Shown here: positions 1-64,000 of the stretch, piece by piece
Numbering within the stretch: the first letter of the stretch is position 1
Layout of the letters: every line of letters starts with the position of its first letter
Source: Podarcis vaucheri
Taxonomy: Eukaryota
NCBI GenBank assembly: GCA_965113315.1
Contig: OZ220376.1
Direction: 5' to 3' (one strand)
DNA: 64,000 nt
Translations under genes and position numbers: made by a program
The notes under the pieces: model-generated
What the model saw: the letters and a program-made list of their open reading frames with translations, nothing else
Told to the model about the DNA's origin: nothing
The model's database searches: none

Positions 1-1836
1 ATGATCTTATTGTTGTTTTTGTAAACCACTTCGAAGTTTATTTTTTTACAATCAAATGGTGTGTAAATTTTATGAAGTAAAATTATCTGCATATGTAATT
101 TCAATTGTTTCCCCACGCTTTGGAGAGTGTAGAGCTTTTTATGTGTGCACATTGCACTGTGTCCATTCAGCACTTGGCCAGTGGAGACCCAATTTATGTG
201 GGCAAATGAAGCTCTGGCCCACCAACCTCTGTTAGCTGCCCAGCAGCCCCCTACGTGCCTTGTTACTTACAACCAGATGGGGGCAAAAAGAAAAAATTGT
301 TGCCTCTTCCTGTCATTGGCTCTGGCGCCCCCTACTGTTGGGCTCCCTGCTTTCTGCCCTGCCAGGCACAAAGGGCACCAGCTGCTATGGCACTTGATAA
401 ATTCATGGAGGGTAAGGCTGTCACTGGCTATGAGTCATGATGGCTACCTCCACTATTAGAACTTAGATAGTGATAGGCCGATTAAATGGGGAGGGGCTAT
501 GCAAAATAGGACTGACTCCATTCTCATTGGCTCCTATCAAGATCTGTGGGGTCAAGTAAATTTGGGGGTGCTGTTGAAGAATGGGATGGGGAAGCTGGGG
601 GCAGGGGTAAAATCTGTCTTCTGCTCCCAGGCAGTGGGTGGCCTAGCTTTTCGCCTGCCACAATGACTGGCATTGTGTCAGTTTTCAGATATTTCAGGGT
701 ACTTTCGAATGTAACAGAATTACACCCCAAAGGCCTCCTTTTCATATTGTGTTCTGACTTCTGTCAGACCTTCCTTTGTTTTCTGTGGGAGTTTACTATT
801 ACTGATATAAATTTTTTGTTAAGTCATTTTCTCTCTCTCACACACACACAAGCACACCATCGGTTGTGACTGGCATGCTTAAAGACCCTTTATCTTAAAG
901 CCTTTATCTTAAAGCCTATGTCTAAACAGCCTCTTTAAAAGGCTGGCTTCATTATCGTGGCATCTGCTCACCGTGAATGAGTGCCTTTCAGAAGTCCCCA
1001 TTATAAAGTTCAGCCTGCTCTGGTTTATAGTTTATAGTTCAGTAATAAAAAATTGCTGTAGGCTGTAAGTTGGGGATACAAAGCATTTCTTCATACAACA
1101 ATTGCGGTTGTTTTTTGGTTTTTTATAAGGTATTGATGCATGGCACTCTTACAAAAGTTGTTCAGTATGACTTTAGTTTTACCTCATAGATTTATTTAAT
1201 TTTTTAAAAAAAAATATGTTTCATACGTTTGAAATGCTGGCTGCTTTGCATAGCAATCTACCTATATACACACAAAAACACACATGAAAATCCCTAAAAG
1301 CAAAGGGTGAGGGTCCCATCCTCTGTGGCTTCTCCCTGCCTACAGAATCCTCCACCCCATCCTCCTCTTCTTCCTCTTCACCAGACAGCAACTCCCATCC
1401 CAAACCTGCCCCTGAGACACAAGCATGAAGCATTATCACAGCCCAGTGACACTTTCCAGCCAGGCAAAAGTACTTTGAGCCTGCATAGCAGAGGCAGTGA
1501 AACATGCGGCTTAGTGGCAGGGATCATGGTCCGGGGAGAGACCCAGGGCCAGACAGAGAGGGCTCAAGGGCCACATTCAGCCCCTGTAAGAACACCAGAT
1601 GAGCTTTCTGGACCAGGCCAATGGCACATCAATTCTAGCATCCATCCTGTTGCACCTTAGTATTGCACAAACCCATCTTAACAACGCAGTTAACTTAACC
1701 AGCAGAATAATTTCTTGCCATAGCTTATGCAAAAAAGTCATTTCTATCAGGTGCTTCCCCACAGTTTGGCAAGAGGTATTCAAGCATGTGTATAGATAGA
1801 ATTCAGATAAGCAAGTATCGCTTCATGTGGTACATG

Positions 1837-1964
1837 CAGTGGCGTAGCGTGGGTTGTCAGCACCCGGGGCAAGGCAAGTAATTTGCGCCCCCTAACCCGC
1901 CCCCCCCAGATGTTGCGCCCGGTGCGGCCGGGGCCCCCCCTGCACCCCCCACGCTACGCCACTG
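1837..1964. mobile_element. 128-bp non-autonomous hAT-type MITE
   Basis: Perfect 17-bp TIR CAGTGGCGTAGCGTGGG and perfect 8-bp TSD GGTACATG (1829-1836, 1965-1972). Confidence 0.9.
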
Positions 1965-3056
1965 GGTACATGAGAGGTACTCTTTGTCATGTGTCCATTA
2001 GTTCTAATGCTGGAGTCACAGTTATGTCTGCAGTTGAGGGACACACACAGGAATGGGAGAGAAATTTGATTCAGTTTGCATTTAAAGGTGAACTTACTTA
2101 ATTTGTGCATTCTGAAACAGTATATGAACTGAAACATAGCCATCTTTGAAATGAGCCTGTCTCCAAATTGTGCAATGCAAGCAGCAAATACCAAAATAAT
2201 AATGCACATATTTGTGTAAAGTGTGCATAAAAACGTATATAGTAGTGAAAATAATACCCAAGAATGTACAACATTAGGGAAAATTGCTTTGCAAAAATGC
2301 ATATACCGTGCAAAATTGCACGAAGACACATATATTAGGAGAAATTCATATTAAAATACTGACCTTAAAAAATAAATCACATATCATAAAGTTATAAAAT
2401 AAAAATTAGGAAGTCACGCAAGGGTGAAGGGAAGACATAGGGTAAGATAAGACGCAAGTAAGAAATGACTAGATATTGGTACATAATGAAATGAAAAATG
2501 TGAATTTACAAGTATAATGTATATGTAATACTATGTAGACATTTTGTATATGTATTGAGATATCAATCAATCAACAAGGAAATATTGAGAACTCATATGG
2601 AGAACCTCCATGCACCCATTATGGGACACAGTCTCAAGAGTCAGGGTCTGATTTGTACCAAGAAAAATTAGCCTTGTAATTGATGTAGAGAAATGACGGG
2701 ACAGAGGTGCTCATCTGATCTCCCGGCAGGTGAGTCACTGCTATTTAGCAAGGAGGGGCAAATCACACTGGCAGACGCAGCCTGGTATTTCTACCAGTGC
2801 ATTTGCATCTCTCCTGCTTCTCACTGCCTCACCCATTTCCTCCTCCCAGGTGAACGTTGTCGCCCCACCACAACTTCCACTACTGATACTTAGATGTGTA
2901 TATACTTGTAAATTGATTTGCATTGTTTAGTTGGCATGCAGTTGCAGAAGATTTTGTCGTGTTCATGTCTAAATGTTACAAAGCGGTTGCAGTCTCAGTG
3001 TGTGTTTGTTAATAGACTGGCACAGACTAATTTGCCCTCTTTTCCTTCCACTCAGA

Positions 3057-3238
3057 ATGGCACACATAATAAAATTCGTGAATAGCTGGTTTTGGTGGGA
3101 GAGCATCTGGATGCCTGCCAACTGTAGCTGGTCGGACTATGAAGATCGCAATGGATACACCTTTCCGAAACCACAACAGTTATTGGTCACAATTCCATAT
3201 GCTTTTGGGATGTTGGCTCTTAGGTTCTTTGTTGAAAG
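3057..3238 (+). CDS. CERS3: Ceramide synthase 3, coding exon 1 (MAHIIKFVNSWFWWESIWMPANCSWSDYEDRNG...LRFFVER)
   Basis: Polypyrimidine tract and CAG acceptor (AG 3054-3055), ATG at 3057, CerS N-terminal WFW..W.P...W.D motif, donor AAG|GTAT, phase 2. Confidence 0.93.
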
Positions 3239-3721
3239 GTATCTATTTCTCTTTTACTTTTATCTATTGCTTTTCCAAAGCTCCAAGAATGCGAAGGCAA
3301 TGGGAAGATTGCTTCAAATTGCCCGCATATAGCTGTAATGTTACGAAGCTGTGTGTAGCTTCATTAGAATTTTTTCTTGTTTGGTTTTGAAGCCTCTTGA
3401 AGTAAGTGCCTTGCTCCTTTTTCCCATTCTGTTTCTAGCTGAATAGATTTTCGTAACATTGAGGTGAGGAGATTATACCTTAGACCACATGCCTCCCAAG
3501 GAGCGTCTCAGGATCTAAAACTGAGGTGTGGGCCCAACCTAGAGCAGGTTACTGCATATATTATTACTATTACTATTATTATTATTATTATTATTATTAA
3601 AGATAAAGTGGTGTAGAAAGGTGAAGGCATATGTAAAGAAAGAAATCGAGGGATAAAATACCATAAAACAAAAGTTGCATGCATTAATTCACAGTAATAT
3701 GCACCAAGATAGGAATCAATG

Positions 3722-3781
<60 letters not shown>
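3722..3781. repeat. (AAT)n microsatellite; (TAT)n at ~3560-3599
   Basis: Direct reading. Confidence 0.95.
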
Positions 3782-3782
<1 letters not shown>

Positions 3783-4402
3783 CTCACCCATCCTTCTGGG
3801 TTACCCCAGCTAAGGCTGACCTCACTACTTTATTTATTCATTTTATTAAGTTTCAGCAATGGAAATGAAGTCTTTTGCTATTGCACTGTCATGTCTTAAA
3901 ATATTTACAAGTGTTCCAAGAAAAATGAATGAAGAATATAATATTTCAACTTTGACTTCTTGGGAGGAGGAGCTTGGCTGAAAGCCAGGAAGGGGTGGAG
4001 CCTCCAATTCTCCTACCCAGGCCATTAGTCTGAGCTGCCGCATTGCTGAAGCAACATCTCTTGGCCACACTCCAGACATCCTTCTCTGGAGAAATTAGCT
4101 GGAAAGAGATGGGAGCAATTATATATACGGATATATCAGAAGCAGTTTGTTTGGCAGGTGTGGAACTGCTATGCTAACTTCTTGGCAGGTGCGTTGCTGC
4201 TACTTATGAGCAGGGAGGGATGAGGTGGCAGAGAGGCAAATGTACCAGCAGAGCCAATCTGGGTGGTCCTTAATCTTTGCACTGTTCTGACCTCAGCACC
4301 ACCTCACCTATTTCCCTCCTGGTAAGCAATAGCAATCCTCTTTCTGCGAAGCCAACGCAGTGGTTCCACCTCTCATGTTGTCTTCCTTCTTATCCAGCAG
4401 TA

Positions 4403-5043
4403 CAGTGGTACCTTGGTTCTCAAACTTAATTCATTCCGGAAGCTCGTTCCAAAACCAAGGCGCACTTTCCCATAGAAAGTAATGCAAAACAGATTAATCT
4501 GTTCCAGACTTTTAAAAACAACTCCTAAACAACAATTTAACATGGATTTTACTATCTAACGAGACCATTGATCCCTAAAATGAAAATAATAATCAATGTA
4601 CTGTACTATAAAATAAATAAGACAGTATAGTAGATGATAAAAATTGAAATTAAATATTTTTCTTACCTGCACAGATGATAGTCCTTGTTTGGATGGGGGG
4701 GCTTTTATCCATTTCCACGGTCACACAATCAATCAGTCAGGAGCTGAACTGGGTTCCACACAGTCACAAAAACAAATGAACCGAAAAAGCCTCAAAAACA
4801 AAAACGCAAAATAAATAGCAAAAAGAAAAGCGCCAAACTTAATCCGTTTGACTTCTGAAATGTTTGAAAACCAAGGCGCAGCTTCTGAGTGGTGCAGGTG
4901 CCCCGGAAACAATAGCTGACAGCCGTATCGGATGTTCGGCTTCCAAAAAACGTTCGAAAACTGTAACACATACTTCCGGGTTTTTGGCATTTGGGAACCA
5001 AGGCGTTTGAGTGCCAAGGCATTTGAGAACCAAGGTATCACTT
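4403..5043. mobile_element. Tc1/mariner (Tigger-like) non-autonomous element
   Basis: TIR CAGTGGTACCTTGGTTCTCAAA, flanking TA dinucleotides. Confidence 0.85.
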
Positions 5044-5248
5044 TATTCCTAAGTGCAGCACAGTCCAGCTAAAAGAGTGGCTGATTTTCCATGTGAAACC
5101 CTTTCCATAGTCACAGGTATCATTTCTCGGTGTTGCAGTAACAGTAGGAAAAGCAAACTCATCAGCAGATAGCACAGTTTCCACTGAAATCTATTAGAAT
5201 CATTGCCATTTCTTTTTTTAAAAAGGCTCCTCTTTTGCATCTCTCCAG

Positions 5249-5366
5249 GTGCATTGCTGCTCCTCTAGCAAATCTCATGGGCATAAAGAGTGTGAAGCGT
5301 GTCCGGCCCCAGAAGAACCCCACCTTGGAAACATTTTTCAGGAAGTGCACAAAAAAACCATCACAG
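5249..5366 (+). CDS. CERS3: CERS3 coding exon 2 (CIAAPLANLMGIK...KKPSQ), start of Hox-like domain
   Basis: ctctccag|G acceptor, CAG|GTGAAG donor, 118 nt, phase compatible. Confidence 0.93.
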
Positions 5367-6454
5367 GTGAAGGCTTCTTTAAAAGGATGTATCTTTAGTA
5401 GATGCCTGTTCGCAAAACCATCGCCTGTGCCTGTCTGCATTGGAGGTATAAGAAAGCACCGTTTTCCATTCCACCCTTCATCTGTCGCATGCAGCACTGC
5501 TTCCATTCCTCTGCAGTTCCTCTTCCACCAAAAACTGCATTCTTCGTCTTGCTGTCTTTTTGACTTAGCAGTTAGTTACAGAAATCATGCAAGTTACACG
5601 GTCACTACGTTATTCAATCCCATGTATTTCACGGTCATTACGTTATTTCAATCCCATGATTATACATAATTTGTGGACTGAAAGCAACAACACAGATTGA
5701 TTTCTGTTCTGGACAAGGGACAAATATGCAGACATCAGCAATTTCCATCCCCAGTTCTCTTGAAATTCTCCAACATCCCTAGTTCTGAATGCATATGGCT
5801 TTCTAAAACTTATATATCCCACTCGCTAGACCAGTACTGGAAATTCCAAGTGGCTCTCATAAATACATTTTTGTGTACATTTATGTTATGTTTTTATCTT
5901 GCGTTTTAGGCCCCAAATCATTAACTTAATAATGAAAATCCTATTCAGTTTACAATTCCCAGCACAGTACAAAATGCAGTAAAATCTAGCATAACAACAC
6001 CAAAAATTTGAAAATGCTATACATCCATGCAGTCGGTTCAAGTAACACAAATTCCCGCTGGTGCCGGTTTAACTAATCAAAGCCTTTCTGGAAAGGAAGA
6101 CTTCAAAATGCTTGATGCAAGTGGACTCTGAGGCACTCCTGATTTGCCCTGTAGACTTTGGAGGAGTTGCAGCCAGATTTGATCTTCACCACTTCCCCCC
6201 ACTCCTCTCTTACTGCTGCTGCCGCCCAGCCTGAGTCCTTGGGCAAGGGCTGGATTTTCAACTCTTAACAAATTAGAAACCAAAAAATGTAAAAACTGTA
6301 CATCAAAAGTAGTGTGGGTGAGTGGAACTGACCCCCACACTCTCCCCATGCTCTGATCCTTCAAGGGACTGTTTCTCACAATTCAGGGAGAAAACAGCAG
6401 CAGCATTCAGGAAGTGAGGGCACATGTGAGGCAGGACTGAATCAAAGAATTAAA

Positions 6455-7170
6455 GAGTTGGAAGAGTCATCTAGTCCAATCCCCTGCAATGCAGGAATCT
6501 CAGCTAAAGCATCCATGACAGATGGCCACCCAACCTCTGCTTAAAAACTTCTAAGGAAGGAGAATCCCCCACCTCTGTAGGAGTCTGTTCCACTGCCAAA
6601 CAGCTCTTACTGTCAGAAAGTTTTTCCGAATGTTTAGTCATAATCTCCTTTCTTGTAATTTGAAGCCATTGGTTCACGTCCTACCTTCCAGAGCAGGAGA
6701 AAACAAGTATGCTCCCTCTTCCATATGATAAAGGTAAAGGGACCCCTGACCATTAGGTCCAGTTGTGACCAACTGGGGTTGCAGCGCTCATCTTGCTTCA
6801 TTGGCCAAGGGAGCCGGCGTACAGCTTCCGGGTCATGTGGCCAGCATGACTCAGCCGCTTCTGGCGAACCAGAGCAGTGCACGGAAACGCCGTTTACCTT
6901 CCCGCCAGAGCGGTACCTATTTATCTACTTGCACTTTGATGTGCTTTCGAACTGCTAGGTTGGCAAGAGCAGGGACTGAGCAATGGGAGCTCACCCCGTC
7001 ACGGGGATTCGAACCGCTGACCTTCTGATCCCAGGCTCTGTGGTTTAACCCACAGCACCACCCGTGTCCCTCTTCCATATGATAGACCTTAATATATTTG
7101 AAGACGGCTATCATATTTCCTCTCAGTCTCCTCTTTTCCAGGCAAACATACCCAGCTTCTACAACCGTTC
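6455..7170 (-). mobile_element. CR1 3' fragment interrupted by a Sauria SINE
   Basis: Similar to the 3' end of the CR1 at 45643-48700; encodes LEKRRLRG...FKYIK. Confidence 0.85.
6731..7070 (-). mobile_element. Sauria SINE
   Basis: AAGGTAAAGGGACCCCTGACC tail, tRNA-like head, TSD (TCCC)TCTTCCATATGATA at 6713-6730 and 7067-7084. Confidence 0.92.
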
Positions 7171-8287
7171 CTTGATCTGGAAACCCTGAGTTCCACCCAT
7201 TTGTACCCTGCTTTTTCCGTCCCTTTCTTGCCGCATTCACACATCACAGTAAATCAGGGGTGGCCAACACGATGTCCTCAGGGTATACTCCAATTTCATT
7301 TTTTAAAAAAGATCTTTGAAAGACTGAGGAAGTAGAAAGGTTTCTGCCTGATGATAAAGAGATGTTAAGATAGGTCCCAGGAGGACCTTTCTGGGGGAAA
7401 CAGTGTGATTTACATAGATCATGTAATTTCACCACAGCAGGCTGTGAGACCATTAGCGTAGCTTCTGTCAAAAGACGAACTGCAGCAGAACGGAAGCAGT
7501 GCTACATGCAGGGAACGGGCAAAACAGAAAGCGATGCCTTCATACATCCCTAAGGGGGCTACTACTGAAAAGGCTCTTTCTCTCAAATGCCTCTCTTAAA
7601 TGACTTTAATCAGAAATAGAGAAGACGATGGTTTTAGAAATGGTTAGAGAGCAAGCACCATAAGATAGCAGAAGCACATGTGTTGGAGTAAGAAAGGGGA
7701 GGCAAAAGTTGGCTGGCAGGATAGTAAACAGAGACAGGTGGGGGGTACCCATTTTCCCAAAGCAGCTTCTGAACCAGTCCTATAAACAAGTGTGGTATAT
7801 CTCAAAATGGATCAATTTAGGCTGACATCCTGTACACAATTATATGGAACTCCTGCTGAGGTTAGTTTCAGATTAGCCATGCTGCTGGTTAATCTATTGT
7901 TGTTATTAATTAATTTTGTATACCGCACCCAGTGCTTTTTTCTGGGGGGCCAAACAAAGCATAAACAAAGAGTCTTGTGACACCTTGAAAGACTTAACAC
8001 ATTATATGCCACGAGCTTTTGTGCTCTTTAGCCCACTCTGTCCAGTGCTTGAATGGCCATGAAATCTTATGCCACAATAAATGCACGAGTCCTTAAGGCG
8101 TTGTTTTCACTGCAACAAACTTGAGTCAGCCCCTGCCCTCCAGAAAATGTGGAAAGTCAATGTCAGAAAGAAGTGCCTACTTCCTAGTGGTGAAAACTGC
8201 AGCCTTAGAAATGAGAAGGCCCTTTCTTTTTTGTCTTTACTTTGCCTCTAACCTGTGACATGTGTGTGCCACTGACTTTCCCCACAG

Positions 8288-8406
8288 TTGGAGATACGTG
8301 GATTAGCCAAAAAGTGTAACTGGACGGTGCACCTGGTGGAGAAATGGTTCCGCCGGCGGCGAAATCTAGAAATCCCAACTCTGCACAAGAAATTCCAGGA
8401 AGCTTG
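8288..8406 (+). CDS. CERS3: CERS3 coding exon 3 ([26 protein letters not shown]...KKFQEAC), Hox-like helix 3
   Basis: cccacag acceptor, TG|GTAAG donor, 119 nt, GLAKKC and WFRRRRN motifs. Confidence 0.96.
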
Positions 8407-8589
8407 GTAAGAACAGGCAGCATGGCCATCTGTGTGTGTAGAAAATGAGTGTGCCAGGGAGAAGAAGATGAGGCTAGGAGGACCTTTCTCTGTCTGTCTC
8501 TCTCTCTCCCCTCATTATAGTTGCATGGAAGAGTATTTCACCAGGGGAGTCCAAGGGAGCCTGACTCTTCAGCAGGGGCTGTACCAATT

Positions 8590-8910
8590 AGGGGATGGGG
8601 GTGGGTGGGTGGGTGGGTAGAAATTCAATTCAGTTCACATTTAAAGGCAAACATAACTAAGTCACACTTTCCAAAAGAATCCAAGAACCAAAAACGCAGC
8701 CCTTTGCATTATTTTCACAAATATATGAATTTGCCCTTGAATGTATGTTATACATATACAAATATTTGAATGTACCCTTTTGGTAACACATTACTTGTCT
8801 GGAGAACTGCATTACAAAATTCAGAGAAGGGTGATGGATGAGTGTGTTTCATTTCGCTTATTGTTTTGAATTTGAATTGAACTGAATAGGATTTCTCCTC
8901 CATCCCTACA
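8590..8910. repeat. Old dispersed repeat (copies ~2050-2350, 10490-10880, 38930-39290)
   Basis: Shared GAAATT(C/T).ATTCAGTT..CATTTAAAGG motif; family unassigned. Confidence 0.55.
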
Positions 8911-10556
8911 TATGACTAAATCACTCAGTGTGGGAGAGCTAATATTTCATCATTCTGAATATTAGGGAAAAAAATTATCAGGTTCTCTGTTCCTCCCATT
9001 CCCGCACCCAAAGCTTTCCTGTGTTACATCACTGTATTTCCACAGTGCAGGAGTAATGGCAATTTAAACCTCACCTTGTTTGCCTTTCACAGAATCTCAG
9101 CAGGTTCAAACTTGCAGATGATCCTGGGTACCATTTTGTTTTTAACTTTGCCTGTTTAGTTTTCTTCTCAGATCTCAAAATAGCTAAGCAAAACTGAGTT
9201 CTTGGTTTCAAAAGCCAAAGCTTAGCTGCCAAAGACCCTTTGGAAGTAAGTCCCACTAAATTACACGAGACTTACTTCCAGGTAAACAGCAGAGGTTATT
9301 CCGTGTGTAACTTAAGGGTTCATTCTGCTATTGTTCATGTCAACTGGCCAAGAGGGGGATGGGTAGAGGTGTTGCTTAGCAACTAAGCTGAGTGGCATGA
9401 TCTTCGCTAGTAGCGCATCTCTGATAGGCTGTTTACTTCTGAGGGAGTTTTCATCTGTACGGTCCTGGCTTCCAGTTCCTGAGGAACAAACACTCAAAGG
9501 AGAATTCTTCCCAAAGACTTTAAAGTGTAGATTGCAAATCGCTGGGTTAAGGCACTTTAGGCAATACACACAATTAATCCTGAATACACCTAAAGGTCAA
9601 AAGATGCTGTCACACCCTTGCTAATCCTATAAAGACGAAAGGAACCAACCCAGCTTAATGTAGCAAGTGTTTGTGGAATATCTCACTACGCCCAGTTGGT
9701 GGAGCCCTCTGTCCCTTTCGCCTTTGGTATCTCTTAGATCTAGATGCCTGGGAAGGTGTCTCTGCCTCCTGAGAGGCAGCCAGGCCCGGTGGAGAAAAGG
9801 CAGAGCTTCTCCCAGTGTCTGACAGCATTGGGGTGGGTGGCGTGGCAGGCACTGTGGAAGTGTCAGAGACAGACTCTGACCTGTGAGGAAGCAGGCAGGA
9901 CTCTCATTGCGGAGAGGGATGAGATGAGAGAGCAGGTTGAGGGACCCCCACCCCACCCCGGATCTTCACCACCAGGCTTCCCCAATCCTGGCAGAGACAC
10001 CCACATCATGCTGGAGCCTTCCCCCAGGTCCTCAGCAAGCTCTCCATGTGCATCGTCCTGACTTGGCCAACCCAGGGCAGTATGTTTGGTTGAATGTCTT
10101 TCTGCTTTGTACAAGGCCTGAACTAAGAAAGTTGAGTTTGCTTAGTGTTATCAGGACTTTTTTCTCCCTTAAATGACTTCGCTAACAATGCATAGAATCA
10201 GTCTTTTCATGTAGGTATTGCTTTCCATTCTTTGATGTTGGCTCAGTGGTCTTGCGGGTGGCCATACATCTGCAGTCTTCCAACAATATTCACCTACTCC
10301 TTCCTTCTTCTGCTTCATTACAAATCTTCCACTTCCTTTCATTGGGCTGTGTGATTCTAGCTGGCATTATATCTACACCCCCCAAAGGCACACTCCTCCA
10401 TTGTCTCCCGAGATAGACGGATGCCATCACAAAAAAATATCTGCACTGGCATTTTTCACCAAACATTAAGGAATGATATTTGATGATTTTAAGTTGTCTT
10501 AGCTTCTCATTTTTCCAATCTCAACTTCAGTTCTACACATTTCTGCAGCAATTTGT

Positions 10557-10592
10557 GTTTGTTTGTTTGTTTGTTTGTTTGTTTGTTTGTTT
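10557..10592. repeat. (GTTT)n microsatellite
   Basis: Direct reading. Confidence 0.95.
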
Positions 10593-10998
10593 AAAAAGCT
10601 CATTAAATTTAGCAGCATTTTAATGTGCCTTTCACCCACCAAACGCATTCGTGTATGAAGTTTTGTCTAATGTACACATTTTTGCAAGCCACTTGACCTA
10701 ACACAATGCATTTTGTATGTTATTTTCCGCAATTATATGCATGTATATGCACAATTTCCCCTAATGTAAGTGTAAAATTCTGAAGCATGTTTGTGTTTCG
10801 GTTCTTGTGTTGTTTCAGAAAGTGCAAGTTTGTTAGATTTGCCTTTAAATGTGAACTGAATCAGTTCTCTCCCCCATCCCTGATGCCCATCAAAACTGCA
10901 CTTTGCAATCATAATCAGAAGTAGGATTTTTGAACCCATTTCAGCTAACTACAATACTAGCAGTAATCAGAAACAATGTTAAAGCTAACCACAATGTA

Positions 10999-11138
10999 CC
11001 GTATTTTTCCATGTATAAGACTAGGGGTTTTTTTTACCAAAAAAATGGTTAAAAATTGGGGCTCCTCTTATACACGGGTAGTGCTGAGGGGTGTTTTCTT
11101 AATTGAGTCCCCCAAAATAGGGAGCGTCTTATATACGG
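10999..11138. mobile_element. Short TA-flanked mariner-type MITE remnant
   Basis: TA-CCGTAT...ATACGG-TA termini, sub-terminal TATAAGAC/GTCTTATA. Confidence 0.6.
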
Positions 11139-11301
11139 TAACTTTGAAAATGAAAGGAAGGAGTTAGGATGAAATGAAGGAGGTGGAAAGAAGGGATCTT
11201 TTTGATCTCCAAAATATGTACAGAAAATTGGGCAGCATTATGTCTACTCCAGCTGTGTGACTTCTGTGTTCTTAAATCCTTTTTTCCTTCTTTTTTTGCA
11301 G

Positions 11302-11359
11302 TTGGCGATTTATATTCTACTTGACATCATGTATTGCTGGAATTGTATTTCTCTATGAT
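11302..11359 (+). CDS. CERS3: CERS3 coding exon 4 (WRFIFYLTSCIAGIVFLYD)
   Basis: tttttgcag acceptor, GAT|GTAAGT donor, 58 nt; start of TLC domain. Confidence 0.96.
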
Positions 11360-11932
11360 GTAAGTTAAATGGGAGATAACAAGTGAACCTTTAATAAAAT
11401 CTTCATCAAAACTAAGGCCTGATCCTGCTTCCTCTAAAGCAAGATTTGCCATGTGCCCAGAATTTTTCCTTGTTGCAAAATAAGGGCTAGATTCCCAATT
11501 TCTTGGCAGTTGCTTGTCATGATAATCCCAAATCTAGTCTTATAAATGGGGATTTATGAAATTTTATTTGATTAAGAAGAAGCCAGGACTGGGGAATTAT
11601 CCTGCCCTCCTCTTAGTCCAATGCATGTTGTGGTATAGGGGTTTCTCCCCCACCCCCCGACGCTAGAACTCTTCAGGAAATCTGTAAGCAGGTTCTCCCA
11701 CTAATAGTAAAAAGAACTCTGTAAGGTAGACCGGAACTACCATCCTCATATTGCAAATGGCGGTGAGTGGCAGGTGAGTGAGAATGGCTTGCCTCAGGCC
11801 ACTTAGTGAGTTTGTGGCACAGGTGAGATTTGAACCAGCTCAGTTGCTCAGCCAGTGTGCTGCGCTCACTCTGTAACATGGAAAATAATGGTAATAATCT
11901 GCCTGATTCTGTTTTGTTTCGTTTTCCCCTAG

Positions 11933-11983
11933 AAACCCTGGCTTTATGATCTTTGGCAGGTTTGGGCCAACTATCCATACCAC
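11933..11983 (+). CDS. CERS3: CERS3 coding exon 5 (KPWLYDLWQVWANYPYH)
   Basis: ttcccctag acceptor, CAC|GTGAGT donor, 51 nt. Confidence 0.96.
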
Positions 11984-12383
11984 GTGAGTGCCGTTTCTGC
12001 TACTTCTCTTAGAGTTCTAATTGTCCCCTCTTTCTGAAAAGTCGTCCCACAACGCTTTAATGGGGTCAGAGTAACCTTCTTGTTCACCCCATGTTGAGTT
12101 TTGCATGCCCACTAGTCAAAAAGAGAAGAGTGCATAAGAACACAGGAAGCTGCCTCTTCCCAGGCCAGATTATTGGTTGATCTAGTTCAGTACACTGACT
12201 GGCTCTTTAGGATTTCAGATAGGGGTCTCTCCCAACCCTATGTGGAGGTGCTGGGGATTGAATTGCATGCAAAGTCCTTGGCCTCATCCCCCGAAGAAGA
12301 GAAAATCTATCCCAGGGTCATAACTGGCCCCTTTCTTTTAGGCATCCTTCTGTTATTCCTTGGCCACAGTGCTAACACCAATA

Positions 12384-12733
12384 CAGTGGTACCTCGGGTT
12401 ACGTACTTAATTCGTTCCGGAGGTCCATACTTAACCTGAAACTGTTCTTAACCTGAAGCACGACTTTAGCTAATGGGGTCTCCTGCTGCTGCCGTGCCGC
12501 CGGAGCACGATTTCTGTTCTCATCCTGAAGCAAAGTTCTTAACCTGAAACTGTTCTTAACCTGAAGCACCACTTTAGCTAATGGGGCCTCCTGCTGCTGC
12601 CGTGCCGCCGGAGCACGATTTCTGTTCTCATCCTAAAGCAAAGTTCTTAACCTGAAGCACTATTTCTGGGTTAGCGGAGTCTGTAAGCTGAAGCGTATGT
12701 AACCTGAAGCATATGTAACCTGAGGCACCACTG
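12384..12733 (+). mobile_element. Tc1/mariner MITE with internal 108-bp tandem duplication
   Basis: TIR CAGTGGTACCTCGGGTTAC, TA TSD; repeat units start at 12430 and 12538. Confidence 0.9.
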
Positions 12734-12802
12734 TACCAGTGTTTTCTCCCCTCCCCCAGACTGTCTGACTCAAGAGGTAATGGGCATTCTTTCTCTTTCC
12801 AG

Positions 12803-12895
12803 TCTTTGCTGTCATCGCAGTATTGGTACTACGTCCTCCAGATGAGCTTCTATAGTTCGCTGTTGCTTACTCTTGGATTTGACACCAAAAGGAAG
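12803..12895 (+). CDS. CERS3: CERS3 coding exon 6 ([31 protein letters not shown]), GC donor
   Basis: tttccag acceptor, 93 nt, ends at KRK of the KRKDF motif; donor is AAG|GCAAGT. Confidence 0.94.
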
Positions 12896-13005
12896 GCAAG
12901 TCGTGATAACGGTTCACAATTTACAGTCCACAAATGTTTTATGATTTTCTGCCTTTTTTATTGGAGAAGAAAAACGTTGCACTGCAGTGTTCCATCAGTG
13001 CTACA

Positions 13006-13255
13006 CAGCCGTACCTTGGAAGTCGAACGGAATCCGTTACGGAAGTCCTTTCGACTTCCAAAACGTTCGGAAACCAAAGCGCGGCTTCTGATTGGCTGCA
13101 GGAAGCTCCTGCAGCCAATCAGAAGCCACGGAAGCCCCACTGGGTGTTCGGCTTCCAAAAATAGTTCGCAAACCAGTACACTCACTTCCGGGTTTGTGGC
13201 GTTCGGGAGCCAAAATGTTTGAGAACTAAGCTGTTCATAAACCAAGGTACGACTA
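13006..13255. mobile_element. Tc1/mariner MITE related to the 4403-5043 element
   Basis: CAGCCGTACCTTGG...CCAAGGTACGACTA termini; shared internal GTTCGGCTTCCAAAA motif. Confidence 0.8.
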
Positions 13256-15159
13256 TACTTAGTTTAGTGCTGGGAGAGAACTGGACGCTGAGAGTGCAAG
13301 GGCTCATGATAGCAACTCAGAGAAGCCAGGGCACTATAGGGTGAAATGCACACGCCAAAGGCATTTTGAGAGACATGCTGTGTATCAGTGTTGATATGTT
13401 AATGCTAGGAGACTCCAAGCCAAGATGGCTCCAAGGAACAATTAATGGACACAAAGGAAACTATAGGAAGGACAGGGAAGGGCATACTGAAGGTTATGTT
13501 GTTCTCTGCATCAAAGAGGACCTAGAGTTCAACAAGTAAGAAAATCTCAAAGGGGCAGGCTTTTCCCACATAATCACTGTGGGTGGTAATGCTATTTATT
13601 ATTAATAATAAGTTTTATTCTGCCCTTCCTCCTACAGAATACTTTCGGGGACTTCTTCCTACAGAGGCAAATATACCTATAAGAATTCATTTAAAAAACA
13701 GTTTTTAAAAACAGTTTCCGCTAAAAACATTGTAAAAACATTCTGCTACCAGGTCCCAAGAGTAATTTAATACTGCAGATGTTCCCTCGTGAAAGAAGGC
13801 AACTTCTTTCAGAACATAAAATTCCCTTCAAATATAGCAGCTTGGGTGGAGGTGTGAACAGGACTGACTTTCAGATAACCTTGCTCCAATACTGTCACTT
13901 GCAAGCATTGGCGTTGGATTGTGCCACAGGTCAGCTATGCCCCACCACAATCATCTTGCTGAATACACTCAGAAAAAGAGACAGAAGGCATCCAACACTG
14001 TGTTGGGGTTTGGTGATTGATGGAAGTAGTAGCCATTAACAGAGTCTCATCAAGCAAAAGCTAATCAGGACCCTGGACAGCTTCCAGTGGGTCTTCCTGG
14101 ATGAGCTTTGGAAAATGTTGTCTCAGCACAACATTAGCTCAAGAAATGTTGCAAAACGTTGCCCCCCCCCCAAAAAAATCACATATGTCAGGATGAAAGG
14201 TGTTTAGAAATGAATAATTGTGATAAACTGCATGTGAGAAAAGATTTTGTGATAAAATATGTATTTAAATGTCATGCTTTTTAAAGATGTACAGAATAAT
14301 GTGGATGGGATGGTAGGACCTTATGAATTAACACTTGTGACATTGATACATACTGTGAATAGACTGATTGGTCCTTACCTATCACCCATGTGTAAATTTT
14401 TGCACAGTTCTGTCTTTATGAAAGATGCATCAACTTCCACCTTCAATATGCATCTGGTGGCTGAAAGTTGAATATTTTATGCTATGCTCCTGTACTATAC
14501 AATATGCTCTATGCTTGAACCAAGCAGTGGTCATCTGCACAAGCTACAGAATGGGGATAGTGGCAATGATGCGCTTCAAAGCAATATGGTCCATCTTCAA
14601 TATGGTACTAATGGTCCCTATATTGATGTGGCTTTGCTACACCTGCAAAATGTAAAGGAGCCAGAGTTACTGGAAGGAACACAGAATCAGGCAGCCTTCT
14701 TTTTATTTATACAACCAAAGCACTTACCCAAAGCATTGGCTTCTGTGCATCTACCCAGCCCTGTTTTCTTGAGTTCAGATTCCGTGTTTAGGCAGGGGAC
14801 AGTCAAGATGTTCTCATTTGGCTCCCTTTCTGAATGTCCCCTTTTTGCCACCGCCACTGTTGCTTTTTCTGACTCACTGGCCTTCCCCTCTGGGCTCAAT
14901 CTGCAGCATCTCCCAGAGCTGATAGAGAAACCATGCAGATGCTACTACTCTTTGTCACCACTTGCTCAGAAAAAGGCAAGTGAATAGGAGGCAGCAGCAA
15001 GGGATTGGCAGGGCACCCCTGGTGGATCATGGGTTTCAGGAGGTGCACATCAGTGCTGACTCCTGACACTGCCCATGATGTTAGGTGTAACAAACACATT
15101 TCTGTTAAACTTGTTTGAAGAAGCGGGTTTGAGTCATTATTTATTCTTTTCTCCAACAG

Positions 15160-15288
15160 GACTTTAAAGCCCATGTGATTCACCATTTTGCTGCCCTTGC
15201 CTTGATGTTCCTCTCCTGGTGTAGCAATCACGTCCGCATAGGAACGATGGTCATGCTCATCCATGACTCTGCAGATTTCTGGCTGGAG
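15160..15288 (+). CDS. CERS3: CERS3 coding exon 7, Lag1p motif (DFKAHVIHH...[10 protein letters not shown])
   Basis: ccaacag acceptor, GAG|GTAAAA donor, 129 nt, catalytic HH pair and HD..D intact. Confidence 0.97.
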
Positions 15289-16609
15289 GTAAAAGCTGTT
15301 TGGTTTCAAGTGCCTTCTATTTATAAGATCATACTGGGTTTGTGTTCTTTGTTTTGCTCGTTCAGACATTTGGTTTGACAAGCGAAGACAGTCAATTTTG
15401 GCCTATGTAGTTGTCAACCAGTTTTACGTGAAGGGCAACTGATGTCCCATTGGGAAATGAAAGTGCTTTCCTTTGAAAATTATTTTGCACTTTCAAAGGT
15501 CTATATAACAAGCATTTGAGAACTTCTCCCTCAATCTATTTTGGTTGGCTGAGTCAAAAGTGGTAGATGGATCAATGGAGGTTGCATTTGTTTTGATTCG
15601 TATATTTGCAAATGATGTGAGACTGTGTGAAGCATTGGTCAGTAGTGCTATAGCCAGCTCTAAGTCTACCCCCCCCCCTTGTTCCTCATGTAAGATGTTG
15701 TTTGTGTGGAGCCTAGCAGGTGTCTTGGCTAGGTTTCTAGCATAAAGTTTGGAGGGAACACCCAGAAAACTAATAGGGCGATAATTCTTGTGAAGGGACT
15801 TCAGGATGGATCTGGAAGCATATTCCTCCCCCCAACTATGTTCCTGATCCTTCAGAGGGAGTGCAACCTTGTCCAGAACTGGTGAACTACCCAACTCCCA
15901 GACCCGAGAACCGCTCATTCACAGTGCCTCCATCTCACCAGGATTCTGTTTCAGCTTGTTGGCCCTCATCCATCCAGGCACTGTTTTAAAAGAGTCAGAG
16001 CTTCTCCTGAGTCATATGTAGCAGAGAGTTAGAGCTGGGTGTCATACTGATGATACCCTGCCCCATATCTCCTAATGACCGCTTCCAGCAGCTTCATATT
16101 GTTATTGAACAGCATTGGAGAGGAGCACTGCAGGGAAGATGCTGGCATAGGAAGAATTACACCATTGGTCCCTCCCTATCTGCACTGGGCCAGAAGTATG
16201 GAGTGCCGGAGGTGTCAGTACCAGTGGGGTGGGACGGAAGTGCAGTGAGATATGCTTTGATAGCTCTCGCAGGGAGGTTTAGAAAGGACTGGGAGTGGCA
16301 GACTGCAGATTAGATGAAAGCCTATGGAAGTAGGAAGCAAGCTGCTATTGATTTATCGAGCTCAATATTGTCAGCACTGACCAGCAACTGCTCTTCAGGC
16401 TTCCAGACAGGGAACATTCCCAACTCTACCTGGACGTCTCCAAGATTGAACCAGGGACCTCCTTCATACAAGACAGAGAACCATACCAAGAAGGGCCAGC
16501 TCATGGCTGTTCTAGCGCACTGTGCAACTGTTTGATAATCCTGGAGATTTGAAAGAGGGGAATCTCCTAAATTTATGGATGTTGCCTAATGGATTTGTTT
16601 GCATTCCAG

Positions 16610-16716
16610 GCAGCAAAGATGTTCAACTACGCTCGCTGGGAGAAAACTTGCAGTTTCTTCTTCGTTGTCTTCTCCATTGCATTCTTCATCACGCGAATGA
16701 TTTTCTTCCCCTTTTG
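16610..16716 (+). CDS. CERS3: CERS3 coding exon 8 (AAKMFNYARWEKTCSFFF...FPFW)
   Basis: ttccag acceptor, TG|GTGAGT donor, 107 nt. Confidence 0.96.
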
Positions 16717-18615
16717 GTGAGTTGCTTCATATGGACTAGCAACGTGAACACATGTTCAGGGTAAAACAAAGGGTTGTATCCAATGTAGCACTACATAATG
16801 GGCCTATCCAGATAGGAATTTCCACTTTCTCAATAGAACTCCCCTGCCTCTCCTGAAAAGTGTTCTACACTTCCCTCAATCATCTGGAGGAGATTTGGGG
16901 AGGGTGGGGAGAGCAGAGGAGAGGAGCAGAGCCTAAAGTTCAATTGCGCGAGCGGAGATCCTTACACTGATGGGATGCATTAGTCGGACACCAATATTAC
17001 AAAATTCAACTTTTGTTATAGTAGTGATTGTGCCCTCTGTTGGCTGTGTTCAAGGGTGAGTGGCATTTGTTATTCAAGAAGGAACACCTAGTCCTGCATC
17101 AGTCTGCCTAGGTCCTTAGATCAGGGATGGAGATCAATGGATGAAAGGCGGGTTAAAAATGCCCTTAATAAAAGAATGAATGATACTGCCTGAATGGCAC
17201 CACCCATAAAGAGAGGAAGAGACCTCCTTGCAGGTGTAGAGGGGTTCACTGAGATATACAGAAGTGGAAAAACAAGCAAACAAACAGGAGCAATCTTGAA
17301 TTGAAAAACTGAATGAATATGGCAAGTTCTGTAGAGGTTATTTTAAATTTCTTTTTTTACTTTCCTTTTTTTCTGATCCTTTTATATTTCTGAAATAATG
17401 AGGCTTGGGGGCTTCCTTTTGAAGAAGGAAGGCACAGAGCACCAATGTGCCTTTGCTTCTACACATGGTCCATTAACTTTGTGTTGCTGTTTGGTATGAG
17501 AGGAGCATGATGAGCTTTAGGATAGAAAACCTTTCCTGGCTGCCTTTGATTTGAGCTCTCATCTGTGTTTGTGCTCTGTCAGCATTCAAGTGTGTCTGTT
17601 CTTAATTTTAGCATTGCCTTTTTTTTTTAATAGACTTTTTGTTTTGTTCTGCATTTTACTTTTAACTACTGTACACTGCCTTGATGCCCTAAGGGCAGCA
17701 TAAAAGCCAACCACAATTACAGTGATCCATGATGTTCTTTGGAAAGTGGCTTGTCTCTCTCCTCTGTGCATTTGGACACCTCTTGCAATATTGCAACCAA
17801 ATTTTGCATGATGGTTCCTGAGATCAAGGAGTAGGATTTCATCTGTATTTCGATACAGTTGGACACCATTTTGAATCAAGGCGGCAGGCTGAACAGATGG
17901 TTCCTCAATCCTTCCCCCTGCAAATATTTATATTTTTATTGACTTTTCAATAATATGCATTAAAGGAGCACAATAATATCCATACAAAGAAGAAAAAATG
18001 TCAATACCCCCCCTCTTGTCAGAAGTCAGGTAAGTATTATCCATATTCTATAGTATGTCCTTTACCCATGTTTGGTTACTATCTAGTTTTGTATCCCTTC
18101 AACACGGTTTTTTATCATAGTTTCTATCACTCAACAGAGATAGGGCACACACCAACATAGTTTTGACAAAGGAAAAGCAACCAGGAAGTCAAGATGAGTA
18201 CTGATGCAGCCAACATAATGTTCTCCAGTCCACATGTAATCAGTGGCCACCAATTGGCCTAGAAAACACCCGATTTCTCTCTTTTCCTTTCAATACTGCT
18301 GCACCATGAGTTGTTTCCTCTGCAAGTGCTAGTCTCCAGACATTTTTGAACCATAGTTGAACCTCATTCCTGTGATGAAGGGCCAGGTTTTCAACCATGC
18401 TTGGACATGATTTGGTGCCATCTTGAATCAAGATGGTAAATTGAACCTTTCAAGGCTGCACAGATTTCAACTGCTGGTATCAAAATGGCACTGATCTCTT
18501 TGTCTTGTGGAATTCCCAAGCAAAGCAGGTCATGGGGATGTTAGTAAAGGCATACACTGCTTAAAATCCACCAGGGTCCCATGCACACTTTGTCACAATA
18601 CTTTTTCTATTTCAG

Positions 18616-18772
18616 GATTCTACGATCCTCATTGATCTATCCTATGTATTATACACAGACATTAGTCCTAGCATATGTCGTCTACAATGTACCTTTATTG
18701 ATCCTGCAAGGTCTGCATCTGTACTGGGGCTACTTAGTTTTCAAAATTCTGAAGAAATTCATCTTTATAAAG
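18616..18772 (+). CDS. CERS3: CERS3 coding exon 9 (ILRSSLIYPMYY...LHLYWGYLVFKILKKFIFIK)
   Basis: tttcag acceptor, AAG|GTAAGA donor, 157 nt, LQxLHLYW motif. Confidence 0.96.
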
Positions 18773-20752
18773 GTAAGACTTAAGCTTCAGCCAAAGCATC
18801 CGCGTAAGTGTATGATTTGGGCAGAAGTCCATTTGATAATGATAGACTAGGAAACTCCCAGTTCTCTTAACTCTTCGCTTTTTAAGAACTATCATTTACA
18901 TCAAGGGCAGGAAAACTCAGGTCTGGGGTCCAGAATGCAGCCCTCCATGCCCAGGGGTACCAACTTCAATAAAATATTTGGGGGGGGGGCAGGTAAATCC
19001 CACCCCTCATAACTGATCACAAGACAGGGCTCTCCCAAACCATCTGAATGGCAATGGCCAGCCCCCTCAATGGCCAGCCCCCTCAAATATTTTATTGGGG
19101 GGTCGAAAGGACCTTGGCTTCTAGTTGTTGGCTCCTATGTCCATGTCTCTATGTATGACCCCTGTATGTATGTGTTTGCAGTTTTACACAATATTTTAGA
19201 AATGGAGCATCAAAACAGCAGTTGTCTGTACAGTGGTGGTCATAATACCGCCCTTCCTTTGCCATCTGGGATGACTTCAGGAGGCTCTCCCTCCCATCTG
19301 TTTTCCAAAGGGTTTGCAAAGTTGGCTGTGAAGGCGGCTTGTGTCCCCAAAGCTGTTAAGCAGATTTCAAAAGCAACTTGCTTGGCAGGCCATGTCACGA
19401 GATCATCTGTTTATAGAAGTTGGCACTATACTAGATATTTAAATGCATATCTCTCTGCAGCCATCCCCACTGCTGCAACTACATATTGCTGGTTCAGGGG
19501 AATGCCAATTAGATGTGGGCCTCGATTTAGCAAGATTTTGTCTCTGTGTCTAGTTACTTTTTGGTGGTATTCATTCAGGAAGCAAAGTTTATTTTTTATC
19601 AACAGCAGGAATTAAGACAATTCCAAATTGTAACCTCAGGGGCAGTACCACTGGCTGTAGGAAATGTGTGACCATTGCCAAAGTTTTCCATCTCCTCTTC
19701 CTTGTATCATTGATTCATGCAAAATGAACAAGGTGATCCCTATTTCACTTCATTGGCTGCTGCTTCTGAGGGTAGGGAAACTGGTAGCATGATGAAATCA
19801 CAGCATGTATTTCATATCACTACACAAAAACCTTAAGAGGAGCGCCTGTAGCTCAGTGGCAGAGCCCAAAAGCGTCCTGGTTCAATTCCCCGGGATCCCC
19901 CAGGACTTGGAAAGACTCTTGGCTGAAACTCTAGAAAGCTGCTGCAAGTCTGTGCAGGTCTAGCTCAGGATAACACAGCTTCCAATGTTCTCAGGGGAGA
20001 GGCCATAGATCAATGATGCCGCAGATAGTTTGCAAGAAAAAGATAACACATTCAGTCCGTGGCATCTTTCCCATACGAAACTCTGGAGAGGGCTGAAATC
20101 AAATCAAGTTTGTAACCTAGGCAAATGCAGAGGACATGGACATGGACTCATTATGACAGCACCCTGTGTTCCAGCTGTCTGGCATGCTCTTTTCAGCAGC
20201 AAGTAGATGCATATCCTCCTTCATCTCTAGTTCTTTATATGTAGGAACATCAGTTCTACAAGCAACATTTTATGGCTGTGGTTCTTAACTATTTTGGGGG
20301 TCGCTGACCTCTTTGAGAATCTGATGAAAGCTATGGGCCCCTTTCCCCAGTAAAATGCAAATAAAGGCATAACGCTAAGTTTATTGCATTGGGGAAATTT
20401 GTGTGTGTGTATGTTGTTCATGGATGCCCTGATGGTCCATGGACCACAGGTTAAGAATGCCTACTTTGTGGCTTCAAAATAACCTAAACACCTGTCTGAG
20501 CCCTTATATCCCAGCCCAGTCACTGAGATTATCCATTCCAGATGTATTAACACATGTTACAGAGACCCAATTGGCCTACACTGGATGTTGGGCATTTTGT
20601 GTTGCAAGTCCGCTGCCTATGAGATACTCTTCCAGCATATATTTGGCAGAGGCATTCTCACTTTTGACTTTCAGACACCTCGTAGAAACCTTTGTTATGC
20701 AGACAGCCCTGTTCGGTTTTTAGTTTATCTGTATTGGTGTCTGTGTGTGTTT

Positions 20753-21420
20753 TGTCCTGAACCCCTGGCCTGCCTGGCAGCAAGTCAGCTTGTCAAGTGC
20801 AAAGTATAAAAACCAGGGGTTAATCCACACAAGAAATGTCCAAAGGTCAGGAAACACAGTCCAGGATTAATCCAAGTAGCCAAGTCTGAAGTCCAGGAGA
20901 CAGTCCAGAGTCAAACCCGAAGCACAGTCCCATAGAGAACATCCAAGTCAAGGTCCCTCAACATGGGCAGCTGAGCAGACACAACCCCTCAGCTCTTGTT
21001 TCCCTTTTGTTCTTTGCATGCTGATTGCAACATCTGGGCTTGGTGAAGCATGTGACACTCACCTGTTCTGAGCCTACTGAGGAATCACACACCTCTTCCC
21101 AGAGCTAGCAAGCCCTACCTGGCTAGCTAGTGAGCTGGGCTGTGGGCTCTTGCCTGTCTCAGTTTCCTAGAGTGCTACTCCTGCTTCTCCCTACTCCTCA
21201 GAGAGTAGACAGGGGCCCCTTTGGCTCTGGTGATGGGTCCCAATGCTCTTGTTCCTGCACATTGATCCCCATCTCCTCGCCATCCTCTATCACCCTGTGA
21301 GTACTTCCTTCCCCATCCCCTTGCCAGGATCCCATTTCTCCTCCTCCTGTCTTCTCCTTCTCCTTCTCCTTCTCCTTCTCCTTCTTCTTTTTCTTCTTCT
21401 CATCCTGCCAGTTCATGTCA
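20753..21420. mobile_element. Solo LTR in CERS3 intron 9
   Basis: TGTCCTGAAC...GTTCATGTCA termini, 5-bp TSD TGTTT on both sides, second copy at 38080. Confidence 0.8.
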
Positions 21421-22550
21421 TGTTTTAACTTTGTACACCACCCTAATATTTTGTGATATAGAATGTCATTTGTGGAATAGAAATACTTTTATACATAAAT
21501 GTACTATGCACTTGCGAAGGGCCAGTTCACCAGTTGGATTTCCTGAATTTGTCACCAGTTGGATTTCCTGAATTTGTGATTTTGAAGAAAAGGTTTTGTT
21601 TGCCATGTCAGGTTAGGTTAGGGAATAGTAACACAGAATCCACTCCCCACTCACAACCCTGTTTTGTGCTGTTTGAGCTACCATCTTGATGTTCAAGGAT
21701 TTCTGTTGCTAAGAAGCCCATTTTGTTTCTGTAATACAACTCCCTCTTGCAGTTACAATGCGCTCTTGAGTCAAGCTTCCAGCATCACTGAAACACGTCC
21801 AGAGCCATAATGTCTAAACATAGGGTGGATATTTTAGGGACAAGCTTTAAAACATGTGGGTAATTGAGGATGTGGAATGATGTACTGGTGGAAAGTATCT
21901 TGCCAAAGGGAATCCACTGAGATTAACTGCTTTCTTTCCAGAGCTGAATGAATGAGTATAAAGGATGGCTATGCATCTATACTACTGAGGCAAATTAAGG
22001 CAGGACACTTTTAGAGCATGGCTATTAAAGGATACTGCCGTTGTCTGAGATGTGCAGAATGCCTGTAGGTTTTGAGTTTTTGACTTATACCCTATGCAAG
22101 CATTAGATTGCCAGGCTGTGTGTTGTGCCATACCCACAGCATCCAGTTAAATCACTCATATGCCAGCCATGGCTTCCCAAAGAATTCTGAGAACCATGTT
22201 TTGTTGAGGGATCTGATCTCATGAACCTACAATTAACAAACAGCTCCTAGGATTCTCCTGGACTCTTAAAATGGTATAAGAGTGCTTTAAATGGATGTTG
22301 TGTGGATGTGACTTCAGAATAGATGATCATGTGATAGAAAAAGCCTAGCTCCTCCTCATTCCTTTGAGCAGAGCCAATCCAGTGGCTTGGGAAGGAGGGG
22401 TTCATACAGATGTAAGTGATCCCTCAAACAGCCCGGTCCCAAATGTTTTAGGGCTTCAGAGATCAAAAACAGCCCCTTAAATTATCCAGCATCGTAAGGA
22501 AGAACCAGTCACCTGGGTCTTGCCCATAAAAAGCAAGTCTAGAGTGAGGG

Positions 22551-22686
22551 CAGGCATCCCCCAACTCGGCCCTCCAGATGTTTTGGGACTACAACTCCCA
22601 TCATCCCTAGCTAGCAGGACCAGTGGCCAGGGGTGATGGGAATTGTAGTCCCAAAACAGCTGGAGGGCCAAGTTTGGGGGTGCCTG
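22551..22686. mobile_element. Palindromic hAT-like MITE (GGACTACAACTCCCATCA family; other copies near 23455, 24215, 26330, 56240)
   Basis: Long terminal inverted repeats CAGGCATCCCC...GGGGGTGCCTG. Confidence 0.8.
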
Positions 22687-24377
22687 GACTAGGGTGATGC
22701 CTGCTGTTTCCAGGAACTCTTTAACATTGTGAGACTTTTTGTGTGGGTGAGCTGAGAGTTTGTTTGGACCGTGGGCGAGACCCCAGAGGCTGAGAGGGAG
22801 GTTGCGTTAGAAGGAAAATGAACTGATACTGATTTATACATATTAGTGACAAAAGTCACAATTTTATATATAACTCTGCATTTTTTGTCTGTTGTTGCTT
22901 CAGTTTTTTGTACACCGTTTAGAGGTGTTTTTATGTTTATGGAAACCAAAGAATCAAATCACTCAGACCAAATTGGGACAAATGACGCCCAGGGCAAGTG
23001 GCGCATTTTTGTGTGTGTACCTCATCAATCACGTTCTTCTTATGTTCTTAACTGACTTTAGAGAGGATGTGCAACCCTCTTTAAAACTGGTTGCAAATCT
23101 CTTTCAAGATCAGCTGCCTTTCGGACCAACAGTACCTCTATCTTCTTTGACTTAAGCATCGGGGCTTTCTTTTTTGCCCTTATCCAACCCAGAATTGCTT
23201 CCAGTCAGATACTCATTCTGGATTTCCTCTGCTTTCTTTGAACTTGTTAATGGGAAAGCAAAGGCAGAGCTCTAGAGAAAGCAGCTTGGATCTGGATGTG
23301 GAAGTCCCCCAAGATCAAAAGCCTTGAGGTCCTCAGCACTACCTCTGAGATCAACCCCACTAATCTGGGCAGAGAGACCATTAGAAATGGGATGGATAGT
23401 GCACTAACAGAATCCCAAACCTGCCTTAAACCTCTGATGCAGTGGTAGCCGATGTGGTGCCCTCCAGTTCTTGTGGACTGAAACTCCAGCATGGCTATTG
23501 GTCAGGGATGATGGTAGTTGTAGTCTAGGATGTCTGAAAGGCACTATGTCGGCTACCCCTTCTCTAACACCCGGGACTGACATTTGAAACTGATGCACTG
23601 GGTGGGGAAGATTTAACGTGAACCTTGTGAAATGTTCCTTGGGATGTCTCCATATCTTGCACCCAATTTTGTTTGTTTTTTTGCTTGCTAGTATTGTCTT
23701 GCTTGCAAAGCCTTCAGGGTTCAGAAACTGCCATATTTTGAGCCAATCAGCAATCTCATTTTGAGTAAGAACCTTAGCTTGGTGTTGCTTCAGCAATTTT
23801 TGTTGGCTCCTCACCAAGGGTGTTTCCTACCACTGTAATTTTGGTCTGGATGATTACAGTGTTGCTAACACCTTGTGAGAAGCTTTGATGCGAAGGGATA
23901 ATGGAAAATCCCAGCGGAGCCAAACTGATTGTATGCTAATGTTTTTCTTGGTATTGGCCATCAAATCTGCCTGTAGTTATTTCTGCCCCAACCACAGATC
24001 TTTCACCACCACCACTTCTTTGGCTCAAGATTTTCCTCCCTACTTTTTTCTCTCAGTGTCATATCCGAGATGTTTCCGCAGATGTTTCCACACTGGTTCC
24101 ATTCAGTTTATTGTAATAGCTGTCAACTAAAAAAATGTAGCAGGGGGCCTGGGAATCCTGCAAAATATCCAGCAATCGCTTGTGGAGAAGTCTTGGTGCC
24201 AGCACCAAGGAGAACCTTTCACCCTCCAGATGTTTTTGGACTACAGCTCCCATCATCCCTGACAATTGGCCATGCTGTCTTGGCTGATGGGAATTGGAGT
24301 TCAACAACATTTGAAGGAACAAAAGTTCCCTACCATTGGCTTAAGGTGAGGGTCTTGCCCACCTTTGGTCCTCAAAC

Positions 24378-24381
24378 ACAC

Positions 24382-24420
<39 letters not shown>
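24378..24420. repeat. (CA)n microsatellite
   Basis: Direct reading. Confidence 0.95.
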
Positions 24421-24421
<1 letters not shown>

Positions 24422-26473
24422 CTGAAGGTGCCAAGGATTAAACCGGAATCTTTATGCATGCAAAGCATGAACTATGAGCTGTCTCTAATAAGCTCTTTAA
24501 GAAAGTAGGGTGAGATTGTCTTGTTTTTCATGTTCTCCTTTTGAAAACAGGTTTTCAGGTTTACCTCTATGATCATGCCATTTGGGGGCGGATGGATGTG
24601 GGCTAATGGAAGCTAAAGACTCCTGATGATTTTATCTCAGTCTTTGCATAAGTATCAAGTAATGCGGAGAGCATTGTAGAGCCTGGGCCACAACTCTGCC
24701 TTAAAAACCTCAGGTTGGGATAGCTGTGTCAGTAGAGCGTAAGACTCTTAACCCCAGGGTCTTGGGTTGGAGCTCCACATTGGGCAACATATTCCTGCAC
24801 TGCAGGGGGTTGGACCAGATGGCCCTTGTGGTTCTTTCCAGCTCTACAACTCTATGAGTCTAGGTTTCCATAGCCAATATCTGCCTCTCTTTCTACCATA
24901 AACATTCTCCACTGGTTAAAGGCAGACGCTTTTGTAGAAAACCCCAGAGACGTGGTAAAGTATACTACCGTATTAAAACATTGTCTTCTCCTTCAAGTTC
25001 ACTCTTGAGTCCCGTTCCTCCCAGTTGTGACAGAAGAGTCCTTGCTGCTACAGTTGCGGTACGTCGCACCACCTTGCTTTCCGGTGTGCGAAGCAGCAGG
25101 TCAGGCGCTGTTCCAACACAACAACAAATGAAAGCAGAGCAAACTCAGCATCTTCGGAGCTGCGGTTCACATGTTGGTCACCAGTCATTTTATAGTCAGT
25201 TATCCTTTCCAGGTGCTTCCTATCTCACATATCCCAGCCTGGGCTAAAATTGGCGATGACAAGGTAAGCACCAGCTCTGGCATCCGCATGCTCACCCTGG
25301 ATGCATGCTCCGCCCTGGTGTCCTGGGCACCTAACAGAATCTCCAAGCCAATGGTAATCATTTGCAAAACGGCACATCAAATTGAACTACTGATTCATCT
25401 CCTCTGTGATGCAGCTTGTTCTGTAAATCATGTCTGTGGTGCTGATTCTCTTGAGTTCTGTATAAATCATATTTACCCACAATCATCTTTTCCTCTTAAC
25501 CTCTTGTCCCATTGAGATTCACTGGCCTCTCTGAAGGCTCACCTTTTCCTTTTGTTTATTAGTAGACTAACCGTCTTCCAGTAGGGAGTTAGACTGCCCT
25601 AGAAGTGGGAGAGATTTCCTGCTCTGGGACATATGTACCGAAGGATTTGGCTTCTGTTCTCCTTTTCGTCTTTACTGATTTGAGACACCGTTGTTGTTTC
25701 ATGGTTGATCAAAGAAATTACTCAGATCACTTTTGCCATTTAGGACCTTGTTTGGTGAACCAGCTTCTTTTGGCTTAAGTTTCTCTTTTTTTTAGTAGGT
25801 CATTTTTCTATTAGAGGTCTCTACAATTAGACAATTCTGTCTCCAAAAGTGGCAAGTTCTGTTCAGTATCGAAGAAAGTAATGCATGTTTCCATTTCCTG
25901 TTGCTCACATTTCCATGAAGTTAACTGGGAGAGTGTGGGTGGCTATTGTGGTTGTCTTTACCAAGAGCTGTTGAACTTTAGCACTAATTAAAAATCTGAT
26001 TATACTGCCAGGGATCAGCACATCCTGTGTCCTGCAAATCCTGATTCTCCTTTTAATCTTACACCACTTCATTTTAACTGCACTGAGAGTGGCAACACCT
26101 TTGCTATTCACTTTCCCCCAAACAATTCATTAATTCCCATGTGTTCTATATCCCTGGAAGCATCTCTATAGTCTTTCCAACCTCCTGCCACTCAGAATCC
26201 AGATCAGACTAAGAGTGCAGGATCAGACTAAGGGTGCATTTCCTCAACACCCTTTTTCCAGAAGCAGGCAGCCAGATGCAGCTAGCATTCCATGGACCAC
26301 AATTTTGGAACCTCTGCTCTAATCTTATGATGAGGAACCTATTGCTCTCCAGATGTTGTTGGGTTCCAACCTTCCATCATCCCCAGCCAGCATGGGATGA
26401 TGATAGGGGCGATGGGAGTTGGGAATCCAAAAACATCTGGAGGGCCACAGGTTTTCACACCATTACCATAACA

Positions 26474-26941
26474 TAAAGCTATGGTTTTCCCAGTAGTGAT
26501 GTATTCCCAGTAGTGATGTATGGAAGTGAGAGCTGGACCATAAAGAAGGTTGATCGCCGAAGAATTGATGCTTTTGAATTATGGTGCTGGAGGAGACTCT
26601 TGAGAGTCCCATGGACTACAAGAAGATCAAACCTATCCATTCTGAAGGAAATCAGCCCTGAGAGCTCACTGGAAGGACAGATCGTGAAGCTGAGGCTCCA
26701 ATACTTTGACCACCTCATGAGAAGAGAAGACTCCCTGGAAAAGACCCTTATGTTGGGAAAGATTGAGGGCACAAGGAGAAGGGGACGACAGAGGACGAGA
26801 GGGTTGGACAGTGTTCTTGAAGCTACCAGCATGAGTTTGACCAAACTGCGGGAGGCAGTGGAAGACAGGAGTGCCTGGCGTGCTCTGGTCCATAGGGTCA
26901 CGAAGAGTCGGACACAACTCAACGACTAAACAACAACAACA
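26474..26941 (+). mobile_element. BovB (RTE clade) LINE, 5'-truncated 3' end
   Basis: ORF ...YGSESWTIKK..RRRIDAFELWCWRR..., (CAA)n tail, 9-bp TSD ACCATAACA (26465-26473, 26942-26950). Confidence 0.92.
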
Positions 26942-28734
26942 ACCATAACAGCCATTTTGTTGAGCATCTTTGGTGCCTTATCCCACTCCACTCCACCCCA
27001 ACCCCCAATTGTGGTATTTGAAGGCTTGTTTATACAATTTAACAGGCTCAAGTAGTAAATATTTTATTGGGCTGTGTAGCTTCAGGCCACATGTGGGCGT
27101 TTGGGTGGGGTGTCCTTGTGTTCAAATGTTCCTACAAGGAAGAAACTCCCTGCATATAGATAAATGAACTGTCAGGGAGAAATGATGCTGAGCCTGTCTT
27201 AATGACCTGCTAGCTTTCTATGTTTGTGGAGCTTTCATTGAAGGAGAAACTGTAGTCTTCCTACCTGTAACCTGAAAAGATTCAGACCAAGATCAGCTTT
27301 TCTATTTGATTCTACAGGGATTCATCTTGTTAACATCTCCTCATTCTTCTGTTTTATCTTGTAACTTCACCTATCCCAAACATCCTGTGACTTAAATACC
27401 TTCCACTCAGCAAATGAACACTTGGGCAATGCGGCTTAAGTAACTCAGCCTACCTGGAACACTGTGGAACTGGCGGCAACTTTGCTGGTGAAAGGACAGT
27501 TTTCACACACACCCCTTGCTGCTCCTATCCCATTCAACTTCAGAGTGGCTTTGTTAAAAGAGAGAGAGAGAGAATAGGGAATGGTGCCATTTCCTCTTCA
27601 GCAGCCGAAAATTCCAAGAAGCTGGATGGCTTCTATATAGTGTGAAGCTCTCCTCCTTTTTTATTGACTTCCTCTTCAGTCAAAAACAAAAGCAAAAACC
27701 CTTGGCTTTTATACAACATCCCCACTCTGGAATGTGTTTCGTGGAGAGTAAGTTGGCCAACGTTGGAGTCCAAGATCGAAATCTGATGCTGCAGTCAAGA
27801 GTGTAAAATGTTCCTGCCAAGGCAAAGATCTTCCTGAAAAGAACATGCTGGTCTCCACCCAATGAATTTTTTTCAGTTTATAGAAAATCAAAGAAGAAAG
27901 CGTTTATTGGCCCAGAAACCTGTCAGTCAAGTGAGCTGAACAGGATATGTGGTGAAAAGGAACATCTCAAAATGCTGCATGAAGAAAATCAGCAAAGTGA
28001 CCTTTTCTCACACTTCCTTCACTCTGGTACATTATCCGTAAACACTTGCCTGGTAAGCTCATTCAGAAACCATTCTTACTCCCCAAAGCTGAACATTCTT
28101 GTGGCAAAAGCAATACCCATTTCAGAGGATTCCGCCCCTGAATGTTTGAGAAAAATACTTGAGGGCAAAAAGCATCAATGGGAGATGTCCTTCCTCGGTT
28201 TCCTGTACAACCTTTTGCCTTCTACCGGTTTTTCCTCAGCACTTTCATGGCTTCACATAGCAACTGGAAACAGCAATGCAGTAATAAGGGATCTTGGGAT
28301 TCCCTTCTGGATGTAATGTCACTTGGAAAAACCACAAAGGGAAGACTGCAGCTTTTGTGCAGAGAACAGCGCTTTCGATTTTGTAGGAAAATACTGCCCA
28401 GAAAATCCATACCAACCAGATCCACTTCAGTAGTGGGGAGGGCGGCAGTGGTGCTCACCTGACCTGGTTCCTGTGCTGCTGCCATATGCCAGGATGGAGA
28501 AAGGGCAGGGCAAGGTTGGCACATTGCAAATGCACCAGCAGCTCCTCTCTCTCTCTGCAACCATTTGTTCAGACTTGTGAATGTGATTCTGTTAATCAAT
28601 TCAGGTGCAAGTTCCAACCAGACTCTCAGTTTCATCTTTGTATGTCGCTATTGCGTGACAGGAGTCATTCTGCTCCCATGCTAACACCCTTGGCATCACA
28701 CAGCAGTGTGCTTTGGTGCCAGCCCCAAGTTCCC

Positions 28735-28995
28735 AGAAGAAGAAGAAGAAGAGGAAGAGTTTGGATTTGATATCCCGCCTTTCACTCCCTTTAAGGAGTC
28801 TCAAAGCGGCTAACATTCTCCTTTCCCTTCCTCCCCCACAACAAACACTCTGTGAGGTGAGTGGGGCTGAGAGACTTCAAAGAAGTGTGACTGGCCCAAG
28901 GTCACCCAGCAGCTGCATGTGGAGGAGCGGAGACGCGAACCCGGTTCCCCAGATTACGAGACTACCGCTCTTAACCACTACACCACACTGGCTCT
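28735..28995 (-). mobile_element. CORE/MIR-like tRNA SINE (Squam3-like)
   Basis: CCCAAGGTCACCCAG core, tRNA head ending CACTACACCACACTGGCTCT, (GAA)n tail. Confidence 0.8.
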
Positions 28996-30689
28996 GATTG
29001 TTCCGGGAAACCCCATTGACATGCAGATAATAGTTAGCTTTTTTCCTAGGATTCCAGGCAGCTTGCTTCTCTGTGTGTGAAGATGAGAAACTGTTAAATA
29101 TAAACCACTGGGTGCAGATCATGTGGGCACGCAGGCAACTTCCTTCCTCTCCAAGTGGGATGGAGCTACTATGCCAGCTTCCCAGTAGGTGGGTCACAGT
29201 GGCTTAACAGTGTGGGGAGGCAGAAGGGAGACTGGTGCGGTGCAAACACATTTGCGGGATTGTCTCCGCTGGAAGGTCTGCACTATTCTAACCTCCCTCC
29301 TACATTGCCCCTCTCCTTCCTGGTGTGGACGAGAGTATTTGAGAATTATTTTAGGGTTGCAAAGATCTAGAATTATAGAGTTGGAAGGACCAAAGAGTCA
29401 TCCAGTCTATCCTTCTGCAATGCAGGATCTGCTAAAGATCAATTATTGAAAGGCTGTATTGCTTGTGAGGAACAGGTAGAAACCCAGCAGAGAGTCTCCT
29501 TCTTTAGGTAAATTTCCCCAAGGGAAGCAGGCTTTTTGCACCCATTTTCATAGTCAGGGCTTTTTCTCAGCCGGAACTCATGCCTCCATCCCAAAACCCA
29601 GCACCTCACTTACCCAGTTTTGGGGAAACAGAGCAAGGGCTGGTGGGGGGCATCGAGTGTAGCTGAGGACCACCAAAAGTGACCGAGGGCCGTATGCGGC
29701 GGATCACTGTTAGAGCATGAGACTCTTAATCTCGGTCATGGGTTTGAGCCCCTCATTGGATGAAAGATTCCTGAATTGTAGGGGGGTGGTCTAGATAACT
29801 CTGGTGGTCCCTTGCAGCTGGGATTCTGTGAATGTAGCCAAGCTGTTTCAAAGAAGGTTTGACTTCATCATGCCAGCTTCAGCTAACTTTGCAGTTTTGT
29901 TCTTCCAGCTACATCCCAAGAATTTGTTTTCGATAACAAGTTCTGAGAACACCACTTTTCCTTTGTCGCGTAAGCATCCAATCCCCGTTCGCTTCCATCA
30001 TCACCCCTTGTCAGCAACCTCAAGCAGAAGGTTTTCAGGCCTGGGGTTTTTTACTCCCACACCGATAAGCAAAAGTGACCCTTCCTCCCCCCACCCCACC
30101 CCACCCCACCCCACTAGGAACCCGGCCAAGCAGCTCCATCCCACCTTGCAAGCTAAGTATGGGCCTAGCCCCATCTGAAGGGCTGAGCAGGCAGAGCCAT
30201 TTCAACTGCCCAGACGATCTGTGATGACAGCACTCGATAAAATGCACCCCAACCTGAGAAGTCTGTTTTTTGGCTAAGGAAGCATTCATAATGTGAAACA
30301 AAGTCTAATAACAAGGAGCTCTTTAGCTCAACTCTAAGCTTTTGTCTTAGGGTTAACAAAGAAATTCCGTAACAGCACCAAAATGCTTATTATATCGGCC
30401 TTTGTTTCGTTGCCAGGAGGAGATTTATAATTGGACTCGCTGGGGAAGCAATGGGATGTGATGACTTGTGCGGGGCTGCCTGAGCTTTTGACATTCTCCC
30501 AAAGTCACATACCCTGGAGTAGTTAGCGGATTTCAATAACAAAGCCAGCAGAATTTATAGGAAGCCACGGAGTACACGATTAATTGTGAATTATTGTAGT
30601 CTCCACCTGGTTAAAACTGAGCAGTAACTTAAGAGACTAGTTTGATATTGAGTGCTGTTGGCTTTTCTGGAAAATGAGAGACGTGGAGG

Positions 30690-31290
30690 TCATAGAATGG
30701 TAGCGTTGTAAGGGGGTCATCTAGCCCAAACCTCCTGCTATTCAGGAAACTCGACTAAAGTATCCATGGCAGGTGACCATCCAACCTCTGTTTAAAAAAT
30801 CCAAAGGAAGGAGATTCCAGCACGTTCTGAGGGAATCTGTTCCCATGTCAAACAGCTCTTACTCCCCCGATCCACTAAGCTTGTAACTCTAGCAAAAAAA
30901 AGGGGGGGGGGATGATATTTGTCTGGCATGACTTGTTTCTGAGAAACCCATGCTGGCTTAGTAATCACAGCATCCTTTTCTAAGTGCTTGCAAACCAAAT
31001 GCTTGAATTACCTGTTCAAGAACCTTCCCTGGTATCGATGTCAAGCTCATTGGTTGGTAGTTACCTGGGTCTTCTCCCCCCCCCCCAATATTTGCCCACC
31101 TCCAGTCTGCAGGGACCTCACCTGTTATCCAATATTTTTCAAAGCCTGTAGACAGAGGCTCTGAGATTACCTCCGCAAGCTCCTTTAGTACTCCTGGGTG
31201 CAGCTCATCAGGCCCTGGAGATCTGAATTCATTTAAAGTAGCTAACCACCTCTTTTCCTAACCTGGACTGCAGCTCCCTCCTCACATCTT
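30690..31290 (-). mobile_element. Degenerate, internally deleted CR1 fragment
   Basis: Blocks similar to 45680-45850, 46820-47210 of the intact CR1. Confidence 0.75.
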
Positions 31291-33897
31291 TATTGTGTTA
31301 TCACCAGGCTGGGCACTGTGAGGCAGAGGAGATAAGTAACTTTTTCTTATTAGGCTTTGCAGGCTTGCAGGGGCAGGAATTGAAACAACCATTTTTTCCC
31401 AGTGATACAAAGGGAGCAGGGCAAACAGATTTCTCCTGCGACTGGTGGAGGTGGGAAAGCTTTTGTTTTTTCAGGATGTCCTCACAATCAAACACGTGGC
31501 TATAATTCTTTGCACACTTCCTTAGGAGCAAGCCCCATTGGAGATGCTGGAACTTGTTTCTGAGTAAAGAATCACAATGGGTCTGTGTGTTGTATACAGA
31601 TTGCCAATGCAGACTGGATTGTACTGATGGACTCAAAAGTTTTAATACCATTCTATAATTCTCCCATGATGTATCTGGGTTATTTGAAACTCCTCTCCCA
31701 TGTGACTATCCATCGTACGCTACTGTCAATTAAAAAGGAAGATTGTCTTATCACCGCATGAATGGATTGTTAATAGGCCAACTGAAGGCCATCACCCAGG
31801 CCTATTCACAATAATTTTATTTTATTTTTACATGTTGGGATTAACACGAGTTGACTTTCTCAGTGGATTTAGGTACCTGGAATTATTATCCTTGTAACTA
31901 TTCAGCCGGGCTTCGAAATGTAGCTCAACACATCCTAGCTTGAGGCAGCTGTTTTTATAGAATGTCTCGAGTCGTGAACTGGTGACATTTCACATAATTT
32001 CAGAGCAGATTCCAGAGTCCACTAAAAAAGAGAGAGAGATAGCAACGAAATAGTCTTGAACATGCAAAATGGGCAGAAAGATCTTTTCTTGTGCTTTTCC
32101 TCTTTTGCTTGCACTACACAAAAGCAACAGCCTTCTTTATGTGTTCATGGATGAATGTCCCATTAATATTTCAACAAACTTCTAGATAATACACTGGGGT
32201 GGGGTGGGGTGAGGAAGCATTTCTTCATAAACACAGCCTCAATATCTTTAGACCCATAGGAAGCTACCTTCTGCTGAGTCAGATCAGGGGACCATCTAAT
32301 TAAGGATTGCCTTCATTGACTGCCAACAGCTGCCCACTGCTTCAGACAGGACATTCCTACCTGGAGATGCTTGGGACTGAATTTGGTACCTCTTGCATGC
32401 AGAGCAGATGCTCTACCACTGAGCCACAGCCCTTCTTGGCTCAGTCACAAGCAAATCCAGCATGTGCACACCCAGAACTGGACAGTAAGCCCAGTTCCTA
32501 TTCTCTCTCTGTGCTCAGTATGCCTGTTCTTTTTTAATTTGTGGAGGCTTTCCTCCCTGTGCGCTCCTGTGGTAATCATCGCGGACCCCCAGAAAACATT
32601 GTTGCCTTTTGACAGCGAATGCAAAGTGAGTCCTTAGCTCAGGAAGTGCCAGTGGGCGATTTGAACAAAATGATACCTCATCAATTGTCTGTGCAGGGCT
32701 TTTCCTTTCCTTCTATCTGATGGTGTGCCAAGTTTATCCTACAGTATTTACACTGTGATTTGTTTGTTTGGATACCCTTGTGAGCATTGCTCTGGAAAAG
32801 ACAAAAGAGAGAACCCCAGGAAGTTTATGTTTTGCGGTCAAGCTGGTAGAGTTTATGCTTTAATTTTCCCTCCTAGCTTTACTCTGTCTTCATGGAAACT
32901 TAATAGAGAAAGGGGAGTGGGGGACAATGATGGACAATTGCCGTCAGACTAGCTACTAACAGAGGAGTCTTTTACTAACTGTAGACCTGGGACAGATCTG
33001 AAAGGCCAGTGAATGAATGCCTGCACTTGTTTTGCAATTTTTATCCCAAAATGTTCTAAGGCCATTGTGCACTTACCTGTGAGCTCATGAGGGCTTACTT
33101 TTGAGTGGAGATGCATGGGATTGCACTGATGTTGGATGGAAAAGACTGAAGCACCGGGAATATTTCCTCCTGCAAGAGATTGGTGGGTGGAACTTGCTTC
33201 ACGTTTAAAGTGCAGTGGTAGAGTCGCACAGCTATTTCACACAGCAATGGGTGTTCATTGAGAGAAAATCAGACTTAAACACTGATGAATTTTCAAATGC
33301 CTAAGAAAATGTGGAGAACTGAACATAAGAATGGAAAAATGAGAAACTGAGGGAAACCGAAAGTAGCCCAGCCCTGGGAAGTACTGGTGAGACAAGGACA
33401 ATGTACTGGTAGTGCTAGTACACTCACTGCCCCTCCTGCGTCCTACTTGTTCATGAGTATTTATGATGGAATAGAGTTCCAGTTTTACATGAATCAGTTT
33501 TTACTGACCTGTTTTTTCTTCTCTTCCTCCTTCTCCTCCTTCTCCTCTGTATTTTCTACCAAATTATTCTTTGTTCTCAAGCACCTTCAGTTCAAATGTG
33601 CCTGGCCTCTGTTTTAGTGCAATGTAACCTGGGACGATGTAAGTTAATCTGTACATTGAGTTTCTAAACGTGCGGATTCCGGTGTAGGGTGCAGATTTGG
33701 CAAGAGTGTTTTCAGATCAGTTTCAGCCTCTGATTTGCTGCCTCTTTCTTCAATCAAAAGTAGCCTGTTTCCATTCCTTCTGAACAACACCCCGTGTCCT
33801 TTGGTTTAACTATATGTTCTGCTGCTGTCAGCAATGGATGTGTGTGTGTTGACATCTGTGAACGTTGACTAATACTCTTTGTCCCCTCCCCACTTAG

Positions 33898-34029
33898 CGT
33901 GTGAAAGATGAAAGGAGTGATGATGAAGAAGAAGAAGAAGATTCCTTCAGTGATGTCGAAGAGGAGTGCACCAAAAACGGAAGCAAGAATGGATTGAGCT
34001 ACCCTCTCCTAAACAACAACAATCATTAG
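33898..34029 (+). CDS. CERS3: CERS3 last coding exon (RVKDERSDDEEEEED...NNNNH*)
   Basis: ccccacttag acceptor, DxRSDxE motif, acidic tail, TAG at 34027-34029; exons sum to 1146 nt = 381 aa + stop. Confidence 0.94.
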   Translation, partial: RVKDERSDDEEEEEDSFSDVEEECTKNGSKNGLSYPLLNNNNH

Positions 34030-35384
34030 CGTGTTGCCAGCGCCTTCTCCTCAGGGTGCTGTTTGCTGCGCCTGAAACCCATCCTACAGTAGAGAGCTTA
34101 GCGTCAACATCTTAACTGGAGTCCATGATTGATTTTATTGCCGGCCAGTTGAGCTGGAAGAGAGCCCAGTTTCTTAAAAGAGCAAGAATAATTTGCTTAA
34201 CTCGACAAAATGTGTTTAATGGGCCACTTTCTAACACAGTGCATACGGGTGCATGGCAAGCCTGACCTTTTCAACTCTTGAGAATTCTCAAGGATCGCCA
34301 AACAGTCTTTGGAGTGTCATCGTTTTGAACCGAGCTGCTCACACATTTAGAATTTGATAAGCGCTTTAAACAGTTTTGCCGAGTCTCTAATAATGTTTTA
34401 ACATGATTTCATAAGTGCAGGGTTTTATGTGAAGTTGTTGCCACCAGAATTTTTTCAGTAAGGCATTAGGCCATCTTTGTTGAGTTTCAAGCCTTCATTG
34501 GTTGCTTACCTGAGAATTGCTTCTAATTCTCTCTTGGGAGGGTTGACCTTAGGAAGAGGCAGCGTGGACCAAACTCTACCAAGGTTCTTTGTGACATTTT
34601 TCTCCAGAATGACGATTGACCATTAAGCCGCTCTGGGAATTGTTGTTAAGTTGGTTTGTTACTTGATGGTAGAAGCACAAGACGTTGTGGGAGGGCCCAG
34701 CGGCCACCCTGGTATGTGGGGAGCCTGAGAACATAGACTTTAGACTGAGCCAGATCTATCTTGCTCAGCATTTTCTACACAAGCAGTTCTCCAGGGTTTC
34801 AGATAGGATTCTTTCCCCAGTTTTACCTAGAGATGCCGGTCATTGGACCTGGGGCCTTTTTAATGTAAGGCAGATGCCGTACCTTGGAGCTACAGCCCTT
34901 CTCTGCCCTGGAAGATGGTCCAAATGGCATCTCTGGTGGCTTACCACACGGTGGCTGCATGGAGAGCTGGGAGCTCCTAGTCCTAGCCCAGGTGGTTGCT
35001 GACAGCTCGGCACCACCTTCCTACCTCTCGAGTTAGAGATTTCTTGCTGGGCCTCCAGCAGCCTTGTGCAAATTGTGGGTGGCAGTGATCCCATGCATAG
35101 GTCATTCTGGAGTTGAAGGGCATAGAAGGCCTTGGTTGGGCTATATTGCTTCTTTCTCGGCTCAGTTGTGCCAAGTGGGAATTGCATTTTTTTAGGAAAG
35201 CAGCTCATTTGACGATGCCTTGAAGCCCTACAAAGAATTCCTCTTCCTTTATGTTTTTGTTACTCTGCTTTGCAGTGAGGTGTCCATTGAAGCCTGCTGC
35301 TTTCTCTTTCTAAAAACAATCTATCCTCCAAGAAACCAAGTAACACATCTGGAGTCCATGACTGCCTCTGTTTCAGGTTGGCAT

Positions 35385-35560
35385 AATAATAATAATTTAT
35401 TTATACTCCGGCCACCTGGCTGGGTTTCTGCAGCCACTCTGGGCAGCTCCCAACCAAATATTAAAAATACGATAAAAGATCAAACATTAAAAACTTCCCT
35501 AAACAGGGCTCCCTTCAGATGTCTTCTAAAAGTCAGATAGTTGTTTATTTCCTTGACGTC
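35385..35560 (-). mobile_element. L2 3' end fragment
   Basis: Similar to 39890-40060. Confidence 0.8.
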
Positions 35561-37332
35561 TGTCTCCCATTCCCAATGGGCACCAGCAACCACTAGGCCC
35601 AGTGAACGAGACACTGCTTAGTGATACTTCATGGACTCCTACTTAAGAATTGGCCTCTTTTCTTCTCAATTTTGCATCATCTCTGCTCCAAAGTGTTTTT
35701 TTAAAAAAAAAAAACAAAAAACTGAGGAAACTGGAAATAATTATTCTGAGGTTACACAATTCATCCCCCAAGAGATTCCACAGGTGGCGTCTCCCCAAGC
35801 CCCAACTCATTTGGCTGCTTATCTGGTAGGGAGAAAGGACAGCAGCAATTTCTGGATCAGCCTTCTCCAATCTGATGCCCTGAAAAGTTTTTGGACCGGA
35901 ACTACTATCAGCCCCAGATTTGGGAAGGCTGATCTAGAGGAACAATATTGGCTCCGTATTCATGACTTTATCCCCCCCCCCCATTTGAACCGCACAAGTG
36001 TTGTAAAATCTCCCCTCTTTGGTCTGGGAGGGGGTGGGATGTGTGTGTATTCTGTATGTATAAATTGCAACGTCACCTACCTGTTAACGTGTGTACGTAT
36101 TTATTTATATATTTACCTCTGCCTTTATATGAAAATGCCCAGCGAGTTGCTTTTTTTGCTACGTTTAGACAAACATTCAAGAGAGCTAGGACTAACCTTA
36201 TTGTTGGACCAATCCTAGGTGGAAACCTAGGACCGCACTTGATGCGAGGAGCTATCCCTTCTTGGCAGTGACTTGGTGTGTTCAGTTCGGCCACTGATTG
36301 TCAGCTGGGAATGAAAGGGGGGCAGAAAGGGAAAAGGTCAGGAAACGGCCCTGAGCTCCTGTCTCAGCAGCAGCAGCAGCAGCAGATGGATCGATGAGGA
36401 GCCTTGTGGAATTGACCAGCATCTGAGACGGGTGAACAGCAAGTAGCCTGTAGGACCAGTGACTGGTTTGGGAAGGGCCGTAGCTCAGTCGCAAAGCGCT
36501 CATTCTGCACACAGAAAGCCTCAGGTTCAATCTCCAGCATGTTCAGGGAGGGCTGGTGAAAGTATTTTGCTTGAAACCTTGGAGAGCTACTGCCAGCCAT
36601 TGAAGACAAAAACTGAGCAAGATAGGCCGGTGAACTGACACAGCATCAGGCAGCTTCCTATGAAGAGAAGGGGCAAGCCAGGGATGTTAAGGTGGCTGCC
36701 TTGTGCTACTGTATATTAGAAAAATGGGTGGGTGTGAAAAAGGGCCCCACCAGGGCTGGCAAGGCTGCTTGTCCAAATGGGATCAGTGAGGAGAACAGAG
36801 GCGCCAAGGAAATCCAGGATCCAGTGCAGATATGAACATGCAATCTGTGGGTGGGTGGAAGTTATTATTACTTTAAGACTTCAGGATGTTGCACTTGAGG
36901 TTCCAGTACAGAAACTGGTTTTTCAGTAAACCTTTTAAAAAAATGTGTTGTCTCGTCGTCTTTTGTTACATCAGTTCCATTGTGATGACAATAGCCTGCT
37001 TTATTTTTTTATGAATGGTTTCCCATAAAATACCTGAAATGTGATTTTGCAATGAGAACATCAGCAATAAAAAAAACAATTAAAGACAACTCCATATGTT
37101 AAAAAGAAATAATAATAAGAAAATAAAGAACCACCTGGTGTGTAGTGGGAGTAATTGCAAAGGGAAGGTGCCACCACACTAAAGGCCCAGTTTTCTATAC
37201 CATACATACAGGGTACCTCCTGATGAGATTCTATCTGCAGTGTGCCTTCTCCTGCAGAGTGGAATGATTTGGGGGGGGGCATATAATGGGTGAGATGATA
37301 TTTTAAATGGTGGCAATTAGAGTTTAAATGTA

Positions 37333-37574
37333 CAGTCGTACCTTGGGTTAAGTACTTAATTTGTTCCGGAGGTCCATACTTAACCTGAAACTGTTCTTAA
37401 CCTGAAGCACCACTTTAGCTAATGGGGCCTGCTGCTGCTGCCGCGCCACCGGACCACGATTTCTGTTCTCATCCTGAAGCAAAGTTCTTAACCTGAAGGA
37501 CTATTTCTGGGTTAGCGGAGTCTGTAACCTGAAGCGTATTTAACCTGAAGCGTATGTAACCTGAGATACCACTA
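37333..37574 (+). mobile_element. Tc1/mariner MITE, same family as 12384
   Basis: TIRs, TA TSD, single internal unit. Confidence 0.88.
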
Positions 37575-38079
37575 TATTAACAGAAGTTTGAACTGTGCAC
37601 TGAAATCCCTGCTTGGAGGAGAACCCCAAGACCTTGACTGTGGGAAATAGGAAAGCTAAGTTTATTACTGGAAATACATGTTGGATAGGAAAGAACTTAG
37701 TTCCAGCTAATTCAAGTGGGGCTAGCCTTACCCCAGACCCTCCAAGTGTTCCTATTCAGGGATAGTCCCGGATTTACAGAAGCTGTCCCAGTTTCTGACT
37801 GGATCCCAGAATGTCCCACTTTTCCTCAGGATGTCCCTATTTTCATCAGAAATATGTTGGAGGGTATGTTACCCCACATTTGGCTGGTTGACATATCAGC
37901 AGAATGGGCGCTAATACAAGTGCCGCCACTACAGGGCTTTATATACTAATAGTAACCTTTCCTGGTATCAAATCGGCAACCAGCACAGATCTCTGGGCAC
38001 AGGTGTTATATGCTGACAAGGCCTCACGCCTGTCAGCAGTCATGCTGCAGTATTCTCCACTAACTGCAGCTTCTGGATC

Positions 38080-38845
38080 TGTCCTGAACCCCTGGCCTAC
38101 CTGGCGGCAAGTCAGTGTGTCAAATCCAAAGTTAAAAGACCAGCGGTCAATCCACACAAGCAAAGTCCAAGGTCAGGAAACACAGTCCAGAGTCAAACCC
38201 GAAGCATGGTCCCATAGAAGTCCAGGAGCATCCAAGTCAAAGTCCCTCAATATGGGCAGCTGAGCAGACACAACCCCTCAGCTCTGCTTCACTTGTGTAC
38301 TTTGCATGCTGATTGCAACATCTGGGCTTGATGAGGCATGTGACACACACCTGTTCCAAGCCTACTCCAGCTGAGGAATCACACACCTCTTCCCAGAGCT
38401 AGTGAGCCCCACCTGGCCAGCTAGGGAGCTGGGCTGTGGGCTGTAGCTTTCCTCTGCCTCCTGGAGACCACTGCTCCCTACTTCTCAGAGCCTGCTGTGT
38501 TCTGCTGCTCTGGTTCCTGTGCACTGACACCCATCCCTTCGCTATCCTCCGTCACCTTGTGAGTATTTCCTTCCCCATCCCCTGCTTCCCCCAGTGTGTC
38601 CTAAGGGGTGTAGCCAGGATCCTCTTCCTCCTCCCCGTTTCCCTGCCAGTTCATGTAGGGCTGCCATATGCCTGGATTTTCCCAGACATAAACAGTGTCT
38701 GGCTGAAAATTGCTGAAATGTCCAGGAAAATCCTAGCGTATGGCAACAGAAGTGTAGATTTGGGGGCAATAAATAAATAAATGATCAACAATTTTTGTGT
38801 CCGGATTTTCACTATTTGAAATATGGCAACCCTAAGTTCAAGACA
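38080..38845. mobile_element. Solo LTR (same family as 20753) with hAT MITE inserted near its end
   Basis: Colinear similarity to 20753-21420; terminal ACA recovered after removing the insert. Confidence 0.75.
38656..38834. mobile_element. hAT MITE (TAGGG(C/T)TGCCATAT TIR; related copy at ~50716-50860)
   Basis: TIRs and 8-bp TSD AGTTCATG/AGTTCAAG. Confidence 0.82.
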
Positions 38846-39876
38846 ATATCAAATCCTACAGTGCAATCCAGATAATGAACCAGACAGAGAACTTCTTCAA
38901 TATATCATGGTTTGTTTATGTGCTAGAGATGAGGGAGGAATTCAGTTCAGATTTTAATGTAAACGTACCTAATCCCCACTTCCTAAATCACAGCTATCTT
39001 TTGAAATTCATACTCTAAAATTTGCAATGCTGCTCTCCAGAGAAAAGATGTACACTAAATTTTAAAAAGTATATTGGAGGAACGTGTGGATGAAAGTTCA
39101 TATATGAGTAAAAATACATATTACAAAAATGCATTATCTTTGGTAAAATTGCTTGCAAAGAATTGTGCGTATGCCCACTGAAATACCATTGAATCTTTGC
39201 AAGAATCACAAAGGGAAGCGGAAATGTGAAGACTGGGAAAAGGAGAATCAGAAAGGAAACCAAAATTGATAGATTTGTCTGTCCTTAGTGTGTGTACACA
39301 CATAGATAGATAATTTAGATTTCCCATCGAGTTATGTAAAAACAAAGGGGAATATGTGAGTTTTGGCGTTATGCATGTCCCAAACTGTGAAGGAGGGAAA
39401 GGTAAAGAAATTGTATTTTCCTGATATTGAAAGAAAAACAGGGTCTCCACAGGGATTGTTGCCTAGTTCCTTCAGCTGCAGATGCTCAGAACAGCTGACA
39501 ATGAGTGAATAGAAGTATTTAAAGCACATATACGGTAGATATATAGGATTATATGAATAGAAGATCCCTAAGGATGAATATATAGTTGAACACCTACAAA
39601 AAAGGTGATGACCACCAGCTGGAACTATTTAAAAAATGGTTTCAGAAGAATTATGGTACTTAAAAACACAGCCATGCACCAAAAGCTATGAAAATCATAC
39701 ATGAAGAGACCCATTTTCCATACCATGTAAACAGTAAACATGTTCTACAGTCTCTCATATTAGCATGGCTTAGCCTTGCTTAGAACTTGGCCTCAGGGAA
39801 TAATTAAACCATGGAACTCACGCCCGCAGGAGGCAGAGATGGCCATCAGCTTGGGTGGCTTTAAAAAAAAAGGATT

Positions 39877-40632
39877 ATAATAGTAATAATAATTTATTAT
39901 TTATACCCCGCCCATCTGGCTGGGTTTCCCCAGCCACTCTGGGTGGCTTCCAACAGAATATTAAAATACAATAACCTATTAAACATTAAAAGCTTCCCTA
40001 AACAGGGCTGCCTTCAGATGTCTTCTAAAAGTCTGGTAGTTGTTTTTCTCTTTGACATCTGGTGGGAGGGCGTTCCACAGGGAGGGTGCCACTACCGAGA
40101 AGGCCCCCTGCCTGGTTCCCTGTAGCTTGGCTTCTTGCAGCGAGGGAACTGCCAGAAGGCCCTCGGCACTGGACCTCAGTGTCCAGGTGGAACGATGGGG
40201 GTGGAGACGCTCCTTCAGGTATATCGGACCAAGGCTGTTTAGGGCTTTAAAGGTCAGCACCAAGACTTTGAATTGTGCTCAGAAACGTACTGGGAGCCAG
40301 TGTAGGTCATTCAAGACCTGTGTTATATGGTCTCGGCAGCCGCTCCCAGTCACCAGTCTAGCTGCTGCATTCTGGATTAGTTTTAGTTTCCGGGTCACCT
40401 TCAAAGGTAGCCCCACGTAGAGCACACTGCAGTAGTCCAAGCGAGAGATAACTAGAGCATGCACCACTCTGGCGAGACAGTCCACAGGCAGATAGGGTTT
40501 CAGCCTGCATACCAGATGGAGCTGGTAAACAGCTGCCCTGGACACAGAATTAACCTGCACCTGCATGGACAGCTGTGAGTCCATAATGACTCCCAGGCTG
40601 CGCACCTGGTCCTTCAGGGGCGCAGTTACCCC
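39877..40632 (-). mobile_element. L2 LINE, 3' part of the host copy
   Basis: ORFs with SRLDYC, IQNAAARL, LHWLPV; TTA-type tail. Confidence 0.93.
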
Positions 40633-41949
40633 TGGATCCCTTCCAGTCAGGATTCAGGCCTCATCATGGGACTGAAACTGCCTTGGTCGCACTGGTTGAT
40701 GATCTCCGGCAGGTTAGGGACAAAGGTGAGAGCTGTTTCCTAGTTCTGCTGGATCTCTCAGTGGCCTTTGACACCATTGACCGTAACATCCTTCTGAACC
40801 GTCTAGAGGGGCTGGGAGCTGGGGGCACTGTTATACAGTGGTTCTGCTCCTTCCTCCTGGGCCGTGTTCAGAAAGTGGTGGTGGATGAGTGTTCAGACCC
40901 CTGGGCCCTCACTTGTGGGGTGCCTCAGGGTTCTGTCCTCTCCCCCATGCTTTTCAACATCTATATGAAGCCGCTGGGAGAGATCATCAGGGGGTTTGGA
41001 CTGGGTGTTCATCAGTATGCGGATGGTACCCAGCTCTACCTCTCTTTCAAATCAGAACCAGTGAAGGCAGTGAAGGTCCTGTGTGAGTGCCTGGAGGCGG
41101 TTGGAGGTTGGATGGCGGCTAACAGATTGAGGTTGAATCCTGAGAAGACAGAAGTACTGTTTTTGGGGGACAGGAGGCGGGCAGGTGTGGAGGATTCCCT
41201 GGTCCTGAATGGGGTAACTGTGCCCCTGAAGGACCAGGTGCACAGCCTGGGAGTCATTTTGGACTCACAGCTGTCCATGGAGGCACAGGTCAAATCTGTA
41301 TCCAGGGCAGCTGTTTACCAGCTCCATCTGGTACGCAGGCTGAGACCCTATCTGCTTGCAGACTGCCTCGCCAGAGTGGTGCATGCTCTAGTTATCTCCC
41401 GCTTGGATTACTGCGATGCGCTCTACGTGGGGCTACCTTTGAAGGTGACCCGGAAACTACAACTAATCCAGAACGCGGCAGCTAGACTGGTGACTGGGAG
41501 CGGCCGCAGAGACCACATAACGCCGGTCTTGAAAGACCTACATTGGTTCCCAGTACGTTTCCGAGCACAATTCAAAGTGTTGGTGCTGACCTTTAAAGCC
41601 CTAAACGGCCTTGGTCCAGTATATCTGAAGGAGCGTCTCCACCCCCATCGTTCTACCCGGACACTGAGGTCCAGCACCGAGGGCCTTCTGGCAGTTCCCT
41701 CACTGCGAGAAGCCAAGTTGCAGGGAACCAGGCAGAGGGCCTTCTCGGTAGTGACGCCCTCCCTGTGGAACGCCCTCCCACCAGATGTCAAAGAGAACAA
41801 CAACAACCAGGCTTTTAGAAGACATCTGAAGGCAGCCCTGTTTCGGGAAACTTTTAATGTTTGATGTATTATTGTATTTTAATATTCTTTTGGAAGCCGC
41901 CCAGAGTGGCTGGGGAGGCCCAGCCAGGTGGGCGGGGTATAAATAATAA

Positions 41950-41983
<34 letters not shown>
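40633..41983 (+). mobile_element. L2 LINE, 5'-truncated insert with 393-codon RT remnant (40683-41864)
   Basis: [21 protein letters not shown] (catalytic YADD altered), LNPEKTE; (TTG)n tail. Confidence 0.95.
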
Positions 41984-41985
<2 letters not shown>

Positions 41986-42088
41986 CAGGACCAGGGAGTC
42001 CTCCACACCCGCCCGCCTCCTGTCCCCCAAAAACAGTACTTCTGTCTTGTCAGGATTCAACCTCAATCTGTTAGCCGCCATCCATCCT
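41984..42088 (-). mobile_element. L2 LINE, 5' part of the host copy
   Basis: MAANRLRLNPDKTEVLF...LVLN continues exactly into 40632. Confidence 0.9.
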
Positions 42089-43688
42089 CAACATATTCAT
42101 GGAGGATTCAACATATTCATGGAGGAGAGGACTATCGAAGGCTCCTAGCCACGATGCCTGTGCTCTGCCTCCATGGTTGAAGGCTGTTATGCTTTTGAAT
42201 ACCTGTTGCTGGAAGCTATAGAGGGGAGAGTGCTCTTGTGCTTGAAGCTCTGCTTGAAGGTTTCCCACAGGCCCCTGTTCTGGTGAGAACAGGATGCTGG
42301 ACTAGATAGGCCATTGGCCTGATCCAGTAGGCTTTTACATTCTTCGCTTTGATGCACCTTCACTTGCCTGAGGCCTTTCATCAATGGACTTCCAATGGAC
42401 TTCCTCAATCTAAAACGTGGCTTCTCTTAGCTATTGGCGACCCAACTATTGGTGTTGGCAGCATGCATAACAGAGCAGTTGCAACAGACCAAAAGTGGTG
42501 ATGGGAACAGGGTTGGAGGTGGGACTCTGTAGTCTCTCCTGGATGGATGGGATTTGGAGTTCAACCACATCTGGAGAACCACAGCGGCCCCATGCCTGGT
42601 TTAAAGCCTGCAACTTAAACTGCAGAGATGAGATTTGAGGTGGGGGTGTGAACTGGCAAGAACTCTAGGACCCCCTGCAAGGGAGAAAAGGGGGGGGGAC
42701 CCAACCTTTCTGCTTTCCACCCTGTCTTCTAAGTCAGCCTAGGTATTAAGCAGCAGAGAGGAAGTGAAGACCTTGACGTTAATCCCTTGTCAAAGAGTGG
42801 GATTCCCAATCAAAGAGATGGGGAGATCAAAGGCACCTAATCTCCCCCCTCCCTGACCACAGAGGGCTCCAGTAGGGTTCTGAGGGTTTATTTAGCTGAC
42901 AGCCCCTCCCCCCCTTGACAGGATTACTGGAGGCTGTGGGTTTATTAGAAGGTGAGGCCAACGAAAGTGGCCTGAGCTCCAACATATGACTTCTTCTCTC
43001 TGCCCACTTTGAACGTGAAGTCATAACAATCTGCTATAGGGGCAACGTTGCTGATGTTCGGTTGCTCCCAACTTCTTCTTTTCCCCCCAAGCGGAGAAGA
43101 TATATCATTTATTTACTCAGCTGGCAACTTCCCCATTCGCCCTGCTTTTTGCTGGGCTGTCAATTGTTTGTGGGGCTCTGCCTCCCTTTTCCTCATTCTT
43201 CATTCATTGCAAGTTCAAAAGGCGTCCCACGGAATAAGAAGGCACCAAATGCAGCGAGCTTTGGCTTTGATGTTCGGGAGGCTCATTTTCATTCCAAGGG
43301 CTCGAGCATTTTGGGAGGCCACTGGGTAAGGCTCACCTGACCTTCTGGAAGGTGATGGTAATGATGATTTCAGAAGGAAAGGAGAAGAAAACAACATTCT
43401 GGCTTTATACACGTTTTGTCTAAGCCGGGACCCCCTCAAATATCAAGAGTCTTTGCAATCAGTCATCCTCCCCTCTGTTTCTGATATCCATGTTCAGATG
43501 GCCACATCCAGGAGGCAAAAATGGCACCACCCACCCAAACACATAGCTGGTGGAGGTGGAAGCATCAACAGCCTCAGGGGGAAACCCTATGTTTTGCAGA
43601 GGTACAATTAAAAGGGGGGACACTCCAAAACTGCCCAGTTAAAAACTGTGTGATCAGGCACCACAGACTGCTGACTGCTATTTTGTTG

Positions 43689-44293
43689 TTGTTTTACCTG
43701 TCACATTTATATCTCACTTTTCCCTCAAGGGAAAGGGACGTGGGTGGCGCTGTGGGTTAAACCACAGAGTCTAGGGCTTGCCGATCAGAAGGTCAGCGGT
43801 TCGAATCCCCACGACGGAGTGTGAGCTCCCGTTGTTCAGTCCCTGCTCCTGCCAACCCAACAGTTTGAAAGCACATCAAAGTGCAAGTAGATAAATAGGT
43901 ACCGCTCCGGTGGGAAGGTAAACGGCGTTTCCGTGCGCTGCTCTGGTTCGCCAGAAGCGACTTAGTTATGCTGGCCACATGACCCGGAATCTGTATGCCA
44001 GCTCCCTCGGCCAATAAAGCGAGATGAGCATGACAACCCCAGAGTCGGCCACGACAGGACTTAATGGTCAGGGGTCCCTTTACCTTTACCTTTCCTTCAA
44101 GGAGCTCAGGTGGCACACATGGTTCTCTCCCTCCCCGTTTTATTCCTCACAACAGCCCTGTGAAGTAGGTTAGGCGAAGAGCCAGTAACTGGCCCAAGGT
44201 CATCCAATGAGCTTCATGGCCGATTGGGAATTTGAACCCTGGTCTCCCAGGTCCTAGTCCAACACTCTAATCACTACACCACACTGGCTCTCT
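43689..44293 (-). mobile_element. Squam3-like CORE SINE interrupted by a Sauria SINE
   Basis: CCCAAGGTCA core and tRNA head at 44190-44293. Confidence 0.75.
43735..44090 (+). mobile_element. Sauria SINE, full length
   Basis: GGGACG...GGTTCGAATCC head, (TTTACC)n tail, TSD TTTCC(C/T)TCAAGG at 43719-43730 and 44091-44102. Confidence 0.93.
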
Positions 44294-44944
44294 TTAGCAT
44301 CACCCAGCGGAACAGCAACAATGCAAGAAACCAGCCAAATAATGGGCTGTTGATTTCACATTAATATTTGAAAAATATTTTTCCCCTGTTCCACTCTCAT
44401 CCTCTGCATTTGGTTCATACTGCCTTCTCCTTCACCAACGAATTCCTCATTCCGTTGCCTACTCTGAACCATTCCTGAAGCAACTTTGCCTCATGGATCT
44501 CTTGACTCCCAGCACCCATCTTTTCCAGGATCACTGTCCTTTGCCTGAGCCACAAAGCTGCTCTTGCCTCTGCAAATTTTTAATCTCAGCCAGACCAACA
44601 ATAGTCTCTTCCCTCATAGTTACTGGACTGTGGGGATTGTCAGCTTTGTTCCTTGAACGCTTAGAATGTTTGTGAACACCTTATCATCACAGAAGCTCAG
44701 CCAATCAGTGTAAAGGTTTCACGACCAACAGCATAGTACACTATTTTTTTTACTTTCAGTATCTGGCTATATGAGAATTTTAATTGCAATCAATTATCTT
44801 TTATCAGAATTTATTTACTGGTCCTAAAATGTCTATCCTACTTCCCCCCGCCAATGGAGATGCTTAAGGTGGTTAACCCTATATAGCAAACAAACAACTT
44901 CAAAAGTAAAAAGAAGGCACAATCCCCATTCCTGAAACAATCAT

Positions 44945-45397
44945 ATTATTATTAGTATTAAAATGTATACATTGCTCTTCATCATAGGATCAAAGGGCAG
45001 TTTACAGCTTAAAAACACAGAAACACCTAACACATTAACAAACAAAAACAATAATCCTCAACACCACCACAGTTTAAAAGGCATAGATTGTTTAATCAGC
45101 CAAATGCCTGACTGAAGAACAATGGCACCTAAAGATATGTAATGAAGGCGCCTAGCGAGCCTCCCTGGGGAGAGCATTCCACAAACTGGGAGCCACCACA
45201 GAAAAAGCCTGTTCTCAGGTTGCTGCGCTCCAGACATCTTGTGCAGGGGGCACACGAAGAAGGGCATCCTCTGAAGGCAGGGTCCAGGTCAGTTCATATG
45301 GGGTCCTTGGCTGTTTAAGGCTTTATAGGTCAAATCCAGCACTTTGAACTGGGCCTGAAACTAACTGGCAGCCAGTGCAGTAGGACCAGGATTGGTG
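44945..45397 (-). mobile_element. Older L2-type 3' fragment
   Basis: Decayed TPIL..LHWLPVSF..QFK remnant on the minus strand; AT-rich tail. Confidence 0.7.
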
Positions 45398-45494
45398 CCA
45401 TTTGCTAATATCCCATCCTCCTCCTATTGCTGTTGGTCTGCTGACCAACAGCAATAGGAGGAGGAAGGATGGGATATTAGCAAATGGAACCAAT
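45391..45494. repeat. Near-perfect inverted repeat (hairpin)
   Basis: 48/52-nt arms, loop TGCT, one mismatch and one 4-nt bulge. Confidence 0.95.
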
Positions 45495-45642
45495 TATGCT
45501 TTATTCAGGTCAAGGGGACTTAGTCCCACACAAGTGTGTTTAGGATTGCAGCCTCAATACCAGTTTTGGTATTGCTAAAAATGATCACTAGGTGGCGGTA
45601 GAGTCACACTTCTCTGTATAGGAGAAGGTGAGGACCAATCTT

Positions 45643-48600
45643 AGAATCATAGAATCATAGAATCATAGAATCATAGAGTTGGAAGAGACCACAAGGGCCA
45701 TCGAGTCCAACCCCCTGCCAAGCAGGAAACACCATCAGAGCACTCCTGACATATGGTTGTCAAGCCTCTGCTTAAAGACCTCCAAAGTAGGAGACTCCAC
45801 CACACTCCTTGGCAGCAAATTCCACTGTCGAACAGCTCTTACTGTCAGGAAGTTCTTCCTAATGTTTAGGTGGAATCTTCTTTCTTGTAGTTTGGATCCA
45901 TTGCTCCGTGTCCGCTTCTCTGGAGCAGTAGAAAACAACCTTTCTCCCTCCTCTATGTGACATCCTTTTATATATTTGAACATGGCTATCATATCACCCC
46001 TTAACCTCCTCTTCTCCAGGCTAAACATGCCCAGCTCCCTTAGCCGTTCCTCATAAGGCATCGTTTCCAGGCCTTTGACCATTTTGGTTGCCCTCTTCTG
46101 GACACGTTCCAGTTTGTCAGTGTCCTTCTTGAATTGTGGTGCCCAGAACTGGACACAGTACTCCAGGTGTGGTCTGACCAGAGCAGAATACAGTGGCACT
46201 ATTACTTCCCTTGATCTAGATGCTATACTCCTATTGATGCAGCCCAGAATTGCATTGGCTTTTTTAGCTGCCGCGTCACACTGTTGGCTCATGTCAAGTT
46301 TGTGGTCAACCAAGACTCCTAGATCCTTTTCACATGTACTGCTCTCAAGCCAGGTGTCACCCATCTTGTATTTGTGCCTCTCATTTTTTTTGCCCAAGTG
46401 CAATACTTTACATTTCTCCCTGTTAAAATTCATCTTGTTTGTTTTTGCCCAGTTCTCTAATCTGTCAAGGTCGTTTTGAAGTGTGATCCTGTCCTCTGGG
46501 GTGTTAGCCACCCCTCCCAGTTTGGTGTCATCTGCAAATTTGATCAGGATGCCCTTGAGTCCATCATCCAAGTCGTTGATAAAGATGTTGAATAAGACCG
46601 GGCCCAAGACAGAACCCTGTGGCACCCCACTAGTCACTCTTCTCCAGGATGAAGAGGAACCATTGATGAGCACCCTTTGGGTTCGGTCAGTCAGCCAGTT
46701 ACAAATCCACTGAGTGGTAGCATAGTCAAGACCGCATTTTACCAGCTTCTTTACAAGAATATCATGGGGCACCTTGTCAAATGCTTTGCTGAAATCAAGG
46801 TAGGCTACATCCACTGCGTTCCCTTCATCTACCAGGCTTGTAATTCTGTCAAAAAACGAGATCAGGTTAGTCTGACATGACTTATTTTTCAGAAATCCAT
46901 GCTGACTATTGGTGATCATAGCATTCCTTTCTAGGTGCTCACAGACTGTTTGCTTAATGATCTGCTCCAGAATCTTCCCTGCTATTGATGTCAGACTGAC
47001 TGGGCGGTAATTATTTGGGTCCTCTCTTTTCCCCTTTTTGAAAATAGGGACAACATTTGCCCTCCTCCAGTCTGCCGGGACTTCGCCTGTTCTCCAGGAA
47101 TTCTCAAAGATGACTGCCAGTGGTTCTGAGATCACATCTGCCAGTTCTTTTAATACTCTTGGATGCAGTTCATCTGGCCCTGGAGACTTGAATACATCTA
47201 ATCTAGCCAAATATTCTTGTACTATCTCCTTAGTTATTCTGGGCTGTGTTTCCTTTGCTGAATCATTTGCTTCAAATTCTTCAGGTCGGGCATTGTCTTC
47301 TTTATCGGAGAAGACTGAGGCAAAGAAGGCATTGAGGAGTTCAGCCCTTTCTGTGTCCCCTGTTTGCATTTCACCATCTTCTCCTCTGAGTGACCCCACT
47401 GTTTCTTTGTTCTTCCTTTTGCTACGAACATACCCATAAAAGCCTTTTTTGTTGCTTTTAACCTCTCTAGCAAGCCTGAGTTCATTCTGTGCTTTAGCTT
47501 TTCTGACTTTGTGTCTACACGTGCTGGCTATTTGTTTGAATTCCTCTTTGGTGGTTTCCCCCCTTTTCCATTTTTTGTACACATCCTTTTTTAATCTTAA
47601 TTCAGTTAAAAGTTCTTTAGATAGCCACCCTGGTTTCTTTAGGCACCTTCCATGTTTTCGTCTCATTGGTATTGCCTGACGTTGTGCTTTTACTATCTCC
47701 GTCTTAACAAACTCCCAGCCATCATGAACTCCCTTTCCTTTTAGTATTGCTGTCCATGGGATCTCACCCAGCACTTCCCTAAGTTTTATGAAGTCGGCTT
47801 TCTTAAAGTCAAGAAATTGAGTCCTAGTATGCTTGGCTGCTACTTTCCGCTGTATAGTAAACTTCAGAAGAGCATGATCACTCGCGCCTAATGATCCTTC
47901 CACATCTACCCCACTAACCAGGTCATCAACATTGGTTAGGACCAGGTCTAAAATGGCTGTTCCTCTTGTTGCTTCTCCCACTTTCTGGACAATGAAGTTG
48001 TCTGCAAGGCCAGTGAGGAATCTGTTTGACCTTATGCTCTTGGCTGAGTTTGACGTCCAACAAATATCCGGGTAATTGAAGTCCCCCATTACTACTATCT
48101 CCCTTCCTTTTGCATGCTTGGCCATCTGTTCCAGGAAGGCATCATCTATGTCCTCCGTTTGGCTTGGGGATCTATAGTAAACTCCCACAATGAGGTCTCT
48201 GTTATTCTTCTCTCCCTTAATTTTGACCCAAATGCTCTCACTTTGGCTTTGAGGTTCTAAATCTTGGATCTCTTCACAGGTATACACACCCCTGACATAT
48301 AACGCCACTCCTCCTCCTTTCTTGTCTGGTCTGTTTCTCTGAAATAGATTGTATCCCTCCATTATTACATTCCAATCGTGGGACTTATCCCACCAGGTTT
48401 CAGTGATGCCTATTATGTCATATTTAGTTTGCTGTACCAAGAGCTCAAGCTCATCTTGTTTATTTCCCATGCTTTGCGCATTAGTGTACAGACATTGAAG
48501 TCCATTAATCATTCCCCCGTGTCTCTTATTTAAGGATTTTTTCCTCCCTCCACTAGGTCCGCGTGCTGTTTGCTCCATTTGGTCTATGACATTTGGATGA

Positions 48601-48700
48601 TCATCTTCATTAATTGATAGACTCCTACCTTCAGGAGCACTGTCTCCCTCCCCCACATTAGTCAGTTTAAAGCCCTCCTGATGAGGTTTCTGAGATTTTT
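45643..48700 (-). mobile_element. CR1 LINE, 5'-truncated at the end of ORF1
   Basis: (ATTCTATG)n tail, short 3'UTR, ORF1 C-terminus [12 protein letters not shown]. Confidence 0.97.
45735..48656 (-). CDS. CR1 ORF2: APE endonuclease + reverse transcriptase, uninterrupted
   Basis: YTNA, ITETWW, GDFN, SDH endonuclease motifs; [31 protein letters not shown] motifs; GTG start, first ATG at 48578. Confidence 0.96.
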
Positions 48701-49669
48701 TAAGAGACTATGGAGAAGAAATCATCCCCCTCCATTGACTTTGTAAGCAAATGACTGTCAGGATGCATAATGGAATCTGCCAGATTGCCCCCAAACACTC
48801 TGAAACATTCCCCTTTCCTAGGGGCCTGATCCTGGTGAGCCTCCTGGACTGTGACTCCTTTAGCCACCACTGGCCATCTGGGAATCGGACTTAAATGACC
48901 CATGGAGGTCTCCCTTCCCTTGCAAACCTCACTGCCTTTATAATCACCACAGGCAACACATTATGCAAATACTCATTTAATACATGCATTGTCCTCAATT
49001 TGAACAAATTCCCTTGATTTGCACAATGTATTTTGAGCCCCGTTTTGCATAATTATGATTGCAGGTGACCAGAACTGGTAGTGGAGAAGGAAGAAGAGAG
49101 GTACAGCAAAACGTGGAATATTTAATTAGTATTGTCAAGTAAACAGAGGCCACGAAGAAGAGAGATGTAGTTTGGCCAAGCTCAGAGGTCACTGCAAAAT
49201 CTTGCCAACGCTGACTCTGGGTTTTCAAATCTGTCTACACATCCATAAGAACCAAACATCTTTTATTTATACAAAATAGAAGTTGTGGTGCACTTCCCAT
49301 ACTCACCCCTCCTCCCCCCCAAAAAAATCATCCAGAAGATGGCCAACTCTGATTATAGGTCTGAGTCTGCGGTTATTATAGATTGGCCTGCCATGACTGC
49401 TTTACAGGCTGAAATGAGCAACACACCATTTAGAGTTAATTATAGGTAGAATTCATTGGGCTGTCAGCAGTCCTTCCAATTTTATTAATTGGCGAGCCAG
49501 GCTTTCTCTTAAAGGTCTGTCTGTGCCAGCTTTCCACAACCCACGTTTTGAACTACAACTCCCATCATTCCCAGCCAGCACAGGAAATCAGATCAGGAGA
49601 TTAGGTTGCAGGGTCTTGCGGGCGAAAGCCGGTCCACAGGACAGAGGCTAGCTGCTCCTGCTCTATAAC

Positions 49670-50520
49670 CCCTCTGCAGTGCCACAAATCCAACTCAATG
49701 GTGTAACGTTGGAAAATGTTGATCACTTCTCCTACCTAGGCAGTTATCTTTCCACAAGGGCCAACAATGATGCCAAAATCCAGCATCGTCTGAGCTCTGC
49801 AAGTGCAGCTTTCTCGCGACTGAAGTGCAGAGTGTTTGAGGACCGGGACATTGGCAGGGAAACCAAAATGCTTGTTTACAAAGCTATTGTATTACCAACC
49901 TTACTGTATGCTTGTGAAAGATGGACCACTTATAAATGCCATCTCTAACTCCTTGAAAGATTCCATCAATGGTGTCTCTGAAAAAAAATTACACTTGGGA
50001 AGACAGGCGAACTAATATCAGTGTGCTGGAAGAAGCAAAGATCTCCAGTGTTGAAGCAATGATTCTTCAACATCAGCTTCGTTGGACTGGTCATGTTGTG
50101 CAGATGCCTGATGATCGTCTTCTAAAGCAACTACTCTATTCTGAACTTAATAATGGAAAGCGTAATGCTGGTGGTCAACAAAAGAGGTTTAAAGACTGTC
50201 TCAAGGCAAATCTTAAAAAATGTAGTATAAACACTGACAACTGGGAAACACTGGCCTGTGAGCCAGTTGGAGAACAGCCTTTACCAAAGTCATGGGCTTT
50301 GAAGACACTCAAATTCAGGACGCAAGGGAGAAACGTACTAAGAGGAAGGCACGCTTGGCAAATCCACACCGTGATCAACTCCCGCCCGGAAACCAATGTC
50401 CCCACTGTAGAAGGACGTGTGGATCCAGAATTGGCCTCCACAGTCACTTACGGACTCGACTCATTGTTAAAACTGTGTTTATGGAAGACAATCTTACTCA
50501 GCTACAAGTGATCGCCAAAG
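49670..50520 (+). mobile_element. Degenerate RTE-1-like LINE 3' fragment
   Basis: F.YLGS, QLRWTGHV, RFKD.LK and C-terminal CPHC..H..L zinc finger remnant over three frames. Confidence 0.88.
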
Positions 50521-52434
50521 ATACTATATTAGTTTAAAACAGGCTCAAAGCTGAGTACCAGTAATCAACACAACTCCCAATCCAGGAGCTCTGGGTGTTG
50601 TATTTCTGCGATGATCTAAGGATCTTTGGACAGAATTCACAGCTTAGTGGTTTAACCATCAACCCCTCTTCCCAGGGAACTCTGGGAATTATAACTCACT
50701 TAGGGGAATAGGGCATAGGGTTGCCATATTTTGAAGAGCAAAAGAGAGGACACATTTGCCGACTTCTACTTTTAACTATAGATCGCTGTGATGACACTCA
50801 TTTTACATACCCCTGAAAAAGAGGATGTGTTCTGGAAAAAGAGGACATATGGCAATCCTAAATAAAGGCCCCATCACAACTCTCAGCTCCCTAAACAAAC
50901 TACTGCTCCTATAATTTTTGGGGACAAACCATGACTGTTCAAAGTAGCATCATAGCGCTTTAAATGTATGGTGTGGGCTTTGCAATTTTGTGGGTACAGA
51001 AGAATCAGGCACACAAAGGCTTGATCAGGTGCTGAAGATTCCTGTGTGCTCTCATGAGAACAGGCATCAAGTCATGACTATGTTGTCATGTGTTTGTTCT
51101 CTAGGAAGGCCACAAAAATGAACCAGATAGCAGATAAGAGCATTTTAATATATGATGCCTAAGTGTTTTTAGGGTTGATAGCAAGCTCTGTGCTACCCAG
51201 ATACATGCTTTTGCCTGGGATGATCTGCACCATTTTGCTGCCTAGCTAAAATGGGCAGAATATCAAATTGATATGCCAAAGGTTCAGTTCTTCTGTATTA
51301 CCCACCCACTTCGTTCAAACCATGCTTGGGAAGGACAGCTGTGGACCCCGCTATATACCTGATGATGCAATTAGGCATGCACCCCTAGCTCTGCAAGCTT
51401 CTTCTGCTTCCCCCAGAAACAGGGATGTGGCTGAAAGGATCCAACTTACTCTGGGCACAGAGGGCATTCACACAACCACTTGATCAAGCATTAGTCCGAT
51501 GTAGATAGTGTCTCAGACTCACAAGACTATACAAGGCGATTGTCCCAAGCCAGATCTATACCCTTGTGCATTAAGCACAAGGACAAGCGTGGTTGGCTGG
51601 AGAGCATAATAACTTAATTGCAGAAGCAAAAGTTCAATCCCATTCTCATTACAGTTTCCTGTCTTCTCTGCCTTTTGCCTCAAACCTCTTCCTACTTCAC
51701 TTACTTTTTCTGTGTATTACTGCTCCCTGATCCACCACACACTTCCTTCAACCACAGGAAGGAACAGGGGAAGCTGCCTCCTACTGAGACAGACAATTGG
51801 TCTAAGTTCAGTACTGTCTACACTGACTGGCAGTGGCTTTCCAGGTTTTCCCAGCCCTACCTGGAGATGGTGGGGAAGGAACCTAGGGCCACCTGAATGC
51901 AAAGCAGATGCTATATGGACCTTCCCCTAGAACCTTAGGCTAAGACCATAAAGTTATTCTGCAGGTTCGTGGCAGAGATGACCTCTGAAACTATCTTGTC
52001 CTCGGGCTGCTTACCCTTTAGTTTCCCCACCTCCTGAGTTTCCTTCCAAAGCTTCCAGTCCTTAATACTGTCCCTTTCAGTCCATGGGAAGTTTCAGCCC
52101 CAGTCAAACTGCCAATGTTCCCTGCCTTCAGCGAAACTGGACAGCAGCTAATCTGTTTCAGAAGCTTCACTGTCACAAGTACAATGCTACATAGATATCC
52201 CCTTGAGAGGAAGCCAGAGATGGTATCTGGAAGAGGGGAAGGGATGTAGGGAGGAAAGTTACTTTGATGAGCAGCCAACTTAACCCTTGCTTTCCAGGCC
52301 AAGAGCCAAAGGGATTCTTATTGCAAAGATGTCTATAACATATGCCTGATGTCTCTGAAGGCTTACTAACTTTGCAATAATGGTTGCAAAACTTGGCTTC
52401 TCTGCTGGGTATTTAAAATGACAAAGACGAGGGG

Positions 52435-52438
<4 letters not shown>

Positions 52439-52474
<36 letters not shown>
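52439..52474. repeat. (GA)n microsatellite
   Basis: Direct reading. Confidence 0.95.
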
Positions 52475-52477
<3 letters not shown>

Positions 52478-53929
52478 AGAATAAAATATAGAACAAGCAG
52501 CAGTGGAAGGGTTTGTTTCCTATAAGATAATTTGAGGTAGTCAAGTAGCACCCAGAGGAGAGTGCAAGTCTGGGAGTAAAGGAAGGCCTGGGCACTAAAG
52601 CAAGGTCAGTAAATGGTTTGGGTCATGTCTGGAAATCCATAGTGGAGGAAGAAGAAGTAGACCGTACTATTAGTACAAGAGAGGATACCCTCCAACACTT
52701 TGCCATCTTCCCCAGATGCCCTCTTCCCATTTTTTATCCCAAAACCTGGTGGTTGTGATTGCCTTGCCCCAGATCAGATCCAGGAGCAGAGCTGGCGTCA
52801 GTGTCCCAGTCTGGAGGAGAAGGCAGCTGTTGCCCTCCAGGGCTGCATTTAGAACCCTCACAGGAGGGAACTTCGTGGAGTCGTCTTCTAAACTAGCTGG
52901 AGGGTAACAGGTGAGAGAAGGCTTGGCTGCAATTCCTGGCAGCGGTTCTCTGGGGATTTGAGACAGGAGTGTTTCCAAACAGTGCCTGAAGATGCCAGGG
53001 ATTGAATTCTGGATCTTCTGCATGGAGAGCACATCCTCATAGAATGAGCCAGGCATGATCTAGCAGCCTACACCAGCCTTCCTCAACCTGGTGCCCTCCA
53101 GCAGGTCCTCAGGTATCCTGGGTCTGAGCCGTTAAGGGTCCTCCTACCTGTCCATGATTTGAGAACTGAGTCAACCTCTGTGAGCATAGCATGGTTTCTG
53201 AAGAGTTGTTCCCAGAAGCAAGCTGGCAGCCAGAGAATTGGGTGGCGCCACCTACTGCTAGACTCCCTGCCTTCTGCCCTACCAGTTCAAATGAGCACCA
53301 GTCACTTCTGAAAGCAGGATGCAAATAAATATTGTACACAGGCAAGCAAACTTTGAGCAGCTTACTCTTGCAGACTCCTCCAAGTCCCCAGCCTCAGAGT
53401 GTTTCTTGGTCAAAGAAGTGTTTCCCAAAAGGCTCTGCTTTGACCTCTTTCCAGTTGAAACTTAATCATTCTGGCAAGGCGACTGGAAGCAAAAGGAGGA
53501 TGGAAGGGCTGCAGGGCTTTTATTAACTGGGCAAAGGAGAGAATTTTCTGCAGGTACAGCTTCTCTCTCCTGTGACAAACCACACACTTGCTGACATTCC
53601 TTCTCGTCTACCATTAAAAAGGACAACACCCAATCCGCTTGTCCTCTGAGACATTTTTTGTATGTAAAATAAATAACTGTAAAAAGGAATCCATCAACTG
53701 TACTTCATCTCCCCTCACCCCTTCCTGGTCCTGTACTGTACTTTCAACAGCTAGCTAACATGCGGAGGTGAATATCACGGCATGGCCATAGGGGTTGCCA
53801 GCCCAATGCACAGAAACACAGTAGGGAAAACCCCTTTTTCCCCAGGCACCTGATCTCCAAGCCAAGTAAAACGTCTCCTGCTGAACTTCTGCAGGTCAAC
53901 CTGGTAGGAGAGCCTGGGATGGCAGCGCC

Positions 53930-54500
53930 TGTGACCCAAGCGCACCTGAACCCACCAGGTTGCAAAACCAACCACCCGGCATCCGCCTCTGTAGCGCCAC
54001 CTGGCGGAGGCGCTTCCCCTTCGCCCGCAACCCACGTGTACCGCTTCTCCTTTTACAACCTCGCTATTTACCCGAGTGTGTTAATTCCGACGACCAATCA
54101 GTGGGCAGGAGGTGTAGCTCCGGGAGGTTAAGCTCCAATCAGCACCTGCGAGTGGAGAAGGGAGGAGATGCTCTCTCCCTCTCTCTCCCCCGCTTCTCCC
54201 TCCCCCCTTTCCTCCCTTTCTGTAAACCACGTTGAGTTTGTAGCGCTAATTAATTTTTCCAAAGTCTGGGAGGGCTTCGCTGCAAGTCGGGATTCCGCTG
54301 CTGCTGCTGCCGCCGCTGCCGCCATCAACGGCCCTTCTTCGCCTTCCTCCTCCTCCTCTTCTCCCTGCACCGCAGAGTCCAGTTGCGGAGGCCCCTCGGC
54401 TGCAATAAAATGTTTGACGGCTCCTTCCTGTCTCTCATATCTCCCCTTCTGTTGCGGCTGCTACTGGTGCTCTGCGGACCGGGCACCCATACAGGTAGGC
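53930..54500 (+). promoter_or_regulatory. ADAMTS17 CpG-rich promoter/5'UTR with CTCF-like site (53992-54009), E-box CACGTG (54033-54038) and two CCAAT boxes (54094, 54135)
   Basis: High local CpG density, motifs read directly, GCT/GCC repeat at ~54296-54323 upstream of the ATG. Confidence 0.75.
54410..54494 (+). CDS. ADAMTS17: ADAMTS17 coding exon 1, signal peptide (MFDGSFLSLISPLLLRLLLVLCGPGTHT)
   Basis: ATG in AAAATG context within CpG-rich region, hydrophobic leader resembling recalled human MCDGALL..., donor CAG|GTAGG, phase 1. Confidence 0.88.
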
Positions 54501-55155
54501 TGGCTCTGCGGATTTTCTCCCCACTTCAATCTTCTGCCTTCTGTGTCGTCTCCCTGGATTTGACATTTTGGAAGCGGGCGCGGGGAAGTTTTTTTTTGGG
54601 GGGGTGGCGGACTGGACTTCAAATTGCATGCATTTTCAAAACGCACACCAACCCCTCGAGATACAATCATTTTGGGGAAGCCCCATATTTGTTGCATCTC
54701 TCCCCCGCCCCCTTAACAAGATGCAAAAGTTTGCAGAGCCAAATGGCATGTTCGTTTCCTTCTCTCTCTTTTCCACCCTCCCTTCCGTTATATGGCTCTG
54801 ATCCCAGTTTTCCTTATCCAAAAGGATGTATCTGTTTCCAGACTTGTATATTCTTTATTCCTGGCTGGTCTTCTTGCAAACCTCAACCCCCCCCCCTCTC
54901 TCTCTCTCTCCCCTCTCTCTTCTTTTTTAATAGGTTTGGTGAAATGTGAGTACCCCCTCCATACTCTCCCTCCTTCCCTCTCCTTGTGTGTGTGTGTGTA
55001 ATATCTAAAATACTTTTCTTGAACGATGCAAGAAAACTCTGGCGTTGTTCGGTTCTTTATCTCCCTCCCCCACTTTTCCCTTTATGCTGCACAACTAAAA
55101 AAAAAGTTGTAGCTACTGGCGGCAAATAAAATTAAAAAGAACCATCACCTCTCTC

Positions 55156-55203
55156 TCTTCTCTTCTCTTCTCTTCTCTTCTCTTCTCTTCTCTTCTCTTC
55201 TCT
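55156..55203. repeat. (TCTTC)n microsatellite
   Basis: Direct reading. Confidence 0.95.
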
Positions 55204-55556
55204 GCCTGCAGCTGGCTCAGAACTTCCAGGGCATTTGATCTGGGAATATATCTCGTTTATTTATTAAACTGCTAAATGGGCAGTGCATGGGATGTAGGGA
55301 GAGGATATGTGACAAGTTAAATGAAAGGTGATGTGTCAATGGCTACTGACCCTGATGGCCGGAGGCATTATGCTTCTGAATCCCAGTTGCTGGAAACCGC
55401 AGGAGGCTAAAGAGCTGTTGTACTCTGATCCTGCTGCTTGTGCGCCTCCTGTAAGCATCTGGCTTGCCACTGGGATAATGGGATGCTTGGCAAGGCGAGC
55501 CACTGCCCTCATCCAGCAGCAGACTCGTCTTCCATCTTTATAATAGGTAGAACTAT

Positions 55557-55697
55557 AGAATCGTAGAGTTGGAAGGGACCCTGAGGATCAACTTCTAATC
55601 CAGTCCCCTGCAATGCAGGAATATGCAGTTGTCCCATACAGGGATCGAACCTGCAACCTTGGCGTTATCTGCACCACGTTGTAACCAAGTGAGCTAT
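55557..55697 (-). mobile_element. tRNA-head SINE with CR1-derived tail
   Basis: Reverse complement of the 56460-56596 family; tail matches CR1 3' end. Confidence 0.75.
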
Positions 55698-56459
55698 GCA
55701 AGCTCCCCTAGTAAACGGAGCTTCAAAGGCAGTCTAAATTATGAGTGTCAAGATGCTGGGGGCAAATAAAGAAGAGAAGGCTGGCAGATCCATGGAGGAT
55801 AAGTCTACCTGTGACTGCTAGTCATGTGATGAGTGCTCTAGTATGTATGTCTCTTGATGTTGGTGCTGAGAATCACAAGGTTGGGGGCTGGGAGTTGTTG
55901 CACTCTGGTCCTGCTTGCAGATTTTCTATAGGCACATGGGTGACTACAGTGAGAACAGGATGCTGGGCTAGGTGGGACTTTGGCCTGATCCAGCCTGGGC
56001 TCTGTTTATGCTCTGAGAGGCTACCAAAAGTCCCATGGGAAAGACCTAGTGCAATTGTTCCATTGGTCCATCTAGCTCACAGGATTGCATCAATACTGGT
56101 TGCTGGGATTTGCAAACAGGGAGAGTGTTGCCGCTCTCAGGTCTTGCTTTTGAGCAACCCATAGGCATCCAGTTGGCCACTGTGAGAATATGATGTTGGG
56201 CTAGGTAAGAGTTTGCCAGACTTATGGTCTAACTACAGTTGGAGGCCCAGCAGGACCAGTGGTCAGGGATGATGGGAATCGTAGTTCAAAACCGGCTGGA
56301 GACCCAAGTTTGGGAAACCCTTGGCTAGATAGACCTTTGGCATGACCCAGCAGGGCTCTTGTGTTTCAGCATCATGAGTATGTAACAGAATGCTGGGGAG
56401 ACAATCCCTAGCCTGACCCAGAAGTGCAGCAGAATGTGTATGAACCAAGGGAATTTAGG

Positions 56460-56596
56460 TAGCTCAGTTGGATAGAGCATGGTGCCAATAACACCAAGGT
56501 TGCAGGTTCGATCCTGCTATGGGACAGCTGTGTATGCCTGCATTGCAGGGGCTTGGACTAGATGATCCTCATGGTCCCTTCTAACTGTATGATTCT
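56460..56596 (+). mobile_element. tRNA-head SINE with CR1-derived tail (other copies ~24720, 29710, 56730, 60510)
   Basis: TAGCTCAGTTGG A box, GGTTCGATCC B box, ATGATTCT end. Confidence 0.75.
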
Positions 56597-57473
56597 TTAA
56601 ATGCTAACAGGAGACCTAAGATTCCCCACCCTAGCCTATGCTAGAGAAGAGTCCATAGGTCAGTGCTAGAGCAGTTGCCCCAGGTTCCATACTTGGCATC
56701 TTCATGTAGGGTTGGGAACATGTATACTCAGGTGGCGCAATGGGTCAGTGTGTCTGGCTGTTAACCAGAAGGTTGGTGGTTCAAGCCCACCCAAGGCAGG
56801 ATTCCTGTGTTGCAGGTGTTTGGGCTACATGACCCTTGAGGTCCCTTCCAACTCTACAATATTATCATTCTATGATTCTATCCCTTTCTTGGAACCCTTC
56901 GGAGCTACCTCTGGTCAGTGTAGACAATATCAAGCCATGTCACCTTTCTATGTTCCTTAGAGAGCCAGTGTGGTGCAACGGTCAGTTGAATTAGGGCCTC
57001 AAGACCACAGTTCAAACCCTACTCAGCCCTGGGTGACCCTCGGCCAGTCATGGTCTCTCAGCCTACCTTCCAGAGTTGTTCTGTGGATTACCTGGGGAGA
57101 ACAATGTATGCCACTTAGAGCTCCTTGGAGAAAAAGATGGGATATAAATGTAATAAATAAATTGCACACACAGAAGGTCCCAGGTTCAATCCTTCTCATC
57201 TTCCATTGAAAGAAAAGAGGTTCAGAGAAATATTTGCCCAAGACCCTGGAGAGGCCCAGCGAGTCAGAGCAGAACTGAAATGGATGGGCAGATAGTATGG
57301 CAGCTTCCTTTGTTCATTCCTATGTGCCTTTGAGCATATGCAGAGTGCTTTCCATTGCTATTAATAGTTGCCAGAGTAACCACAGTTGACCTTCTCCTCC
57401 TCCTCCCCCACACTGACAAAGCATCATCAAAAGATGGACAAATATAAAAAAGGATCAGTTTTAAAAAGTAGTA

Positions 57474-58022
57474 AAGTTAGAGGTAAAGGACCCCTGACCC
57501 TTAAGTCCAGTCACGAACGACTGGGGTTGTGGCGCTCATCTCGCTTTACTGGCCGAGGGAGCTGGCGTTTGTCTGCAGACAGTTTCTCTGGGTCATGTGG
57601 CCAGCATGACTAAACTGCTTCTGGTGAAACCAGAGCAGCACACGGAAACGCCGTTTACCTTCCAGTCAGAGCGGTACCTATTTACCTACAGTGGTACCTC
57701 GGGTTAAGAACTTAATTCGTTCTGGAGGTCTGTTCTTCGCCTGAAACTGTTCTTAACCTGAAGCACCACTTTAGCTAATGCCTCCTGAAGCAAAGTTCTT
57801 AACCCGAGGTAATATTTCTGGGGTTAGCGGAGTCCGTAACCTGAAGCGTATGTAACCCGAGGTACCACTGTACTTGCACTTTGACGTGCTTTCGAACTGC
57901 TAGGTTGGCAGGAGCTGGGACCGAGCAACAGGAGCTCACCCCGTTTCAGGGATTCAAACCACCGACCTTCTGATCGGCAAGCCCTAGGCTCAGTGGTTTA
58001 GACCACAGCACCACCCACGTCC
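57474..58022 (-). mobile_element. Sauria SINE interrupted by a MITE
   Basis: Family sequence; TSD TTTAAAAAGTAGTA at both ends. Confidence 0.9.
57689..57870 (+). mobile_element. Tc1/mariner MITE (internally deleted) nested in Sauria SINE
   Basis: Perfect TIR CAGTGGTACCTCGGGTTA; duplicated TA restores the SINE sequence. Confidence 0.92.
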
Positions 58023-58424
58023 TTTAAAAAGTAGTAGTACTGGGCAAATAAGAATGATAATAAATGTCCAGCATTTTCAACTTATGACCAGAGAGCTCTG
58101 CCTTCTCAGTCACAATGTACCAAAGGAGGTTGCATGTTGTTGGAGAGGGGATTCGCTCTGCATATGTACAGAGGTGCCCTCTTCTTACAGATTCCAGTGT
58201 AAGACTGGCTGGTTCTAGCATTGCGAATAAGGTTCTAAAAATAGGTTTGGCTCTGGTGAGGTTGTGGTTTTAATTTAGACAGGGGTGGGAAACATCTGGC
58301 CTGCAGCCTGGCCTCACCATTTGACCCATGCAGATGCTCAAGCCACCAACCTGACTTCGCAGATTTCATGGGGTGGTAGCCCCAAGCAGGTATCTCCTTG
58401 CGTTCTTACGACTAACAGTGAATA

Positions 58425-58650
58425 CAGTGGTACCTCGGGCTACAGACGCTTCAGGTTACAGACTCCACTAACCCAGAAATAGTACCTCAGGTTAAGAACT
58501 TTGCTTCAGGATGAGAACAGAAATCGCAGGGCAGTGGTGCAGCAGCAGCAGGAGGCCCCATTAGCTAAAGTGGTGCTTCAGGTTAAGAACAGTTTCAGGT
58601 TAAGAACGGACCTCCAGAACAAATTAAGTTCTTAACCCGAGGTACCACTG
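58425..58650 (-). mobile_element. Tc1/mariner MITE, ~97 bp upstream of ADAMTS17 exon 2
   Basis: TIRs, TA TSD, reverse orientation relative to other copies. Confidence 0.9.
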
Positions 58651-58747
58651 TATAACCTTCTACCTAGGAGTTGGGCTCTTTGGCCTGTATTGCTGATGGC
58701 TGCTAATGCTCTCCCACCCTCCTCTCCCTCTGTGTCTCTTTTTGCAG

Positions 58748-59115
58748 TCAATGCGGACCTGGGTGTGGTGATCATCCCGGAGCAGGTGCCCCTTGACAAG
58801 ATCCCTTCCCTGCAGGTCAGAGGGATCCACTCTGAGGAGCATAGGAGGCGACGCTCTGTGCCTCTGCAGCCTGAAGAAGAGGCCGAGTTGCTGATCGTCC
58901 GGCTTCCCGCCGGGCTGGGCTCCGATCCAGGCTCTGACATCTACTTGAACCTTCGCCGAAATGGGCAGTTTTTGGCACCGGGTTTCTCCGTGGAGGAAAT
59001 TGGCGTGGGCCGAAGCAGCCGCCGTGTGGACTTGGATCGCCTCTGCTTCTACACAGGGCATGTGCTCAACCGCAGCGCAGACTCCTTCGCTTCCCTCAGT
59101 GCCTGCGGCGGGCTG
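58748..59115 (+). CDS. ADAMTS17: ADAMTS17 coding exon 2, prodomain (RRRR furin-type site; YLNLRRN, CFYTGHV, SLSACGGL)
   Basis: tttgcag acceptor phase-compatible with exon 1, ADAMTS propeptide motifs, donor CTG|GTACTT (weak); synteny with CERS3; later exons not found in window. Confidence 0.9.
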
Positions 59116-60749
59116 GTACTTGTCTCTGGGCGAATTTGCCCTCGATGGGCGCAGTCTGGTGTTGCGGGAGGCCGTTGTTTGGGGAAGAAGAGCCTGTGGA
59201 AGAGTGTGTTGGGTGGGGCATGGAGTTAAGAGAGTCGAGAGACAGGAATGTGAGAAGGCGGGTGGGTTCCCTGTACCTAGAAAGTGGGGAGTCCGGTCAG
59301 GCTAGGGAACAGCGCTGCAAACCTGTGTTCATTCCCTTACAATTTTCAGTTAGTTACAGGTTACAATGTCAGTTTCGTACTGACAAGTGGAAGAAAATTG
59401 TAGCAGTCTGGCCTGCTTCTGATATCACAATTACAGTCAGCCAGCCATTCCCTTTTCTTAGGTACTCCATTCCATTTAGCCATCATGTTTTCCATTTCCC
59501 CACTCCAACCTTCAGGCAGCATTTTGTGGCTGCTGCGTAGGCTCAGTCCTCTTTGGACAGTGCCTGGAGTGCATGCCCTGGAACAGGAGGTGCTCTTAAT
59601 GTTTTACCCCTGGGGCCTACTTAAGAGAGCTGACAATTTCTGAGGCCTACCAGTCTCAAAATGGTGGAGGCAGGGGGTAGCGTCTGGCTTAATTAGGTGG
59701 CTGTTACTGACATGGTTTTCTATTGATCCCTAACCAGCCTTTGGTCATTGCTAAATCCTTTGCCACAGTGTTTTTCATGTGGCAAGGAGTTCTGTAGTCT
59801 ATCTTGCCTGTATTTCAAAACAAATGTTGCTCATCTTGGGGATATTGTAAGATGAGTTTGCTGATCTAGAGGCTCAAAGTAAAACACACTTACATTCACT
59901 TCCTTTTGCTGCAGTTACTCTCTCCTACCCTGTTCCTTTCTTATTCTCAGATGATGATGATGATTATTATTATTACTACTACTACTATTATTTATTTTCA
60001 ATAACTTTTGCTGTCTCTAATTTCCTTCAACACCTCCTCAGGTCTTTTCCCCTTTGAGAAGGGAGGCCTCCCCCCTTCTCCCCAAATTTCTCTGACCCTC
60101 AGCCATCTTGACTCGCCATATGAGGAGTGCTGACATTAATGCAACCATTAGCCCCACACGGCCAGGGGACTAGATGGGTCACAGCACCATGGCTCACTAG
60201 TCGTCTCTGGCCCAGCGTTTGGGAAACTCTATGCTAAACTATTCCTCCGACGCTCCTTTGCGTTGCTGGCAAAGAGGGCAGACCAGCTTCTGCTTAAAGA
60301 TCTGCCCTTATGGATCGCATTGCAGAGGGAATCCTGGCTTCGTTTCTGAGGAACGGCAGGGTGCTCCGGGAGCACACCTTGTAAACCAGTAGGGGGCAGC
60401 ATTCTAAAATTGCAGGCTTAAAAAAAAAAAAGAATCTCCAGTCTGCAGGAGCTCTGGCCCCTTTTGCTTCTTGTCACCCTGCTTAGCCCTTAGTGATGAA
60501 CGAGCATTGATAGCTCAGTTGGTTAAAGCGTAGTGCTGACAATGCCAAGGTTGCAGGTTCAATCCCCGTATGGTACAGCTGCATGGCAAGGGACTTGGAC
60601 TAGATGATCCTTCCAACTCTATGATTCTGTTTTGGGACTGGATCCCTCTATGGGACAACTGTGTAAGAGTTTGGACTTCCATGATCCCTCCCAACTCTAT
60701 GATTCTATGGGGCTCAGTTTGGCCTCCCAGTCTTCCAATCGGTCTAGTC

Positions 60750-60887
60750 CAGCGGTTCTCAACCTGTGGGTCCCCAGATGTTGTTGGACTACAACTCCCA
60801 TCACCCCTGAGCTCTGGCCTTGCTAGCTAGGGGGGATGGGAGTTGTAGTTCAACAACATCTGGGGACCCACAGGCTGAGAAAGGCTG
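60750..60887. mobile_element. Palindromic hAT MITE
   Basis: Long inverted arms; 8-bp TSD GTCTAGTC/CTCTAGTC. Confidence 0.85.
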
Positions 60888-61577
60888 CTCTAGTCGCATT
60901 GTGGGTCTCGCCTGTTAACTTTCTGCGATGTCTCTGTGGCTCTGTAGGAATGCCGATGAGGCTGGAATTCTTCACAGCCTGTCCACCCCGCCCCTTCCCT
61001 CCTGCCTCCCCACCTAATTCAGGCGTTGCCCCTCAGGGCAGGAGTGGGCGGAGCAGGGGGGTGCTTAGTTTGGGCAGCTGTGCTGTAGACAGTCCTTAAG
61101 GAAGGAGGGGCAAGCCCTGTGCCTCAGGTGAGCACCTGCATCCAGATAATGGGATACCAGCGTCTTTTGTGATTGATGTTGGAAGCTGGAGCTGAGCACC
61201 ACCAAAGGTTTCTTGGAGCTTGAAAATGAGAATGCTGTTCACCCCCCCCCCCCTCGTGAAATGCTGACAGGCTTCTCCACCCACCTGTCCCTTGCTGCAA
61301 AGCACACTTGGTTAATCTCATTCATAAATTACCAAGCTCTTAAGGCTCTGAAGCCATCTGAAAAGTGTACAAACAGAACTGGGGGGGGGGGAAAGCCACG
61401 TAAAAATATAAACTAAACAGGAATTCATTTGTAGTGGCAACTTTTATTGCTTGAGAACTGATGGTGGTAGAAAAGGGAATTAATAACACTCTGCTGGCAG
61501 TTGGGGAATATGTCCCGACCTCACTTACTTGGGAGTAAGCTCCTTGAATCCAGTGGGACTTACTTCTGAGTAGACAT

Positions 61578-61900
61578 GGTCCACATCCACACCAGGCATT
61601 TAAAATGCTATGATACCACTTTAAACAGTCATGTCCCCCCCCCAAAAAAAAACGAATTCTGGGCACTGTAGTTTAAGGGTGCTGAGAGTTCTTAGGAAAC
61701 CCGTTTGCCCCCTAGTACTACAATTCCCAGAGTGGTTTAACAATCAGTCCTGCTTCTCAGGGAACCCTGAGAATTGTAGCTTTGGGAGGGGACCAGCTTT
61801 CAGCACCCTTAACAAATTACAGCTCCCATGTTTCCTTGGGGGAAGCGATGACTGCTTAAAGCGGTAACAGACCTCTTTAAATGTATCCTGCGAATGGGAC
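61578..61900. mobile_element. Palindromic non-autonomous DNA element (related pieces at ~22170-22310 and ~50640-50980)
   Basis: Inverted CTTTAAACAGTCAT / ATGACTGCTTAAAG arms, recurring internal motifs. Confidence 0.6.
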
Positions 61901-63915
61901 TGTGGTTAGGTTGACAGACTTTGAATTGTGGAGGGAATTTAGGAAGCTCCTGAAATCTACACTCGGGACGCCCTAACACCCTTGCCCCTGTTTTACCTTG
62001 TAATTAAAATTGGCAAACTAAGGGTGTTGCCACACAAAGTTAAGAGATGCAGTTCCCTTTTGTATCCCCTATAACATGGGAAGCACAGCAAGGGTATACA
62101 GCTGAAATTGGAAGAATCTCTATACCGATTTGAGTTAGGACCAAACCATCACCACCGACAACCTTCTTCCCTTGCAAGGAGATCGATGACTTTTTTGCCT
62201 AGGGGTTGAGATTCTTCTGGACCCTGACATTTCTCCAGATAATCAATCAAATCTTAAAACAGGTATACTGTTCCACTTGTCTGGGAAGCTTCCGCAGCCA
62301 GTTCCCCAGACTCTAAGGTAGTGGGGACCCTCGCGGGGTGTCAAATCAAGACTCTTGCTTTGGCAGGTGGGATTAACTGACCAAACAAAAGTGCATTGCA
62401 GCTTGGGGGGGGTGCAGCTAGAGATCCTCCCTTGGGCCATAACATGGGTGGGTCTGGGATAACCTCTTGAGTAAACAAAACAGTGCAGAGACCAGACTGC
62501 CTTCATCAACCAGGCGCAGAAAGACATAGTGGATAGATCTGGGCACTAGGGGAGTCATATCACAACTACTGTTTTAGGAGGTGATAGCAAGAGCTAAGGG
62601 GAGTGTTAGAAGAAGGTAGGGGGCTGCCTCTCCCCCATGCAATCCAAGCGCTGGGTGGGATACAGAGTGGGAAGCAGCTGTTGAGCAGTCCTTTGTACAT
62701 TTCGCTTTGAGATAGTTCTCCTTTTGAACTATTTCCCCCAGCATCTGAAACATATGCATGGAGTCAGATCAGTGTTGTTAACTCTGAGTGACAGTCTCCT
62801 TCCGGGGCCTCAAGCAGAGGTCTTCCCCAAGCCTGCTGGCTGAGATCACGTCAGCTGGAGATGCCAGGAACAAGTATATAATCAAAGCACTTGTTCTACC
62901 ACTGGAAACCCCTGTGAGCAATGGCCTACCAAGGCACTTTCCATTTTGGAAAGTTGGGCAGAGCATGGTATTGTCCCGATTCCTGCCGTGACAGCGATGC
63001 TCACTGTGTACCACGATCCGAAGCTGAAATAGCTCTGTGGTGATGATGAGCAGGTTGCTTGCAAGCCCTCTGTCTCCTAAAAGCCAGGCAGCATAGCTTT
63101 AACTGGAATGCCATCTGTGGAAGAACAAAACCAAGGGTTGTTCGCAAACAGCACTTGCGTCCGTGACATCTGTGTGCCATGCGTAAGTAAAATAACATGG
63201 GCTCAGCAGTAAACTAACCACAACAGATAGGAACATGGACCCTCTCCTATTGTTGGTCCTCTTCCAGCCCTGCTAACTGCATCATTGTTGGCAGAGAACA
63301 CATTGCGGCAAAAACTACATATCCTGAAAAGCACTACCAAACACATGGGATGGAGGCGCAGAGAACATGATCCTCTAACTATGCCCAGCTGCTGATGCTG
63401 GGAAGACCTATCCAGATGTTCAGTGGGGAGCAGTAACTATGGTTGCCTTGATGATGTGGACAGGAGGGGGAGCAGGGAGCTGTGAGGCACTGAGAGAAGA
63501 GGATGCTTGTCTAGATAGGATGTTGGCCTGATCCTGCAGGCTTTTGTGTTCTGATGTTCCTGTTGGTGCCAATGGGAGGTTGTTTCTTAATGCTAATTGC
63601 CATCTCCTCTCTGTGTAATTTGTTCCAAAGCTAAACCGTTCTTACTGCCAGGAAACTTCTTCTTGTGTTCCACCTCTATCTTACGTCCAGGAGATCTAGT
63701 CCTGTCCTATGGGGCAGCAGAGAACTAACTTTTGCCCTGTTTTGTGTGAGAGTCCTTCTGGTACTAGAAGAGGGATATTATTTCCCACCTCTGTTTTCCC
63801 TGGGTGAACATACATAGTTCCTTCAACTTTTCCAAGTAGGCGCTTTGCTCTGCGAAACTGGGGCACTACTCTTTCTGCAGGCAATGGCAACTCTGTTCTC
63901 TGTCTGGTTGGAGCC

Positions 63916-63956
63916 TGTGTGTGTGTGTGCGTGTGCGCGCGCGCGCGCATGTGTGC
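63916..63956. repeat. (TG)n(CG)n alternating purine-pyrimidine tract
   Basis: Direct reading; Z-DNA-prone composition. Confidence 0.85.
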
Positions 63957-64000
63957 AAAAGAGAGGCAGGTGGTGGATGATGAATGAAGAGCAATCCTAT

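Follow-up and report, generated by a model that had tools for sequence, protein, structure and literature searches.

The CR1 LINE family represented in the DNA analysed here probably produces its endonuclease-reverse transcriptase in the form of an ORF1-ORF2 fusion, through programmed -1 ribosomal frameshifting at a U_UUA_AAC heptamer that adjoins the ORF1 stop codon. What was seen is the layout of the junction, the invariance of the heptamer codons, a constant frame relation between both ORFs and the lack of a conserved AUG, and it is from these that we infer the steps of translation. Most ribosomes would terminate at the ORF1 stop and release ORF1p, while in a minority tRNA-Leu and tRNA-Asn, seated on the heptamer, would slip one base back, and reading would then continue in ORF2. 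The predicted fusion would be of about 1333 aa (357 + 976), made at a low fixed ratio as in Gag versus Gag-Pol. U_UUA_AAC ranks with the heptamers most prone to shifting, and the variant G_UUA is tolerated (PMC5009743; PMC3542737). Throughout, "the window" is the whole stretch of DNA that was analysed, 64 kb long, and published papers are cited for portions of their text.

The ORF1-ORF2 junction and the copy that carries it

The junction lies in a young CR1 copy whose features are collected in Table 1. In a search of its own genome, 39 other copies (from the best 40 of 334 candidates) show a 100% match from about 48700 onward, and because the family matches start there, the window copy is taken to be 5'-truncated at about this position. 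It retains the last 12 codons of ORF1 with their TGA and nothing more. The same ORF1 end was found in all 29 other own-genome copies examined; 14 of them have an open ORF1 of 357 codons, and for 26 an ungapped comparison with the window copy along 1536 nt shows 1-13 mismatches. ORF1 of the full copies is an SGNH esterase (PF13472 domain match), and the named proteins nearest to it, among the matches listed, are those of Podarcis muralis and Zootoca vivipara, which makes a lacertid lizard the probable host. Esterase-type CR1 LINEs carry a short 3' UTR with a hairpin and a tail of 8-nt repeats, and all three are present at the 3' end of the window element. The two domains of ORF2 (APE and RT) and, in the full copies, the SGNH-esterase ORF1 are likewise those of this type, to which the element is assigned on its anatomy and its ORF1 homologs.

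Table 1. Coordinates of the CR1 copy and of its junction features within the window
Feature	Coordinates	Strand	Basis and remarks
Young CR1 LINE copy, 5'-truncated	45642..48700	minus	Family identity onset at about 48700; tail from direct reading
ORF1 remnant, last 12 codons + TGA	48662..48700	minus	Sequence reading; full-length copies have an SGNH-esterase ORF1 of 357 aa
Slippery heptamer U_UUA_AAC in X_XXY_YYZ phase	48665..48671	minus	Sequence; codon invariance across lineages
ORF1 stop adjoining the heptamer	48662..48664	minus	Sequence; TGA here, TAG or TAA in relatives
G-rich tract, candidate stimulator	48642..48654	minus	G5 run at 48654-48650; onset 7 nt past the stop, 10 nt past the heptamer
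Stop-free -1-frame linker, ORF1 stop to first endonuclease Asn	48483..48661	minus	ATGs at 48578 and 48512 inside, non-conserved
ORF2 frame from the heptamer, 978 codons	45735..48671	minus	AP endonuclease and reverse transcriptase domain matches
3' UTR with inverted repeat GGGTTGGA/TCCAACTC and (ATTCTATG)n tail	45642..45734	minus	Direct reading

The first-pass annotation of this DNA had described TTTAAAC at 48671-48665, in phase and followed by TGA at 48664-48662, and these positions proved right. As it also stated, a -1 slip enters an ORF2 frame open for more than 970 codons (978, counted from the codon at 48671), the nearest ATG (48658) is out of that frame and lies in the ORF1 frame, and the first ORF2-frame ATG, at 48578, comes about 26 codons later (codon 32 if TTT is codon 1). 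A second ORF2-frame ATG follows at 48512, and both precede the first endonuclease Asn (codon 64). Its claim that the heptamer joins ORF1 to ORF2 stands for the layout but not for the window copy as a user of the site, with 12 ORF1 codons left. As ORF1 is almost wholly missing, the window copy itself is unable to use the signal, of which it is a truncated relic, and the question is therefore one for the family and not for a single copy.

The junction shows the traits of a canonical -1 site, namely an X_XXY_YYZ heptamer in the 0 frame, a long conserved -1 ORF and conservation at synonymous sites. TTTAAAC by itself is common, with 12 occurrences in the window; it is the phase of the heptamer, its placement at the ORF1 stop and its conservation that are beyond chance.

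Several other observations concern the same region. The stop context of the young family, UGA-CUA (48664-48659, minus strand), is a type II readthrough motif (PMC3542737); readthrough there would append about 26 residues, and the motif is absent from other lineages. Just beyond the CR1 tail lies a near-perfect palindrome (45391-45494) with arms of about 50 bp and a 4-nt loop, for which the computed arms are 29 and 26 nt with 96-97% complementarity, possibly a MITE-like or fold-back element. On the plus strand, a 424-codon open frame at 40590-41864 has a reverse transcriptase domain and belongs to another retroelement fragment, and broken frames at 49652-50537, which gave no Pfam match, are reminiscent of the 3' portion of an RTE-type LINE.

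Conservation of the heptamer and of the reading frame

ORF1 homologs were compared by their C-terminal ends. The matches listed come from lizards, turtles, frogs, crocodilians, birds and rays; 75 of the 120 have a DGxHL-like motif 26 residues from the end, and the remaining 45, with a degenerate motif or a different end, were excluded. The last residue is N in 74/75 and the one before it L in 74/75. The residue preceding L-N varies (A 54, T 6, G 5, Y 5, E 2, S 2, D 1), and every one of these except E is encodable by a codon ending in T. Two proteins ending in E-L-N (P0009 and P0019) are incompatible with U_UUA and imply G_UUA_AAC or A_UUA_AAC. ORF1 proteins of the distant group likewise end in X-L-N, 29-31 or more residues past the motif. 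Two oddities were met among the homologs. Poison-frog proteins (P0014, P0040 and P0045) share 59-64% identity with the lizard esterase region, as close as the turtle ones, for which horizontal transfer or slow evolution is possible; and a CR1 ORF1 protein (P0044) is publicly labelled a Klebsiella pneumoniae SGNH hydrolase, likely by contamination with host DNA.

At the nucleotide level, a scan of metagenomes with peptide patterns lying far upstream of the junction gave 75 loci, 26 of them long enough to include the end of ORF1. Of these, 21/26 contain TTTAAAC, with the stop next in 19/26; locus L069 has GTTAAAC and a stop, and the heptamer is absent from L043, L079, L100 and L103. A codon-degenerate pattern applied to the own genome found GCT TTA AAC in 58 of 63 matches, which represent few families and are hence non-independent, and the reversed control gave 0 matches.

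For a comparison by lineage, 13 intact-looking representatives were chosen by hand: 2 lizard, 7 bird-like (a label inferred from resemblance to bird-named proteins) and 4 distant. Their final codons are TTA in 13/13 and AAC in 13/13, and the preceding base is T in 12/13, though the amino acid of that codon changes 7 times on the tree. Each of 20 control conserved columns had 1-7 synonymous changes in the same representatives, leaving 0/20 invariant, and none of 63 third-base columns is invariant. With a background usage of 0.12 for TTA among Leu codons and 0.37 for AAC among Asn codons, the Poisson chance of zero changes is about 0.01 (Leu) and 0.03 (Asn), figures that are rough, the rows being hand-chosen. 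The suggestion that the ORF1 ending is conserved at the RNA level is borne out by this difference between heptamer codons and controls, and the synonymous variation that would have spoken against it was looked for in TTA and AAC and not seen.

How deep this conservation goes is indicated by L067, whose ORF1 has 35% identity with the lizard ORF1 over the esterase and whose nearest named relative is a protein of the tubeworm Ridgeia piscesae (87%); its lineage is probably annelid. TTTAAAC followed by a stop can also be read in CR1 consensus rows published for alligator, crocodile, bearded dragon, bullfrog, coelacanth, bowfin, sharks and rays (PMC13343379), which are illustrative only, having been found by the motif itself within the first 400 characters per row. 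No relatives were found among the viral contigs searched, and genome contigs gave one uninformative fragment. Judged by its sequence, the signal at the ORF1 end is real and deeply conserved.

The frame relation points in the same direction. Among 32 anchored copies with an endonuclease match, a count that took in L061 after separate resolution and excluded four mis-anchored copies, 26 have the -1 relation, six the +1 relation (L043, L080, L116, L118, L130 and L131) and none frame 0; the six are read as decayed copies. The distance from the stop to the endonuclease Asn is 2 mod 3 in all 13 representatives despite eight linker lengths (110, 125, 143, 152, 182, 227, 278 and 284 nt), and the -1 frame of the linker is stop-free in 11/13, the other frames holding 0-11 stops. 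The constant -1 relation that had been proposed thus holds among intact copies, and a variable frame among active families, which would have contradicted it, was not found. In 6/13 representatives the -1 frame extends no further back than 1-3 codons before the heptamer, and therefore any shift would be confined to the heptamer. In-frame ORF1-ORF2 proteins (P0163, P0171, P0179 and P0043) were left unused, as they are single-member cases consistent with indels or gene-model joins. Two own-genome copies (L120 and L146) have an insertion of about 340 nt just past the ORF1 stop, and behind this insertion the junction sequence recurs.

One may ask whether ORF2 is instead translated from the AUG at 48578 or 48512, through reinitiation, leaky scanning or internal entry, the heptamer being kept for some other reason. 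Two in-frame ATGs do precede the endonuclease in the window copy and its family, which also counts against a frameshift, and SART1 uses a stop-start AUG (PMC3708506; PMC3894237). Among 22 copies of an older lizard family, 3 of them without alignment at the 48512 equivalent, that position is ATG in 6/6 aligned copies with a TAA stop; in the 13 aligned copies of the TAG-stop subfamily, however, it is ACG in 4, ACA in 6, ATG in 2 and another codon in 1, a pattern that may be CpG decay from ACG, and the 48578 equivalent is mostly ACT. In L062 and L067 no Met precedes the first endonuclease motif, their first Met lying 14 codons past the endonuclease Asn with an open frame without ATG upstream, and a start at an AUG would leave the frame constancy upstream of it unexplained. 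The SART1 type of stop-start was not found at this junction, where TAATG (48660-48656) has its AUG in the ORF1 frame and is not conserved. No AUG is conserved across lineages, and we give a downstream AUG start very little credence.

A restart without a required AUG deserves more weight, though we still consider it unlikely. Here, reinitiation coupled to termination, as proposed for L1, would restart nearby in the -1 frame, with the heptamer and the G-run as its signal and a free ORF2p as its product. It accounts for a signal next to the stop, for the constant frame and for the open linker. It has a precedent in L1, whose ORF2 is produced by AUG-independent initiation (PMC5009743), which weakens the argument from the lack of an AUG, and CR1 elements devoid of ORF1 exist (PMC13343379). 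Codon 5 of the ORF2 frame, 2 nt past the stop, is ATG in 4/16 lineages, a point against the frameshift, and GTG or TTG in 3 more, so that 7/16 suit reinitiation; in the remaining 9/16 it is TCG, CTT, AAT, TGG, GAC, GCA or GCG. Moreover, reinitiation predicts neither the exact X_XXY_YYZ phase nor that the sole deviant representative should carry G_UUA_AAC, a tolerated shift site. Frameshifting remains the reading that we favour.

The G-rich tract and candidate stimulators

Downstream of the stop, G occupies +8 and +9 in 16/16 lineages, +10 and +11 in 15/16 and +12 in 14/16. The onset of the run is at +8 or before it, three bases earlier in L069, and it begins 10 nt after the heptamer in 15/16 lineages, which share no pairing partner for it; of all positions in the window ORF2, 0.6% begin a GGGG. 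Since, in the ORF2 frame, +8 falls on the third base of a codon whose amino acid varies and +11 on that of a Gly codon, the constraint on the G-run looks to be at the RNA level. Several published CR1 consensus rows have another spacing of the G-run or none (PMC13343379).

Whether this tract acts through a fold was considered in several ways. The GGAG/CTCC and CTCCT/AGGAG stems of the first-pass annotation do have their complementary stretches in the sequence, but as a stimulator they did not hold (folding z -0.49 to +0.96); these hairpins were rejected, being no better than shuffles, and the older lizard family keeps the G tract and replaces its C/T-rich partner. No conserved stem-loop or pseudoknot was found by local folding downstream in 16 lineages and three window sizes (folding z -2.8 to +1.4); three lineages fall below -2 in some window, with structures differing among them. 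Local folds and a partial long-range check gave no conserved stimulatory structure 5-9 nt downstream. A G-quadruplex is not supported and not conserved, because the distant lineages L061, L062 and L067 hold one GGG run in 50 nt. Over longer distances, no partner of the G-run was found at a common downstream position in 14 copies. The best long-range partners in the window element sit in the 3' UTR, and a compensating change there was not seen in L158, the only older copy whose 3' end was located. A recurrent upstream partner near -432 to -456 was discounted, as it coincides with C-rich codons for C-L-P.

More tentatively than the slip itself, we suggest that pausing would come from the adjacent stop codon and the G-run, the latter probably being a single-stranded or protein-bound signal and not a local hairpin. 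G-runs can act as protein-binding or splicing signals, and this leads to a further explanation, in which the motif is kept for a role outside translation (the C-terminus together with an RNA packaging, splicing or promoter signal) or ORF2 is made from a spliced, edited or sub-genomic RNA. The esterase might indeed need its C-terminal L-N, but the codons are not fixed by protein constraint. Processed RNA is weakly disfavoured by continuous coverage of the junction in three raw RNA runs, which were chosen by species label and sampled at 6-12% of each run (depth about 30-55). In these reads, which come from both strands and mix many copies, no indel at >=3%, no joint and no start cluster was found at the heptamer. 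The coverage weakly disfavours splicing or slippage and is not evidence of the element's own RNA expression. Altogether, we find an explanation of this kind highly improbable.

Some points also count against the frameshift. The G-run, 10 nt off the heptamer, lies beyond the usual spacing of 5-9 nt (PMC3542737); many CR1-group elements have no ORF1 (PMC13343379), and hence ORF2p needs no fusion; and ORF1 products have been argued to have to stay separate (PMC3708506). The lack of a conserved stem-loop, the six +1 copies, the two E-L-N proteins and the choice of representatives among intact-looking copies, when L043, L079, L100 and L103 lack the heptamer, weigh on the same side.

A more general picture may be drawn, which is possible although we would lean against it. 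Esterase-CR1 LINEs of bilaterian animals, from the annelid-type to those of amniotes, might share one ancient Gag/Gag-Pol-like -1 shift at U_UUA_AAC, driven without RNA structure by the adjacent stop and by a G-run that is unpaired, keeps a fixed spacing and might be bound by a host protein or by ORF1p, and this shift would tether the reverse transcriptase to a membrane-binding esterase.

Comparison with known systems

The translation of the second gene of LINEs is described as an open question (PMC3894237; PMC3708506), and in most vertebrates the CR1 group dominates among the retrotransposons (PMC13343379). A 30-nt signal fits in a reporter, which makes the ORF2 question directly testable for the CR1 clade. 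If the fusion is true, CR1 ORF2p is an esterase fusion, annotations that place the ORF2 start at an internal AUG are wrong, and a structure-free G-run is an unusual frameshift stimulator. No proposal of frameshifting for CR1 was found in the literature within reach of our search, beyond which lie the early chicken and turtle CR1 papers. The CR1 LINEs with an esterase ORF1 described previously (PMC13343379; PMC3905857) resemble ours in their SGNH-esterase ORF1 and APE + RT ORF2; the word "frameshift" is absent from the main texts of these papers, as far as available, and ORF2 translation is not addressed there. The term "CR1" was likewise not found in the portions of PMC5009743 consulted. The junction would represent a known recoding mechanism in a setting where we have not found it described, and its candidate stimulator is unusual.

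The site itself resembles the viral U_UUA_AAC heptamers (IBV; G_UUA in equine arteritis virus), where a phased heptamer leads to a polymerase in the -1 frame (PMC5009743; PMC3542737). Unlike the viral sites, the CR1 junction has no conserved structure 5-9 nt downstream, has an immediate stop and a G-run 10 nt away, and its host is a non-LTR retrotransposon.

In arteriviruses a C-rich motif lies about 10 nt downstream of the shift site. The motif of the CR1 junction is G-rich instead, and a protein binding it is putative. Arterivirus frameshifting is stimulated in trans by proteins, nsp1beta and PCBP (PMC5009743), and the likeness is one of analogy only.

Among LINEs, L1 and SART1 share with CR1 a bicistronic RNA and a low ORF2 output (PMC5009743; PMC3708506; PMC3894237), yet they rely on initiation or reinitiation and make a free ORF2p, while CR1 has no conserved stop-start AUG. 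TRE5-A and TRE3-A of Dictyostelium are APE-type LINEs whose ORF2 is said, in a figure legend of a review, to need a -1 frameshift (PMC5911963); they differ from CR1 in their ORF1 and belong to a different clade.
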